DNA from: Polyangiales bacterium
GTDB lineage: Bacteria; Myxococcota_A; Polyangia; Polyangiales; Ga0077539
Assembly (NCBI GenBank): GCA_044229975.1
Contig: JBGARZ010000002.1
Coordinates: forward strand, 1,017,125-1,081,124
Length of the DNA stretch: 64,000 nt
Direction of reading: 5' to 3'
Below the pieces are notes generated by a model, which had not been told where the DNA came from, did no database searches, and saw only the letters and a list, made by a program, of their open reading frames with translations. This document shows, one piece after another, positions 1 to 64,000 of the stretch (position 1 is the first letter of the stretch; each line of letters begins with the position of its first letter). A program made the position numbers and the translations under genes.

Positions 1-639
1 CACGCCGCGCTCGCCAACGCCGCCGTCGATGTCTTCGAGGCCACCTTCGACCCGGCCGCGATCACCCTCGCGCGCACGCTCCTCGACGCCGTGCTCGCAC
101 GCTTCGTCGACGCCGACACCGGCGCGCTGTGCTTCTCCCCCGTCGACGCCGAGGTGGTGCTCTACCGCGCCAACGACGCCTACGACCACGCCTACCCTGG
201 CGGCGTCGGGCTCGCGCTCGAAGCCCTCCTGCGCGTCGCGACGCTCACCGGCCACGCGCCCTACCGCTCCGTCGCCGAGCGCGCCCTCGCACTCTACGCC
301 GCATCCGCGAGAGACAACCCTCTCGCCATGGGAACGGTGCTGCGCGCCGCCGACCGCGCGACCCGCGGCGCCGTCGAGGTGATCGTCGTAGGCGACCCCG
401 CGCGCGAAGACACGCGGGCGCTGCTCTCGGTGGCGCGATCGTTCTTCGTGCCGCACCGCACGCTGGTGTGCGCGCCCGACGAGGCGACCGCCATGGCGAT
501 GGGCATCGACCCCGAGCTGCTGCGCGGTCGAAGCACCGGCGCGAACGGAGCGCCCATGGCCTATGTGTGCCGCGGCACGACCTGCCAGTCGCCGGTCGGT
601 GACGCCGCGGGGCTCACCGCGACGCTGCGCCGGGCGTAG
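1..639 (+). CDS. C-terminal part of thioredoxin-domain protein, YyaL/SSP411 (DUF255) family; 5' end outside the window
   Basis: Frame is open from base 1 (HAALANAAVDVFEATFD...). It contains D-x-A-x-P-G-G (DHAYPGG) and the terminal AYVCRGTTCQSPV motif typical of this family. Confidence 0.8.
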   Translation, partial: HAALANAAVDVFEATFDPAAITLARTLLDAVLARFVDADTGALCFSPVDAEVVLYRANDAYDHAYPGGVGLALEALLRVATLTGHAPYRSVAERALALYAASARDNPLAMGTVLRAADRATRGAVEVIVVGDPAREDTRALLSVARSFFVPHRTLVCAPDEATAMAMGIDPELLRGRSTGANGAPMAYVCRGTTCQSPVGDAAGLTATLRRA

Positions 640-761
640 GCCCGCAACCGCGGCAAAACGAGGGGAAACGCGGGCTCGCGCGGGCTATGGCCTCGCTGTG
701 GGAATGCGTCTATCTTCCGCCGCCCCGTACGACCCGTAGCGAAGGGGATGGAGATTCATCG

Positions 762-2759
762 ATGACCGAGACCGTTGACGCCGCCGCGATCCGCCGCGCG
801 CTCGATCAGAGCCGAGGACAGCGCACCCAGATCACCCGCGGAGCGCCGCTCCCCATCGACACGGCCCATGTGGTCGGCGCGTGCCCCAACTGCGGGCACC
901 TGGGCGCGACGATCCTTGGGTTCCCCGATCCCCCGTACGCGGGGCCGCAGGGCAAGCCGCGCTACCGCAACGCCAAGGAGCTCAACACCTTCGTCGAGGA
1001 GCTGTTCAAGAAGCCCCCTCCGCTCCCGGCCAACGAAGACCCCTCCGAGCCGTCGAAGAACCCGCAGCAGGCTCCGTTCTGGAAGGGCCTCTGCAAGTGC
1101 GGCGCGAAGATCATGCCCCCGCAGCCCGACCCCAAGACGGGCGAGATGGTCGCTGAGCCCGGCGCCACGCCGCGGCAGGTGTGCGGCGTTCGCTTCATCA
1201 AGGCGATGCCGGGCTCCGGCGCCGAGCTGGTCATCGAGGCCCTCGCGGGCGGTGACGGCGGCGTTCCGTACACCGACGGCGTGGTCATCAAGTCGAAGCT
1301 CCTGCGCGCGCCGCTCGACGGCGTCGAGACCGTGGCCTCGGACGAGGTCGACGACGAGAGCATCGAGAAGACCTTCGGCCGCCCGCTCACGCTGGCCAAG
1401 CAGTGGAAGGGCGTGCTCGACGCGGCCGCGAAGGGCGAGGAGTCCATCGCGGAGGTGGAGCCCGGCTACTGGGTCTGGGCCGGCCCCAAGGACGACGCGG
1501 GCCTGGAGCAGCGCGTGAAGGACCTCATCGGCGAGGACAAGCAGAAGGCGGCGTTTCCGCTGGCGATGCTCCCGCAGATGGCCCCGATGCCGCAGGGCCC
1601 GGCGTTCCCGCAGTGGGCCTTCGAGCACGCCGACGCGATCATGAAGGGCGAGATGCGCGCGGGCGTGGTGATGGACCAGGCCGTGACGCGCAAGCTGCTC
1701 CAGGGGCAGCTGGAGCGCGGCGGCCTCGGGTGGACGGAGCAGAACGAGGGCGCGGTGCTCATCGCCTCGGCCGGAGAGCTCCTGTGGCCGATGGAGGTGC
1801 CGATCGTGGCGCTCGGCGCGGCCCACCTCGGGTGGTACCTCGGCGAGACGACGGCGGCGGCGGTGGGCGAGACCATGGCGCGCATCACCGAGGTGAAGCG
1901 CTTCGTCGACACGGCGCGCGCCGAGCGGCCGGAGATGACCTTCGCGGTGCAGGGCACGCAGATGATCCCCAAGCGCGCCGACGGCACCGCGGGCCGGGCG
2001 CTCAACCTGATGGACATGCCCTTCCGCATGCCGCCGGGGAGCAAGGACTTCAAGCGCGAGCTGCGCTTCGCGTGCGACGAGCTGCCGAAGAACCTCGACC
2101 CGTCGCGGTGGTGTCCGTGCGGCGACAAGGCGTGGGTCTGCGCGCGCATCTTCCCGGCCCGCGTGGTCGAGCAGTTCAAGCAGGCGACGCAGGGCAAGAG
2201 CCCGAAGATCATCGAGGCGTGGAACGACGCTCTCCTGGTCGCGGTCATCTCCGACGACCGGCACGTGCGCATCCCGACGCAGGAGGAGCTCGAAGGCTCC
2301 GGCCTCAAGGGCGACGCCTTCGACCGCCGCCTCGCCGAAGAACTCCCCAACAACATCTTCGCCGTCGACGTCTCGATGCACGAGGACAAGAACCAGAAGC
2401 GCGCACTGCTGGCCTTTGGTCCGCTCGTGGCGAGCGTGGTCATCAACGACCACCTCATCAGCGCGCTGCACGGCGCCTGCGGCAAGCCGCTGCGGGGCGA
2501 CGAGGTCTCGGCCGTCGTCACCACCCCCAACGTGATCTGCCTCCACGAGCCGGGCTTCGACGACGACCGCCTGGAGCAGGTGCTCGACATGGGCGCCGCC
2601 ATGGACGGCCTCCCCGCCGACGTGAAGCCGCCCTTCGACCTCTCCTGGGACGTGTCGCTCACGGCCGCTCCGGTGGGCAAGTTCGTCAACCTCAACCCGG
2701 CCCCTCCCGGCCAGGGTCAGCCCCCGCCGCAGCAGGCCAACGCCCCGCGCGGTCGGTGA
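762..2759 (+). CDS. Hypothetical protein with several Cys clusters (possible Zn binding)
   Basis: Long ORF with strong GC3 codon bias; GGAG lies before ATG 762. Motifs CPNCGH, CKCG and CPCG..C; no family recognised. Confidence 0.75.
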   Translation: MTETVDAAAIRRALDQSRGQRTQITRGAPLPIDTAHVVGACPNCGHLGATILGFPDPPYAGPQGKPRYRNAKELNTFVEELFKKPPPLPANEDPSEPSKNPQQAPFWKGLCKCGAKIMPPQPDPKTGEMVAEPGATPRQVCGVRFIKAMPGSGAELVIEALAGGDGGVPYTDGVVIKSKLLRAPLDGVETVASDEVDDESIEKTFGRPLTLAKQWKGVLDAAAKGEESIAEVEPGYWVWAGPKDDAGLEQRVKDLIGEDKQKAAFPLAMLPQMAPMPQGPAFPQWAFEHADAIMKGEMRAGVVMDQAVTRKLLQGQLERGGLGWTEQNEGAVLIASAGELLWPMEVPIVALGAAHLGWYLGETTAAAVGETMARITEVKRFVDTARAERPEMTFAVQGTQMIPKRADGTAGRALNLMDMPFRMPPGSKDFKRELRFACDELPKNLDPSRWCPCGDKAWVCARIFPARVVEQFKQATQGKSPKIIEAWNDALLVAVISDDRHVRIPTQEELEGSGLKGDAFDRRLAEELPNNIFAVDVSMHEDKNQKRALLAFGPLVASVVINDHLISALHGACGKPLRGDEVSAVVTTPNVICLHEPGFDDDRLEQVLDMGAAMDGLPADVKPPFDLSWDVSLTAAPVGKFVNLNPAPPGQGQPPPQQANAPRGR

Positions 2760-2778
2760 TACCCTCCCGCGCGCTCCG

Positions 2779-3933
2779 ATGATCGACAGCGCGCGACTCC
2801 GCTCCCACTACACAGCGTTCCTGCGACCCGGTCGGGTGCTCCTCACGGGGCACTCGCACCAGGCGTGGCCCGACGTCGCCCGCGACGCGCTCACCGAGTG
2901 CTTCGACGCCGCCGCCCTCCACGTCGACGACAAGTGGGGCGCGGCCTTCGCCGTCGCCGACGAGCTGCGCGCGGGCCTCGCGTCCGACCTCGGCGGCCAC
3001 GCCCGCGACTACGCGCTCGACCTCAACACCCACGCGCTGGTGACCCGCTTTCTCAGCGCGCTTCCGTGGTCGAAGCGCCGGCACCTCGTCACCACCGCGG
3101 GCGAGTTTCACACCCTGCACCGCCAGCTCCGGCGGCTCGCCGAAGAGGGCATCCGGGTCACCTTCGTCGACCCCTCACCCGTCGACTCGCTCGCCGCCCG
3201 CCTCGCCGCCGCGGTCACCGCCGACACCGCCGCGGTGCTCTGCTCGTCGGTGCTCTTCGAGACCTCCAGCGTGGTGCCCGACCTCGGCGACCTCGCCGCC
3301 CGCTGCCGCGCGCTCGCGGTGCCGTTGCTCGTCGACGCCTATCACCACTTCGCGGTCGTCCCCTTCGATCGCGCGGCCCTCGGCGACGAGGTCTTCGTGC
3401 TCGGTGGCGGGTACAAGTACGCGCAGTGGGGCGAAGGCGTGTGCTTCCTCGGAGCGCCCCCTGCCAACGACCTGCGCCCGGTGCTCACCGGATGGTTCGC
3501 CGACTTCGCGCACCTCGCCGACCGTCGAACCGACGCGCCCGTGCAGTACGGCGACGACGGCGCGGCGCGCTTCGCCGGCGCCACCTACGACCCGGCGAGC
3601 CACTACCGGGCCCGCGCGGTGCGGCGCTTCTTCGACGCCCAGGGCCTCACCATCGACGCGCGCCGAGAGGTCTCCCTTGCACAGACGGCGCACCTCCTCG
3701 CGGCCGCCGACCGGCTCTCGCTCGACGTGGCGACCCCGCGCGCCGACGCTCGTCGGGGAGGCTTCGTGGCGGTGCGGGTCAACGACGCGAGCGACGCAGT
3801 CGAGGCGCTGAAGGGCCACGGCATCTGGACAGACTCGCGCGGCGACCTGCTGCGACTGGGCCCCGCGCCCTACTCCACATTGGACGAACTCGATCAGGCC
3901 ATGGAGGCTCTGGGCGCGTGGACACGGCGATGA
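2779..3933 (+). CDS. PLP-dependent class V aminotransferase-fold enzyme, kynureninase-like
   Basis: GHSH near the N-terminus, EFHT, LLVDAYH, GGGYKY (PLP lysine), GWFA, RGGF, DSRGDLLRLGPAPY. Confidence 0.75.
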   Translation: MIDSARLRSHYTAFLRPGRVLLTGHSHQAWPDVARDALTECFDAAALHVDDKWGAAFAVADELRAGLASDLGGHARDYALDLNTHALVTRFLSALPWSKRRHLVTTAGEFHTLHRQLRRLAEEGIRVTFVDPSPVDSLAARLAAAVTADTAAVLCSSVLFETSSVVPDLGDLAARCRALAVPLLVDAYHHFAVVPFDRAALGDEVFVLGGGYKYAQWGEGVCFLGAPPANDLRPVLTGWFADFAHLADRRTDAPVQYGDDGAARFAGATYDPASHYRARAVRRFFDAQGLTIDARREVSLAQTAHLLAAADRLSLDVATPRADARRGGFVAVRVNDASDAVEALKGHGIWTDSRGDLLRLGPAPYSTLDELDQAMEALGAWTRR

Positions 3934-4448
3934 AGCGAGCGACGACGTTCTGGCTGATGGCGACCCTGGGGTGCGCGAGCACGCAGACGACAACGGCGCC
4001 CGCCGCGCCTGCGAGCGACGAGGCCCTCGCGCGGGTGGCGGCGGTGCACGGGGGCGCCGGGCCCTTCGCCGTAGCGGGATACCGCATGGGGGCGCGGGCG
4101 CTGACGGAGCTGTCGCTGCCGCGCGGGAGCTTCGACGTCGACGTGGAGCACACCTCGCCGCCGGAGGTGCAGTTCAGTTGCATCGCGGACGGGGTGGCCG
4201 CGGCGACGGGGGCGAGCCTCGGGAGGCTCAACCTCCGGCGCGTCGACACCACCGACGGGACGACCCACACCCAGGTGCGCGACCGCCGCAGCGGTCGGGC
4301 CGTGGTGCTGCGGTTGACGCCGGGCTTCCTGGCGCGGTACCGCGACGTACCGATGCCGGGGCTCGGCGCGGCGGGTCGCACGGTGCTCGACCTGCGCGAC
4401 GAGGAGATCTTCGAGGTGGTGCCAGAGCCGCGAGAGGTGACGCGATGA
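3930..4448 (+). CDS. FmdE-family protein with lipoprotein-like signal peptide
   Basis: ATGA overlap with the upstream stop. VHGGAGPFAVAGYRMG and SCIADGVAAATGAS match the FmdE pattern; N-terminus MKRATTFWLMATLGC. Confidence 0.65.
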   Translation: MKRATTFWLMATLGCASTQTTTAPAAPASDEALARVAAVHGGAGPFAVAGYRMGARALTELSLPRGSFDVDVEHTSPPEVQFSCIADGVAAATGASLGRLNLRRVDTTDGTTHTQVRDRRSGRAVVLRLTPGFLARYRDVPMPGLGAAGRTVLDLRDEEIFEVVPEPREVTR

Positions 4449-4972
4449 CCGACGCCGTACCGTTCAAGCTGAGCCGCGAGAGCAACATCCGCGTCGACCG
4501 CGAGGGGCACATCTGGCACGAGGGCGAACGGGTGCTGCACCCGGGCCTCGCGCGCACCCTCGCCCGCTGGATCGACATCGAGCCGAGCGGCCGCTACGTG
4601 ATGCGCAACGCGCTCGACTGGTGCTTCATCACCGTCGACCACACGCCCCTGGTCGTGCGCTCGGTGACGCTGGAGACCGACCCCGCGATGCGCGTCGAGG
4701 TCGAGCTCTCCGACGACACCACCGAGAAGCTCGACCTGCGCACCGTACAGGTCGACCCCGATGGAGTGGTCTACGCCCACGTCCGTGGGGGCAAGCTCCT
4801 GGCGCGCTTCGACCGGCAGCCGTCGTTCAAGTTTCTGGAGCACGTCGAGGCCGACGAGAAGGGCATCATGATCTTCCGTTTGGGTACGCTCATGGTCCGC
4901 ATCGCCCCGCTGGAGCGCGGCGAGACCCTCGTCCCCCCTGCCCCGCCGCGCAGCCAGGCCAGCCGCGGCTGA
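4445..4972 (+). CDS. DUF1285-like protein
   Basis: ATGA overlap; IRVDREGHIWHEG...FITVDHTPLVV...YAHVRGGKLLARFDR. Confidence 0.65.
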   Translation: MTDAVPFKLSRESNIRVDREGHIWHEGERVLHPGLARTLARWIDIEPSGRYVMRNALDWCFITVDHTPLVVRSVTLETDPAMRVEVELSDDTTEKLDLRTVQVDPDGVVYAHVRGGKLLARFDRQPSFKFLEHVEADEKGIMIFRLGTLMVRIAPLERGETLVPPAPPRSQASRG

Positions 4973-5043
4973 TGGTCGCAGCGACGGGGATGCCGGTTGA
5001 CCCCGCTCGGGCCGCGGTGCTACCGCCCGCCGCGATCACCCCG

Positions 5044-5298
5044 ATGCCCACGGTCACGCTCTACACCCGACGCGGCTGCCACCTCTGCGACGACGCCAAG
5101 ACCGTCCTCGACGCCGTCCGGGGCGAGCACCCCTTCGAGCTCGCGGTCGTCGACATCGACACCGACCCCGCGCTCGTCGCGCGCTACACCGACGAAGTGC
5201 CGGTCATCGCGGTCGACGGTCGTAAGGCGTTCAAGTACCGCGTGACGGCGGCCGAGCTCGTCGCGCGCCTCCAGCAGTCGGAGGCCACCACGCCATGA
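5044..5298 (+). CDS. Glutaredoxin-like protein (DUF836 type)
   Basis: VTLYTRRGCHLCDDAK (CxxC), VDID...YTDEVPV. Confidence 0.8.
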   Translation: MPTVTLYTRRGCHLCDDAKTVLDAVRGEHPFELAVVDIDTDPALVARYTDEVPVIAVDGRKAFKYRVTAAELVARLQQSEATTP

Positions 5299-5879
5299 GC
5301 CGACCTCCCTTCGATCGCCGTCAGACCGCCCTCATCGTCTCTGGCGCCTTCGTCATCGCGGCGCTCGCCGCAGGCGTCACCTTTGGCGCGGCCGCCCTCG
5401 ACGGTGAGCACCGCCGCGGCACCGCGCTCATCGCCACGCTGCGCCCCGACTACGTCGGCAACGACCGCGTCGCGCCCGACTTCTCCCTGCGCGACCGCAA
5501 CGGCCGCAGCGTCAGCCTCCGCTCCTTCCGCGGACGAACGGTGGTGCTGCACTTCTGGTCGCGCGAGTGCCCGCCGTGCATCGAAGAGCTCGCCGAGTCG
5601 CTCCCGGCCTTCGACGAGCTGGTGCACTCCACGCCCGACCTCGCGCTCCTCATGGTCAGCGTCGACGCCAACTGGGCCGCCGTCGCGCCGCTGGTCCCGT
5701 CCAGCATGCACGCGCCGATGCTCTTCGACCCCGATCGCAGCGTCGTCGAACGCCGTTACGGCACGAAGCTATTCCCCGAGACCTGGATCATCGACCCCGA
5801 AGGCGTCATCCGCGCCCGCTTCGACCGCACCCTCGACTGGACCTCGCCCGCCCTGCTCTCGTTCGTGCGCTCGCTCTAG
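5295..5879 (+). CDS. Membrane-anchored TlpA/ResA-type thioredoxin (redoxin)
   Basis: N-terminal hydrophobic segment, APDFSL, FWSRECPPCIEE, YGTKLFPETWIIDPEG; ATGA overlap. Confidence 0.85.
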   Translation: MSRPPFDRRQTALIVSGAFVIAALAAGVTFGAAALDGEHRRGTALIATLRPDYVGNDRVAPDFSLRDRNGRSVSLRSFRGRTVVLHFWSRECPPCIEELAESLPAFDELVHSTPDLALLMVSVDANWAAVAPLVPSSMHAPMLFDPDRSVVERRYGTKLFPETWIIDPEGVIRARFDRTLDWTSPALLSFVRSL

Positions 5880-5902
5880 CGAGGCCATCGCGCGGGGCGT
5901 GC

Positions 5903-5931
5903 TTGACCCCGTGCGGGCGCCCTTCTACACC
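5903..5931 (+). promoter_or_regulatory. Candidate sigma70-type promoter for lgt (possibly leaderless)
   Basis: TTGACC (5903-5908), a 17-bp spacer, then TACACC (5926-5931), 8 bp before ATG 5940. Confidence 0.4.
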
Positions 5932-5939
5932 GCGTCCCC

Positions 5940-7238
5940 ATGCATCCGGTCATGATCACGGTCCCGGGGTGGGCGTTCAAGTTCATCGTCCCCGCGCTCA
6001 TCCTGTGGGGCGTCTACTCCATCATCGTCAACGTCAACCGCAACGGCGCACCGCCGCCGAAGAAGGGCGCGGAGGGCGACGCGAAGGACGACAAGGGCCC
6101 CATCGCCGACTCACCCGCCAACGCCCTGTTGTCGGTCGCCATCGGCATCGGCGTCTTCGCCTACGCCGCGCCCCTCGGGCTGCACGGCTCCAACGCCGAG
6201 AAGGCCCTCCAGGTCATCAAGGGCTTCGCCCGCGGCCTCATCTGGAAGTCCCCGTGGGAGTCGCTCCCCATCTACTCGTACGGCGTGATGCTCGGGCTCT
6301 CGCTCGTCGTCGGCTGGTACGTCGTGCTCGGGCTCACCGACCGGCAGGGCCTCCCCCGCGACAAGATGGCCGACTGCTACGTCTTCACCGCCTTCATGGC
6401 CGTGGTCGGCGCGCGCGTCCTCTACTTCCTCACCAACCTCGACGAGTTCTCGTCGCCCCTCCAGATCCTCCAGCTCCGCTCGGGCGGCCTCGTCGCCTAC
6501 GGCGGCTTCCTCGGCGGCCTGCTGGGCAGCGTGATCTACCTCTATCGCAACGGCTTCTCGCTCTGGAAGTGGGCCGACGCCGCCGTCCCCGCCCTCGGCT
6601 CCGGGCTCATGATCACCCGCCTCGGTTGCTACATGTACGGCTGCGACTTCGGCCAGCCGCTCTCGCCGCGCGCGCCCGCGTGGTTGAAGTTCCTCGGCAC
6701 CTTCCCCCACTGGCACGACGGCCACGGGGCGCCCGCCTGGCAGCAGCACGTGCGCCTCGGGTTCCGCGCCACCCGCGAGGTCTGCGAGCGCGGCTACCAC
6801 GGCATCTTCAACGCCGCCGACGGCCTCTGCCACATCGCCCCCACCACCGAGCACTCGGTGCCCGTGCACCCCACCCAGCTCTACGAGTCGCTCGTGGGCC
6901 TCGGCGTGTTCGCGACGCTCCTCTTCATCTGGCGCCGCCGTCAGTGGGAAGGCCAGGTCTTCCTCGCCTTCTGGATCGTCTACGGCGTCGGCCGCTTCCT
7001 GCTGGAGATCATCCGCGACGACGCCGAGCGCGGCACCGTGGGCAACCTCTCCACGTCGCAGTTCATCGCCATCGTCTCGGTGGTCATCTGCATCCCGCTC
7101 TACCTCTACCGTCGCAAGACCGCCGAGCGCGCGAAGCCCGCCAACCTCTTCGCCCCCGTCGAGAAGCCCGCCGTCGAGACGAAGCCCGTCGCGGAAGAGA
7201 AGCCCGCCGCCGACGACAAGCCCGCCGCCTCGAACTGA
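5940..7238 (+). CDS. lgt: Prolipoprotein diacylglyceryl transferase
   Basis: YSYGVM, VGARVLY, GGLVAYGGFLGG, RLGCYMYGCDFG, HPTQLYES, GRFLLEIIRDD, STSQFI. Confidence 0.92.
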   Translation: MHPVMITVPGWAFKFIVPALILWGVYSIIVNVNRNGAPPPKKGAEGDAKDDKGPIADSPANALLSVAIGIGVFAYAAPLGLHGSNAEKALQVIKGFARGLIWKSPWESLPIYSYGVMLGLSLVVGWYVVLGLTDRQGLPRDKMADCYVFTAFMAVVGARVLYFLTNLDEFSSPLQILQLRSGGLVAYGGFLGGLLGSVIYLYRNGFSLWKWADAAVPALGSGLMITRLGCYMYGCDFGQPLSPRAPAWLKFLGTFPHWHDGHGAPAWQQHVRLGFRATREVCERGYHGIFNAADGLCHIAPTTEHSVPVHPTQLYESLVGLGVFATLLFIWRRRQWEGQVFLAFWIVYGVGRFLLEIIRDDAERGTVGNLSTSQFIAIVSVVICIPLYLYRRKTAERAKPANLFAPVEKPAVETKPVAEEKPAADDKPAASN

Positions 7239-7402
7239 TCGCCCGCCCCCGTCTCCGCGCAATCCTGTCTTGTGCGGCACTTGCGCCACCTGCGCTCCTG
7301 TCGTCCAATCGCCGATGAGAAGTGGGTACCGGCCCGGTGACCGATGGTGGTCGTCGGCGGCGTCTCCGCATCTCCCCACCGGCTTCTTCAGGAGCCCCGC
7401 GC

Positions 7403-9877
7403 ATGCCGCACCTCATCGGCCTCGAACTGCACACGGACGGCATCTCCGTCGCCGCGCTGCGCCCCGACCAGACCATCGTGCTCCGGCCGGTCAACGACCT
7501 GGCGGGCATCCTCCAGCGGACGAGCTCCCTGCGGTGGAAGTGGTCGCTCGGCACCGAAGAGCGCGACGCGGGTGCGGTGGCCGTGGCGGCGGAGATCTTC
7601 CAGTCGCTCCAGCACGCCATGGGCGACGACCACGTGCTCGCCGCCGTCGCGGTCCCATCGGTGTGGACCGATCGTGCGCGGCGCTCGCTCCTGCGCGCGA
7701 TGGAAGACACCAGCATCGAGGCGATGCGGCTCGTGCGCGACACCACCGCGCTCGCCCTCGGCGCGAGCCTCGTCGACCCCACCGTCCATGGTCTCTGCGC
7801 GATCATCGACCTCGGCATCCACAAGCTGGAGATCGCCATCGCGGAGGTCGGTACCGGGGCGGTCAGGGTGCGGGCGCGGCGCGGTGTCGTGGGCCTCGAC
7901 TCGTCCAACGTGAAGCCCGAAGGAATCCTCCCCCTGGTGATGGAGGTGGCCCGCTACGTCGCCCACGAGGCGGGCGTCGCCCCGACCGATCTGGCGCGCG
8001 TCGTGACCTGCGGGCGAAGGCTGGCGTCGCGTGAGCTCGCCGACGGAATCGGCGCCGTGTGGGGCATCCCCGCCAACGTGTTCCCGGGCGGAACGATCGC
8101 GCTCGGTGCCGCGGGCGTGGCCGTCAGCCTCACGGGGATGATCCCGCCGTGGATCGTGATCGATGACCTCGACGAGACGCCCCTGAGCAACCTCCGTGGC
8201 AACGCCCGTCGGCCGGCATCGCTCACCCCCGCGCCTGTTCCCATCCCCGCGGCCGACGCTCCGACGCCCGCGTCAACGCCCACCGTGATGCCAGAGCCGG
8301 AAGTCATTCCCCTGGACGCCTTGCCCGTCGAGACCTACCGCACGCCCGACGTGTCGCGCGCCTCGTCGCTCGCCCTGCCGCGCGTCCCGCCGCCCACCAC
8401 GGCGCCGACCCCCCAACGCGCCGTGGTCTCGTCCGCCTCCTCCGCGAGAGTCCCCCGCTCGCTCGCTCCACGCGCTCCCCGCCCGGCGCCCGTCGAGGCT
8501 CCGCCGACCCCCGCCGCGCCCGCGGTCGAGGCCGCCGCGCCGCCGCCAATCGATCCCGCATCGCCCGCGTCGCCCGCGCCGATGGAGGTCGCGCCCGAAG
8601 AGGTCCCGCTCCTCGACCTCGCGCCCGAGGACATCTCATCGATGGACGTCGCACCACGCCTCACGCCCTCACCCACCCCGCTGCCGGCGCCAGTCTCGGA
8701 GCGGCCGCCGCCGTACGACCCGACGCCATCCCGGTCGCCCTCGTCGTCGCAAGACCTCGTCGCGGTGGACACTGGACGCATCAGCGAGCTCCCGTACGCC
8801 CCGTCGACCTCGACGCACGTCGTCGAACCCCACTCGGGGCCCTTCGTCGGCCTTCCTCGGCTCGACTCGATTCTCGCGCTCGACCTCGTGCACCCCGCCG
8901 AAAACGAAGGGCTCGCGCGGCCCACCATCGCGACGCTGCTCAACCAGTTCACGTTTCTGCGCGGCATCTCCGGGACGCTCACGCTGCGGTCGCGCGCCGA
9001 GGAGATCACCCTCCCCATCGACCGCGGCGGGGTGTGCCTCACCGCCGCCGAGCGCGGCCGCACCCTGCGCATCTTCGACTGGCCCGACGGGGCCTACTCC
9101 TGGCGTCGTGAGAAGCACCCGTGGGCGGTGCAGAAGCAGCGCTTCCCGATGACGGCCTACCTCGTCGCGGGCCTCCGCATCCGGCTGCGCAACTTCGACG
9201 ACCCGCAGTTCACGCAGGTGCACATGCCGAAGATGCGGCTCTCTCCGACGGTCATCGACGACCGCCGCGGACGCCTCGAACGCCTCGCGCTCCCGGAGGC
9301 CGAGCACCGCGCGGTGGAGTACGTCGTCGATGGCACGCGCAGCTTCGAGCGGATGCTCGGCGAGGGGTACATCGGCCGAACGACCTTCCAGCGACTGGTG
9401 CTGCTGCTCGACCTCTACGGCATCTTGCAGTGGGCCCAGCCGACGCTCTCCGACCACGAAGACCCCATCGCGGCGATGACGAAGCTCTACGGCAAGATCG
9501 AGCGGGCCAACCACTTCGTCGCCATGGGCATCCACTGGAGCGCGCCGCCCATCGAGATCCTCGCGGCGTGGGAGAAGGCCCAGGAGACCTACGGCCCCGG
9601 CGGGACCATGGAGAAGTACGAGCCCATGATCGCGGCCCGCATCCTCCGGCGCATCAGCGGGGCGTGGCAGATCCTGCGGGTCGACGCGCTGCGCGTGGCC
9701 CACCGCCGCGAGGCGTACCCCGGGATGGACGAGGACCTCCTCGCGCCCCTGGTGGAGGCCCGCGCCAAGGCGCTGGAGATGCGCGGAGAGAAGAGCGAGG
9801 CGGCGGTGATGATGCGGCTGCGCGGGGAGTTCACGGTGACCTCGATTCCCGAGGAGCCCGTGAAGCCCAAGCGCTGA
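7403..9877 (+). CDS. Multidomain protein: degenerate Hsp70/DnaK-like ATPase domain, Pro-rich linker, DUF4388-like domain, degenerate J-domain
   Basis: AGGAG lies before ATG 7403. AVAVPSVWTDRARRSLLRA...RLVRDTTALAL...IIDLG aligns to DnaK AVITVPAYFNDAQRQAT...RIINEPTAAAL...VYDLG. C-terminal NHFVAMGIHWSA...EILAAW...RRISGAWQIL...R resembles a J-domain. Confidence 0.7.
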   Translation: MPHLIGLELHTDGISVAALRPDQTIVLRPVNDLAGILQRTSSLRWKWSLGTEERDAGAVAVAAEIFQSLQHAMGDDHVLAAVAVPSVWTDRARRSLLRAMEDTSIEAMRLVRDTTALALGASLVDPTVHGLCAIIDLGIHKLEIAIAEVGTGAVRVRARRGVVGLDSSNVKPEGILPLVMEVARYVAHEAGVAPTDLARVVTCGRRLASRELADGIGAVWGIPANVFPGGTIALGAAGVAVSLTGMIPPWIVIDDLDETPLSNLRGNARRPASLTPAPVPIPAADAPTPASTPTVMPEPEVIPLDALPVETYRTPDVSRASSLALPRVPPPTTAPTPQRAVVSSASSARVPRSLAPRAPRPAPVEAPPTPAAPAVEAAAPPPIDPASPASPAPMEVAPEEVPLLDLAPEDISSMDVAPRLTPSPTPLPAPVSERPPPYDPTPSRSPSSSQDLVAVDTGRISELPYAPSTSTHVVEPHSGPFVGLPRLDSILALDLVHPAENEGLARPTIATLLNQFTFLRGISGTLTLRSRAEEITLPIDRGGVCLTAAERGRTLRIFDWPDGAYSWRREKHPWAVQKQRFPMTAYLVAGLRIRLRNFDDPQFTQVHMPKMRLSPTVIDDRRGRLERLALPEAEHRAVEYVVDGTRSFERMLGEGYIGRTTFQRLVLLLDLYGILQWAQPTLSDHEDPIAAMTKLYGKIERANHFVAMGIHWSAPPIEILAAWEKAQETYGPGGTMEKYEPMIAARILRRISGAWQILRVDALRVAHRREAYPGMDEDLLAPLVEARAKALEMRGEKSEAAVMMRLRGEFTVTSIPEEPVKPKR

Positions 9878-9886
9878 GGGACGGCG

Positions 9887-12007
9887 CTACCGGCTGAAGG
9901 TGATGTTGCGGGCCGAGTACGCCGACCAGTAGAGCTGCGACAGGTTGGTGTAGCGAAACTCGTTGAAGGCGAAGCCCGCGACGCGGAAGGCCGTGAGGTA
10001 CAGGTAGAACGACTGCCCCGCCGGCAGGTCGCGCAGCCCCATGACCCCGGAGAGGTCGGGGAAGCGGAACGTTCGCTCGGTGGCGTTGGCGTAGGTCTGC
10101 CAGTACTGGGTGTCGCCGCTGAGCGAGAGGTTGAACATGTCCGGGTCGTTGCCGCGCTGGGTGAAGCGCACGGTGCGATCGGACGGCAGCCTGCCCCCGT
10201 CGGTCGGGACATCGAACTCGGGGATACCCACCCAGTTGTCGATGCGGACGGTGTCGTCGGGCGACGTGATGCCGCCGACGACGACGGCGCTCGATGGAGG
10301 CGAGAGGTACTCAGAGCCATCGGCGTTGCGCCCGCCGCTCACGCCGTAGGTGGCGCGCACGATGAGCCGCGCGTCGGCGAGCGGACCGCTGAAGGGCGGC
10401 AGCGCGACGAGGTTGTAGTTGTCGCCCACGTCACGGCCGTACGCGGTGATCTCCGAGCGGGCGATGACCCCTTCGCCGCCGAGGTTGAGGAAGCCTTCGA
10501 CGCGCAGTCGGTTGGGCGCATCGCGCGTGACCGGCGGGAGGTTGGCGAGGCGCACCTCGGTCTGGTGATCGAGGGGGATGTTCATGTTGACCACCACGTT
10601 GGCGATCATGGCGCGGGGCGAGCCGAGCACGCCGCGCGCGACGCCCATGATGTACGGGGTGAAGCGGGTGCGGTCGCGGTTGTTCTCGATGCCCGCGATG
10701 GCGTAGACGGCCATCGACCCATTGCGCGTGTTGATGGTGAAGGGGTAGCCGCGACCGCCATAACCGGGCGTGACGACCTCGACGACCTGGCCGCCATCCG
10801 AGGGCTGGTTGGGGGTCGAGAGGATGTCCGTGGTGGTCACGAAGACCCGCGCCACGCGGCGCTCTCCCGCACGGGGTTCGGGGACGTTGCGCCACGGGTT
10901 GGGCGCAAACTCGTTGGGGCCTTCCCACACGAGCTCGCCCGAGACCTGGGTGCCGAAGGTCCCGCGGCCGGGGGTGTTGTCCGGGGGCATGCCCTCGGCG
11001 ATGCACGCCGGGATCATCTGCGCGTAGAGGTAGAGCGACACGTTGCGCGCGTCGAAGACCTGCACCGTCTGGCTGTTGAAGCAGTGCGCGCTGATGGTCA
11101 TCGTGACGGGCCCGCGCAGCTCGGGGAAGCCCACCGACGCGCGGCCGCGCTCGTTGGTGCGCGTCGAGCGCGGCGGCGCCACGAGGGGGTCGTCGCCGAG
11201 GAAGACCAGCGCGTTGGGGATGGGGTCGCCCGTGTTGCCCGCGAGCACGGTGACGTTGATGTTGCCGAGGATGGGGCCGCCACCGAGACCGCCGCGCGCG
11301 GCCTCGGCGCTGTCGGTGTAGTTGAAGGCGTCGGCGACGGCGATGCGCTCGTCGCCAGTGACGACGGTGACATCGACGCGCGCCTCGGGGTGGGCGGGCG
11401 TGAGGCAGGTGAGCAGCTCGGGGCCACCGACGCGGATGCCGGTACAGGGCAGGCCGTCGAGGGTGACGGCGCTGGCGTCGGTGAAGTGGGTTCCGAGGCC
11501 GCGGATGGTGAGGAGCGTGTTGCCCGCTGGCGTGCCATCGGGCGGCTCGGTGGCGATGGCGTCGTAGCGGTAGCCCATCGGGAGCGTCGTGGTGCGGCCG
11601 TCGACCTGCACGGTGACATCAACGGCGCCCGCGCGGCCCGCCGGGGGCTTCACGGTGAGGCGGCCCTGGTCGTTGGCGACGGTGTCGGCAGGCTGCACGA
11701 GGTTGCCGCCGAAGGTGACGACGGACTCCGGGGTGAAGTTGGAGCCACGCACGACGACGGAGTTGCCCCCGGTGAAGGGACCGTGGTCGGGCACGACGCC
11801 GACGACGACGGGGTTGGTGTTGCGCGGGACGTCCGGGCGGGCCGCGTCGCGGGCTTCGGTGGAGACGTCGGCCTGCACGATGCGCGGGACATCGACGCCG
11901 GCATCGACGGCGGGCGCGGGCGCGGTGAAGGGGTCGTCGGCACAGCCAGCGACGAGCACAGACGCGAGGAGGGCGACGGAGCGCGCGCGGGGCCGGGGAG
12001 CGTTCAT
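9887..12007 (-). CDS. Lipoprotein with two IPT/TIG domains
   Basis: Lipobox LVAGC; VVPDHGPFTGGNSVVVRGSNF and PPDGTPAGNTLLTIRGLG are IPT/TIG-like repeats. Confidence 0.8.
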   Translation of the reverse strand: MNAPRPRARSVALLASVLVAGCADDPFTAPAPAVDAGVDVPRIVQADVSTEARDAARPDVPRNTNPVVVGVVPDHGPFTGGNSVVVRGSNFTPESVVTFGGNLVQPADTVANDQGRLTVKPPAGRAGAVDVTVQVDGRTTTLPMGYRYDAIATEPPDGTPAGNTLLTIRGLGTHFTDASAVTLDGLPCTGIRVGGPELLTCLTPAHPEARVDVTVVTGDERIAVADAFNYTDSAEAARGGLGGGPILGNINVTVLAGNTGDPIPNALVFLGDDPLVAPPRSTRTNERGRASVGFPELRGPVTMTISAHCFNSQTVQVFDARNVSLYLYAQMIPACIAEGMPPDNTPGRGTFGTQVSGELVWEGPNEFAPNPWRNVPEPRAGERRVARVFVTTTDILSTPNQPSDGGQVVEVVTPGYGGRGYPFTINTRNGSMAVYAIAGIENNRDRTRFTPYIMGVARGVLGSPRAMIANVVVNMNIPLDHQTEVRLANLPPVTRDAPNRLRVEGFLNLGGEGVIARSEITAYGRDVGDNYNLVALPPFSGPLADARLIVRATYGVSGGRNADGSEYLSPPSSAVVVGGITSPDDTVRIDNWVGIPEFDVPTDGGRLPSDRTVRFTQRGNDPDMFNLSLSGDTQYWQTYANATERTFRFPDLSGVMGLRDLPAGQSFYLYLTAFRVAGFAFNEFRYTNLSQLYWSAYSARNITFSR

Positions 12008-12084
12008 GGGGCGAGTATCGGGTGGAGGGGGCAGCGGTGCAATCGGGCGGATCGACCGCGGTGGGCGTGGGTCAGGGGCATGGC

Positions 12085-12269
12085 GTGGACTTGGTCGACG
12101 GTAGGGATCGAACACCCGATGGGCCCCGTGGACTCGGTCGACGGTAGGGATCGAACACCCGACGGGCCCCGTGGACTCGGTCGACGGTGGGGACCGAACA
12201 CTTGATGGGTGGCGTGGACTCGGTCGACGGTGACGAGGGGACATCCGATGGGTGGCGTGGACTCGGTCG
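12085..12269. repeat. 43-bp tandem repeat, four full units plus one partial unit
   Basis: GTGGAC(T/C-variant)..GGTCG starts at 12085, 12128, 12171, 12214 and 12257, an exact 43-bp period. Unit 2 = GTGGACTCGGTCGACGGTAGGGATCGAACACCCGACGGGCCCC. Confidence 0.95.
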
Positions 12270-12353
12270 CCCCCCTTCGATGGATGTTCGAGGGGTGCCT
12301 TCGACCGGGGACAATCCCACCGAAGACATCGGCTACCCTGCGATCACAGCGCG

Positions 12354-13123
12354 ATGAACTTCCTGTTCTGGAATCTGGGGAAGAGACCGATCGAGGAGCT
12401 GCTCGCTACGGCGGTTCACGAGCACGACGTCGATGTGATCGTGCTCGCGGAGTGTGAGACTCCGGTCGGGAGATTGTTGCAGTCGCTCAATCAGGATCGA
12501 TCACGCCGATACGTACGAGCGGACCTCCTGCCGGGTCGAGTGCAGGTGTTCTCGCGCCTTCAGGCGGGCAGCATCCAACCTGTACGCAACACGCCCAACG
12601 CCGTGATCCATCGTGTCTCACCAAGCTCTGGTGAGGCGTTCTTGTTGGTCGGAGTACACTTCCCCAGCCGTCGACACCACCATCCCGACGACCTGAGCGA
12701 TCTAGCTGGGCGCCTGGCTCGGACCATTCGGAACGCCGAAAAGCGCGAGGGTCACGCTCGGACGCTGGTAGTCGGCGACTTCAATCTCGACCCGTTCGAT
12801 CGCGGTCTTGCGGGGAGCGAGGGTCTGCACGCGGTCATGGATCGGCGCATCGCCCAGCGTGGCTCTCGGACGATGCAGTGGCTCCAGCGTCCGTTCTTCT
12901 ACAACCCGATGTGGAGCCGACTTGGCGACGCGAGCGTCGGCCCTCCGGGAACCCACTACTACGCTCGCAGCTCCGCGCTCGCCCTCTTCTGGCACACCTT
13001 CGATCAGGTGCTGATGCGCCCTCAAATGATCGATCAGTTCGACCCGATGTCGCTTGCGGTGTTGACGTCCGTTGGGGATACCTCCCTGGTCGACGAAGTC
13101 GGCGTACCAGACGCGTTGGTAGG
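12354..13123 (+). pseudogene. Endonuclease/exonuclease/phosphatase (EEP) family gene, 5' part, interrupted by the insertion element
   Basis: FLFWNL, VIVLAE, GVHFPS, LVVGDFNLDP and TFDQVL are present. The terminal SDH motif is missing here and reappears after the element. Confidence 0.88.
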
Positions 13124-13205
13124 TGCTCTTGCCGCACAACTTCCATCGGTTTGAGGACCTGAAACTCCGGACTTCGGAGACCTCCTCAAATCGCTGGAGG
13201 AGACG

Positions 13206-14624
13206 ATGGACGAGAAGCGAGATGAGCAACGGCTGCCACGCAGCGTAGGGCGGCGATACACAGCCGAGGAGCGCGCGGTGGTGCTCGCCGATGTGCCGGC
13301 GTTGGGCTGCAAGCCCGCGGCGGCGAAGCATGGCGTTCCGGCCCCCAACGTCTTCCGCTGGGCGAAGGCTGCCGGGGTCACGAAGGCGTCGAGCAGCGAC
13401 GAGACGCCCACGGCGCCCGCGGCGCCCGCCGCGCCGCCGCCGCCAGTGGTGATCGCGAAGGCGAAGGCGGCACCCGCGCGGCGCAAGTCCACCGCGTCGG
13501 CGAAGGCGGCGCCGCCGTCGTCGGCGGGCAACAAGTCGCCTGACACCACGGGCCTCCCCGCCAAAGCCGTCGCAACGCCCGCGGCGAAGCCGAAGACCGT
13601 CGCGCGTTCGTACACGCCGTCGGAGCGCGCGGAGATCCTCGAGTACGCCGCCGAGAAGAGCGTCACCGAGTCGGCGACGAAGTTCAAAGTGAGCCGGTTC
13701 TCGATCTACGAGTGGCAGCGCAAGGTCAGCGCCGCGGCGAAGGGCGAGGGCCCGTCGCCGACGAGCGGTGCGGGCGTCAAGGAGATCGAGGCGCGGCGCG
13801 ACAAGGAGATCCTCGACGAGTGGAGCCGGCACCCCGGCCTCGGGCCGAGCCAGATCCGCAACCAGCTCCGTCGCAAGAGCGTGAAGGTCTCCGTCCACAC
13901 GGCGCGGCGGGTGATGGAGGAGGCGGGCTATCGGCCGCCGAAGGTCGCGCGGCATCCGCACATCCAACGCTTCGAGGCCGTGCGCCCGAACCACCTCTGG
14001 CACCTCGATTTCGTGCATCGCAACATCCACCGCGCGAACACGTTCACGTTGATCCTGATCGACGACCACTCGCGCTTCGTCGTGGGCCACGGGGTGGACG
14101 ACGCGGAGCGCGCGGACATGGTGATCGGGACCTTCGAGCGCGCCGTCGCGCGGTACGGCAAGCCCGAGATGGTGATGCACGACCGCGGCGCGGCGTTCTG
14201 GGCGTGGAACGGCATCTCGCGCTTCACGGCGCTGCTCACGGAGCTCGGCATCGACCAGCTCGTCGCCGTGGACAAGGAGCACAACGGCAAGGTCGAGGTC
14301 TTCAACGCCAACCTCGCGAAGGAGCTGTTCGACGTGCAGCGCTTCGCCGATGTGGGCGAGATGCGGCGGCGGCTCGACACGCACATGCACTGGTACAATC
14401 ACGGCCGCACGCACCACGCGCTGGGCGGCCTGCTGGTGCCCGCGGACCGCTACTACGGCCGCGTGGACGAGGTGCTCGCGCGCATCGAAGCCGGCGCGGG
14501 GCGCGACGTCGGCGACGGCATCGACCTGCGCGCCCGATCGCTGGATCTCTTCAAGGTCACCAGCCGCGACGGCGTGCCCGAGGTGTGGCTCATGGGCCGA
14601 AAGCTGATCGAGCTGCGCCCCTGA
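13206..14624 (+). CDS. DDE transposase (integrase core, IS481-like) with N-terminal HTH modules
   Basis: GGAGGAG RBS. Two HTH-like modules (RRYTAEER..., RSYTPSER...YEW); PNHLWHLDF, IDDHSRF, MHDRG, NGKVEVFN, WYNHGRTHHALGG. Confidence 0.92.
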   Translation: MDEKRDEQRLPRSVGRRYTAEERAVVLADVPALGCKPAAAKHGVPAPNVFRWAKAAGVTKASSSDETPTAPAAPAAPPPPVVIAKAKAAPARRKSTASAKAAPPSSAGNKSPDTTGLPAKAVATPAAKPKTVARSYTPSERAEILEYAAEKSVTESATKFKVSRFSIYEWQRKVSAAAKGEGPSPTSGAGVKEIEARRDKEILDEWSRHPGLGPSQIRNQLRRKSVKVSVHTARRVMEEAGYRPPKVARHPHIQRFEAVRPNHLWHLDFVHRNIHRANTFTLILIDDHSRFVVGHGVDDAERADMVIGTFERAVARYGKPEMVMHDRGAAFWAWNGISRFTALLTELGIDQLVAVDKEHNGKVEVFNANLAKELFDVQRFADVGEMRRRLDTHMHWYNHGRTHHALGGLLVPADRYYGRVDEVLARIEAGAGRDVGDGIDLRARSLDLFKVTSRDGVPEVWLMGRKLIELRP

Positions 14625-14702
14625 AAGGAAAGCGGTCTCCCGCCCTGGTCGTGTATTGCGAAGTTTCCAGACACCGCAACGCACCACCCAGACAAGGAGA
14701 CC

Positions 14703-16598
14703 GTGCGCTCCGACCTACCAGAGTCCGGCGAGTCCGTCTCGCCGCTCCTGATCTCCGCCCTGCTTCTTGCGTCCGCCGAGCACGCTCGGCGGGTCTCGCT
14801 CGCGCACCCGTCCGTCGGTGAGATCCTCGCGGCCACCGGCGCCACGCGCTCGCGGGCGTATGAGTTGCGCGACGCGCTCGTGGCCTCGCTGCCGTCGTTG
14901 CAACGCCCTGCGGGGCGCCCAGCGGTCGCGGAGACGGCACCATGCGGCGGCCCGTGCGAGGAGCTGCTCTCCATCTCGCGGGCGATGCTGCGCTTCACCT
15001 TCGAGCATCCTGGGTGCGTCGGGGGTGACCGGCGGCGGCACTACACCGATGCCTTCCGGCACCGCGTGCTGGAGCTGCACGCCGCGCATGAGGATCTTCC
15101 TCTCGCACGCTTCGCGGAGGCCGTGGAGGTGCCGCTGGAGACCGTCGAAGACTGGCTGCGTGCCGGAGCGATCACCGCGCCACCCGACGAGCCGGTGCGC
15201 GACGTGGAGAACGACACGAGCGCCACGCGGCTCACGCATCTCGAGACCGTGCTCGCGGAGTGGAAGACCTGGCGCGGCGGCTTCTCGGACTTCTGCGCGT
15301 ACTTGAAAGCCGACTGCCGCGTCCCGTACGGCCCCACGCTGGTGAGCTCCATCCTCGCCGCGCGCGGGATTCGCACGCCGGCTCGGCGCGAGGGACGATC
15401 GCCCGACGAGCGTGCGCTGCGCGGTGCCTTCGAGGTCTTCTTCCCGGACGCGCAGTGGGTCGGCGACGGCTCGCAGGTTGCGCTCGAACTCTCCGGCGCG
15501 CGCCACGTCTTCAACCTCGAGTTGCTGGTCGATCCGTACAGCGGCGCCTTCGTCGGCGCGTCGCTCGGCGACCAGGAGGACAGCGAAGCCGTCGCCCTCG
15601 CGATGGCGGACGCGAGGGCGACGACGAGCGCCGCGCCGCCGCTGCCGCTCGCGGTGCTCCTGGACAACAAGCCGAGCAACCACGCGCCTGAGGTGGATCG
15701 TGCGCTCGATGGTGCCGAGCGCATTCGCGCGACCCCCGAGAGGCCGCAGAACAAGGCGCACATCGAAGGTGGATTCGGGCTCTTCCAGCAGACCGCGCCG
15801 CCGCTGCTCGTCGAGGGAGAGGACGCGCGCTCGCTCGCACGATCGATCCTCCGGCTGGTCCTCACGACCTTTTTCCGCACGATCAATCATCGTCCGCGCA
15901 AGGATCGCGACGGTCGCTCGCGCGTCACGATCCACGGGGAGACGCCGACGCCGGAGCAGATCGCCGAGGCGCGCAAGGCGCTCGCGGAGCGGTGCCGCCG
16001 CCAGGAGCTCGCGCGACAGACGCTCGAGGCGCGGCAGGATCCCGAGGTGCGCGCGTACCTCGATCGGTCCTTCGAGCGGCTCGCGCTGCTCGACCCGGAG
16101 CGCAGCCTCCGCATCGCCCTCGCGCGCTATCCGCTCGACGCGATCGTCGATGGCGTCGCGATCTTCGAGGGCAAGCGCGCCACCGGAACGATCGCTGCCG
16201 ACACCGACGCGCGCTACCTGCTCGGCATCGTCAGGAACCTCGCCGCCCAGAACGAGGGACAACGAATCTGCGAGGCGCTGCTCCGCGAGCGGATGGCCCA
16301 GCGCGACCGCATGCTCGCGTCGCTGCAGACCGAGCGTGTGCGCATCGAGCAGATCCTCCCGGTCGTCGGGGACCGCCTGAAGGCCTTCGCCGACCGCGCC
16401 TGCGAGATCGACGCGGTGCTCGACCGGCGCTTCTGGCTGCTCGTCCTCATCGACACCGTGCGCGCCCAGCCGCGGGCGCAACACGCCAGCCTGACCGAGA
16501 ACCTCTCGCGGAGGATTCACGCCACGTTTCGCATCACGCCCCGCGAGCGGGCGGACGCCGTGCGATTCATCGTCGATCGGGTCGTGGCGCTGCACTGA
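14703..16598 (+). CDS. Second DDE/integrase-core protein with a long helical C-terminal extension
   Basis: AAGGAG lies before GTG 14703. HTH-like RRHYTDAFRHRVL...TVEDWL; PDAQWVGDG, VDPYSG, LLDNKPSN, PQNKAHIEGGFG, NHRPR. Confidence 0.8.
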   Translation: MRSDLPESGESVSPLLISALLLASAEHARRVSLAHPSVGEILAATGATRSRAYELRDALVASLPSLQRPAGRPAVAETAPCGGPCEELLSISRAMLRFTFEHPGCVGGDRRRHYTDAFRHRVLELHAAHEDLPLARFAEAVEVPLETVEDWLRAGAITAPPDEPVRDVENDTSATRLTHLETVLAEWKTWRGGFSDFCAYLKADCRVPYGPTLVSSILAARGIRTPARREGRSPDERALRGAFEVFFPDAQWVGDGSQVALELSGARHVFNLELLVDPYSGAFVGASLGDQEDSEAVALAMADARATTSAAPPLPLAVLLDNKPSNHAPEVDRALDGAERIRATPERPQNKAHIEGGFGLFQQTAPPLLVEGEDARSLARSILRLVLTTFFRTINHRPRKDRDGRSRVTIHGETPTPEQIAEARKALAERCRRQELARQTLEARQDPEVRAYLDRSFERLALLDPERSLRIALARYPLDAIVDGVAIFEGKRATGTIAADTDARYLLGIVRNLAAQNEGQRICEALLRERMAQRDRMLASLQTERVRIEQILPVVGDRLKAFADRACEIDAVLDRRFWLLVLIDTVRAQPRAQHASLTENLSRRIHATFRITPRERADAVRFIVDRVVALH

Positions 16599-16776
16599 CG
16601 GCGAGGCGCCCGCACACCGTGGGCGACCCCGACGGCGACGGGCTCGACGGCGATCGCTGCGACGCCAAAACCAACGAGCGCCCGAGCGTCAGCCGGTCAC
16701 GCCAAGGCGCTCGCCAGGCCGCGCCAACGGACGTCCGCCATTTCTTGTTGGTAGGTGTTTGACAAGCGCAGGTAGG

Positions 16777-16849
16777 CTCCGATCATCTGCCCCTGCGATT
16801 CAGCCTGAGCTTTCCAACAACCGGCCATCAGGAGATACTTCGACCATGA
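16777..16849 (+). pseudogene. 3' remnant of the interrupted EEP gene
   Basis: Reads (G)SDHLPLRFSLSFPTTGHQEILRP-stop in the restored frame; SDHLP is the canonical EEP catalytic motif. Confidence 0.88.
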
Positions 16850-17235
16850 GCGCCCGAAACCTGTGGGGTGACATTCCTTCGGCCACGTCGTTGCGCACGC
16901 CGACCACGGTATTGCGCGAGCAGGCCGACCTTCTGACCACCCTGACCAAGGGCGTTCTGAAGGGCGTCGTCGAAACGTTGCCGTTCCGCGGTTCACTTAC
17001 CAGCACCCTCCTGATCGAGGCTCCAGCCCTCGACAACTACCATCATCAGGTGCTGCGAGCGGAGTATGGAACGTCTCTGTACCCCGTCGCGGTAGACAGG
17101 GGAGACTCGGACGCGGTGCACTACTGCGACGACGAAGACGCCTTCATCGCGTACCTCGGCGAAGTCCTCTCGTCGCCAGACGTCCACAAGACGATCCAAG
17201 TGCTTCTCGCGCAGAGCACCGCCACTGCCGCCTGA
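16846..17235 (+). CDS. Small hypothetical protein (129 aa) translationally coupled to the EEP gene
   Basis: AGGAG RBS; ATG 16846 overlaps the EEP stop TGA 16847-16849. Sequence MSARNLWGDIP...RTPTTVLREQADLL...APALDNY...LYPV. Confidence 0.8.
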   Translation: MSARNLWGDIPSATSLRTPTTVLREQADLLTTLTKGVLKGVVETLPFRGSLTSTLLIEAPALDNYHHQVLRAEYGTSLYPVAVDRGDSDAVHYCDDEDAFIAYLGEVLSSPDVHKTIQVLLAQSTATAA

Positions 17236-17238
17236 CCG

Positions 17239-18741
17239 TCACCCCTCCAGCATCGCGTCCGCGAAGGTCCGCGCCAGCGCCATGATCGTGTGCTGCGGGT
17301 TCACCCCCAGCGTCGACGGAATCACGCTCGCATCCGCCACGACCAGGCCCTCGTACCCGTGCACTCTCCCCCTGGCGTCACACACGCCCTTGGCCGGGTC
17401 CTTGTCCATCACGGTCCCGCCGAAGAGGTGCGACGAGATCACCACGTACGCCCGCGGGTCGAGCGGCCCCTCTTCGATCAACCCCACCTGGTCGGGTCCG
17501 ATCTCGTACGGCAGCCCGTAGATCCCCGACACCACCTTCTTCGCGCCCGCCGCGAAGTGCGTCTTCGCCATCAGCGCGAGGCCCTTGCGCAGCCGGTCCA
17601 TGTCGTTGCGGTTGAAGCTGTACTCCACGCTCACTTCGCCCAGCAGCCCGCGCTTGATGCGCCCCACCGACTCGGCCCGCACCGCGACGACCCACATCGC
17701 CATCTTGCGGTACTCGGTCATCCGCTCGATGAGTTCGCGCCCCGCCCCCGCCAGCCGCGACGCCACCATCTCCGGCGGAATCGCCAGCGTCTCCAGCTTC
17801 ATCCCCGGCTCGACCCGGTACTGCACCGAGGCCCAGCCCTGCGTGGCCCCGATGTTCATGTCCACCGGGTCGTCGTACACGCCGAACACCCCCGTCCCCG
17901 GGTGCGCGCGAAAGCCCTCGCCCAGCAGCCTGTGCTTCACGCCGCTCGCCATCAGCAGCGGCGACGTGCGCGTGACGCTCGCCGCCACCACCACGCCCTT
18001 GCGCGCCCGCACCGTGTACCTGCCGCCCTTGCGCCGCGTCACCGGCTCGCGAAACCGCCCGCTCACCCCGACCGCACGCTTGCCCTCCAGCAACACCCGC
18101 TCGGCCGGCGCGCACGACAGCACCGTCCCGCCGAGCTTCATCACCTCGGGCACCAACTGGAGGTTCAAGCTCTGCTTCTTGAGCTTCTTGCAGCCCTGGA
18201 GGCACTGCCCCGCGCCCTCGCAGCCCTTCGCGTAGCGGGTCATCGGGTGGCTGTCGTAGCCAACCTTGGCCGCACCGATCACCGCGAGGTCGTTCGATCG
18301 ACCCATCGACGCAGGCGGAACCACCTCCGCCGAGAGCTCGCGCTCCAGCGCGTCTTGATGACGCCAGATGGACTCGCGAAACCCTTTGTCCCCGATGCCG
18401 AGGTCGCGCTCCCAGGCGAGCAACACATCTTCGGGCGTACGCACGCAGATGGCCGAGTTGATGACGGTGGTGCCACCCACGCACGACGCCTGGACAATGG
18501 GCCACAGCGCCCGACCGCGCGTGATGCCGACGCCCCAGTCGTCGAAGAGGTCGCGCATCGCGCCGTAGGTCGACGAGGGGTAGTCGTCCGGGTCGCGCCA
18601 CGGCCCGGCCTCGATGAGCGCCACCGTCGCGCCGCCGCGGGCGAGGGCGTTGGCCGCCGTCGCGCCGCCCGCGCCGGAGCCGACCACCACGTAGTCGACG
18701 TCGAGGGAGTAGTCCTCCTCGCGAAACGAGACGTGCGTCAC
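17239..18741 (-). CDS. GMC-family FAD oxidoreductase
   Basis: VVVGSGAGG dinucleotide fold, GGTTVINS, CEGAGQCLQGC, SSHLFGG, VADASVIPSTLGVNPQHTIMALA. Confidence 0.9.
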   Translation of the reverse strand: MTHVSFREEDYSLDVDYVVVGSGAGGATAANALARGGATVALIEAGPWRDPDDYPSSTYGAMRDLFDDWGVGITRGRALWPIVQASCVGGTTVINSAICVRTPEDVLLAWERDLGIGDKGFRESIWRHQDALERELSAEVVPPASMGRSNDLAVIGAAKVGYDSHPMTRYAKGCEGAGQCLQGCKKLKKQSLNLQLVPEVMKLGGTVLSCAPAERVLLEGKRAVGVSGRFREPVTRRKGGRYTVRARKGVVVAASVTRTSPLLMASGVKHRLLGEGFRAHPGTGVFGVYDDPVDMNIGATQGWASVQYRVEPGMKLETLAIPPEMVASRLAGAGRELIERMTEYRKMAMWVVAVRAESVGRIKRGLLGEVSVEYSFNRNDMDRLRKGLALMAKTHFAAGAKKVVSGIYGLPYEIGPDQVGLIEEGPLDPRAYVVISSHLFGGTVMDKDPAKGVCDARGRVHGYEGLVVADASVIPSTLGVNPQHTIMALARTFADAMLEG

Positions 18742-19175
18742 GAGAGCCTCCGCGTTCCGGGATCGGCGGGATACGGCGTCAGGGCGAGGCGCTCACGGAC
18801 ACGCGCGTCGGCGCCCCACAAGAGCCCCGCGACCATCTTCAACAGAAACACCGGCTGCCGCACATAGTAGATCGGCGACCCGAGCAGGCGCTGGGCGTGG
18901 CGCTCGCGCGTCGCGGCCGACAGCCAGAACGCCGGCAGCGGCAGGTACACCGTGAAGAGCGGGGTGAGGTGGAAGAAGAGCGTTCCGAGCACGAAGCCCA
19001 GCCACATGATGGGCGCGGTCTCGCGCTGGTAGCGCGCGAGGTACGCGTCGAGGTCCATGTCCTCGATGCCCGGGAAGTGCTCCGAGCGCGGGTAGAAGGT
19101 CACCATCGCCGATCGGGCCAGCCAGGCAATCACGGCCGCGGAGCCTACCGGAAGGTCAGCGATCGTTGACGGCAA
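18738..19175 (-). CDS. Small hypothetical protein coupled to the GMC oxidoreductase (possible partner subunit); start uncertain
   Basis: GTGA overlap with the GMC start; one hydrophobic stretch. Confidence 0.6.
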   Translation of the reverse strand: MPSTIADLPVGSAAVIAWLARSAMVTFYPRSEHFPGIEDMDLDAYLARYQRETAPIMWLGFVLGTLFFHLTPLFTVYLPLPAFWLSAATRERHAQRLLGSPIYYVRQPVFLLKMVAGLLWGADARVRERLALTPYPADPGTRRLS

Positions 19176-19191
19176 TACTGTGTAACTGCGG

Positions 19192-21222
19192 TCAGCGCAC
19201 AGGGACGAGGTTGGTGCCGCCCGCGTAGGCGTACGAGACGTAGCGGTCGAAGCCCGAGACCAGCACCATCACGCCCTGCGGCGGCTGCCCCTCTGGCGTG
19301 ACCGCGCGCACCACGTGGACGCCGTCACCCTGCCGCCCGGCGGTGATGTCCGGCGGCATGGTGCTGTTGTCGATGCGCGGAAACGAGAGCTGGCACTGGT
19401 AGGTCACGTAGACCGGCGGTGGGCACTCGTTGGTGCGCGTAGGGACGCAGCCGTCGGAGCGCGTGCGGACGCAGTCGGAGAAGTCGCTCACGTCGGTGTC
19501 GTCGAGGTACACGGTGACCTCCGGGCGCGTGACGATCTGGACGAAGTCGAAGGCGTACTTGTTGGGCGTGAGAAACACGTAGTCCGTGCGCCACTGCTCC
19601 ACCGGCGGGACGATGATGAGCGCGGGGTCGCCGCCCGGCAGCGCGGTGGGAATCCCGGTGGTGGACTGCGACCCCTGGAGCTGGCCCACGGAGATGGGCG
19701 CGTCGCCGTGGATCTGGAAGTCCGCGAGCGCGCGGATGTCCCGGTAGCCGCCCTCTTCGAGGTCGAACTCGACCTTGGGGCCCGCGGGCATGGAGATGTC
19801 TTCGGGCAGCGTCGTGGTGACGTGCACGATGCGCGACGACACGTTGAGCACGCGGAACCACTCGGGCTCGTTGACCTCCGCCACCGAGGCGCCCGCGAGG
19901 TTGACCGCGCGGGTGCGGGTGGGCGTTCGCGAGGCGACGTAGTTCTGGCCCGCGGTGCCGGCGGGGAAGAGCTGCTCCTCGATGTGGTCGCACGCGGGCT
20001 GGCGCTCGGAGATGGTTCGCCAGAAGGGGACATCGGTGCACTCGGTTCCGGCGAAGACGGCCACCGGGCGGTCGGGCTGGATGAGGCTGCCGGTGAAGTC
20101 CGCGAGGAAGGCGCCGGTCTCCAGGTTGAGCACGTCGAAGGGACCGAGAATCACCTCGAAGGGCGTGCCCGCCGGGTGGCGCTCGCGGAACGGCCCGCCC
20201 GGGATGATGTCGGCCGTCGGCGTGACCCGCACCCGCGTGTTGGCGACGGTGCCCACGATGGTCATGTACGCGCGAATCTCGTCGCGCCCGTTGGTGTCCG
20301 GGTTGGTGGTCATCGACCACTGCTGCGGATAACCCAGGAAGCGATAGTTGCCGCCCAGAGAATTGGTGGGCACCAGCAGCGAAGCGTCGTTGGAGAACAC
20401 CCCGACGTTGGACAGCGGGTTGAACTGGTACGCGATGACCGGGTACGTCGACGTCACCTGGTAGGCGCGCGACGAGAGGCACGTCCCCGTCCCGTCGTTG
20501 AGCCCCGCCACCGTCGAACAATCCACCTCTCGCGCGGGCAGCTCGAACACTTCGAGGTCGCGCGGCGGAATCACCCTCCGCTCGACGACCTCGCGCACCG
20601 GCGGCATGCCCTGGGGCGCGGTGTTGCGGGCGATCTCGACGCGCACGGTGAGCACCGGGTCGGGGTTGGACACCACGATGCTGTACTGCTGCGACGCCGC
20701 CGAGCGGCCGCCGGTCTCCACGATGTTGTCGAGGTCGACGCCGAAGTACTCGCAGCCGATGTTGCTGTTGGCCACCGAGTCGTCGTTGCAAAGCTGCACG
20801 CACGTCCCGCGGCGGCACGCCTCGCCGATGGTGGTGTCGCAGTCGCGCACGGGCTCCCACCCGGTGCCGGCGGCGATGCAGCGCTCGACGCTCAAGGAGT
20901 TCTCGGTGCAGCGCAGCTCGCCCGGGCGACAGGACACGCACCACAGCCGGTCGTCGCAGATGCGGCCCTGCGGGAGGCAGGGCTCCTCCACCACGCGCGT
21001 GAGCTCGCCCGCGAGCTCGCAGGTCTGGTGGATGTTCTGGTAGCAGCGCTGCTGGCCGGGCTGGCACTCGATCCAGTCGCGCTCGCTGCCCATGGGTCTC
21101 GGCCGGGTGTCGGTGGTGACGCCGCCGTCCTCGGTGCGACGCGTGGTGTCCGCGCACGCCGCGAGCGCCATCGCCAGCATCACTCCCCGGAGACCCGCTC
21201 TGCCCTCTCGCATCGTCGACAT
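19192..21222 (-). CDS. Lipoprotein with IgGFc-binding-protein N-terminal domain and Cys-rich repeats
   Basis: Lipobox ALAAC; GCEYFGVDLDN, AYQFNPL, SNDASLLVP, DHIEEQLFP, GDPALIIVPPVEQWRTDYVF, SYAYAGG. Confidence 0.85.
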   Translation of the reverse strand: MSTMREGRAGLRGVMLAMALAACADTTRRTEDGGVTTDTRPRPMGSERDWIECQPGQQRCYQNIHQTCELAGELTRVVEEPCLPQGRICDDRLWCVSCRPGELRCTENSLSVERCIAAGTGWEPVRDCDTTIGEACRRGTCVQLCNDDSVANSNIGCEYFGVDLDNIVETGGRSAASQQYSIVVSNPDPVLTVRVEIARNTAPQGMPPVREVVERRVIPPRDLEVFELPAREVDCSTVAGLNDGTGTCLSSRAYQVTSTYPVIAYQFNPLSNVGVFSNDASLLVPTNSLGGNYRFLGYPQQWSMTTNPDTNGRDEIRAYMTIVGTVANTRVRVTPTADIIPGGPFRERHPAGTPFEVILGPFDVLNLETGAFLADFTGSLIQPDRPVAVFAGTECTDVPFWRTISERQPACDHIEEQLFPAGTAGQNYVASRTPTRTRAVNLAGASVAEVNEPEWFRVLNVSSRIVHVTTTLPEDISMPAGPKVEFDLEEGGYRDIRALADFQIHGDAPISVGQLQGSQSTTGIPTALPGGDPALIIVPPVEQWRTDYVFLTPNKYAFDFVQIVTRPEVTVYLDDTDVSDFSDCVRTRSDGCVPTRTNECPPPVYVTYQCQLSFPRIDNSTMPPDITAGRQGDGVHVVRAVTPEGQPPQGVMVLVSGFDRYVSYAYAGGTNLVPVR

Positions 21223-21287
21223 CCTTCCCGCGCGGCCCTCGTCACCGACGGGCCCGCGGCCAGTATCAGCGCGCATGTGCGGCCCGA

Positions 21288-22034
21288 TCAATCTCCGACT
21301 GGTGGCGGATCATGGAGCGCCCCGCTCCCCACGCTCACGTCGATGCGGTCGCGGTTGGCGTCGAGAAAGGCCCGATACGCCGCGTACACCGAGAAGCGCA
21401 CGGTCACCCTCCCCGGCGTGCGCGCCACCACCATCGATCGCCCGACGGCTTCGTCCCCTGCGCCGTGGGCGTCGCAGTAGCCGGGAGCGCGGCCATCGGG
21501 TGGCGCGTCGAGGGTCGCCTCGTTGCCTGAGAGCACCCCGACCTCGCGGACGGACAACCGCAGCGCGCGGGTCGCGGGCTTCGCGCAGCGCACGCAGGCC
21601 CCACCCCACGCGAGGGCGTCGAGGTGCGTCGCGTCGAGCACGCACTCGTACGCCGGGGCGTCGTGCGTTCGCTGAAACGGAACCTCGCGCACGACCCCGG
21701 TCGAGGCATCGACGTAGATGCCGCACGCGCGACACCGCAGGTCATGGACGCGGGGCCCGAGCACCGGCTCGTCGGCGAGCTGGACGATGTTGGCGCCGAG
21801 GAGCGACCCGCACCCCGGACACGGCGCCACGAAGGGTCGGCGGATGGACAGGAGGGTGAAGGCCGCGGGGATGGCGAGCACACCGGCCGCGACCCAGGCC
21901 CAGCCGCCGACGACGAGCCCGGCCACGCCCGAAGCGGTCGCAAACGAACCCCCGACGAGCGCGCGACGGACGATGAGCCCGACGTCGCGGCGCACCTCTG
22001 TCTGGTCGGGCGATCGTCGGCCGCGCAGGAGCAA
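21288..22034 (-). CDS. Membrane protein with two TM segments and zinc-ribbon motifs
   Basis: Two hydrophobic segments followed by CPGCG, CRACG, CVRC and YCDAH; start uncertain. Confidence 0.6.
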   Translation of the reverse strand: MLLRGRRSPDQTEVRRDVGLIVRRALVGGSFATASGVAGLVVGGWAWVAAGVLAIPAAFTLLSIRRPFVAPCPGCGSLLGANIVQLADEPVLGPRVHDLRCRACGIYVDASTGVVREVPFQRTHDAPAYECVLDATHLDALAWGGACVRCAKPATRALRLSVREVGVLSGNEATLDAPPDGRAPGYCDAHGAGDEAVGRSMVVARTPGRVTVRFSVYAAYRAFLDANRDRIDVSVGSGALHDPPPVGD

Positions 22035-22064
22035 TGGTCGCCGTCCCCCCTCTGCTCTGCTCTC

Positions 22065-22556
22065 TCAGGCCGCCGAGGGCTTCTGGGCGGCGGCCACGAG
22101 GGCGTCGAGGCGGGCGAGAATCTGCCGCTGGAGGTCGGCGATCTCCTTGAGCGCGGGGTCGCTGCCGAGCGCGCCTTCGTGGCGTGGCGCCGCGAAGAGC
22201 TGGGCGGTGATGGAGGGCCCGGCGGTCATCACGGCGGAGGCGATGGCCTTGCCGGCGTCGGTGCGCGCGAAGATGTCGGAGTACCCGACGGACAAGCAGG
22301 TGGTGATGAACACCAGCGCGTCGGCGGGGGTCTTCACCTTGGGGTTCACCTTGCGCTCGGCCAGGTAGAACAGCAGCGTCCCTCCGGTGATGGTCGCCAA
22401 CGCGGAGTCGATGGGGTCGCGGGCCACGACGGCGCGCGCAGAGTCCTTCGCGGACGACCAGGCGTTGCCGTCGCCGAGGATGCTTGAGAGGGCCTGGGAG
22501 GCCACCTGGCCGAGGACCTTCATCGCCTTCGGGTCGAGCTTCCTGGGGGTGCTCAT
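22065..22556 (-). CDS. Small KcsA-like (2TM) ion-channel-family protein
   Basis: FYLAE...NPKVKTPADALVFITTCLSVGYSDIFARTDAGKAIA matches pore helix, filter and M2 of the Ion_trans_2 family. Confidence 0.75.
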   Translation of the reverse strand: MSTPRKLDPKAMKVLGQVASQALSSILGDGNAWSSAKDSARAVVARDPIDSALATITGGTLLFYLAERKVNPKVKTPADALVFITTCLSVGYSDIFARTDAGKAIASAVMTAGPSITAQLFAAPRHEGALGSDPALKEIADLQRQILARLDALVAAAQKPSAA

Positions 22557-22705
22557 CGGGGCCCAACGATGCCCCACGCGGCGGCCCCTTGCACGCGCCA
22601 AACAAACGGCCGCGCCGACGATGCTTGACAGGGCTTCGCGGAACCAGCCATAGGCGTCGACGGTCGCGACGGAGACGGTCTTGTAGCTTCGCTTGAGGTG
22701 CCGAC

Positions 22706-24019
22706 ATGAGCGACGATCGACTCACCGGCGAGGAGCTGCACGACGCCTGGGCCGTGTTGTCGCCCGCCGAGCGCTTGGAAGGTTTCCAACACCTGGAGCG
22801 CTCTGAGGCGGACGAGTTCTTCCTCGGGCTCTCGACGCACGAGCAGGCGACGATGCTCCGCGTGATGCGCGAGGGCGAGCGCCGCTTGTGGCTGCGGTTG
22901 CTGGCCCCCGACGACGCCGCCGACCTCCTGCAAGAGCTCTCGGAGGACGAGCGGGTGGCCTGTCTCGGGCAGCTCGACGACGCCTCGCGCCGCGAGGTGA
23001 CGGCCCTCATGGCCTACGCCGAGGACGCCGCCGGCGGTCTGATGAGCCCCCGCTTCGCGCGGCTGCGTCCCAGCATGACCGTCGACGAGGCCATCCGGTA
23101 CCTGCGGCGGCAGGCGCGCGAGCGGCTGGAGACCATCTACTACGCGTACGTTCTCGACCAGGAGCAGCGCATCCAGGGGGTGGTGACCTTCCGCGACCTG
23201 TTCATGGCGCCGGGGGCCAAGCCGCTCGCAGAGGTGATGCACACGCAGGTCATCTCGGTGCCCGACACCATGGACCAGGAGGCCGTCGCGCGGGTCATCG
23301 CCGAGCACGACCTCAACGCGCTGCCCGTGGTCGACGCCGACGGTCGCATGAAGGGCATCGTGACGGTCGACGACATCGTCGACGTGGTGCAGCACGAGGC
23401 CACCGAGGACATCCAGAAGCTGGGCGGCATGGAGGCCCTCGACACGCCGTACATGGAGACGGCCTTCGGCGCGATGGTGCAGAAGCGCGGAGGCTGGCTC
23501 GTGGTGCTCTTCCTCGGCGAGATGCTCACGGCCAGCGCGATGGCCCACTACGAGCACGACATCGCGCGCGCCGTGGTGCTCACCCTCTTCATCCCGCTCA
23601 TCATCTCCAGCGGCGGCAACTCGGGGTCGCAGGCCACCACGCTCATCATCCGCGCGATGGCGCTCGGCGAGGTGTCGGGCCGCGACTGGGCGCGCATCAT
23701 CCGCCGTGAGCTGGCCGTGGGCCTCGCGCTCGGCGGGATGCTCGCGGTCATCGGCGTCATCCGCGTCATCGCGTGGCCGTCGGCCGCCACCGTCTACGGT
23801 GCGGCGTACGTGCGGGTCGCGCTCACGGTGGGGTGCAGCCTGCTGGGCGTGGTGATGTGGGGCACCATCGCGGGTTCGATGCTGCCGCTCATCGCGAAGC
23901 GACTGGGCTTCGACCCGGCCACGGCGTCGGCGCCCTTCGTGGCGACGCTGGTCGACGTCGCCGGGCTCGTCATCTACTTCAACGTCGCGCAGGTGCTGCT
24001 GCGCGGAACGCTGCTCTAG
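22706..24019 (+). CDS. mgtE: Magnesium transporter MgtE
   Basis: PDDAADLL, YAEDAAGGLM, CBS pair (GIVTVDDIVDV), PLIISSGGNSGSQ, DPATASAPFVATLVD. Confidence 0.95.
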   Translation: MSDDRLTGEELHDAWAVLSPAERLEGFQHLERSEADEFFLGLSTHEQATMLRVMREGERRLWLRLLAPDDAADLLQELSEDERVACLGQLDDASRREVTALMAYAEDAAGGLMSPRFARLRPSMTVDEAIRYLRRQARERLETIYYAYVLDQEQRIQGVVTFRDLFMAPGAKPLAEVMHTQVISVPDTMDQEAVARVIAEHDLNALPVVDADGRMKGIVTVDDIVDVVQHEATEDIQKLGGMEALDTPYMETAFGAMVQKRGGWLVVLFLGEMLTASAMAHYEHDIARAVVLTLFIPLIISSGGNSGSQATTLIIRAMALGEVSGRDWARIIRRELAVGLALGGMLAVIGVIRVIAWPSAATVYGAAYVRVALTVGCSLLGVVMWGTIAGSMLPLIAKRLGFDPATASAPFVATLVDVAGLVIYFNVAQVLLRGTLL

Positions 24020-24020
24020 C

Positions 24021-25361
24021 TCACAGCCCCGCGTCGCCAAGCAGGCGGCCGAGGAAGTCGTAGCGCTCTTGCAGGAAGTGCGGCACCTCGCCGTCCGCGG
24101 CGTAGAGGTTGTCGTACTGCTCGGCGCCGAAGGGGCTGCCCGGCACCGCGAGCAGCAGCGCCCGCACCTGGGCGTACTTCATGGCGAGGAGCGGCAGCGT
24201 GATGGCCGGGTCCATGGCCGCGCGGGCCACCTGGAGGTCACGGCGGTACTGCGCGCGCAGCTCGGGGTCTTCGAGGAGCGCCGTCAGGTGGCTGCGGTAC
24301 TCGGCCGGGTTGCTCGGCACGAAGGGGTCGGCCCCGGCGTCGGGCTCCAGCGCCGGAACCTCGTCCCAATCATCACCGAGCGGCCGCGCGATGTTGGTCA
24401 TGTTGTTCTGCACGAGCACCCAGTTGTACGGGTAGTCCGGGTAGTTATCGCCGGGCGCAAGGGCCTTCACCGCGGCCGACCACTGGAGGTAGGCGGGGAT
24501 GTCGAGCATCGTCGAGAGCGTGGCCCGATCGAAGGTTCGGCAGAAGGTTCCGATGAAGCCCGTGGTCGGCGCGAGGTAGCAGCCGTTTTCGTGGAAGGTG
24601 ACGTCGCGCGTGCCTTCGAGGCGCTGGCCGAGGTCGCGGTTTACGTCCTCGGTGAGCGTCTCGACGTTGTAGAGCGCGTCGTTGAAGTAGATCGCGACGA
24701 CGTTGGTGTACTTGTAGTGGATGCGCAGGTCGGGGCGCGCGAGGGCCACGCGGCGCATCACGCCAACCGAGAGCCACTCGTGCAGCGCGTAGCAGCGCCC
24801 GCGGTCGGTCTCGAAGCGGTCGCTGCGGTAGCCGTCGGGGAAGGTGATCGCCGAAGGGAAGTCGAGGCGAAACTGCCGCAGCATGGCGCAGCTCGAGTTG
24901 TTGCCGAGGCGCTGGCGGATGGTGCCGGTGTACGTCCCGCCCATGTACCGGAGCGTCATGGGGACGCGCGTCTCGTTGCCCATGGTGAGCATCGTCGCGA
25001 GGTCGGCGGGCGCGATGGTGATGCGAAACTCCGGCAGCGTCTCGTCGCGCCACATCGTCGGCAGCGCCGTCCCACCGTCGGCGCCCGCGTCCTCGGCGTC
25101 GCCCGTCGCGTCGCCGAGGTCGCTCGTCGCGTCCATCGGGCTTGCGTCCGTGAGCCCCGCATCACCGATGTCCGTCGCCGTCGCGTCGTCGCCCGCGTCC
25201 GTCGGTGACGACGGAACATCGCCCCCCGTGTCGGTCGACAGGTCGTTGGTGACCTCGACGTCCGTGGACATCGCCGCGTCCGCCGCGGGCTCTGGATCGG
25301 AGCAGGAGGCGAGCGCGAAGACACCGAGCAACACGAGGCCGGGAGCGTGGAGGTTTCTCAT
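24021..25361 (-). CDS. Lipoprotein with CotH-kinase-like domain
   Basis: Lipobox ALASC; Asp/Ala/Thr-rich linker; IRQRLGNNS..FRLDF, IYFND...LTEDVN, GDNY...NWVL, DWD. Confidence 0.6.
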   Translation of the reverse strand: MRNLHAPGLVLLGVFALASCSDPEPAADAAMSTDVEVTNDLSTDTGGDVPSSPTDAGDDATATDIGDAGLTDASPMDATSDLGDATGDAEDAGADGGTALPTMWRDETLPEFRITIAPADLATMLTMGNETRVPMTLRYMGGTYTGTIRQRLGNNSSCAMLRQFRLDFPSAITFPDGYRSDRFETDRGRCYALHEWLSVGVMRRVALARPDLRIHYKYTNVVAIYFNDALYNVETLTEDVNRDLGQRLEGTRDVTFHENGCYLAPTTGFIGTFCRTFDRATLSTMLDIPAYLQWSAAVKALAPGDNYPDYPYNWVLVQNNMTNIARPLGDDWDEVPALEPDAGADPFVPSNPAEYRSHLTALLEDPELRAQYRRDLQVARAAMDPAITLPLLAMKYAQVRALLLAVPGSPFGAEQYDNLYAADGEVPHFLQERYDFLGRLLGDAGL

Positions 25362-25447
25362 TGCGGGGGTCGGGGAGCCTATCAGTCCTTGGTGCCGCAC
25401 CGGGGATCAGCTTGACGGCCACCGCAGACCCGACAGAGTCTATTTGA

Positions 25448-26551
25448 ATGCCTGATGCATCTACCATAGTGAACGCGGCGGACACCCCCGCGGTCGAGCT
25501 CGCCGACACCTGGCTGCGGGTCTACCTCGGTGGTGGGCGCGGTCCCGCGGACTTCCACTACCGCTGGCTCCGTCACTGGTGCGACCGCGAGCGCCACCCC
25601 ACCACGCGCGAGCGCACCCTCGACTCCTCCGACCTGCCCGACCTCGTCACGCCGCGCGAGGCCCGCATCGACGGCGACGAGCTCTGGGTGCGCTGGGCCC
25701 CCGACGACCACGAGAGCCGCTACCCCCTCGCCTGGCTCGACCGACACGCCTACGGGCGCAACCGCGCGACTACCACACCGCCCTCGGACATCGCTCCGTT
25801 GGAGCTACACGCCGACGGCGCCGCCGACCCCGCGGTCATCGCCCGAGCGCTTGAGCTCGTGGGGGTTCATGGCGCCGCGGTGCTGCGCCGCACCGACCCG
25901 TCGCGCGCCCGGCCCGAGGAGGAGACCGAGGCCATCGCGGCGGCGATGGAGGCCCACGGGCTCACGGTCATCCCGACGCACTTCGGGCGCATCGAGGACC
26001 TGCGCACGGACAACACCACCAACAGCAACACCGACCAGCTCGGGTACACCGACGCGCCGATTCAGCTCCACACCGACCAGCCCTTCCTCGATCATCCGCC
26101 GCGCTATCAGCTGCTCCAGAGCGTTCGCTCGGCGGACGAGGGCGGGGCCAACTTCCTCGTCGACGCGCGCGCCGCGGCCCGGCATCTGCGCCACGTCGAT
26201 CGGGCCGCGTACGAGCTCCTCGTCCACACCCCGGTGACCTTCCACCGCCAGCAGAAGAACTTCGACCGCGTCGTCGTCTCCCCCATGCTGCGCGACCCCG
26301 ACGACGACACCTTCATGGTGCGCTACTCGTACTTCACCCTCGCACCGTACTCGCTCCCCTTCGACGAGATGGACGCCTGGTACCGCGCCGTCGACCGCTT
26401 CGCCCGCCTCGTCCGCGAGCCGCGCCATCAGCTCAAGCTCGCGCTGCGCCCCGGCGAGTGGCTGCTCTACGACAACCACCGGATGCTCCACGCCCGCACC
26501 GGGTTCCGCGGCCCTCGCTGGGTCCGCGGCGTGTACTTCGACCGCGCCTGA
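25448..26551 (+). CDS. Fe(II)/2-oxoglutarate dioxygenase, gamma-butyrobetaine/trimethyllysine hydroxylase-like (TauD family); real start may be GTG 25469
   Basis: N-terminal WLRHWC...HPTTRER...WAPDDHESRYPLAWL (DUF971-like); LHTDQP (HxD) and DNHRMLHARTGF (distal His). Confidence 0.88.
   Translation: MPDASTIVNAADTPAVELADTWLRVYLGGGRGPADFHYRWLRHWCDRERHPTTRERTLDSSDLPDLVTPREARIDGDELWVRWAPDDHESRYPLAWLDRHAYGRNRATTTPPSDIAPLELHADGAADPAVIARALELVGVHGAAVLRRTDPSRARPEEETEAIAAAMEAHGLTVIPTHFGRIEDLRTDNTTNSNTDQLGYTDAPIQLHTDQPFLDHPPRYQLLQSVRSADEGGANFLVDARAAARHLRHVDRAAYELLVHTPVTFHRQQKNFDRVVVSPMLRDPDDDTFMVRYSYFTLAPYSLPFDEMDAWYRAVDRFARLVREPRHQLKLALRPGEWLLYDNHRMLHARTGFRGPRWVRGVYFDRA
25460..25473. promoter_or_regulatory. 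Candidate operator box TCTACCATAGTGAA
   Basis: Resembles the palindrome at 28471; lies between the divergent CotH-like and dioxygenase genes. Confidence 0.4.
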
Positions 26552-26660
26552 CCGCCGCTCCCGCCTCTCGTATCCCACTCCATTCCTTCAGCATCATCAG
26601 CACATCGAGTGACAGCTGACGCTCGCCCGCGAGTCGACGAATTCGTTTGCCCACACATCA

Positions 26661-26694
26661 TCCACAATTATAGACGAATGTTCAGAATACTAGA
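26661..26694. promoter_or_regulatory. Paired operator-like boxes upstream of the PstS-like gene
   Basis: TCCACAATTATAGA (26661) and TTCAGAATACTAGA (26681), offset by 20 bp, in an AT-rich patch. Confidence 0.6.
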
Positions 26695-26738
26695 TGGCGT
26701 CCGGCGACCCTGCGCCGCGCGCCGGAAAGGTCTGACGA

Positions 26739-27914
26739 ATGGCACGACGACCCCCCGTCCCCCTCCTCGGAGCGGCGGCCGCCCTCGCGGCGCTGCTGCT
26801 CCCCGTCGCCGCGCAGGCGGTGGACTGCGACACGCTGACGAACCCGATCTACGGCACGGGCGGCAGCGCGCAGAAGCCCCTCCTCGCGCTGCTCGCGGCG
26901 CGGCTCGCGGCCCTCTCCCCGCCGCGCACGCTGGTCTACTCGTCGCCGGGCGCGTGCTTCGCCATCAACGCCTTCACCGCCACGCCGACGCGCATCACCG
27001 GCACGCCCAGCTACTGGACCGCGGGCGGCGTCGAGGCGACCTGCACGGTCCCGGTCACAGGGCAGGCGGCCGACTTCGGGTGCATGGGAAACTCGGTCAC
27101 GCAGTGCGCGGGCATCACGGCGCTCCCCGCCGGCGTCGGCGAGGTCGAAGGCCCCGTCACCGCCTGGAACTTCTTCGTCCCCGCGGCCTCGTCGCAGCAG
27201 TCGATCAGCAGCGCGGCGGCCTACTTCGTCTTCGGCTTCGGCAACACCGGGGGCGTCGCCCCGTGGACCAACGAGGCCTTCATCATCCGCCGCGACGAGA
27301 ACTCCGCCGCGCAGATCTTCATGGGCCTCGCCGCGGGCGTTCCCCCGACGCGCTTCCGCGGCGTCGACGCGATGACCAACGGGCGCTCGATCTCCCTCGT
27401 GGCCATGGCGGGCACCCCCGAGCAGGCCATCGGCTTCGCCAGCGCCGACAACGTCGACGCCAACCGTGCCACGGTGCGCACGCTGGCCTATCAGCACACC
27501 GACCAGAGCTGCGGGTACTGGCCCGACTCGACGGTCACCTCCTTCGACAAGGCCAACGTCCGCGACGGCCACTACTGGCTCTGGTCGCCCGCGCGTCTGA
27601 TCGTTCCGGTCGGGAGCGACGGACAGCCCAGCAACCCCCTCACCCGCGAGCTGGTCAACTACTGGAACGGCTCCGTCGAGACCCCCGAGGTTCCCTTCAC
27701 CGAGGTGCAGATTCGCAGCCGCAGCATCCCGCAGTGCGCCATGCAGGTCTGGCGCAACGGCGACCTCGGCGCGCTCTACAGCCGGGCGCCGAGCGCCCCC
27801 TGCAACTGCCTCTTCTCACAGATCGCCACCGGCTCCACCACCTGCGCGCCGTGCTCCGCCACGACCGCGTGCGCCACCGGCGTCTGCCGCCACGGCTACT
27901 GCGAGGCCTACTGA
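26739..27914 (+). CDS. Secreted Cys-rich PstS-like (PBP-fold) substrate-binding protein
   Basis: Signal peptide ending AQA; GTGGSA, IIRRDENSAA, QAIGF and DGHYWLW echo PstS motifs; many cysteines including a Cys-rich tail. Confidence 0.6.
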   Translation: MARRPPVPLLGAAAALAALLLPVAAQAVDCDTLTNPIYGTGGSAQKPLLALLAARLAALSPPRTLVYSSPGACFAINAFTATPTRITGTPSYWTAGGVEATCTVPVTGQAADFGCMGNSVTQCAGITALPAGVGEVEGPVTAWNFFVPAASSQQSISSAAAYFVFGFGNTGGVAPWTNEAFIIRRDENSAAQIFMGLAAGVPPTRFRGVDAMTNGRSISLVAMAGTPEQAIGFASADNVDANRATVRTLAYQHTDQSCGYWPDSTVTSFDKANVRDGHYWLWSPARLIVPVGSDGQPSNPLTRELVNYWNGSVETPEVPFTEVQIRSRSIPQCAMQVWRNGDLGALYSRAPSAPCNCLFSQIATGSTTCAPCSATTACATGVCRHGYCEAY

Positions 27915-27915
27915 T

Positions 27916-28359
27916 ATGCGCGCCACCATCCTGACTCTCGGCGCGCTCGCGCTCGCCCTCTCGCTCGGCTGCGACAAGGCCGAAGAGGCCGCCCCCACCG
28001 ACAGCGGGCCCATCGTTCGCGACGTGGGCTTTGCCGACACCCATACAGTCACCGACACGCCGGTTGTGACCGATGCGCAGACGCCCGGGGACAACCCCGT
28101 CATCACCGACACGCCCGTGGTGACCGACGTGCAGACGACCGACGGCGGCGCCCCCGACGTCCAGGCGATCGACGTTCCGGCGGACACCGGGCCAGCGGAC
28201 GCCGGGAGCTGCGAGGGCGACGGCGGATGCTTCGCCTGCACTCCGACATCGTCGGTGCAGTTCCTCAACCGTTGCACCACCGCGAGCTGCGCGCGCTTCG
28301 ACAACGCCGCGCGCCTCACCCGCCTCAACGCCGACGGGGGCCTTCCCCCGCTGCCTTGA
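27916..28359 (+). CDS. Small Cys-containing lipoprotein
   Basis: Lipobox LSLGC; repeated TDTPVVTD; C-terminal C..GCFACTP...FLNRCT..C..FDN..RL. Confidence 0.8.
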   Translation: MRATILTLGALALALSLGCDKAEEAAPTDSGPIVRDVGFADTHTVTDTPVVTDAQTPGDNPVITDTPVVTDVQTTDGGAPDVQAIDVPADTGPADAGSCEGDGGCFACTPTSSVQFLNRCTTASCARFDNAARLTRLNADGGLPPLP

Positions 28360-28395
28360 GCTCGAGCCCCCACGTCTCTCCAGACGCCCATCACC

Positions 28396-28504
28396 TCTAC
28401 TATTCTAGATGCCACGATCGAAGCCGGGGCCGCTCATCTAATTTTCTCGAACTGGCTTGCGGCATCGCGATCTACAATTGTAGACACACTTTCATCATAG
28501 TGGA
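28396..28504. promoter_or_regulatory. Cluster of operator-like boxes upstream of the porin gene
   Basis: Perfect 14-bp palindrome TCTACAATTGTAGA at 28471-28484; TTCATCATAGTGGA 20 bp later (28491); TCTACTATTCTAGA at 28396. Confidence 0.65.
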
Positions 28505-28572
28505 TGCTTTCGACGGTGCTGGGCGCCCGTCGCCCTTGAGCCCGTCGACCGACGCCGGAGACCGCCGTACCG

Positions 28573-29892
28573 ATGCACCCCCGCCACCTCGCCTCCGTGT
28601 TTGGCGCAGCGCTGCTGAGCCCCGTCGTCGCCTTCGCGCAGCCCGCCCCCGGGACTCCCGCGACCGAGGGCTCGCTGCTCCCCATCCGCACGGCGCCGTC
28701 GATGTTCGACGGCAACCGGGTGCTCGACCCGGTAGGGCTCGTGGTGTCGGGGTACGTGCAGGCCCAGCTCGAAAACTCGCAGCTCTCCGAAGACCAGCTT
28801 CAGCAGGGAGGCGTTCCGCTCAACCGCGATCGCTTCGTGCTGCGGCGCGGGCGACTGCGCCTCGACGGGAGCTGGCGCTGGGCGACCTTCGCCCTGGAGA
28901 TCGACGGCAGCACCACGCGGGGGCTCTTCTTCGGTCTGCGGCGCGCCGAGGCGTCGCTGCTCTGGCGCAACCCGCAGCGAGGGGCGCCGCCGTGGGTGAT
29001 GCTCACCGCCGGGCTCACGGAGATTCCCTTCGGATACGAGCTGTCGGCGGGCGTTCGCAGCCGCGTCTTCATGGAGCGCTCGCTCGCCTCGCTGGCGTTC
29101 TTCCGCGGCGAGCCCGACGTCGGCGCGCGCCTCTCCGGCGGCATCGGGTGGTTTCGCTACGCCGTCGCCGTGATGAACGGCACGCCCCTCGACGACCGCG
29201 CGGGCACCACCTACGCCGAGACCACCTCCGCGATGGACGTCATCGGTCGCGTGGGCGTCGACCTCGCTCCCTCCGAACGCTTCCGCGTGGCGGGCGGCGT
29301 GTCCTTCCTCACCGGCACCGGCTTCCACGCGGGCGCCGACGCGACGCCCAACTCGGTGGTGTGGCGCGACCTCAATGAAAACAGCGTCATCGACGGCGCC
29401 GAGCTCACCGCGCAGCCCGGCAGCGCCGCCACGCCGTCGCTCACGTTTCAGCACTGGGCCGTCAACGCCGACCTCCAGCTCGCGCTGCGCACCCGCCTCG
29501 GGTGGACGCGCCTCTATGGCGAGTTCAGCCTCGCCACCAACCTCGATCGCTCGGTGTTTCCGTCCGACCCCATCACGGCGGGCGCTGATGTCCGGCAGCT
29601 CGGTGCCTACGTCGCGGTCGTGCAGGAGGTCACGCGCTACGGGCTCGTCGGGTTCCGCTGGGACTACTACGACGCGAACTCGGACTTCCTCGACAATCGG
29701 CGCGGGCGCTTCGTGCCGGCCAACCTCTCGGTGCAGACCTTCTCGCCGGTCGTGGGCGTGGTGCTGCCCGACCGCGGCAAGCTGCTCTTCCAGTACGACG
29801 CCATCGTCGACTCGCTCGCCCGCGATGGCCGCGGTGTGCCCACCGACCTGCGCAACAACCAGTGGACGCTGCGCCTCCAGATGGGGTTCTGA
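28573..29892 (+). CDS. Outer-membrane porin, OprO/OprP-like
   Basis: Signal peptide AFA; SGYVQAQ, FVLRRGRLRL, PFGYE...FMERS, DVGA, NG; C-terminal LRLQMGF. Confidence 0.75.
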   Translation: MHPRHLASVFGAALLSPVVAFAQPAPGTPATEGSLLPIRTAPSMFDGNRVLDPVGLVVSGYVQAQLENSQLSEDQLQQGGVPLNRDRFVLRRGRLRLDGSWRWATFALEIDGSTTRGLFFGLRRAEASLLWRNPQRGAPPWVMLTAGLTEIPFGYELSAGVRSRVFMERSLASLAFFRGEPDVGARLSGGIGWFRYAVAVMNGTPLDDRAGTTYAETTSAMDVIGRVGVDLAPSERFRVAGGVSFLTGTGFHAGADATPNSVVWRDLNENSVIDGAELTAQPGSAATPSLTFQHWAVNADLQLALRTRLGWTRLYGEFSLATNLDRSVFPSDPITAGADVRQLGAYVAVVQEVTRYGLVGFRWDYYDANSDFLDNRRGRFVPANLSVQTFSPVVGVVLPDRGKLLFQYDAIVDSLARDGRGVPTDLRNNQWTLRLQMGF

Positions 29893-29894
29893 CC

Positions 29895-30830
29895 ATGCGC
29901 CGCGCAGCCCTCTCCCTCGCGCTCGTGCTCGCTTCGTGCGGAGGCGAACGAAACCCCTCCGGCCTCGAAGAGCCCTTCCGCGTTCGCAACGCCCAGTTTC
30001 GCGAGGGTGACCTCCCGGGCACGGCTCCCGGTGATGCCGGTGTATCGACCACCACGCCAGCGATCACCGCGCTGGAGAGCGCCAACGCGCTGCTGCGATT
30101 GCGCCAGCCGGGCAAGGTGTTCTCGGGGCGAACCAACCCGCGAGGCGCCACCGTGGGCGTGCGCTTTCCGACGCTGGGCACCGGGTGGTGGCAGATCAAC
30201 GTCGGCGGGCCCGACCCGACCTTCGACAACGACTACACCTGGACCCTCCAGGCCGACTTCTCCGACGCCCTCCCGACGGGGCTCCAGACGCTGCGCTTCG
30301 TGGCCCTCGACGAAGCAGGCCGCGCGGGCGAGCAGCGCGACTACCGCGTCTGCGTGCTGCCCGACGTCCCCGACAACCTCAACGCCTGCGACCCCACCAT
30401 CGTCCCGCCCGACACGGTCATCTCCCTCGCGTGGGAAGAGGACGTCGACCTCGACCTCGTCGTGGTCACCCCCGAGGGCCGCGTCGTCGACGCCCGCCAC
30501 CCGAGCGCCGAGACGCCCGCCACGCGCACCAGCGGCGCGCTCGATCGCAACTCCAACGCCAACTGCGCCGTCGACTCCATCCGCCGCGAAAACCTTGTCT
30601 TCCAGGGCGCACCCTCCCCCGGCCTCTACCGCATCTACGCCAACCTCTTCAGCGCCTGCGGGCGGCCCGCGACGCGTTATCGGGCGACGGTCCATCTGCG
30701 CGAGATCCTCGAAGGCGGTCGCACCAGCGGCGTGCGCGAGACCTTCCGCCGCGAGGGCCTGCTCACCGCCATCGCGGCCAACGGCGGCGCCGCGCTCGGG
30801 ACCTTCGTCGGCGAGGTCTCGCTGCCGTGA
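29895..30830 (+). CDS. Hypothetical lipoprotein
   Basis: Lipobox VLASC; ISLAWEEDVDLDLVVVTPEG...REN...GLYRIYAN (YfaP/DUF2135-like module). Confidence 0.75.
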   Translation: MRRAALSLALVLASCGGERNPSGLEEPFRVRNAQFREGDLPGTAPGDAGVSTTTPAITALESANALLRLRQPGKVFSGRTNPRGATVGVRFPTLGTGWWQINVGGPDPTFDNDYTWTLQADFSDALPTGLQTLRFVALDEAGRAGEQRDYRVCVLPDVPDNLNACDPTIVPPDTVISLAWEEDVDLDLVVVTPEGRVVDARHPSAETPATRTSGALDRNSNANCAVDSIRRENLVFQGAPSPGLYRIYANLFSACGRPATRYRATVHLREILEGGRTSGVRETFRREGLLTAIAANGGAALGTFVGEVSLP

Positions 30831-30835
30831 GGCCG

Positions 30836-33271
30836 ATGGTACGGTGGCCCACCATCGCGGCGATCGCCCTCGCCGCGCCCGCGGCCTTCGCGCAGCCACG
30901 CGTGGTGGCGCCGCGCATCCAGCACTTCGTGCAGGCGGAGTTTCCCGAGGCCGAGCGCCGCCCCGAGGGGGTGAACACCTCGGTGGTGTTGCAGCTCACC
31001 GTCGCCGCCGACGGAACGGTCACCGACGCCGTCGTCACCCAGTCGGGCGGCGCGGCCTTCGACCCCCTCGCCGTCGCCGCCGCGCGTCAGTTCACGTTCA
31101 CGCCCGCGACCGTCAACGGGCAGCCCACCACCGTCCGCATCGTCTACCGCTACCGCTTCCGCTGGGACCCGCCGCCACCCATTGCGCTGCCGCCGCCTCC
31201 CGTTCCGGCGGCCTCATCGGCCTCGCAGGTGCCGCCGCCGGCGCCCGAGCCACCGCGCGTGGGGACGTCGCCCGCGCCGCCCGACGCCGTCGGCGAGGTC
31301 GTGGTTCGCGCCTCACGTTTGCGCCGAGCGGTGGTGTCGACGGAGATCACCGCCGACGTCGCGCGCCGCCTCCCCGGAACGCAGGGCGACGTGCTGCGCG
31401 TCGTCGAGAACATGCCCGGCGTCGCGCGCGCCTCGGTGGGCTCGGGGCAGCTCGTGGTGTGGGGCGCGGCGCCCGAAGACACCCGGGTCTACGTGGATGG
31501 CGTGCCCGTTCCGCGGCTGTACCACGACGGCGGTCTGCGCTCGGTGCTGCCCTCGGACATGGTGCAGTCGGTGGAGCTCGTCCCCGGCGCGGCGGGCGCG
31601 GCGTGGGGGCGCGGCCTCGGCGGTCTCGTCGCAGCGACCACCCGCACCTTCGACGATCCCGGCGTTCACGGCGCGGTGGCGGCCGACCTCTATGACGCCT
31701 CGGCCAACCTGCGGGCCAACGTCGCGCGCAACCTCAACGCCGCCATCGCGGCGCGGCGCAGTCACCTGGCCGAGCTGCTCGACGCGACAGGTGAGCAGGT
31801 CTCGGCGCTCTTCCCGACGCCCCACTACTACGACGGTCAGGCGAGACTCACCTGGTCGCCCACGGGGCGCGATCGCCTGGAGCTCACCGGACTGCTCTCG
31901 TCCGACCGCACCGAGCGCCGCAACCCCTCGCTCGACCCTGCCGCCGAGAGCGAGGACAGCCGCGCGACGGCCTTCGAGCGGGTGTACCTCCGCTACCGCC
32001 ACCAGACCGACGAGGGCGCGACGGTGCTGGTGACGCCGTGGTTCGGGCGCGACGCGCGCAGCCAGCTCCAGCGCGTCGGTGCGGTGCAGACCTCGCTCGA
32101 CTCGACGGCGTGGGTGGGTGGCCTGCGCGCGAGCTGGCGACGCACGGTTCGCGGCTGGCTGACGGTGGAGGCCGGCCTCGACGCCGAGGTCTCCGCCACG
32201 ACACTGCAACGTAGCGGCAGCATTGCGCTGCCCGCCCGTGAGGGAGACCGCCGCGTCTTCGGTCAGCCGCCGCCTGACCAGATCGCGGCCGACGCCTGGA
32301 GCGTCACGCAGGTCGGCATCGCCCCCTACGTCGAGGCGGACCTCTCGCTCTTCCGCGGCGCGCTGCACATCCTGCCGGGACTTCGTGTGGACCCATACGT
32401 TCGCTCGGTGAGCCGACGATCGCCGCAGGAGGGCGACACGCCCGCGCAGGGGTTGTTCACGCAGGACTTCGCCGTCGAGCCGCGCCTCGCGCTGCGCTTC
32501 ACGCCGCACACCCGGGTCACCTTCAAGGCGGCGCTCGGTCGGTTTCACCAGGCGCCGCAGGCCGACGACCTCTCCGCAGCCTTCGGAACACCGACGCTCA
32601 CCAACTCCTCAGCCACCCACGCGCTGGTGGGCGCCGCGGTGCAGATCACCCGCACGCTCTCCGCAGAAGTCACCGGTTTCGGTGCGCTCACCGACTCCCT
32701 GGCCGTGCGCTCGCCGCTGCCCGCTCCGCTGCGGGCGCAGGCGCTGGTGTCGACGGGTGAAGGTCGCTCGTATGGCGTGCAGGTGCTCGTCCGCCAGGAG
32801 CTCGCGCGCGGCTTCGTCGGTTGGTTCAGTTACAGCCTGCTGCGGAGCGAACGGCGGAGTACGCCCGACGCCCGGTGGCGCCTCTCGGACTACGACCAGA
32901 CGCATGTGTTGACGGCTCTCTTCTCGTACGACCTGGGTCGCGGATTCGAGGTGGGCCTGCGCTTCCGTTACGGAACCGGGTCGCCGCGAACCCCCGTGGC
33001 GAGCGCGTGGTTCGACGCCCGTCGCGACCGCTGGGAGCCGGTCTTTGGCGCGCAGAACAGCATCCGCGTGTCGGACTTCATCCAGCTCGACGCGCGCGTC
33101 GCGAAGCGCTTCACCATCGGACGCACCACGCTCGATCTCTCACTGGAAGTGCAGAACGTGACCAACCGGGCCAACGCCGAGGAGATCGTCTACGACCCGA
33201 CCTTCACCCGGCACGGTTCCATCGCGGGGCTCCCTCTCCTGCCGGTGCTGGGGGCGCGATGGGCGCTCTGA
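30836..33271 (+). CDS. TonB-dependent receptor with N-terminal TonB-C-like domain (start may be GTG 30827)
   Basis: FPEAE...VLQLTVAADGTV...AARQFTFTPA (TonB-C); plug region ENMPGV...VYVDGVPV; EPRLA; GRSYG; C-terminal LGARWAL. Confidence 0.88.
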   Translation: MVRWPTIAAIALAAPAAFAQPRVVAPRIQHFVQAEFPEAERRPEGVNTSVVLQLTVAADGTVTDAVVTQSGGAAFDPLAVAAARQFTFTPATVNGQPTTVRIVYRYRFRWDPPPPIALPPPPVPAASSASQVPPPAPEPPRVGTSPAPPDAVGEVVVRASRLRRAVVSTEITADVARRLPGTQGDVLRVVENMPGVARASVGSGQLVVWGAAPEDTRVYVDGVPVPRLYHDGGLRSVLPSDMVQSVELVPGAAGAAWGRGLGGLVAATTRTFDDPGVHGAVAADLYDASANLRANVARNLNAAIAARRSHLAELLDATGEQVSALFPTPHYYDGQARLTWSPTGRDRLELTGLLSSDRTERRNPSLDPAAESEDSRATAFERVYLRYRHQTDEGATVLVTPWFGRDARSQLQRVGAVQTSLDSTAWVGGLRASWRRTVRGWLTVEAGLDAEVSATTLQRSGSIALPAREGDRRVFGQPPPDQIAADAWSVTQVGIAPYVEADLSLFRGALHILPGLRVDPYVRSVSRRSPQEGDTPAQGLFTQDFAVEPRLALRFTPHTRVTFKAALGRFHQAPQADDLSAAFGTPTLTNSSATHALVGAAVQITRTLSAEVTGFGALTDSLAVRSPLPAPLRAQALVSTGEGRSYGVQVLVRQELARGFVGWFSYSLLRSERRSTPDARWRLSDYDQTHVLTALFSYDLGRGFEVGLRFRYGTGSPRTPVASAWFDARRDRWEPVFGAQNSIRVSDFIQLDARVAKRFTIGRTTLDLSLEVQNVTNRANAEEIVYDPTFTRHGSIAGLPLLPVLGARWAL

Positions 33272-34272
33272 CCCGCCTCCTCCCGCTGCTCACTTTGGGG
33301 TGCGCCCCGGAGCTGGTCGACGACACGTCGCAGATCCGTTCGCTCCGGGTGCTCGCAGCGCGCGCCGAGCCGGCGGAGCCAGCACCTGGAGAGACCGTGC
33401 GACTGCGTGCGTTGGTGGTCTCGCCCGACGGTACTGTGACCGAACCATCGTTGCGGTGGTCGTTCTGCACGGCGCGCAGGGCGCTCGCGACGCCCGGTCC
33501 GGTGAGCCCGGCGTGCCTGGAGGAGAGCGACCCCGCACTGACGACACTGGGCACCGGCGCGCAGTCGCAAGGCACCCTCCCGATGGATGCCTGTCGCCTC
33601 TTCGGACCGGAGCCACCCGACGACCGGCAGGGGGCGGGCGGCCGTCCGGTGGACCCGGATGTCACGGGCGGGTTCTACCTCCCGGTGCAGCTTCGGCTGA
33701 CGGGGGCGGCGCCGTCGGTGTTCCAGACCCGCATCGGGTGCCGACCGGGGGGATTGTCGCAGTCCGAGGCGGCCGAGCTCACGCGGCGATCGAGACGCAA
33801 CGAGAACCCCGCGGTGGCGACGCTGCGAGCGATCGTAGGGGGCCGCACCATCGACGTCGAAGAGGACGGCGCGGTGACGGTCGCGCCCGGAGCGGCGGTG
33901 CGCTTCGAGGCGGCGTGGTCGGCGTGCCCGGACACGGCGAGTTGCGGCGACGGGGTGTGCAGCGACGGAGAAGACCGCGCGACCTGCGCAATGGACTGCA
34001 CGACCCCGCGCGGCTGCACCGGGGCCGAGCGGTATGCGCGGTTTGACCTCGCGACGAGGACCGTCGTGGCGGCGCGGGAGGTGCTGCGTGCGAGCTGGTT
34101 TGCGACGAGCGGGGTGTTCGCGGCGCCGCGCACGGGCGGGGCGACCACGGACGGCGCGACCAACGAATGGACGGCGCCCGCAGCAGCAGGTGAGGTGCGG
34201 GCGTGGGTGGTGTTGCGTGACGATCGGGGCGGGGCGGACTGGCGCTCGCTGAGCGTGCGCGTCGGGATGTGA
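33259..34272 (+). CDS. Cys-rich lipoprotein associated with the TonB-dependent receptor
   Basis: Overlaps the receptor 3' end; lipobox LTLGC; LRVLAARAEPAE, NENP, SWFATSG, WVVLRDDRGG; CGDGVC...C..DC insert. Confidence 0.8.
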   Translation: MGALTRLLPLLTLGCAPELVDDTSQIRSLRVLAARAEPAEPAPGETVRLRALVVSPDGTVTEPSLRWSFCTARRALATPGPVSPACLEESDPALTTLGTGAQSQGTLPMDACRLFGPEPPDDRQGAGGRPVDPDVTGGFYLPVQLRLTGAAPSVFQTRIGCRPGGLSQSEAAELTRRSRRNENPAVATLRAIVGGRTIDVEEDGAVTVAPGAAVRFEAAWSACPDTASCGDGVCSDGEDRATCAMDCTTPRGCTGAERYARFDLATRTVVAAREVLRASWFATSGVFAAPRTGGATTDGATNEWTAPAAAGEVRAWVVLRDDRGGADWRSLSVRVGM

Positions 34273-34273
34273 G

Positions 34274-35749
34274 CTACGCGCCGAGGGTGACCTCGGGGTG
34301 GAAGTTGCTGTGGCTCACGCCCGGCAGGCTGACACCCAGGCGTATCGTCGCGACGGGCCCCGCAGAGATGCGCTGCGCGTCGTGGATGACGACGTCCGTG
34401 TGGCCGGTGTCGCCGTCGATGACCCAGGTGAGCAGCCAGCCGTCGCCTTCGGTGGTCGAGCCCGGTCGCGCCGCAAAGGCCGGCGGCGAGCAGAGGCGGT
34501 TGGGCCCGGCGGTCCATCGATCGACGGAGCCGGTGTCGGCGTCGACGCGGACGACGCCGTGGAAGTGCCCGTAGAAGGCGCCCACAGGCTCGTCGCCGAC
34601 CGCGTCGGGGGTCGGACCATAGAGGTAGCGATGGCGCTTGCCGCGGTACCGACGGTCGATGTCGAGCGCCTCGGTCGGAACGTCACCGAGGTCACGCGAC
34701 TCGACCACCTTCACGCTCTCCGGGTCGATCACGTAGCGCACCAGCCGAGGCATCGACGCTGGCGTCGGGCCGGAGAGACCCAGCGCGGCGCGGCGTGTCT
34801 TCGACGCGATGGCGTACATCGGGAGCGGTCGCTCGTAGACGACACAATCGAGGACGAGGCGGTCGCCGTCGTCGAAGGCGTTGAGGCAGTGGAAGAGGAT
34901 CGCGACCGTGCCGGGCGTCGGGACGCGAACCGAGCGCGAGGTGCCATCCCGCGCGACGAGGACCAGGGTCGGGTTTTCGCCTTCAGGAAACTGGAAGCTG
35001 TCGTAGACGGTCTTCGTTCCGAAAAGAGCTGGGAGGAGGGCGAGGCGCGCCGGGAGCTCGGCGACCACGTACCAACGCGACGAGAACGCATGGCCGTGGA
35101 GGAGCACCGGTCCCGCGCCGAGCGTGACGTCCTCGGTGCGACGCACCTCGCGGTAGCTGGGGTCGAGCTCGATGAAGCGCACGCGGTCGATCTTGCCGGG
35201 CTTCTGGTGCTGCACGAAGGCGACGAGGTTGCCGCTCGCCGGGTCGACCCGCGGCATCGGCGACATGATGGTTCCCATCGGGGCGGCGTTGTTCCAGCGC
35301 TCTTCGCCGACGGCGGCGAGGGTGCGCGGGTCGAGGGCGAAGTGTCCCGGATCGTTGCTGACGATCACCTTCGAACCGAAGGCATAGACGTCGTGCGCGA
35401 GGTTGTTCCCGAGTTCGAGCTTGAAGGCATTGGCGAAGGTGCCTGGGAGGTTGGTGAAGGCGCGCCGCCGGGTCATGCGACCGGCCGCGGATTCTTCCTT
35501 CCAGAGCGCCGAGTCGATCACGGAGGCGCGCAGGCGGACGGCGCCATCTTCAAAGGACAAGCCCGCGATGAGCGCGTGCCCGTCGAAGAAGTTGAGCGTG
35601 TCGCGCCCCACCTCGAAGATGCCCGGACCGTTGCGCAGGAGCGTTCCACGGAGCTCAGGCGGAACGGCGCCATCGATGCGGGTGACCGCCAGCGAGTGGG
35701 CCTGCGGTCGACTGGTCATGAAGAGGTCGTAGACGGTGGGCGTGCTCAT
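34274..35749 (-). CDS. Carotenoid oxygenase (RPE65/CCD) family protein
   Basis: GAVPPELRGTLLRNGPG, FFDG, LFHCLNAF, EGDGWLL, GPVA, SHSNF. Confidence 0.88.
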   Translation of the reverse strand: MSTPTVYDLFMTSRPQAHSLAVTRIDGAVPPELRGTLLRNGPGIFEVGRDTLNFFDGHALIAGLSFEDGAVRLRASVIDSALWKEESAAGRMTRRRAFTNLPGTFANAFKLELGNNLAHDVYAFGSKVIVSNDPGHFALDPRTLAAVGEERWNNAAPMGTIMSPMPRVDPASGNLVAFVQHQKPGKIDRVRFIELDPSYREVRRTEDVTLGAGPVLLHGHAFSSRWYVVAELPARLALLPALFGTKTVYDSFQFPEGENPTLVLVARDGTSRSVRVPTPGTVAILFHCLNAFDDGDRLVLDCVVYERPLPMYAIASKTRRAALGLSGPTPASMPRLVRYVIDPESVKVVESRDLGDVPTEALDIDRRYRGKRHRYLYGPTPDAVGDEPVGAFYGHFHGVVRVDADTGSVDRWTAGPNRLCSPPAFAARPGSTTEGDGWLLTWVIDGDTGHTDVVIHDAQRISAGPVATIRLGVSLPGVSHSNFHPEVTLGA

Positions 35750-35830
35750 CACGGCGCGACAGTACGTCGGTTCTTCGCGCTCGGATGAGCCCGATCGGGA
35801 GGGCGCGGGTTCGGTGCTATCGTCGGCGCC

Positions 35831-36655
35831 GTGCCGAACCTGCTCGATGCGGTGATCAGCTTCCCGGGGGCGCTGTACTCGGTGCTCCTGGGGGTGGTGC
35901 TGCTCTATTGGATCTCCATGCTCCTCGGCGCGGTGGACCTCGACGTCCTGGGCGGCGCGGAGCACGGCGGCGCCGACGGCGCGGCGGACGCGGCGATGCA
36001 CGGCGACGGCGTCGCGGAGGGCCATGGCCACGACATCGACGGCGGTGACGTCGACGGCGGTGACGTCGATGGCGACGTCGACAGCGACGGTGGCGTGCTG
36101 AGCGCCCTCGGCGCGGTGGGTCTGCGGAAGCTCCCGGCGACGGTGAGCATCAGCCTGCTGGTGATCTGGGGATGGCTCTTCAGCGTGCTCGGCGTGATGC
36201 TGCTGTCCGCTCCCGCCGCGCAGGTCATGCCGGGGTGGGCGTTTCGGGGATTGCTCTTCGTGGTGGCCTTCGTGGCGTCGCTGAAGCTCGCGGCCGTCAC
36301 GGCGCGGCCCATCGCGCCGGTGTTCACGCCGAAGGGCGCGTCGCGGCGCGAGAGCCTCGTGGGCAAGACGGCGGAGGTCTCCACGGGGCGGCTCGACGCG
36401 AGCTTCGGCCAGGTGCTGGTCTCGGACGGCGGGGCGGGGCTCCTGCTCGACGCGCGACACGAGGGCGGCGACGCGCTGAAGCGCGGCGACCGCGTGGTGG
36501 TGACCGCGTGGGACGCCGACAAGAACGTGGTGCACGTCGAACCGCTCGACCGCTTTACAGCGCTCAGGGTGGAGAGCGCGGCGAAGGCGGATTCGACGGC
36601 GGAAGAGGGCGTTACGAAGACCGGCGACGCTCCTGGCAGGCGGGTGCTACGGTAG
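35831..36655 (+). CDS. YqiJ/DUF1449-like inner-membrane protein with C-terminal OB-fold (NfeD-like)
   Basis: TM segments flanking an Asp/Gly/His-rich loop; GLRKLPATV; SLVGKTAEVSTGRLDASFGQ; precedes a flotillin gene. Confidence 0.75.
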   Translation: MPNLLDAVISFPGALYSVLLGVVLLYWISMLLGAVDLDVLGGAEHGGADGAADAAMHGDGVAEGHGHDIDGGDVDGGDVDGDVDSDGGVLSALGAVGLRKLPATVSISLLVIWGWLFSVLGVMLLSAPAAQVMPGWAFRGLLFVVAFVASLKLAAVTARPIAPVFTPKGASRRESLVGKTAEVSTGRLDASFGQVLVSDGGAGLLLDARHEGGDALKRGDRVVVTAWDADKNVVHVEPLDRFTALRVESAAKADSTAEEGVTKTGDAPGRRVLR

Positions 36656-36713
36656 CGCGCGACGGCGGGTTGCGGGTCGGTGTCTACCGGCGTCGCAGAC
36701 AGAGGAGTGTTGA

Positions 36714-38510
36714 ATGGAGCAGTTGATTCCCATCCTGGTTGCGGTGGTCGCCCTCGTGCTGTTTGCGCTGGGGCTCTTCGCGTTGCTGGCTCGCTTCTAT
36801 CGACAGGTCGATCAGGGCAAGGCCCTCATCGTCAACACGCTGAAGAGCGAGCCGCTGGTGACCTTCACGGGGGCGGTGGTCTATCCCATCATCCATCGCG
36901 CGGAGATCATGGACATCTCGGTGAAGACCATCGAGATCGACCGGCGCGGCAAGGAGGGGTTGATCTGCAAGGACAACATCCGCGGTGACATCAAGGTCAC
37001 GTTCTTCGTGCGGGTGAACAAGACCCATGAAGACGTGTTGAAGGTGGCGCAGTCCATCGGCTGTGCGCGCGCGAGCGACCAGGCGACGGTGGAGGGGCTC
37101 TTCGAGGCGAAGTTCGCCGAGGCGCTCAAGACCGTCGGCAAGCGGCTCAACTTCGAGGACCTCTACAAGGAGCGCGATCACTTCAAGGACGCGATCATCG
37201 AGGTGATCGGCAAGGACCTGAACGGGTTCGTGATGGACGACTGCGCCATCGACTTCCTGGAGCAGACGCCCATCGAGTCGCTCGACCCCAACAACATCAT
37301 GGACTCTGAGGGCATCCGGAAGATCACGGATCTCACGGTCATCCAGAACCTCAAGACCAACGAGCTCCGCCAGAAGGAGCGCATGGAGACCGGGTCGCAG
37401 AACCTCGCCGGCGACGAGGCCCTCTTCCGCTTCGAGCAGAAGCGCGCCGAGGCCGAGGCCAAGAAGAACAAGGAGGTCGCCATCTCGCAGGCGCGCGAGC
37501 AGAACGAGGCGGCGCGCATCGCCAACCAGGAGGCCAAGCTCACGCAGCTCGCCCACGAGAAGAACGCCGAGGAGACCCTCGTGGCGCAGCAGGCCCGCGA
37601 GCGCGCCGTGCTCGTGGCGATGAAGAACAAGGAGCGTGAGATCGGCGTGGAGATCGAGCGCGTCGAGCGCGCGCGGCAGATGGAGGCGACCACCCGGGAG
37701 AACGACGTGATCGCCCAGCAGATCACGCGGCAGGGCGAGATCGAGCGGCAGAAGCGCGAGATCGCCGACGTGGTGCGAGCGCGCATCGCGGTGGACAAGA
37801 CGGTCGCCGAGGAGGAGGAGCGCATCAAGGACGTGCGCGCCATCGCCGAGGCCAACCGGCAGCGCGAGACGATGAAGATCGCCGCGGAGGCCGAGGCGTC
37901 GCAGCTCACGACGCGGCAGGTGAAGGCGGCGGAGGCAGCCGAGGAGGTCGCCAAGGCGCAGGCGCGGCAGCGTCTGGTGCTGGCCGACGCCGACCTGGAG
38001 TCATCGGACAAGCAGTCGCGGGCGAAGGTTCGTCTGGCGGAGGGCATTCAAGCCGAGGCGTCGGCCGCGGGTCTCGCCGCGGCGCGGGTACGCGAGGCCG
38101 ACGCGAAGGCGATGGAGCTGACGGGCGCGGCGGAGGCGAGCGCGATTCGCGCGAAGATGGGCGCCGAGGCGGCGGGCATCGGCGAGAAGGCCGAGGCGAT
38201 GAAGGCGCTCGACAGCGTGAGCCGCGAGCACGAGGAGTTCCGGCTCAAGCTCGATCAGGAGAAGGTGATCCAGCTCGAAGCGATCCGCGCGCGCAAGGAC
38301 GTCGCCGGGGTGCAGGCCGAGGTGCTCAAGGCCGCGTTCGAGCACGCGAAGATCAACATCGTGGGTGGTGATGGAGCGTTCTTCGAGCGCTTCATCCGCG
38401 CGGTGACGGTGGGCCAGTCCATCGACGGCGCGGTCGATCAGAGCGAGGTGCTGCGCGGGCTGATGACCCAGATGGGCACCGTGGCGGCCGAGGACGACTC
38501 GAAGGACTGA
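36714..38510 (+). CDS. Flotillin/SPFH-domain protein (YqiK-like)
   Basis: AGAGGAG RBS; N-terminal TM; GLICKDNIRGDIKVTFFVRVN; EALKTVGK; long Ala/Glu coiled coil. Confidence 0.9.
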   Translation: MEQLIPILVAVVALVLFALGLFALLARFYRQVDQGKALIVNTLKSEPLVTFTGAVVYPIIHRAEIMDISVKTIEIDRRGKEGLICKDNIRGDIKVTFFVRVNKTHEDVLKVAQSIGCARASDQATVEGLFEAKFAEALKTVGKRLNFEDLYKERDHFKDAIIEVIGKDLNGFVMDDCAIDFLEQTPIESLDPNNIMDSEGIRKITDLTVIQNLKTNELRQKERMETGSQNLAGDEALFRFEQKRAEAEAKKNKEVAISQAREQNEAARIANQEAKLTQLAHEKNAEETLVAQQARERAVLVAMKNKEREIGVEIERVERARQMEATTRENDVIAQQITRQGEIERQKREIADVVRARIAVDKTVAEEEERIKDVRAIAEANRQRETMKIAAEAEASQLTTRQVKAAEAAEEVAKAQARQRLVLADADLESSDKQSRAKVRLAEGIQAEASAAGLAAARVREADAKAMELTGAAEASAIRAKMGAEAAGIGEKAEAMKALDSVSREHEEFRLKLDQEKVIQLEAIRARKDVAGVQAEVLKAAFEHAKINIVGGDGAFFERFIRAVTVGQSIDGAVDQSEVLRGLMTQMGTVAAEDDSKD

Positions 38511-38516
38511 TCGAAC

Positions 38517-41500
38517 ATGGCCGACGCCTCGCCGGACGCACCCTCCCCCCACGCGCCGACGGGCGCGGCGGCCGCTGCCCCCACCACCACCAGCACGGAC
38601 GAACTCGGAGGCAGCTACGAGGTCATCCGGCGACGTCTCCTGACCACCGCCGAGGCCCTCGCGACGAGGGCCGAGCAGCTCAACGCCCGCCGTAAAGAGG
38701 TCTTCGGCGGCAGCGAGCTCGCGCTCGTCGCGACCGAGCGCGTACGCACCGAGAACAACTGCCTCCCGCGCGACATCGTGGCACTCGGCCCGCGATTGCT
38801 CGTGGGCTTCGACGTCTTCGTGGGGATGAAGTCCGAGGTGACGGTCCCCGATGTGTTCGCGCTGTACTCGGTGAAGCGCGACGAGGGGGCGCTGGCGCTC
38901 GAAGCGCTGCCCCTCGATGACGGCGGGATCTTCTCCGAAGAGCGCTTCCAGAAGGACTTCAGCGACCTCTTTCGATATGTGCGCGACGCCCGCCTCGGGC
39001 AGCTTCGGCGCACCGACCAACGGTTGCTCGCGGTGTTCAACACGGGCCCGGGCGAGCGCGACAAGCGCGTGCTGCGCTGGGGCATCGACGCGTCGGGCAA
39101 GGTCGCCTACATCGACGCGCGCGGCGAGGACGACCACCTCCGCCCGCGAGCCCACGACTTCGGCTGGAAGATCACGACTCGCGACGACCAGGTTCAGGGG
39201 CGCCATCCGCACGTCAACATCCTCGATCAGGTGTTTGTCGAGACCATCGGCGGCGACCTCACCATCAAGGTCGAGAACAACACCGCGTCGGGCCAGGGGC
39301 TCTACTCGGAGCCCGTCGACGACTCCAACCAGACGCTCGACGACGCGCAGATCGCGTACGCCCGCGCCGGGACGCTGATCCTCATCCGGGTGAAGCCGTA
39401 CCGGGAGACCGCGTCGCGGTTCTTCCTCTACAACCCGCGGCGCAAGCAGGTGCTGCGCATCGACTCGCTCGAACAGGCGTGCCTCGCGCTGCCCGAAGAC
39501 CAGGGCGTGCTCTACCCCGACGGGTATTACCTGCTCACCGGGGAGCACAAGCGCTTCGACAACGACGGCGGCCCGATGACCTTCGAGCGGGTCGTCAAGG
39601 CGCCCAACGGAGAAGACGTGCTCTACGTCTTCTATCGGGACTCCGATGGGAAGTACCTGCTCTTCCCGTACAACCTGATTCGCAAGGAGGTGGCGACGCC
39701 CATTCCCTGCCACGGGTATTCGTTGTTCGAAGACGGAACGCTCATCGTGGTGCGCGCGTCGCCTGGTGACGAGCCCACGCGCGTCCACCCGATGCAGGTG
39801 TGGCGGACGCCGTTTACGTCGGCGGAGTTCGCGGCGGCGGCGCCGACGACGGGGTCGTTCCTGGCGAAGGTGGGCAACCCCGACCTGGTGCGGGGAATCT
39901 CCGAGGCGCTGTCGTTGCGGAGGCTCGCGACGAGCGACACGCCGACGCGGCAGACCTGGGAAGACCTCATCAGCGCCAGCGGGCGGATGGTGGACGCCTT
40001 CCACTGGCTGGGCCACGAGGAGTGCTTCGACCTCCTCAGCGTGGTGAAAGAACTCCGCGCGACCGCCGACCAGATCGTCGACGAGTTCGAGAAGGTGGAG
40101 GCCATCCGGCAGCGGGCGTCCGATGCGCTCGCCAAGGCCGAGGCGCAGCAGAAGGAGATCCTCTCGGGGAGCATGGGTGACCTTGGATCAGCCGCGGCGT
40201 ACATGGCCGCGCTCACGGGTCTGCGTCGACAACGCGGCGTGCTCGGGACCCTGCGTGAGCTGCGCTACATGGACCTCCCGCGGGTCACCACGCTGGAGTC
40301 CCAGGTCGACGCGCGCTTCAAGGAGACGAGCTTCCGCGCGGCGGACTTCCTGTCGGGCGCCGACTCGCTCCGGCCGCTGCTCGACGCCATCGCGCAGGCC
40401 GTGGAGAAGGCGGGCTCCGCGGCGCGCACCGTGGAGCTCAACCCCGTCGCGAAGGAGGTCGACACCGTCCACGAGGGGCTGACGGTGCTCTCGGAAACGG
40501 TCGCGGGTCTTGAAGTCGACGACCCCACGATGCGCACGAAGATCCTCGACGCCGTGAGCGAGGTGTTCGCGCAGCTCAACCGCGCCCGCGCCATCGTGCA
40601 GGCCCGCGGGAAAGAACTCCGCGGCACCGAAGGCCGCGCCGAGTTCGGCGTGCAGGTGAAGGTCTTCCAGCAGGCGGTGCAGAGCGCGCTGGCCGTGGCC
40701 GACTCGCCCGAGCGATGTGATGCGTCGCTCTCGCGCCTGCTGGTGCAGGTCGAAGAGCTGGAGGGGCGCTTCGGGGAGTTCGACGAGTTCGCGGCCGAGC
40801 TCGCGGAGAAGCGCGAGGAGCTCAACGACGCCTTCAGCGGACGCCGCCAGGTGCTGCTCGACGAGCGACAGAAGCGCGCGCAGAACCTCCTCGCAGCGGC
40901 CGATCGCATCCTCCAGGGCGTGCTGCGCCGGGCGCGTGGTTTCGCGACGGCGGAGGAGCTCAACGCCTATTTCGCGGGCGACCCGATGGTGTCGAAGGTG
41001 CGCGAGCTCGTCGAGCAGCTCCGCGGCCTCGGCGACACCGTGAAGGCCGACGAGCTCGACGGACGGGTGCGCTCGGCGAAGCAGGACGGCCTGCGCGCCC
41101 TGCGCGACCGCAGCGACCTCTTCGAAGGGGCCGACAACGTCATCAAGCTGGGGCGGCACCGGTTCTTCGTGAACACGCAGCCGCTGGAGCTGACCATCGT
41201 CCCGCGCGACGGCGCGCTCTCGGTGCACCTGAGCGGGACGGACTATTTCGAGGCCATCGAAGACCCGGCGCTCAACGGCGCGCGCGACCTGTGGGAGCAG
41301 GCCCTGCCGAGCGAGTCGCCCGACGTCTACCGCGGAGAGTTTCTCGCCTACGCGGTGTTGCAGGACGCCCTGCGCGGAGAGCGCGGCCTCACCCTCGACA
41401 AGCTCAAGCACGAGGCGCTCACGGACGGCGGGCTGTTGACCGTCGTGCGCGCGGCGGCGGCCGACCGGCACGACGAGGGCTACGAGCGCGGCGTCCACGA

Positions 41501-44324
41501 CGTCGACGCGGCGCGCATCCTCGACAAGCTCGTGGCGCTGCTGGGTGCGGCCGGAACGCTACGCCACGAGAGCGCCGCGCGAGCCCTCGGGGTGCTGCAC
41601 CTCGCGACGCTCGACGACACGGCGCGGGCGCTGCTCACGCGGCGGTGCCGGAGCGCGGGTCGGCTGCGGGCGATCACGGGCGCGGCCGACGCACAGGACG
41701 AGATCACCCGCGAGCTCACCGAGGCGATGAGCGCGACGCTCGCGCATTGGCGACTGCCCGCGAGCGAGGGCGATCGACGGCGCGCGGCGCGCTACCTCGT
41801 CGACGAGCTGGGGCGCGGGTCGACGAAGTGCGTGCTGTCGGGCGAGGCCGTGGCGCTGCGGGACGCGTTTCTGGCGGCGGCGCACGAGGTCGGCGCGCGG
41901 CTGCCTTTCGAGGACGACGTGCGGGCGATGGAGAAGTTTCCCGCCGAGGCGCTCGCGCTCGCGCTGCGCTGGGTGGAGGGCTTCGCGGCGCGCACGCCGG
42001 GTCGTGAGGCGTTTGCGCGCGAGGTGGCCGTCGCGCTCATCACCGCCAAGCGGGTCGAGCGGGAGACCAGCACGGCGCCGTTGGAGACCACCGTCGACGG
42101 GCTCCTCGGGCAGCACCCGCGGGTGCGCGAGCGGGCGATGTCGCTGCGGCTCGACGAGTTTCTGGCGCGACTGGAGGCGTACACGGAGGAGCGGCTGCCG
42201 CGTTGGCGGGCATACCGGAAGGCGCGCACCGAGGTGGCCGCGCGGGAGCGGCACCGGCTGCGGCTGGATGAGTTCTCGGCGCGGGTGCTTTCGAGCTTCG
42301 TGCGCAACCAGCTCATCGACGAGGTGTACCTGCCGCTGGTGGGCGCCAACCTCGCGAAGCAGTTGGGGGCGGCGGGTGACGCCAAGCGCACCGACCTCAT
42401 GGGCCTGCTGCTGCTGGTCTCGCCGCCGGGTTACGGCAAGACGACGCTGATGGAGTACGTCGCCAGCAAGCTTGGGCTGGTGTTCGTGAAGGTGAACGGG
42501 CCGTCGCTGGGCCACGGGGTGGTGAGCCTCGACCCGGCGGAGGCGCCCAACGCCACGTCGCGGCAGGAGGTGGAGAAGATCAACCTCGCGCTGGAGATGG
42601 GCAACAACGTGATGCTGTACCTGGACGACATCCAGCACACCAACGCGGAGCTGCTCCAGAAGTTCATCTCGCTGTGCGACGGGTCGCGGCGCATCGAAGG
42701 CGTCTGGAAGGGTCGTACGCGCACGTACGATCTTCGCGGCAAGCGCTTCTGCGTGGTGATGGCGGGCAACCCCTACACCGAGTCGGGCGCGCGCTTCCGC
42801 ATCCCGGACATGCTCGCCAACCGCGCCGACACGTACAACCTCGGCGACATCCTCGGCGGCCGCGACGACGCCTTCGCGCGCTCCTACCTGGAGAACGCCC
42901 TCACCTCCAACGCCACCCTCGCCCCGCTCGCGGGCCGCGATCCCAAGGACCTCGACAAGCTCATTCGCATGGCCGCGGGCGAGGCCATTCCGTCGACGGA
43001 GCTCGCGCACCCGTACAGCGCCGCGGAGGTGGCCGAGGTCACCGCCGTGCTGCGCAACCTCACGCTCGCCCAGCGCGTGCTGCTCGCGGTCAACGCGGAG
43101 TACATCCGCAGCGCGTCGCAGGAGGACAGCTACCGGACGGAGCCGCCGTTCAAGCTCCAGGGCAGCTACCGCAACATGAACAAGATCGCCGAGAAGGTGG
43201 TCTCGGCCCACACCGTCGACGAGGTCGAGCGGCTCATCGACGACCACTACGCGAGCGAGTCGCAGACGCTCACCACCGGCGCCGAGCAGAACCTCCTGAA
43301 GCTCGCCGAGCTGCGCGGGCGCACTTCAGACGAGCAGCGCGCACGATGGGAGGCGATCAAGAAGGAGTACGCGCGACAGAAGCGCGTGGGCGGCAAGGAC
43401 GACGACCCCGTGGCGCGCGTGACGGGCACGCTCTCGACGCTGGGCGAAGAGCTCGAACGCATGCGCACCGAGATCACCCGCGCCGCGGAGCGATCGGCCG
43501 ACGAGCGATCGAACGTCGTGAAGGCGCTGGGCCCGCAGCTCGCGACGCTGGAGGCAGCGTTGAAAGCGGTGTCGCGACCGGCGCTGGAGGTGAAGGTGCC
43601 CGGTCCCGAGGCAACGGTGGCGGCGATGGTCGAGCGGCTCTCCGGGGTGGCGACTGCCCTGGGCCCGGTGATGCGCGCGACGCAGCACGGGCTCGGCACG
43701 CTGCCCGACGTGCTCACGACGATGGTCGCCGTCCTCGAACGCCTGGAGAAGAAGCTCGCCGAAGGTGGCTTTCCGGTCGCGGTCGCGGCGATGGGAGCAC
43801 CCGTGTCTGCCGCCGTTGCGGGGGCTCCGGCCATCGCGCCGTCGCTGCCATCCCCGGTGCCGACGCCTACGGCGAGCGCGGGCGGTGCGGTGGTGCGGCG
43901 ACCGTCCATCCCGTCGCCGCCGAGGCCGGAGGTGCCGACCGCGCCCTATGAGATGCCCTCGCTGCCGGGCGTGGGTCTCGCGCCCGTCGTCGCGCGGGTG
44001 CGCTTCGAGTCCGAGCTCGGGGCGGTGACGGTCTCCAACTTCTTCGTCCCGATCGGGGCCGACCGGGATGTCGTTCGGGAGGGAGGGGTGTTCGTCCAGA
44101 CGTATCGGAAGCTGCCGCTGGTCGGCTCGGTGGTCACCGTCGCGCTGCGCTTCTCCGGAGGCGCGCTGCTGGAGACCGAGGCCGAGGTGGTCTTCGTGCG
44201 GGAGGCGTCGCTCAGCGAGCCGCACCCGGGCTTCGGCGCGCGACTGCTGCGCCTCACGCCCGCGCAGGAGGGCATCCTCCGGCGCTATCTCCTCGACCGC
44301 GACCCGATGGTCCTCCGGGACTGA
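38517..44324 (+). CDS. Large AAA-type 'DNA repair ATPase' (DUF3686-like N-terminus) with C-terminal PilZ-like (TIGR02266-type) domain
   Basis: GGSYEVIRRRL, GRHPHVNILD..FVETIGGDLTIKVENNT; Walker A SPPGYGKTT; Walker B MLYLDDIQH; tail SNFF...EGGVFV.T...VGS...EVVFVRE...PGFGAR. Confidence 0.88.
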   Translation: MADASPDAPSPHAPTGAAAAAPTTTSTDELGGSYEVIRRRLLTTAEALATRAEQLNARRKEVFGGSELALVATERVRTENNCLPRDIVALGPRLLVGFDVFVGMKSEVTVPDVFALYSVKRDEGALALEALPLDDGGIFSEERFQKDFSDLFRYVRDARLGQLRRTDQRLLAVFNTGPGERDKRVLRWGIDASGKVAYIDARGEDDHLRPRAHDFGWKITTRDDQVQGRHPHVNILDQVFVETIGGDLTIKVENNTASGQGLYSEPVDDSNQTLDDAQIAYARAGTLILIRVKPYRETASRFFLYNPRRKQVLRIDSLEQACLALPEDQGVLYPDGYYLLTGEHKRFDNDGGPMTFERVVKAPNGEDVLYVFYRDSDGKYLLFPYNLIRKEVATPIPCHGYSLFEDGTLIVVRASPGDEPTRVHPMQVWRTPFTSAEFAAAAPTTGSFLAKVGNPDLVRGISEALSLRRLATSDTPTRQTWEDLISASGRMVDAFHWLGHEECFDLLSVVKELRATADQIVDEFEKVEAIRQRASDALAKAEAQQKEILSGSMGDLGSAAAYMAALTGLRRQRGVLGTLRELRYMDLPRVTTLESQVDARFKETSFRAADFLSGADSLRPLLDAIAQAVEKAGSAARTVELNPVAKEVDTVHEGLTVLSETVAGLEVDDPTMRTKILDAVSEVFAQLNRARAIVQARGKELRGTEGRAEFGVQVKVFQQAVQSALAVADSPERCDASLSRLLVQVEELEGRFGEFDEFAAELAEKREELNDAFSGRRQVLLDERQKRAQNLLAAADRILQGVLRRARGFATAEELNAYFAGDPMVSKVRELVEQLRGLGDTVKADELDGRVRSAKQDGLRALRDRSDLFEGADNVIKLGRHRFFVNTQPLELTIVPRDGALSVHLSGTDYFEAIEDPALNGARDLWEQALPSESPDVYRGEFLAYAVLQDALRGERGLTLDKLKHEALTDGGLLTVVRAAAADRHDEGYERGVHDVDAARILDKLVALLGAAGTLRHESAARALGVLHLATLDDTARALLTRRCRSAGRLRAITGAADAQDEITRELTEAMSATLAHWRLPASEGDRRRAARYLVDELGRGSTKCVLSGEAVALRDAFLAAAHEVGARLPFEDDVRAMEKFPAEALALALRWVEGFAARTPGREAFAREVAVALITAKRVERETSTAPLETTVDGLLGQHPRVRERAMSLRLDEFLARLEAYTEERLPRWRAYRKARTEVAARERHRLRLDEFSARVLSSFVRNQLIDEVYLPLVGANLAKQLGAAGDAKRTDLMGLLLLVSPPGYGKTTLMEYVASKLGLVFVKVNGPSLGHGVVSLDPAEAPNATSRQEVEKINLALEMGNNVMLYLDDIQHTNAELLQKFISLCDGSRRIEGVWKGRTRTYDLRGKRFCVVMAGNPYTESGARFRIPDMLANRADTYNLGDILGGRDDAFARSYLENALTSNATLAPLAGRDPKDLDKLIRMAAGEAIPSTELAHPYSAAEVAEVTAVLRNLTLAQRVLLAVNAEYIRSASQEDSYRTEPPFKLQGSYRNMNKIAEKVVSAHTVDEVERLIDDHYASESQTLTTGAEQNLLKLAELRGRTSDEQRARWEAIKKEYARQKRVGGKDDDPVARVTGTLSTLGEELERMRTEITRAAERSADERSNVVKALGPQLATLEAALKAVSRPALEVKVPGPEATVAAMVERLSGVATALGPVMRATQHGLGTLPDVLTTMVAVLERLEKKLAEGGFPVAVAAMGAPVSAAVAGAPAIAPSLPSPVPTPTASAGGAVVRRPSIPSPPRPEVPTAPYEMPSLPGVGLAPVVARVRFESELGAVTVSNFFVPIGADRDVVREGGVFVQTYRKLPLVGSVVTVALRFSGGALLETEAEVVFVREASLSEPHPGFGARLLRLTPAQEGILRRYLLDRDPMVLRD

Positions 44325-44402
44325 CCGCGACGAGGCCGTGGCAACGGCCCGGAAAATGGACTAATCCCCCGCCGAACGAACGACCGAGGAGAGAAGCAAC
44401 CA

Positions 44403-45044
44403 ATGGCGGTGTTGAGCGTCACCACAGCGACCTTCCAGCGCGAGGTGCTCCAGAGCGAGCTCCCGGTGCTGGTCAACCTCTGGGCCCCGGGCTTCCCGGC
44501 CTGCAAGCAGCTCGCGCCCCGCGTCGAGGACGTGGCCCGCGAACTCCACGGCAAGCTCAAGGTCGTGCTCTGCAACGTCGAGGAGAACCCCCAGATCGCG
44601 CAGATGTTCAGGGCCACCGAGGTGCCCATGCTCGTGGTCGTGGCGGGCGGTCGACCCGTCAATGCGGCCAAGGGCGCCATCAGCAAGGCGGAGATCCTGG
44701 AGCTGGTCGAGCCGCACCTCCCCGGCGCCGAAGACGAAATCCCCGCCAAGGAGCTGCCCGCGTTGATGAAGGCGGGAAAGGTGCTCGTCGTCGACGTGCG
44801 CGAGGCGCAGGTGTTTGCGCGGGCGCACATCCCTGGGTCGCGCAACGTCCCGGCCGAGAGCATCACGCTGGCGGTGCAGACCCTCGCGATGGAGCGCAAG
44901 GCCGTGGTGCTCTACGACCGCTCCGGGGGGGAGGATGTACGCAAGGCCTTCGAGGCCCTACAGCAGGTCGGACTGCCCGCGGCGATCTTGAAGGGCGGCT
45001 TCCTTGCCTGGGAAGCCGAGGGCTTTGGCATCGAACGGTCGTAG
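44403..45044 (+). CDS. Thioredoxin-like plus rhodanese-like fusion protein
   Basis: FQREVLQSELPVLVNLWAPGFPACK (Trx fold); VVDVRE...AHIPGSRNVP...LKGGFLAW (rhodanese). Confidence 0.85.
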   Translation: MAVLSVTTATFQREVLQSELPVLVNLWAPGFPACKQLAPRVEDVARELHGKLKVVLCNVEENPQIAQMFRATEVPMLVVVAGGRPVNAAKGAISKAEILELVEPHLPGAEDEIPAKELPALMKAGKVLVVDVREAQVFARAHIPGSRNVPAESITLAVQTLAMERKAVVLYDRSGGEDVRKAFEALQQVGLPAAILKGGFLAWEAEGFGIERS

Positions 45045-45107
45045 CGTCGGCGCGATGGCGCCGGCACCGCATTGACGTCGCTGCCACAGTGCTCGACATG
45101 ATGGGTC

Positions 45108-47362
45108 GTGGTTGAGCTGCTGCTGACGCCGACCCCCCAGGGTGACGGCAAGGTCGACATCCTCCTCGTCGACGACAACACCAACAATCTGCTCGCCCTT
45201 GAGGCGATGCTGGCCGACCTCGGGCAGAACCTCGTGCGCGCCACGTCGGGCACCGAGGCGCTGCGCAAGCTCCTGGAGCAGGACTTCGCGCTCGCGCTCC
45301 TCGACATCCAGATGCCCGACCTCGACGGGTTCCAGACGGCGGAGCTCATCCGGGCGCGCGAGCGCTCGCGGCACATGCCGATCATCTTCCTGACGGCCTT
45401 CAACAAGACCGAGGTGCAGATCTCCCAGGGCTACGAGCTCGGGGCGGTGGACTTCCTCTTCAAGCCGCTCGTGCCGTTCATCCTGCGGGCGAAGGTGCAG
45501 GCCTTCGTCGACCTCTTCCGCAAGACGGAAGAAGTGAAGCGGCAGGCGCGGCTGCTGCGCGAGGTCGAGGCCCGCGAGGCCGAACGACGTCTCCAGGAGG
45601 CCGCGCAGCGCTGGGAGTCCGACCGTCTGCGCGAGGAGATGATCAAGGAGCGGCGGGTGGCCGAGACGCTCGCGCGCACCGTGGCCGAGCGCGAGCGTGC
45701 CGAGGTGGCCCTCCAGGCGAGCAACCACCGCCTCGGGTTTCTCTCCGAGATGGCCAACCGTCTGCTGCTGGGCGCGCGGCCGGAGGACTTCCTCCACAGC
45801 CTCTATGGTGAGCTCTCGGCGCACCTGCACCTGGAGGTCTATTTCAACTACCTCGTGCGCGACGACGGGCAGACGCTCTCGCTCGAAGCCCACAGCGGCA
45901 TCGACGACGAGACCGCCGCGAGCCTCCGCACGATCACGCTCGGGGAGTCCGTCTCCGGGGTCGTGGCCCTCACCCGCGCGCCCATCGTGGCCGAGAGCAT
46001 CCAGCGCTCGTCCGACCCGATCTTCGCGCGTGTGCGTGCCATCGGCATCAACGCGCACGCCTGCTTCCCCCTCATCGCGCAAGACCGCCTGCTCGGAACG
46101 CTCTCCTTCGGCACCCGGCAGCGGGCGTCGTTCGAGCCCGATGACGTCGCGGTGATGCAGGTGGTCTGCGACCAGGTGGCCGTCGCCATGGAGCGCGCGC
46201 GGCTCATCGACGAGCTCTCGCGGCGCAACCACGACCTCGCCGAGGCCGACCGCCACAAGGACGAGTTTCTCGCCATGCTGGCCCACGAGCTGCGCAACCC
46301 GATGGCGCCCATCGTCAACGCGGTGCACCTGCTGCGGCTGCCGCAGGCGGAGGGCCCGGTCGTACAGCGCGCCATCGACGCCATCGACCGACAGGTGAAC
46401 CACATGGTTCGGCTGGTCGACGACCTGCTCGACCTGTCGCGCATCAACACGGGGAAGGTCGAGCTGCGGAAGGAGCGGGTCTCCCTCGCGACCATCATCG
46501 ACCACGCGGTGCAGACGAGCGCGCCGCTCATGCAGCGCAACCGGCACGACTTCACCCTCGCGATGCCGACCGAGGACATCCGGCTGCTGGCCGATCGGAC
46601 GCGCCTCACGCAGGTGGTGGCCAACCTCCTCAACAACGCCGCGAAGTACTCGCCCCCGGAGGGGAAGATCGAGCTCTCGTGCGTTCGCGATGCGGCGGAG
46701 GTGGTGGTGACGGTGCGCGACCGGGGCATCGGCATTCGCCCGGAGATGCTCGCCCACGTGTTTGACCTCTTCGTGCAGTCCGACCGCACGCCCGACCGCT
46801 CGCAGGGCGGCCTCGGCATCGGGCTCACGCTCGTGAAGAGCCTCGTGGAGATGCACGGCGGCACCGTCGAGGCGCGCAGCGAGGGCATCGGGAAGGGCAG
46901 CGAGTTCGAGGTGCGACTGCCGGTGGTGGACACCCGCACGATGCCGCCGCCACCACCCATGGAGCCCAGCCCGGCCGCCGAGCGCGCGGGGCTGCGGGTC
47001 ATGGTGGTCGAGGACAACGTCGACGTGCGCGAGACCCTCCGCGACTTCCTCGTGCTGTCGGGGCACCGGGTGAGCGTCGCCGAGGACGGGCCGTCGGCGG
47101 TGGAGGCCCTCATCGCCGAGCGGCCCGACGTGGCGCTCGTGGACATCGGCCTGCCGGGCCTCGACGGACACCAGGTGCTGGGCGCCATCCGCGACCGCGG
47201 GGCGACGATGCCCACGGTGTTTGTGGCGCTCACCGGCTACGGCCAGCCGCAAGACCGACAGCGGGCGTTTGAAGCGGGCTTCCACGACCACCTCGTGAAG
47301 CCCGTCGACGCCGACCTGCTCATCCGAATGCTCGACGAGATCTCCTCCCTCCACCGGAAAGA

Positions 47363-47366
<4 letters not shown>
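45108..47366 (+). CDS. Hybrid histidine kinase REC-GAF-HisKA-HATPase-REC
   Basis: ILLVDD...[50 protein letters not shown]. Confidence 0.93.
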
Positions 47367-54859
<7,493 letters not shown>

Positions 54860-55681
54860 GTGGCCGACACCCTCGAAGCGCTAGAGATCGAGCTCCTCAC
54901 GGAGGGCATCTTCCGCCACTACGGGGTCGACTTCCGGCACTACGCCTACGCCTCCCTCCGCCGCCGCATCTGGAACAGCGTTCACGCCGAGAGGCTCACC
55001 ACGGTGACGGCGCTGCTCGACAAGGTGCTGCACGACACCGACACCATGGAGCGCCTGCTGCTCCAGCTCTCCGTCAACGTGACGTCGATGTTTCGCGACC
55101 CGAGCTTCTATCGGAGCTTCCGCGAGAAGGTCGTCCCGCTGCTGCGCTCGCACCCCTTCATCCGCATCTGGCACGCGGGCTGTTCGACCGGCGAGGAGGT
55201 CTACTCCATGGCCATCCTGCTGGAGGAGGAAGGGCTCTACGACCGCGCGCGGCTCTACGCCACGGACATGAACGAGGCCGTCCTCGCGCAGGCCCGCAAA
55301 GGCATCTTCCCCACCAGCGTGATGGCCGAGTACGAGCGCAACTACTCCCTCGCCGGAGGCACCGCGAAGCTCTCGGACTACTACCTCGCCCGCTACGACT
55401 TCGCGCTCTTCCGCCAGTCCCTCCGGCGCAACGTCGTCTTCGCGCACCACAACCTGGTGACCGACGGGTCGTTCAACGAGTTCAACGTCATCCTGTGCCG
55501 CAACGTGATGATCTACTTCGATCGCACGCTCCAGGGCACGGCGCACCGGCTCTTCCACGCCAGCCTGCGGCGCTTCGGCGTGCTCGCCCTCGGCCGCAAG
55601 GAGTCCCTCCGCGGCACCGCTCACGAGCACGACTACGAGGCCATCGACGCCGCCGAGCGCATCTATCGGAGGTCGGCGTGA
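54860..55681 (+). CDS. cheR: Protein-glutamate O-methyltransferase
   Basis: VNVTSMFRDP, RIWHAGCSTGEEVYS, ATD, HNL, ILCRNVMIYF. Confidence 0.93.
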   Translation: MADTLEALEIELLTEGIFRHYGVDFRHYAYASLRRRIWNSVHAERLTTVTALLDKVLHDTDTMERLLLQLSVNVTSMFRDPSFYRSFREKVVPLLRSHPFIRIWHAGCSTGEEVYSMAILLEEEGLYDRARLYATDMNEAVLAQARKGIFPTSVMAEYERNYSLAGGTAKLSDYYLARYDFALFRQSLRRNVVFAHHNLVTDGSFNEFNVILCRNVMIYFDRTLQGTAHRLFHASLRRFGVLALGRKESLRGTAHEHDYEAIDAAERIYRRSA

Positions 55682-56250
55682 CGGCCCGAAACATGGTGCT
55701 CATCGGCACCTCGCTCGGCGGCCTCGACGCGCTCACGACCGTGCTGCGAGAGCTGTCGGCGAGCTTCCCGTGGCCCGTCGCCGTGGTGCAGCACCGCAGC
55801 GCCGAGGACTCGGGCATCACCCTCGCGACGGTGCTCCAGCAGACCTGCGCGCTGCCCGTGGACGAGGTCGAAGACAAGGACCCCATCGTCAACGGGCGGG
55901 TGTTTCTCGCGCCGCCCGACTACCACCTCCTGGTCGAGCCGGACGCCTTCGCGCTCTCGACGGAGGCGCGGGTGTCGCTCGCGCGGCCCTCCATCGACGT
56001 GCTCTTCGACTCGGCGGCGGCCTCCTTCGACGGCTCGCTCGTCGCGCTGGTGCTGACGGGCGCGAGCATCGACGGTGCGCGCGGCGCCGCGCGCGTGAAG
56101 GCCCGCGGCGGCATGGTGCTGGTGCAGGACCCCGACACCGCGGAGAGCGCGATCATGCCGCGGGCGGCCATCGCGGCCACCACGGTCGATGCCGTGCTGC
56201 CGCTCCACGCGATGGGCCCCTACCTCAACCGGCTGGCCGCGAGCCGGTAG
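55678..56250 (+). CDS. cheB: CheB methylesterase catalytic domain only (no receiver)
   Basis: IGTSLGG (Ser), VQHR (His), LTGASIDGA (Asp), RPSIDVLF; GTGA overlap with cheR. Confidence 0.9.
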   Translation: MTARNMVLIGTSLGGLDALTTVLRELSASFPWPVAVVQHRSAEDSGITLATVLQQTCALPVDEVEDKDPIVNGRVFLAPPDYHLLVEPDAFALSTEARVSLARPSIDVLFDSAAASFDGSLVALVLTGASIDGARGAARVKARGGMVLVQDPDTAESAIMPRAAIAATTVDAVLPLHAMGPYLNRLAASR

Positions 56251-57460
56251 GGGCGACGCGCCAGAGGGTGTTCGTCTCGTCGTCGGCCACGAGCAGCGAG
56301 CCATCGGGGAGCTCCAGCAGGCCCACCGGGCGGCCCCACACGCGGTCGTCGGGGAGGCGCCAGCCGGTGACGAAGTCGTCGACGACAGAGGTCGCGCGGC
56401 CGTCTGCGAAGTGCACCCGGACGACCTCGTAGCCGACGCGCTGTGAGCGGTTCCAGGAGCCGTGGAGGGAGACGAGGGCGTCGCCGCGGGGGACGCCGAG
56501 AGCGCCGCGCGTGGGGAAGAGGAGGCCCACGGCGGCGACGTGCGCGCCGAGGGCGAGGTCGGGCACCACGGCGCTGCGCACGAGGTCGGGTCGCTCGCCC
56601 TCATGGCGCGGGTCGACGTGCGCCCCGAAGTACGAATAGGGCCACCCGTAAAACGCACCCTCCCGCACCTCGGTGAGATAGTCGGGGACGAGGTCGTCAC
56701 CCAGGCCGTCGCGCTCGTTGACGACGGCGAAGAGGCGATGCGTGTCGGGGTGGAAGGCGATCCAGACCGGGTTGCGGAGACCACTCGCGAAGACCCGGGC
56801 TCCCCTCCCCTCGGACGACGCCACCAGGACGGCCGCGCGGCGCTGGTCGCTCTCCACGTCGTCGTTGGTCTCGCTGCCGACGGACGCAAACACCTGCCGA
56901 CCATCAGCCGACACGGCCACCGAGCGCGTCCAGTGCTGGTTGTAGCCACCACCCGGCAGCGGCATGACCAGCTCGGGCGGCGCGTCGCGGCGGGTCTGCC
57001 CAGGTCGGTAGCGGTAGCGCACCACCCGATCGGTGCACCCGACGTAGAGCCAGCCGTCGGGGTGAAACGCGAGGCCGAAGGGCTGACGGAGCCCGTCGTC
57101 CCAGACGACGCGTTCGCGGTCGGAGGCACCGTCACCGTCCGCGTCGTGCAGCACCGAGATGCGACCCGCGCGGTGCTCGGCGACGAAGACCGCACCGTCC
57201 GGAGCGAGCACCATCGCGCGGCCGCCAGCGAGCCCGGCCGCCCACGCAACGGTCACCGTGCCGGGTGGCCCGCGCGGAACAACGCCGTCGGGTCGGGCGA
57301 CGATGCGCGGCGGGTTGTAGGTAATGCCCGCGACGCGGTTGGGCGCCGGGAGTCGAACGACGCCCGCGCGGGTGCGCACGTGCTGCGGGGCGCGCTCACC
57401 ATGGCAGGCGGAGACCGACGCAACGACGCAGGTCGCCCCGAGGAGGCGCGCGCCGATCAT
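56225..57460 (-). CDS. PQQ-dependent sugar/sorbosone dehydrogenase-family beta-propeller
   Basis: HWTRSV, ASGLRNPV, NERDGLGDDLVPDYLT, FYGWPY, HGSWNRS..GY, GRPVG. Confidence 0.88.
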   Translation of the reverse strand: MIGARLLGATCVVASVSACHGERAPQHVRTRAGVVRLPAPNRVAGITYNPPRIVARPDGVVPRGPPGTVTVAWAAGLAGGRAMVLAPDGAVFVAEHRAGRISVLHDADGDGASDRERVVWDDGLRQPFGLAFHPDGWLYVGCTDRVVRYRYRPGQTRRDAPPELVMPLPGGGYNQHWTRSVAVSADGRQVFASVGSETNDDVESDQRRAAVLVASSEGRGARVFASGLRNPVWIAFHPDTHRLFAVVNERDGLGDDLVPDYLTEVREGAFYGWPYSYFGAHVDPRHEGERPDLVRSAVVPDLALGAHVAAVGLLFPTRGALGVPRGDALVSLHGSWNRSQRVGYEVVRVHFADGRATSVVDDFVTGWRLPDDRVWGRPVGLLELPDGSLLVADDETNTLWRVAPTGSRPAG

Positions 57461-59607
57461 GGTGCGTTCGCGACGGCCGCGCGGCGCACGTCCGCGACGG
57501 TCGAGATCAACAGCGCAAGGTCCACGGGCTTGGTCAGGAAGGCCGTGAAGCCCGCCGCGAGCGCGCGCGCCTTGTCCTCCGGCCGGGCGAAGGCGGTGAG
57601 CGCGACCGACGGCGTGGCGCCGCCGCTCGGAGGGTCGAGCTGTCGCACGCGCGCCATGAACGACAGGCCGTCCTCGTCGGGCATCCCGATATCCGACACC
57701 ACGACGTCGGGGCGATCGGCGCGCAGGCTCGCGTACGCGGTCGCGGCGTCAGCGGCGGTGCTCACCTTGGCCCCGCATGCCTGGAGCAGCGAGCGCAGGA
57801 GTTCGCGCGCGTCGACCTCGTCGTCCACCACCAGCACATGAACTCCCTCCAGTGACGGCTCGAACATGGGCTGGACACTCTCCTCGTGGACGGCCACCGC
57901 GTCGGGCGGCGTGGGACGCGCCACCTCGGTCGGGCTCACGCCGTCGACCGGGAGGCGGGCGATGAACGTGGCGCCGAGGCCGGGGCCGTCGCTCTCGGCG
58001 GCGACCGTTCCACCGTGGAGCTCGACGAGGTGACGGACGATCGCGAGCCCCAGACCGAGGCCCCCGTGCCGCCGCGCGATGCTCGCGTCGGCCTGGCGAA
58101 AGCGCTCGAACATGTGCGGGAGGAAGTCGCGGGCGATGCCCTGCCCCGAGTCGCTCACCTCCAGCTCCAGCGAACCTTCGCGACGGCGCGCGCGCACCGC
58201 CACGCGACCGCCTCGCGGGGTGAACTTCGCGGCGTTGGAGAGGAGGTTCCAGAGCACCTGCTGGAGGCGCGCGGCGTCGGCGATGATCGTGCCGAGGTCG
58301 GGGTCGCAGGCGACCTCCAGGGTGAGGTTGCGCGCTTCGAGCGCCGGGCGAACGGCGTCCACGGCGGACTGCACCACCTGCGTCGGGTCGACGGTCGCGC
58401 GGTCGAGCACCAGCTTGCCCGACACGATGCGGCTCACGTCGAGGATGTCCTCGATGAGCCGCGCCTGAGCCTGGGCGTTGCGCTCGATGGTCGACAGCGC
58501 GTGCTCCCGGCGGGCCTCGGGCACCTGCCCCGATCGCAGCATCGCCGCCCACCCGAGGATGGCGTTGAGCGGCGTTCGCAGCTCGTGGCTCAGCGTCGTC
58601 AGGAACTCGTCCTTCAGCCGGTTGGCCCGCTCCGCCTCCGCCCGCGCCGCCTCGGCCTGCGCCAGCAGCTCGACGCGCTCCGCCTCGACGCGCCGACGCT
58701 CGGAGACGTCGCGCTGCGTGCCCCACGCCCGCACGAGGTGCCCGTGCTCCACGACACCGACGAGGCTGTTGATGAAGTGGCGCTCGCGGCCCTCGCGGTC
58801 GTGCTCGACGGAGGCCACGTCCGCGAGGCGGTACCCGCTCTCGGCGAAGGCCATGAGGTACTCGACGTTGCGCGCCTCGGTCGCGGGCATCATGTCGGTC
58901 ACCCTGGCGCCGACGATGTCCGTCGCGCGCTCGTACCCGTACATCCGCGCGAGCACGTCGTTGCACTCGGCGAGGCGGGCGTCCCGAAACATCGCCTCGA
59001 CCTGCGCGGCCGCCGGGAGGGTCACGTCGACGGGTGGATCGATCTCGAAGCGCCAGATGGCCTCGACGCTCGACGCCACGTAGCCCCGGTAGCGGGCGTC
59101 GGTCTCGGCGAGGCGACGGTGGGCCGACCGCAGCTCGACCTCGGCGGCGGCGGAGGAGGCGAGGTCGCGCAGGGCGGCGAGCTCCTGCTCGGTCCACTCG
59201 CGCGGGCGGTCGTCGGCCACGCACAGCACGCCCGGGATGTGACCGTCGGCCGTGACGATGGGAACCCCGGCGTACGAACCCCTCGTGTGGGCAGACGACC
59301 CGACGGACCCGGGGAGTGCCGCGAGGTCGGTGACGGCCAGCGGGGCGCCGGCATCGATGACCCGACGGCAGATGGACTCCTCCAACGGCACCTCGACCCG
59401 AGCGCCCGCGACGGGGTCGAGGCCCGCGTGACCGAGCACCACCTGGCGGCGGTCATCGAGCACGGACACCAGGGCGACCGTGACCCCAAGGAGCTGACGA
59501 GCGAGCCGGGCGATGCGCTCGAAGGCGAGGCCCGGAGAGCCATCGAGGAGCTCCGTCGCGCGCAGCGCTGCGAGCCGGTCGGGGTCGTCGATTCGGGGGG
59601 AGGTCAT
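57457..59607 (-). CDS. Hybrid histidine kinase GAF-PAS-HisKA-HATPase-REC
   Basis: RLAALRATELLD (GAF), WGTQRDVSER (PAS/PAC), [32 protein letters not shown]. Confidence 0.93.
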   Translation of the reverse strand: MTSPRIDDPDRLAALRATELLDGSPGLAFERIARLARQLLGVTVALVSVLDDRRQVVLGHAGLDPVAGARVEVPLEESICRRVIDAGAPLAVTDLAALPGSVGSSAHTRGSYAGVPIVTADGHIPGVLCVADDRPREWTEQELAALRDLASSAAAEVELRSAHRRLAETDARYRGYVASSVEAIWRFEIDPPVDVTLPAAAQVEAMFRDARLAECNDVLARMYGYERATDIVGARVTDMMPATEARNVEYLMAFAESGYRLADVASVEHDREGRERHFINSLVGVVEHGHLVRAWGTQRDVSERRRVEAERVELLAQAEAARAEAERANRLKDEFLTTLSHELRTPLNAILGWAAMLRSGQVPEARREHALSTIERNAQAQARLIEDILDVSRIVSGKLVLDRATVDPTQVVQSAVDAVRPALEARNLTLEVACDPDLGTIIADAARLQQVLWNLLSNAAKFTPRGGRVAVRARRREGSLELEVSDSGQGIARDFLPHMFERFRQADASIARRHGGLGLGLAIVRHLVELHGGTVAAESDGPGLGATFIARLPVDGVSPTEVARPTPPDAVAVHEESVQPMFEPSLEGVHVLVVDDEVDARELLRSLLQACGAKVSTAADAATAYASLRADRPDVVVSDIGMPDEDGLSFMARVRQLDPPSGGATPSVALTAFARPEDKARALAAGFTAFLTKPVDLALLISTVADVRRAAVANAP

Positions 59608-59715
59608 CGCAGGGGAAGAGCGCGTCGAACGCCTTGAGTTCTCAGGGTGCCCACGCTGCGAACTCCCTTAGGGCCACATTCTCCCACCCGGAAGTGACGA
59701 TCACCGCCCTCGGTC

Positions 59716-61989
59716 TCATTCCACCGAAAGCAGGAAGTTCAGGAGGTCGGACACCTGTTCCGCAGACAGGTGGGAGGTGCGGCCGTGGCGGTCGTCGCGG
59801 TTGCGGGTCACGAGCACGTCCCTCAGCGTCGCGGCCGATCCGTCGTGGAGGTACGGCGCCGTGCGCCACAGGCCACGGAGGGTGGGTGTGTCGAGGCCCG
59901 TGAGCGGTGCCCCGAGGCGTTGGCCGCTGCCGGGACCAAGCGTACCGACGTCATGGAGGATGGGCGTTCGCCCACCAGGCATGAACGCGCTGTCGGTGTA
60001 CCGCTCGCCCGAGTGACAGGTGGTGCACCCGGTGCCCTCGCTGCGGAAGAGCGCCTCACCGCGGTTGCGAGAGAGGGTCCACGCCGCGTCGTCGTCCTGG
60101 CGGTAGGGAGATCGCCCGGCGTGGCGGAGGCTCGCCACGTAGGCCGCGAGCGCATCGAGGTCGGCCGAGAGCCCCGCCTTGGGAGCACCGAGCGGGCGAT
60201 CGTGATCGCCCATGTGGAAGACGGCATCGGCGAGGAAGCCGGTGCCCCCTTGGCCTCCGCGGATGTCGTGTTCGAAGTCCTGCACCTCGTCGAAGTTGGC
60301 GCTCCAGTGGATGGGCCCATGCGCGTCGCCGCCCCGCCCCTGGAGGGGGATGGTGTTGCGGAGCCCCTCGCCGCGCTGGGTGAAGTCCCACACGAGGTTG
60401 TCGCCCTCGCCATCGAGGTGACAGCTCGCGCACGAGAGGTACGAGGTGCGGCTCATGCGAGGGTCGCGGCTCGCGTAGAAGATCCGCTGTCCGAGGGCGA
60501 CCTGCGGGTCGAGCGGCTCGGCGGTCACGGTGGAGACGTCCGCGAGGGCGGTCGGCGCGCGGGACAGGTCGCGCACGTCGTACACGCGCACCGTGCGGGA
60601 GGTGAAGCCATGGACGAAGAGGCGGGCGCCGTCGGGGCTCAGCGCGAGGCCCTGCGGAGCGCCGCCGACGTTGGCGATGGAGCCGGTGATGTTGAACCCC
60701 TCGGGGTCGAGCGCGACCACGATCTCGGCGCCCTGGAGCGCAGCAAACACCCGGTCGCCTTGCGGGGAGAACACCACCGCCGAGGCGTAGTCGAGGTCGT
60801 CGAAGGAGTAGCGCACGGCCTCGGACGGCGGGGTGCTCCCGGAGCCCGGCACGACGAGGGAGAGCACGGCGCGCGCGCTGGTCTGCGAGCTGAGCTCCTC
60901 GCGGGTGCGAAACATCCCCGTGACGTTGTTGGCCTTGAGCGCGGGGATGATGGCCTCACGCCCCGCGGGCCCGAACGCGAGCGCCCCGAGGAAGCTCGGC
61001 ACGCCGCTGTTGTCGGTGTCGCTGTCGAGGTCTTCCTGCACCTGGAGGAGAGCCGTTCCCACGACGCGCGGTGCGGTGGGATCGCTCGCGTCGACCTGCA
61101 CCACGCGCGCCCCGTCGGCGTCACCGCGCCAGCGGGTGACGAGGGCCATTCCAGCCGCGTTGACGGTGACCGCGCGGGCGTCGAAGCCCACGTCGACGGA
61201 GCCCGTGACGGCCCCGGTGGCGGCGTCGACGATGACGAGCCGACCAGCATCCTGGAGCGTGACGAAGAAGCGCGCGGCGCGCGGATCGGCCGCGACGCCG
61301 AAGGGCCTCGCACCACCGCCGAGAGAGACGGACTGCCGCTGCGTGCGAGTGGCGGCGTCGTAGAGGCGGAGGGCGCCGTCGTCCTGGCAGGCGACGGCGA
61401 CGACGGTGCCCGCGACCGCCACGGTGCGCGGATGGTCGCAGGTCGGAACGACGGCCAGACGACTGGTGGGCTCATCCGAGAGCACGGCGACGGAGTCGGC
61501 GTCGGGCGTGACGACCCAGACCTCGCGGCGCAGCGGGTCGTACGTGATGGTGCTCGATGCGGTGGGACGCGGGACGGTGGGTCGGGCGACGACGCGAAAC
61601 GAAGCGGACACCTCGGCGTGCATCCCACGGGCGTCGACGGAGACGAAGGCGCGGAAGGCGCCGAGGTCGGTCCATCGGCGGCAGGCGCGCTCGGTGGTGA
61701 CGCGAACGCCATCGGGTTCGAGGATCCAGGCGAAGCGAGCGCCCGCGCCGCCGTTGTGGACGACGGTGAGGCAGGTCTCCTCGCCCTGGTAGACGAAGCC
61801 GCCGCCCTCGATGCGCGCGCGGAGTGCGCCGCTGGGTTCGATGTCGGTCGTCACGTCAGCGATGACGTCGACGGTCGGGGTGTCACGCGCGACGTCGAGC
61901 GCACCGGCATCGGCAGGAGCAGCGGGCGGCGCGGCCTCGCAGCCGAGCGCGAGGGCGGCGACGAAGGGGAGGAGCGCGCGGCGTGTCAC
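59716..61989 (-). CDS. Lipoprotein with YVTN-like beta-propeller and di-heme cytochrome c (MauG/peroxidase-like) domain
   Basis: Lipobox ALGC; PQGLALSPDG repeats; heme motifs CASCH and CTTCH; TPTLRGLWRTAPYLHDGS. Confidence 0.88.
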   Translation of the reverse strand: MTRRALLPFVAALALGCEAAPPAAPADAGALDVARDTPTVDVIADVTTDIEPSGALRARIEGGGFVYQGEETCLTVVHNGGAGARFAWILEPDGVRVTTERACRRWTDLGAFRAFVSVDARGMHAEVSASFRVVARPTVPRPTASSTITYDPLRREVWVVTPDADSVAVLSDEPTSRLAVVPTCDHPRTVAVAGTVVAVACQDDGALRLYDAATRTQRQSVSLGGGARPFGVAADPRAARFFVTLQDAGRLVIVDAATGAVTGSVDVGFDARAVTVNAAGMALVTRWRGDADGARVVQVDASDPTAPRVVGTALLQVQEDLDSDTDNSGVPSFLGALAFGPAGREAIIPALKANNVTGMFRTREELSSQTSARAVLSLVVPGSGSTPPSEAVRYSFDDLDYASAVVFSPQGDRVFAALQGAEIVVALDPEGFNITGSIANVGGAPQGLALSPDGARLFVHGFTSRTVRVYDVRDLSRAPTALADVSTVTAEPLDPQVALGQRIFYASRDPRMSRTSYLSCASCHLDGEGDNLVWDFTQRGEGLRNTIPLQGRGGDAHGPIHWSANFDEVQDFEHDIRGGQGGTGFLADAVFHMGDHDRPLGAPKAGLSADLDALAAYVASLRHAGRSPYRQDDDAAWTLSRNRGEALFRSEGTGCTTCHSGERYTDSAFMPGGRTPILHDVGTLGPGSGQRLGAPLTGLDTPTLRGLWRTAPYLHDGSAATLRDVLVTRNRDDRHGRTSHLSAEQVSDLLNFLLSVE

Positions 61990-61993
61990 GGGC

Positions 61994-63721
61994 TCATGAC
62001 CCCGGGCAGGCGACGGTGCGGAAGGTCGAGCGGAAGGGCATGGTGACGGCGTTGCCGGAGAAGTCGCGAACGCCCCCAGCGGGGACGAGCACCTCGTACT
62101 GGGTGTCGGGCTTGAGCGGGCGAGCGGGCCAGAAGTTCACGACGCCCTCCTGCCCCGAGTAGTGGCCTTCGATGGGAGCGGTGGTGCCCACCTCGCGAAC
62201 GATGAACGAGCCGCGCCAGACGGTTCGCAGCTCGACGAACTCGTTGAAGGTCATGCCGACGCGCGTGGAGAGCGGTTGGGCCGTGGCGTTGTCGCGCGGC
62301 ACCACCATGTTGACCCGCGGCGCGCTGCGGTCGGGGTCGGCGCGGAAGGGAAAGACCCCCGTCGCCTGGTCGGGCACGGCGTCGTCGTCCACGGAGACCA
62401 CGGCGACGTTGCCGATGGGAACGATGGTGTCGAGGTCGCCCGTGAAGTTGAAGGTCGTGATGGGGGTGGCGACCCGCGGGTTGGACACGTCGAGGGCGAC
62501 GCCGGTGTTGCTCAGGCCCAGGAAGGCGACGTCTTCCTTGATGAAGACGTACCCGCCGTTGGCGCGGCCCGGGTGCAGGTAGCTGAAGAGAAACTGCGGC
62601 GAGCTCGGGTCGGTGATGTCGTAGCTGATGAGCCCGCCGCCCAGCACGTGCCGCGCATAGAACATCCGGTTGCCGTTGATGTGCCCGGTGTACCCGAGCT
62701 GGATGCGACGGTTGGCGGCGCCTTCTTCCGCGTCGCGGATGAGGAAGCTCCCGCCGGGGATGGGCCGCGGGTGCGCCGGGTCGCCGATGTCGAGGAGGGT
62801 GGTGCGTGATCCTTCGCTGGAGATCATCACCAGCATGTTGCCGATGGCGTGCACGCCACCGACGCTCATGGCGGGGTTGGCGGGTTCCTGGGCGACGAGC
62901 CGGGGGTTGGTGGGGTCGCTCGCGTCGACGATGAAGAGGCCGTTGTCGGTGGCGCCGACGTAGACGTACGGCGCCTGCCAGAAGGTGCTCATCACCACGC
63001 GACGGTACGAGTCGGGGTAGACCACGCCGGGCAGCACGAACTCCCTCACCATGCGGACGTTGCGAAGGTCGGAGACGTCCCAGAACTCCAGGCCGGAGAG
63101 CGACGCGGTGACCATCCAGCGACCGCCGATGGGAGAGAAGCCGGCGGTGTGCGACTCGCGCATGCGGGCGTCGGTCACGGTGTTGATGTGCATCGGGTGG
63201 CAGGCGTCGGAGAAGTCCCAGACGGAGACGCCGCCGCCGCCGGACTCATGGGCCCACGGCATCATCAGGTAGCCGTCGTACATGAGCACGGTGTTGTGGT
63301 GGTCGCGGTCGGTGGGGCCGCCATCGAGGTACGCGCACGGGGTCGTGAACGACTCGGTGGTGAAGGTGCGCGATGGTCCGCCGGGGCCCGTCAGCGCGGG
63401 ATAGGCGCCGGGCTCGGGGAGGCCCGCGTCGGAGGGCTGCGGGGCGGGGCCGGCGTCGGCGAGGAGATGGCAGCCGGTCGCGGGCGGGGGGAGGTCTTCG
63501 GGGAAGGAGACGTCGTCGTTGAGGTCGACATCGGGCGAGGACTTGGGGGCGTCGGCGAGGTCGTCGGGGACGTCGGCGCCGACATCGACGGGGTGGTCGA
63601 TGCCTGCATCGACCGGGGGCGGCGCGGTGGAGCTCGACTCGCAGGCGGCGACAAGGAGCGACAGCGAAGCGGCGAGCCAGCGGGTCTTGGGTGCGTCCAC
63701 GGAAGGTGGCGCATTGTCCAC
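61994..63721 (-). CDS. Lipoprotein with LVIVD-type propeller repeats and C-terminal Ig-like (Big_5) domain; start uncertain (GTG 63721 or 63700)
   Basis: Lipobox LVAAC; GLFIVDASDPTNP, LLDIGDPAHP, SYDITDPSSP; C-terminal PRDNA...TFNE...PARPLKPDTQYEV...GVRDFSGN. Confidence 0.8.
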   Translation of the reverse strand: MDNAPPSVDAPKTRWLAASLSLLVAACESSSTAPPPVDAGIDHPVDVGADVPDDLADAPKSSPDVDLNDDVSFPEDLPPPATGCHLLADAGPAPQPSDAGLPEPGAYPALTGPGGPSRTFTTESFTTPCAYLDGGPTDRDHHNTVLMYDGYLMMPWAHESGGGGVSVWDFSDACHPMHINTVTDARMRESHTAGFSPIGGRWMVTASLSGLEFWDVSDLRNVRMVREFVLPGVVYPDSYRRVVMSTFWQAPYVYVGATDNGLFIVDASDPTNPRLVAQEPANPAMSVGGVHAIGNMLVMISSEGSRTTLLDIGDPAHPRPIPGGSFLIRDAEEGAANRRIQLGYTGHINGNRMFYARHVLGGGLISYDITDPSSPQFLFSYLHPGRANGGYVFIKEDVAFLGLSNTGVALDVSNPRVATPITTFNFTGDLDTIVPIGNVAVVSVDDDAVPDQATGVFPFRADPDRSAPRVNMVVPRDNATAQPLSTRVGMTFNEFVELRTVWRGSFIVREVGTTAPIEGHYSGQEGVVNFWPARPLKPDTQYEVLVPAGGVRDFSGNAVTMPFRSTFRTVACPGS

Positions 63722-64000
63722 GCGGGGACGTTGGCGGGGCAAGCCGGACGGTGGCGCGCTGGAGTTCGGAGTAGGGCGCGTGGTCGTCACCGACCCGAGC
63801 CAGACCCCGACCGTGAGGGAGGCGAAGCGACGGTGAGGCTGCCAGCGAGCGTGGGCGTCGCCTCCAGCGCCCACGCGTCGCCTCGTCCGCAACCCCCTCC
63901 TCCGCTCACGTCACCCTCCCCTCCGGGTGCCATCAACGGTCCCCTTCGTCGTCGGAGGAGGAATCGTCATCCACCCGGAAACCTCCCCTCCACCCCCCTC

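Follow-up and report, generated by a model that had tools for sequence, protein, structure and literature searches.

A 3647-bp insertion sequence that encodes two different DDE transposases within one pair of ends was identified in the window (the whole stretch of 64,000 nucleotides that was analysed). That the unit is real and contains two conserved DDE genes can be considered practically certain, and both proteins are very probably catalytic, as predicted from their conserved triads. To our knowledge, the described DDE insertion sequences possess one catalytic transposase, and their helpers are ATPases, DNA-binding proteins or proteins with other nuclease folds. Two conserved DDE sites in a mobile family thus suggest a division of labour that is absent from the literature searched. 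The preferred reading, with a probability of roughly 0.45, is a copy-out/paste-in pathway in which the steps are divided between ORF1 and ORF2.

The element and its two transposases

The following features were defined.

12252-13123, + strand: 5' part of the host gene (endonuclease/exonuclease/phosphatase family)
13118-13123, + strand: left copy of the target duplication GGTAGG (NNTANN in the family target logo)
13124-16770: two-DDE insertion sequence, 3647 bp, three identical full copies in the genome
13124-13172, + strand: left end (IRL), TGC tip, TTGCC..CA..CC box at 1-21
13206-14624, + strand: ORF1, IS481-like DDE transposase, 472 aa
14633-14703, no strand assigned: imperfect hairpin of about 65-70 nt, closing over the ORF2 RBS and the first base of its start codon
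14703-16598, + strand: ORF2, second DDE transposase, 631 aa
16731-16770, - strand: right end (IRR), TGCGsTTGTCAA..CCTACC box, second box AAA-N3-CGGAC at 33
16771-16776, + strand: right copy of GGTAGG
16777-16849, + strand: 3' tail of the host gene with the SDH motif

The left end TGCTCTTGCCGCACAACTTCC (from 13124) and the reverse-complemented right end TGCGCTTGTCAAACACCTACC (from 16770) match at 15/21 positions; the imperfect ends and the perfect 6-bp duplication of the original prediction were both reproduced. The interrupted host gene matches PF03372 (E 1e-8), and its frame picks up again past the element (SDHLPL...RP and a stop codon), in line with the restorable target gene that had been proposed. 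Three full copies of the element are 100% identical over 3647 bp, and each is flanked by its own duplication (ggtagg, agtagg and gctaca, all centred on TA); the hexamer cgtagc is common to two contig-end pieces of the element (C29). TA is found at positions 3-4 in 6/6 distinct flank hexamers, at a genome TA frequency of 0.008. An independent run also yielded a contig of 3646 bp that covers exactly 13124-16770. The element is an autonomous insertion sequence and was active recently; the three identical copies, each with a fresh duplication, bear out the claim that the whole 3.6 kb moved as a unit.

Each gene has the ribosome-binding site, HTH modules and acidic triad that were originally assigned to it. 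ORF1 is preceded by GGAGG and consists of an HTH, a low-complexity linker, two further HTH, the DDE core and a short C-terminal beta region. Its triad is D268/D326/E364 (D-37-E; codons at 14007, 14181 and 14295), and was kept in 47/47 intact loci picked by ORF2. The best score was obtained with the IS481 model NF033577 (156 bits, E 1e-45; below the cut-off of 224), with lower scores for NF033516 of IS3 (128 bits; cut-off 160) and NF033594 of IS1202 (36 bits; cut-off 250). In a quick tree the ORF1 core forms its own clade, and its fork with the IS481 groups was not split. The closest matches in a plasmid-database search showed about 30% identity.

ORF2 is preceded by AGGAG and displays three HTH-like modules, a DDE core and a helical tail of about 215 aa, in agreement with the roughly 200 extra C-terminal residues noted initially. 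The triad D255/D321/E355 (D-33-E; codons at 15465, 15663 and 15765) is near-invariant among representatives of 26-71% identity (140/140, 138/138 and 134/135), and was kept in 42/42 intact loci picked by ORF1. The three catalytic positions belong to the seven best-conserved residues of ORF2, and align with the triads of IS481, IS3 and IS1202. A Pfam rve match was obtained for 51/75 family members; searches with ORF2 of the present copy gave no match in Pfam or to NF033577, and its top NCBIfam match was the IS3 model NF033516 (27.6 bits; cut-off 160). The best eight Foldseek rows were TnsB, IstA or integrases (E 0.002-0.02), none reaching E 0.001 or better, and the best integrase Z score (7.5) was lower than that of generic helical matches. 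Confidence in the structure model of ORF2 is low over residues 238-256, among them D255. The Glu motif of ORF2 is divergent (NKAHIEGGFG vs NGKVEVFNA), and ORF2 lies on a long branch. For the tail, generic helical structures were the only structural matches, and an Atlas search gave no usable match; a suspected likeness to DnaD was not borne out by Pfam. ORF2 evolves faster than ORF1: its tree is 2.9 times longer, and dN/dS in the three closest pairs was 0.04-0.12 for ORF1 and 0.21-0.34 for ORF2, close pairs being used because the all-pair medians (0.26 and 0.54) are inflated by saturation.

Both genes lie on the same strand with a gap of 78 bp, in which the hairpin folds with z scores of -4.5 (sense) and -4.6 (antisense). 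Single folds of intergenic stretches gave z below -2 in 20/44 (sense) and 21/44 (antisense) cases, and covariation was found in a model built from 37 stretches hand-picked for having the stem. When 33 intergenic stretches were taken without selection and aligned with MAFFT, RNAalifold yielded no consensus structure on either strand, and the longest perfect stem was scarcely different between intergenic stretches (median 7) and coding controls (median 6). The only Rfam match was attributed to chance. RNA-library contigs of relatives cross the ORF1-ORF2 boundary (two runs of one study); they were not taken as expression, as DNA may be present in the libraries. The hairpin, or an antisense RNA, may throttle translation of ORF2.

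Gene pairing, ends and target sites in the family

The family is widespread and active in uncultured bacteria. Among 7,997 scored candidates, 1,253 were relatives of ORF2, mostly unnamed or labelled hypothetical, and 380 clusters were obtained at 50% identity (E < 1e-30). No ORF2 match was found among 72,556 plasmids, and no relative was found in viral contigs. As anticipated, both genes occur together within the same ends: ORF1 precedes ORF2 in 68/78 loci picked by ORF2, and ORF2 follows ORF1 in 71/79 loci picked by ORF1 (ORF2 is present in L187). The loci without the partner gene are mostly contig ends or broken copies. Trees of both proteins are correlated, not identical (Mantel rho 0.62), with 10/41 and 20/53 supported splits in conflict. 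The element length ranges from 3356 to 4365 bp in 40 genome loci with both ends, and a perfect duplication was detected in just 5/11 copies for which 1 kb of sequence was available to the left and to the right.

One conserved IRL/IRR pair surrounds both genes. The TGC tip is present in 98/99 distinct IRRs, while the 110 distinct IRLs carry TGC (84), TGT (20) or TGA (6); overall, IRR is better conserved than IRL. The second box AAA-N3-CGGAC was also found in IRL, near position 44 (44-45), about one turn deeper than in IRR (33). IRR carries an outward-facing TTGACA (16759-16764).

The family target is two-fold symmetric and IS481-like. Left and mirrored right flanks showed no difference at 16/16 positions, and GTAG and CTAC were found at a ratio of 56:50, i.e. 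with no orientation bias. CTAG was observed 26 times for 2.8 expected, NCTAGN being enriched, and a G stands 3 bp outside the duplication, on either side, in 105/204 cases. NCTAGN is given as the target of an IS481 member in the available text of PMC2516522. The idea that ORF2 acts in target selection found no support, given that the target resembles that of IS481 and that the protein with IS481 likeness is ORF1.

Proposed pathway and alternatives

In the copy-out/paste-in reading, ORF2 would likely connect the right end with a position lying 6 bp beyond the left end, giving a circle with an IRR-6 bp-IRL junction as the putative intermediate, and ORF1 would likely integrate this junction at an NNTANN target. 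The symmetric NCTAGN-type target and the IS481 likeness of ORF1 speak for integration by an IS481-like core. Both the assignment of the steps and any physical ORF1-ORF2 complex are what we infer. Among the 184 loci scanned, two such junctions were detected (IRR-TATAGA-IRL in L056 and IRR-GGTAAC-IRL in L067). The available parts of PMC3299598 describe IS3-type junctions whose spacer has the length of the target duplication, and IRR alone serving as donor in IS2. Copy-out is favoured because the spacer length equals the duplication length, as in these junctions, and because IRR is more conserved than IRL, as for the IRR-only donor of IS2. Alternatively, a copy could have inserted into a duplication already present, as a duplication is a target in its own right, or the two junctions could be artefacts of assembly. 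The pattern was not found beyond these two loci over 40 genomes, and contigs of four DNA runs, which drop rare forms, contained no circle joint. A single junction match in a viral contig was dismissed as chance; insertion into the IRR of another copy was also rejected, no flank scoring as IRR. The 6-bp spacer forms no canonical junction promoter, as read from the sequence.

An unlikely, still serious, alternative is a mixed transpososome in which both ends are cut and joined in a single step, one of them by ORF1 and the other by ORF2. It draws on the conservation of both triads, on the conserved difference between IRL and IRR, where the deeper second box of IRL fits end-specific proteins as well, and on the HTH-HTH-DDE layout common to both proteins (profile comparison 96%, E 2e-9). 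In a weak local alignment, however, the two cores share only about 23%, and from such a pair a mirror-symmetric target without bias is not expected, so that the original suggestion of one protein per divergent end is weakened. Moreover, IRR scores 29.5 on the IRL profile, for 29.2 of the true IRL, and therefore one common binding motif is assigned to both ends. The test of paralogy between ORF1 and ORF2 gave an AU p of 0.59. A co-fold of ORF1 (128-472) with ORF2 (84-631) scored 0.00 and was given no weight either way. In Tn7, TnsA cuts the other strand from TnsB. A similar cut-and-paste, in which ORF1 would make the 3' cuts and join the target while ORF2 cut the other strands to release the element, is considered improbable. 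It would account for an obligatory second nuclease together with the symmetric IS481-type target, and the divergent Glu motif of ORF2 on its long branch is in its favour, but the junctions and the stronger IRR conservation are signs of copy-out, and TnsA, the counterpart of ORF2, has a fold that is not DDE.

Slightly more doubtful is the proposal that ORF1 does all chemistry and that ORF2 is structural, activating or repressing, similarly to OrfA or PgmL, its acidic residues being retained for metal or DNA binding. The faster evolution of ORF2 and the apparent hiding of its translation by the hairpin would be in line with this, and transposase partners without catalysis are known; according to the available text of PMC6143343, these partners have no conserved catalytic site, whereas the catalytic positions of ORF2 are among its best conserved. 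A nested or adjacent pair of independent elements is highly implausible. Other DNA replaces ORF2 in 3/79 loci picked by ORF1 (L135, L160 and L162), and 2/78 loci picked by ORF2 have at least 640 bp upstream and no ORF1 (L049 and L066). Against this, no right end was found behind ORF1 in the three former loci (score 3 or less), no clear inner ends were detected (best scores 11.9 and 10.5, for 13-40 in called ends), and the whole 3647 bp was copied with fresh duplications, which upholds the prediction of one end pair around two DDE genes.

With divided copy-out/paste-in as the preferred reading, the separately mutable triads would open a standing question, the organisation of the asymmetric circle-forming and the symmetric integration steps, to direct tests, and a stand-alone integrator, whose target is simple and centred on TA, could be of use as a tool.

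Comparison with known transposition systems

The element is not a member of IS481, IS3 or IS21; the likenesses below follow the available parts of the cited papers. The element resembles IS481 (NF033577; ISLxc2, PMC2516522; PMC10045372) in ORF1, which is closest to its transposases, in the 6-bp duplication, the enriched CTAG-centred target and the short imperfect ends. In contrast, the IS481 members compared have one ORF in about 1.0-1.2 kb (PMC2516522, PMC3196728), here 3.6 kb with two DDE genes, and IS481 ends begin with 5'-TGT (10.1101/2022.12.17.520857), here TGC. ORF1 also differs from IS481 transposases by an additional N-terminal HTH and linker and by its score below the family cut-off. 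With IS3 (IS2, IS911) the element shares the best NCBIfam match of ORF2, HTH_Tnp_1-type modules, putative abutted ends with a spacer of duplication length, an outward -35 in IRR and a more conserved right end (PMC3299598), but IS3 has a single DDE domain and an OrfA/OrfB frameshift, instead of two full separate genes without frameshift. IS21 (IstA/IstB, PMC11208146) resembles it as a two-gene transposition machine with repeated binding boxes in the ends; its partner is the AAA+ ATPase IstB, and here a second DDE protein. For 75 ORF2 members, 25 Pfam families were listed, none of them an ATPase family. Among solved structures, those of IstA and TnsB came closest in fold. Tn7 is a heteromeric transposition machine of TnsA and TnsB, in which the partner TnsA is a non-DDE nuclease, not a second DDE protein. 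In IS1202, which has a single transposase, a Gln follows the Glu by seven residues, while the conserved Gln of ORF2 is at +8, and IS1202 cores form a separate clade in the DDE core tree. Paramecium PiggyMac and PgmL likewise require several distinct transposases of one superfamily together; as far as the available text of PMC6143343 goes, these are domesticated and eukaryotic, with partners lacking a conserved catalytic site, whereas here both triads are kept and the element is mobile.

The suggestion of a possibly undescribed IS type is supported: the element stands outside IS481, IS3 and IS21, and no described family with the two-DDE layout was found in the literature searched, ISfinder lying outside the comparison. 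Papers worded 'two DDE transposases' or 'two transposases' concern other things, as far as their available text goes. A sister family (L278-L288) has two DDE genes and a small separate HTH gene, and the present family's ends were not detected in it. Its first DDE protein is IS481-like and closest to ORF1 (HHalign 100%, E 6e-48), and the second groups with ORF2 (SH-aLRT 90). By HHalign, the ORF2 N-terminus matches the small HTH protein (70%, E 4e-5), while the second DDE protein is matched by the remainder (97.6%, E 3e-12), so ORF2 appears to resemble an OrfAB-like fusion of both; in the sister family the HTH gene is unfused and the tail is shorter. Tentatively, the two families may form a clan of bacterial insertion sequences of one ancient origin that divides copy-out/paste-in between two DDE enzymes, an RNA-throttled 'circulariser' (ORF2) and an IS481-like 'integrator' (ORF1), and the fused, duplication-making family and the three-gene sister family would then count as two branches of a new two-catalyst transposon class.

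The element and its copies in the source genome

The ends of the element match at 15 of 21 positions, GGTAGG flanks it on both sides, and two ORFs with acidic triads lie within, all of which bears out the original prediction.

13206-14624, + strand: ORF1, IS481-like DDE transposase, D-37-E triad
14703-16598, + strand: ORF2, second DDE protein, D-33-E triad

The interrupted gene encodes a PF03372 nuclease/phosphatase, the frame of which picks up again downstream with SDHLPL. In the source genome (10.0 Mb, 39 contigs, 93% complete), three full copies are 100% identical and each has a separate 6-bp duplication; four further pieces lie at contig ends. TA occupies positions 3-4 in every flank hexamer. 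A 3646-bp contig from an independent sequencing run covers precisely 13124-16770, with 96 differences. The element is a genuine unit that was recently mobile.

Two of the pieces form both ends of contig C29 (152 kb) and have the single duplication cgtagc in common, while those on C1 and C24 are unpaired. Since both ends of C29 are element ends with the same duplication, this contig probably closes to a circle of about 155 kb via one element copy, perhaps a plasmid. Another copy (L003, G000:C11:434891-438537) is inserted in a CRISPR-like array with a period of 61 bp, at a spacer/repeat boundary with duplication AGTAGG, and the array runs on either side. At window 16759-16786, the outward TTGACA of the right end and host GATCAT form a predicted sigma-70-like hybrid promoter (score 10/12), with the next gene downstream. 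At 9880-12330, a 60-100 bp element occurs as several near-repeats, visible as repeated peptide text, on the flanks of the gene at 9887-12244.

Association and conservation of ORF1 and ORF2

Relatives of ORF2 numbered 1,253 among 7,997 scored candidates, and those of ORF1 2,474. A genome scan by ORF2 alignment confirmed 100 stretches, of which the best 80 yielded 78 retained loci. By record titles, their hosts are mostly environmental MAGs, in which short contigs may be misbinned; with the same reservation, Myxococcota or Deltaproteobacteria and Gemmatimonadota are frequent labels. In 68 loci ORF1 precedes ORF2 in the same orientation, by at most 500 bp in 66. Among the ten others, five begin at a contig edge and three have 218-392 bp upstream; ORF1 is absent upstream in L049, where ORF2 is frameshifted, and in L066. 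In the reverse scan with ORF1, ORF2 followed in 71 of 79 metagenome loci. Of the remaining eight, five stop short, and in three ORF1 is followed by other sequence and by no right end, which would fit truncated copies. A strong ORF1 match was obtained in 28 of 401 genomes of the phylum; of 28 such loci inspected, 15 contain ORF2 (once at 685 bp), and the other 13 are short, partial or of a sister family.

With end profiles trained on 21 loci, IRL was recognised in 48 of the 78 loci and IRR in 60. No inner end scoring like the called ends (13-40; background at most 8.9) was found between the genes: the best values were 11.9, 10.5 in a second set, and 12.5 in a locus carrying a 4.3-kb insert. Each end carries a second box, AAA-N3-CGGAC, at position 44-45 (IRL) or 33 (IRR). 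Extra DNA separates the genes in L028 (a Cys-rich ORF, 1672-2689) and L082 (4.3 kb, 340-4614), and the ORF2 region exceeds its usual length by about 500 bp in L150, L152, L156, L166, L170 and L175.

ORF1 matches rve and IS481 under the family cut-off, and its predicted model matches IstA and TnsB structures. ORF2 of this copy gave no Pfam match; rve was matched by 51 of 75 relatives. The ORF2 model displays an RNase H-like strand/helix order over residues 254-415, its best structural matches being TnsB, IstA and integrases, all short of E 0.001. In alignment, the ORF2 triad coincides with the IS481, IS3 and IS1202 triads. Across 149 representatives (26-71% identity), counted where each site is covered, D255 is conserved in 140/140, D321 in 138/138 and E355 in 134/135. 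All six triad residues are invariant in 90 distinct ORF1/ORF2 pairs without internal stops, also in loci picked by the partner gene. For close pairs, dN/dS was 0.04-0.12 (ORF1) and 0.21-0.34 (ORF2). The two trees correlate with some conflict (rho 0.62, 0/999 permutations as high). By these measures, ORF1 and ORF2 alike are DDE enzymes that evolve under constraint.

Target site and ORF2 start

Left flanks are TA-centred in 43/44 and 76/77 cases in two sets, right flanks in 54/59 and 43/44. In 204 distinct TA-centred flanks, the left mirrors the right at every position and GTAG and CTAC are equally frequent (56:50). CTAG occurred 26 times against 2.8 expected from the source-genome composition, which may not suit every host. 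Three bp beyond the duplication, on either side, G is over-represented. Eleven copies carry 1 kb of flank at either end: five keep a perfect duplication, and four more are still TA-centred left and right, as expected from collapsed repeats or inter-copy rearrangement.

The ORF1-ORF2 intergenic stretch is predicted to fold as a hairpin burying AGGAG and the start of ORF2 (z -4.5). A model of 37 stretches, selected for stem presence, gave 41 sense-strand matches in 100 other loci, 39 of which end within 13 bases of the profile-placed ORF2 start. In the outer stem, all 6 pairs show changes on both sides and 85% are paired (16-47% when slid), in an alignment fitted to the model and containing five opposite-strand duplicates. 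Unselected intergenic alignments gave no consensus fold; the predicted hairpin is therefore not common to every subgroup. A different, shorter hairpin (about 45-50 nt, mostly 10-13 perfect pairs) lies at the ORF2 start in L046, L050, L052, L057, L109, L111, L116, L117 and L136. Folding is more stable for the antisense than for the sense strand in 101/131 intergenic stretches, compared with 138/245 coding controls. This leaves room for an antisense RNA of the kind described for IS200, in which translation is repressed by structure and by antisense RNA alike (PMC4513863).

Proposed mechanism and relation to known families

Abutted IRR and IRL with a 6-bp TA-centred spacer were found in 2 of 184 loci scanned. 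In L067:936-8026 two copies stand head to tail as a tandem dimer, and GGTAAC occurs on each outer side as well as between them. For IS30, formation of both circles and tandem dimers is described (PMC9333248). Junction spacer length is reported to equal duplication length in the IS3 family, with the right end as sole donor in IS2 (PMC3299598), and copy-out/paste-in is described as two steps unlike in symmetry (PMC7780238).

The favoured reading, with a probability of about 0.45, is copy-out/paste-in with its steps split between the two proteins. ORF2 would make the first, asymmetric joint, as suggested by the junctions, the better-conserved IRR and its OrfAB-like build. ORF1 would act as the target-joining enzyme, since an IS481-like protein best explains the symmetric, IS481-type 6-bp target. 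Division of labour by end, with one enzyme on each, is a less probable arrangement of the same two catalysts, and TnsA-like cutting of the second strand is less probable still. A non-catalytic ORF2 appears slightly more doubtful again. That ORF1 and ORF2 are independent elements is very improbable.

Behind the nearest outside relatives of ORF1 lie, in order, a small HTH-helix gene and a second DDE gene.

L278-L288: sister family, genomes G255, G282, G394, G440, G263, G330 and G288

Its first DDE protein matches ORF1 (E 6e-48). The second, with motifs WSEDG / KHDGG / GKxER, matches ORF2 (E 3e-12) about as well as ORF1 (E 2e-11), and groups with ORF2 in a quick 70-core tree (SH-aLRT 90; long branches). 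The small protein weakly resembles the ORF2 N-terminus. The two-DDE layout of both families is likely of single origin.

A full-text literature search, mostly of freely available articles, found no IS described as having a pair of catalytic DDE genes; that a registry entry already exists is rather unlikely. By the defining tests for IS481, IS3, IS21 and IS1202, the element belongs to none of them. It appears to work like an IS481/IS3-type element; its chemistry is already known, and the two-catalyst organisation appears to be new.
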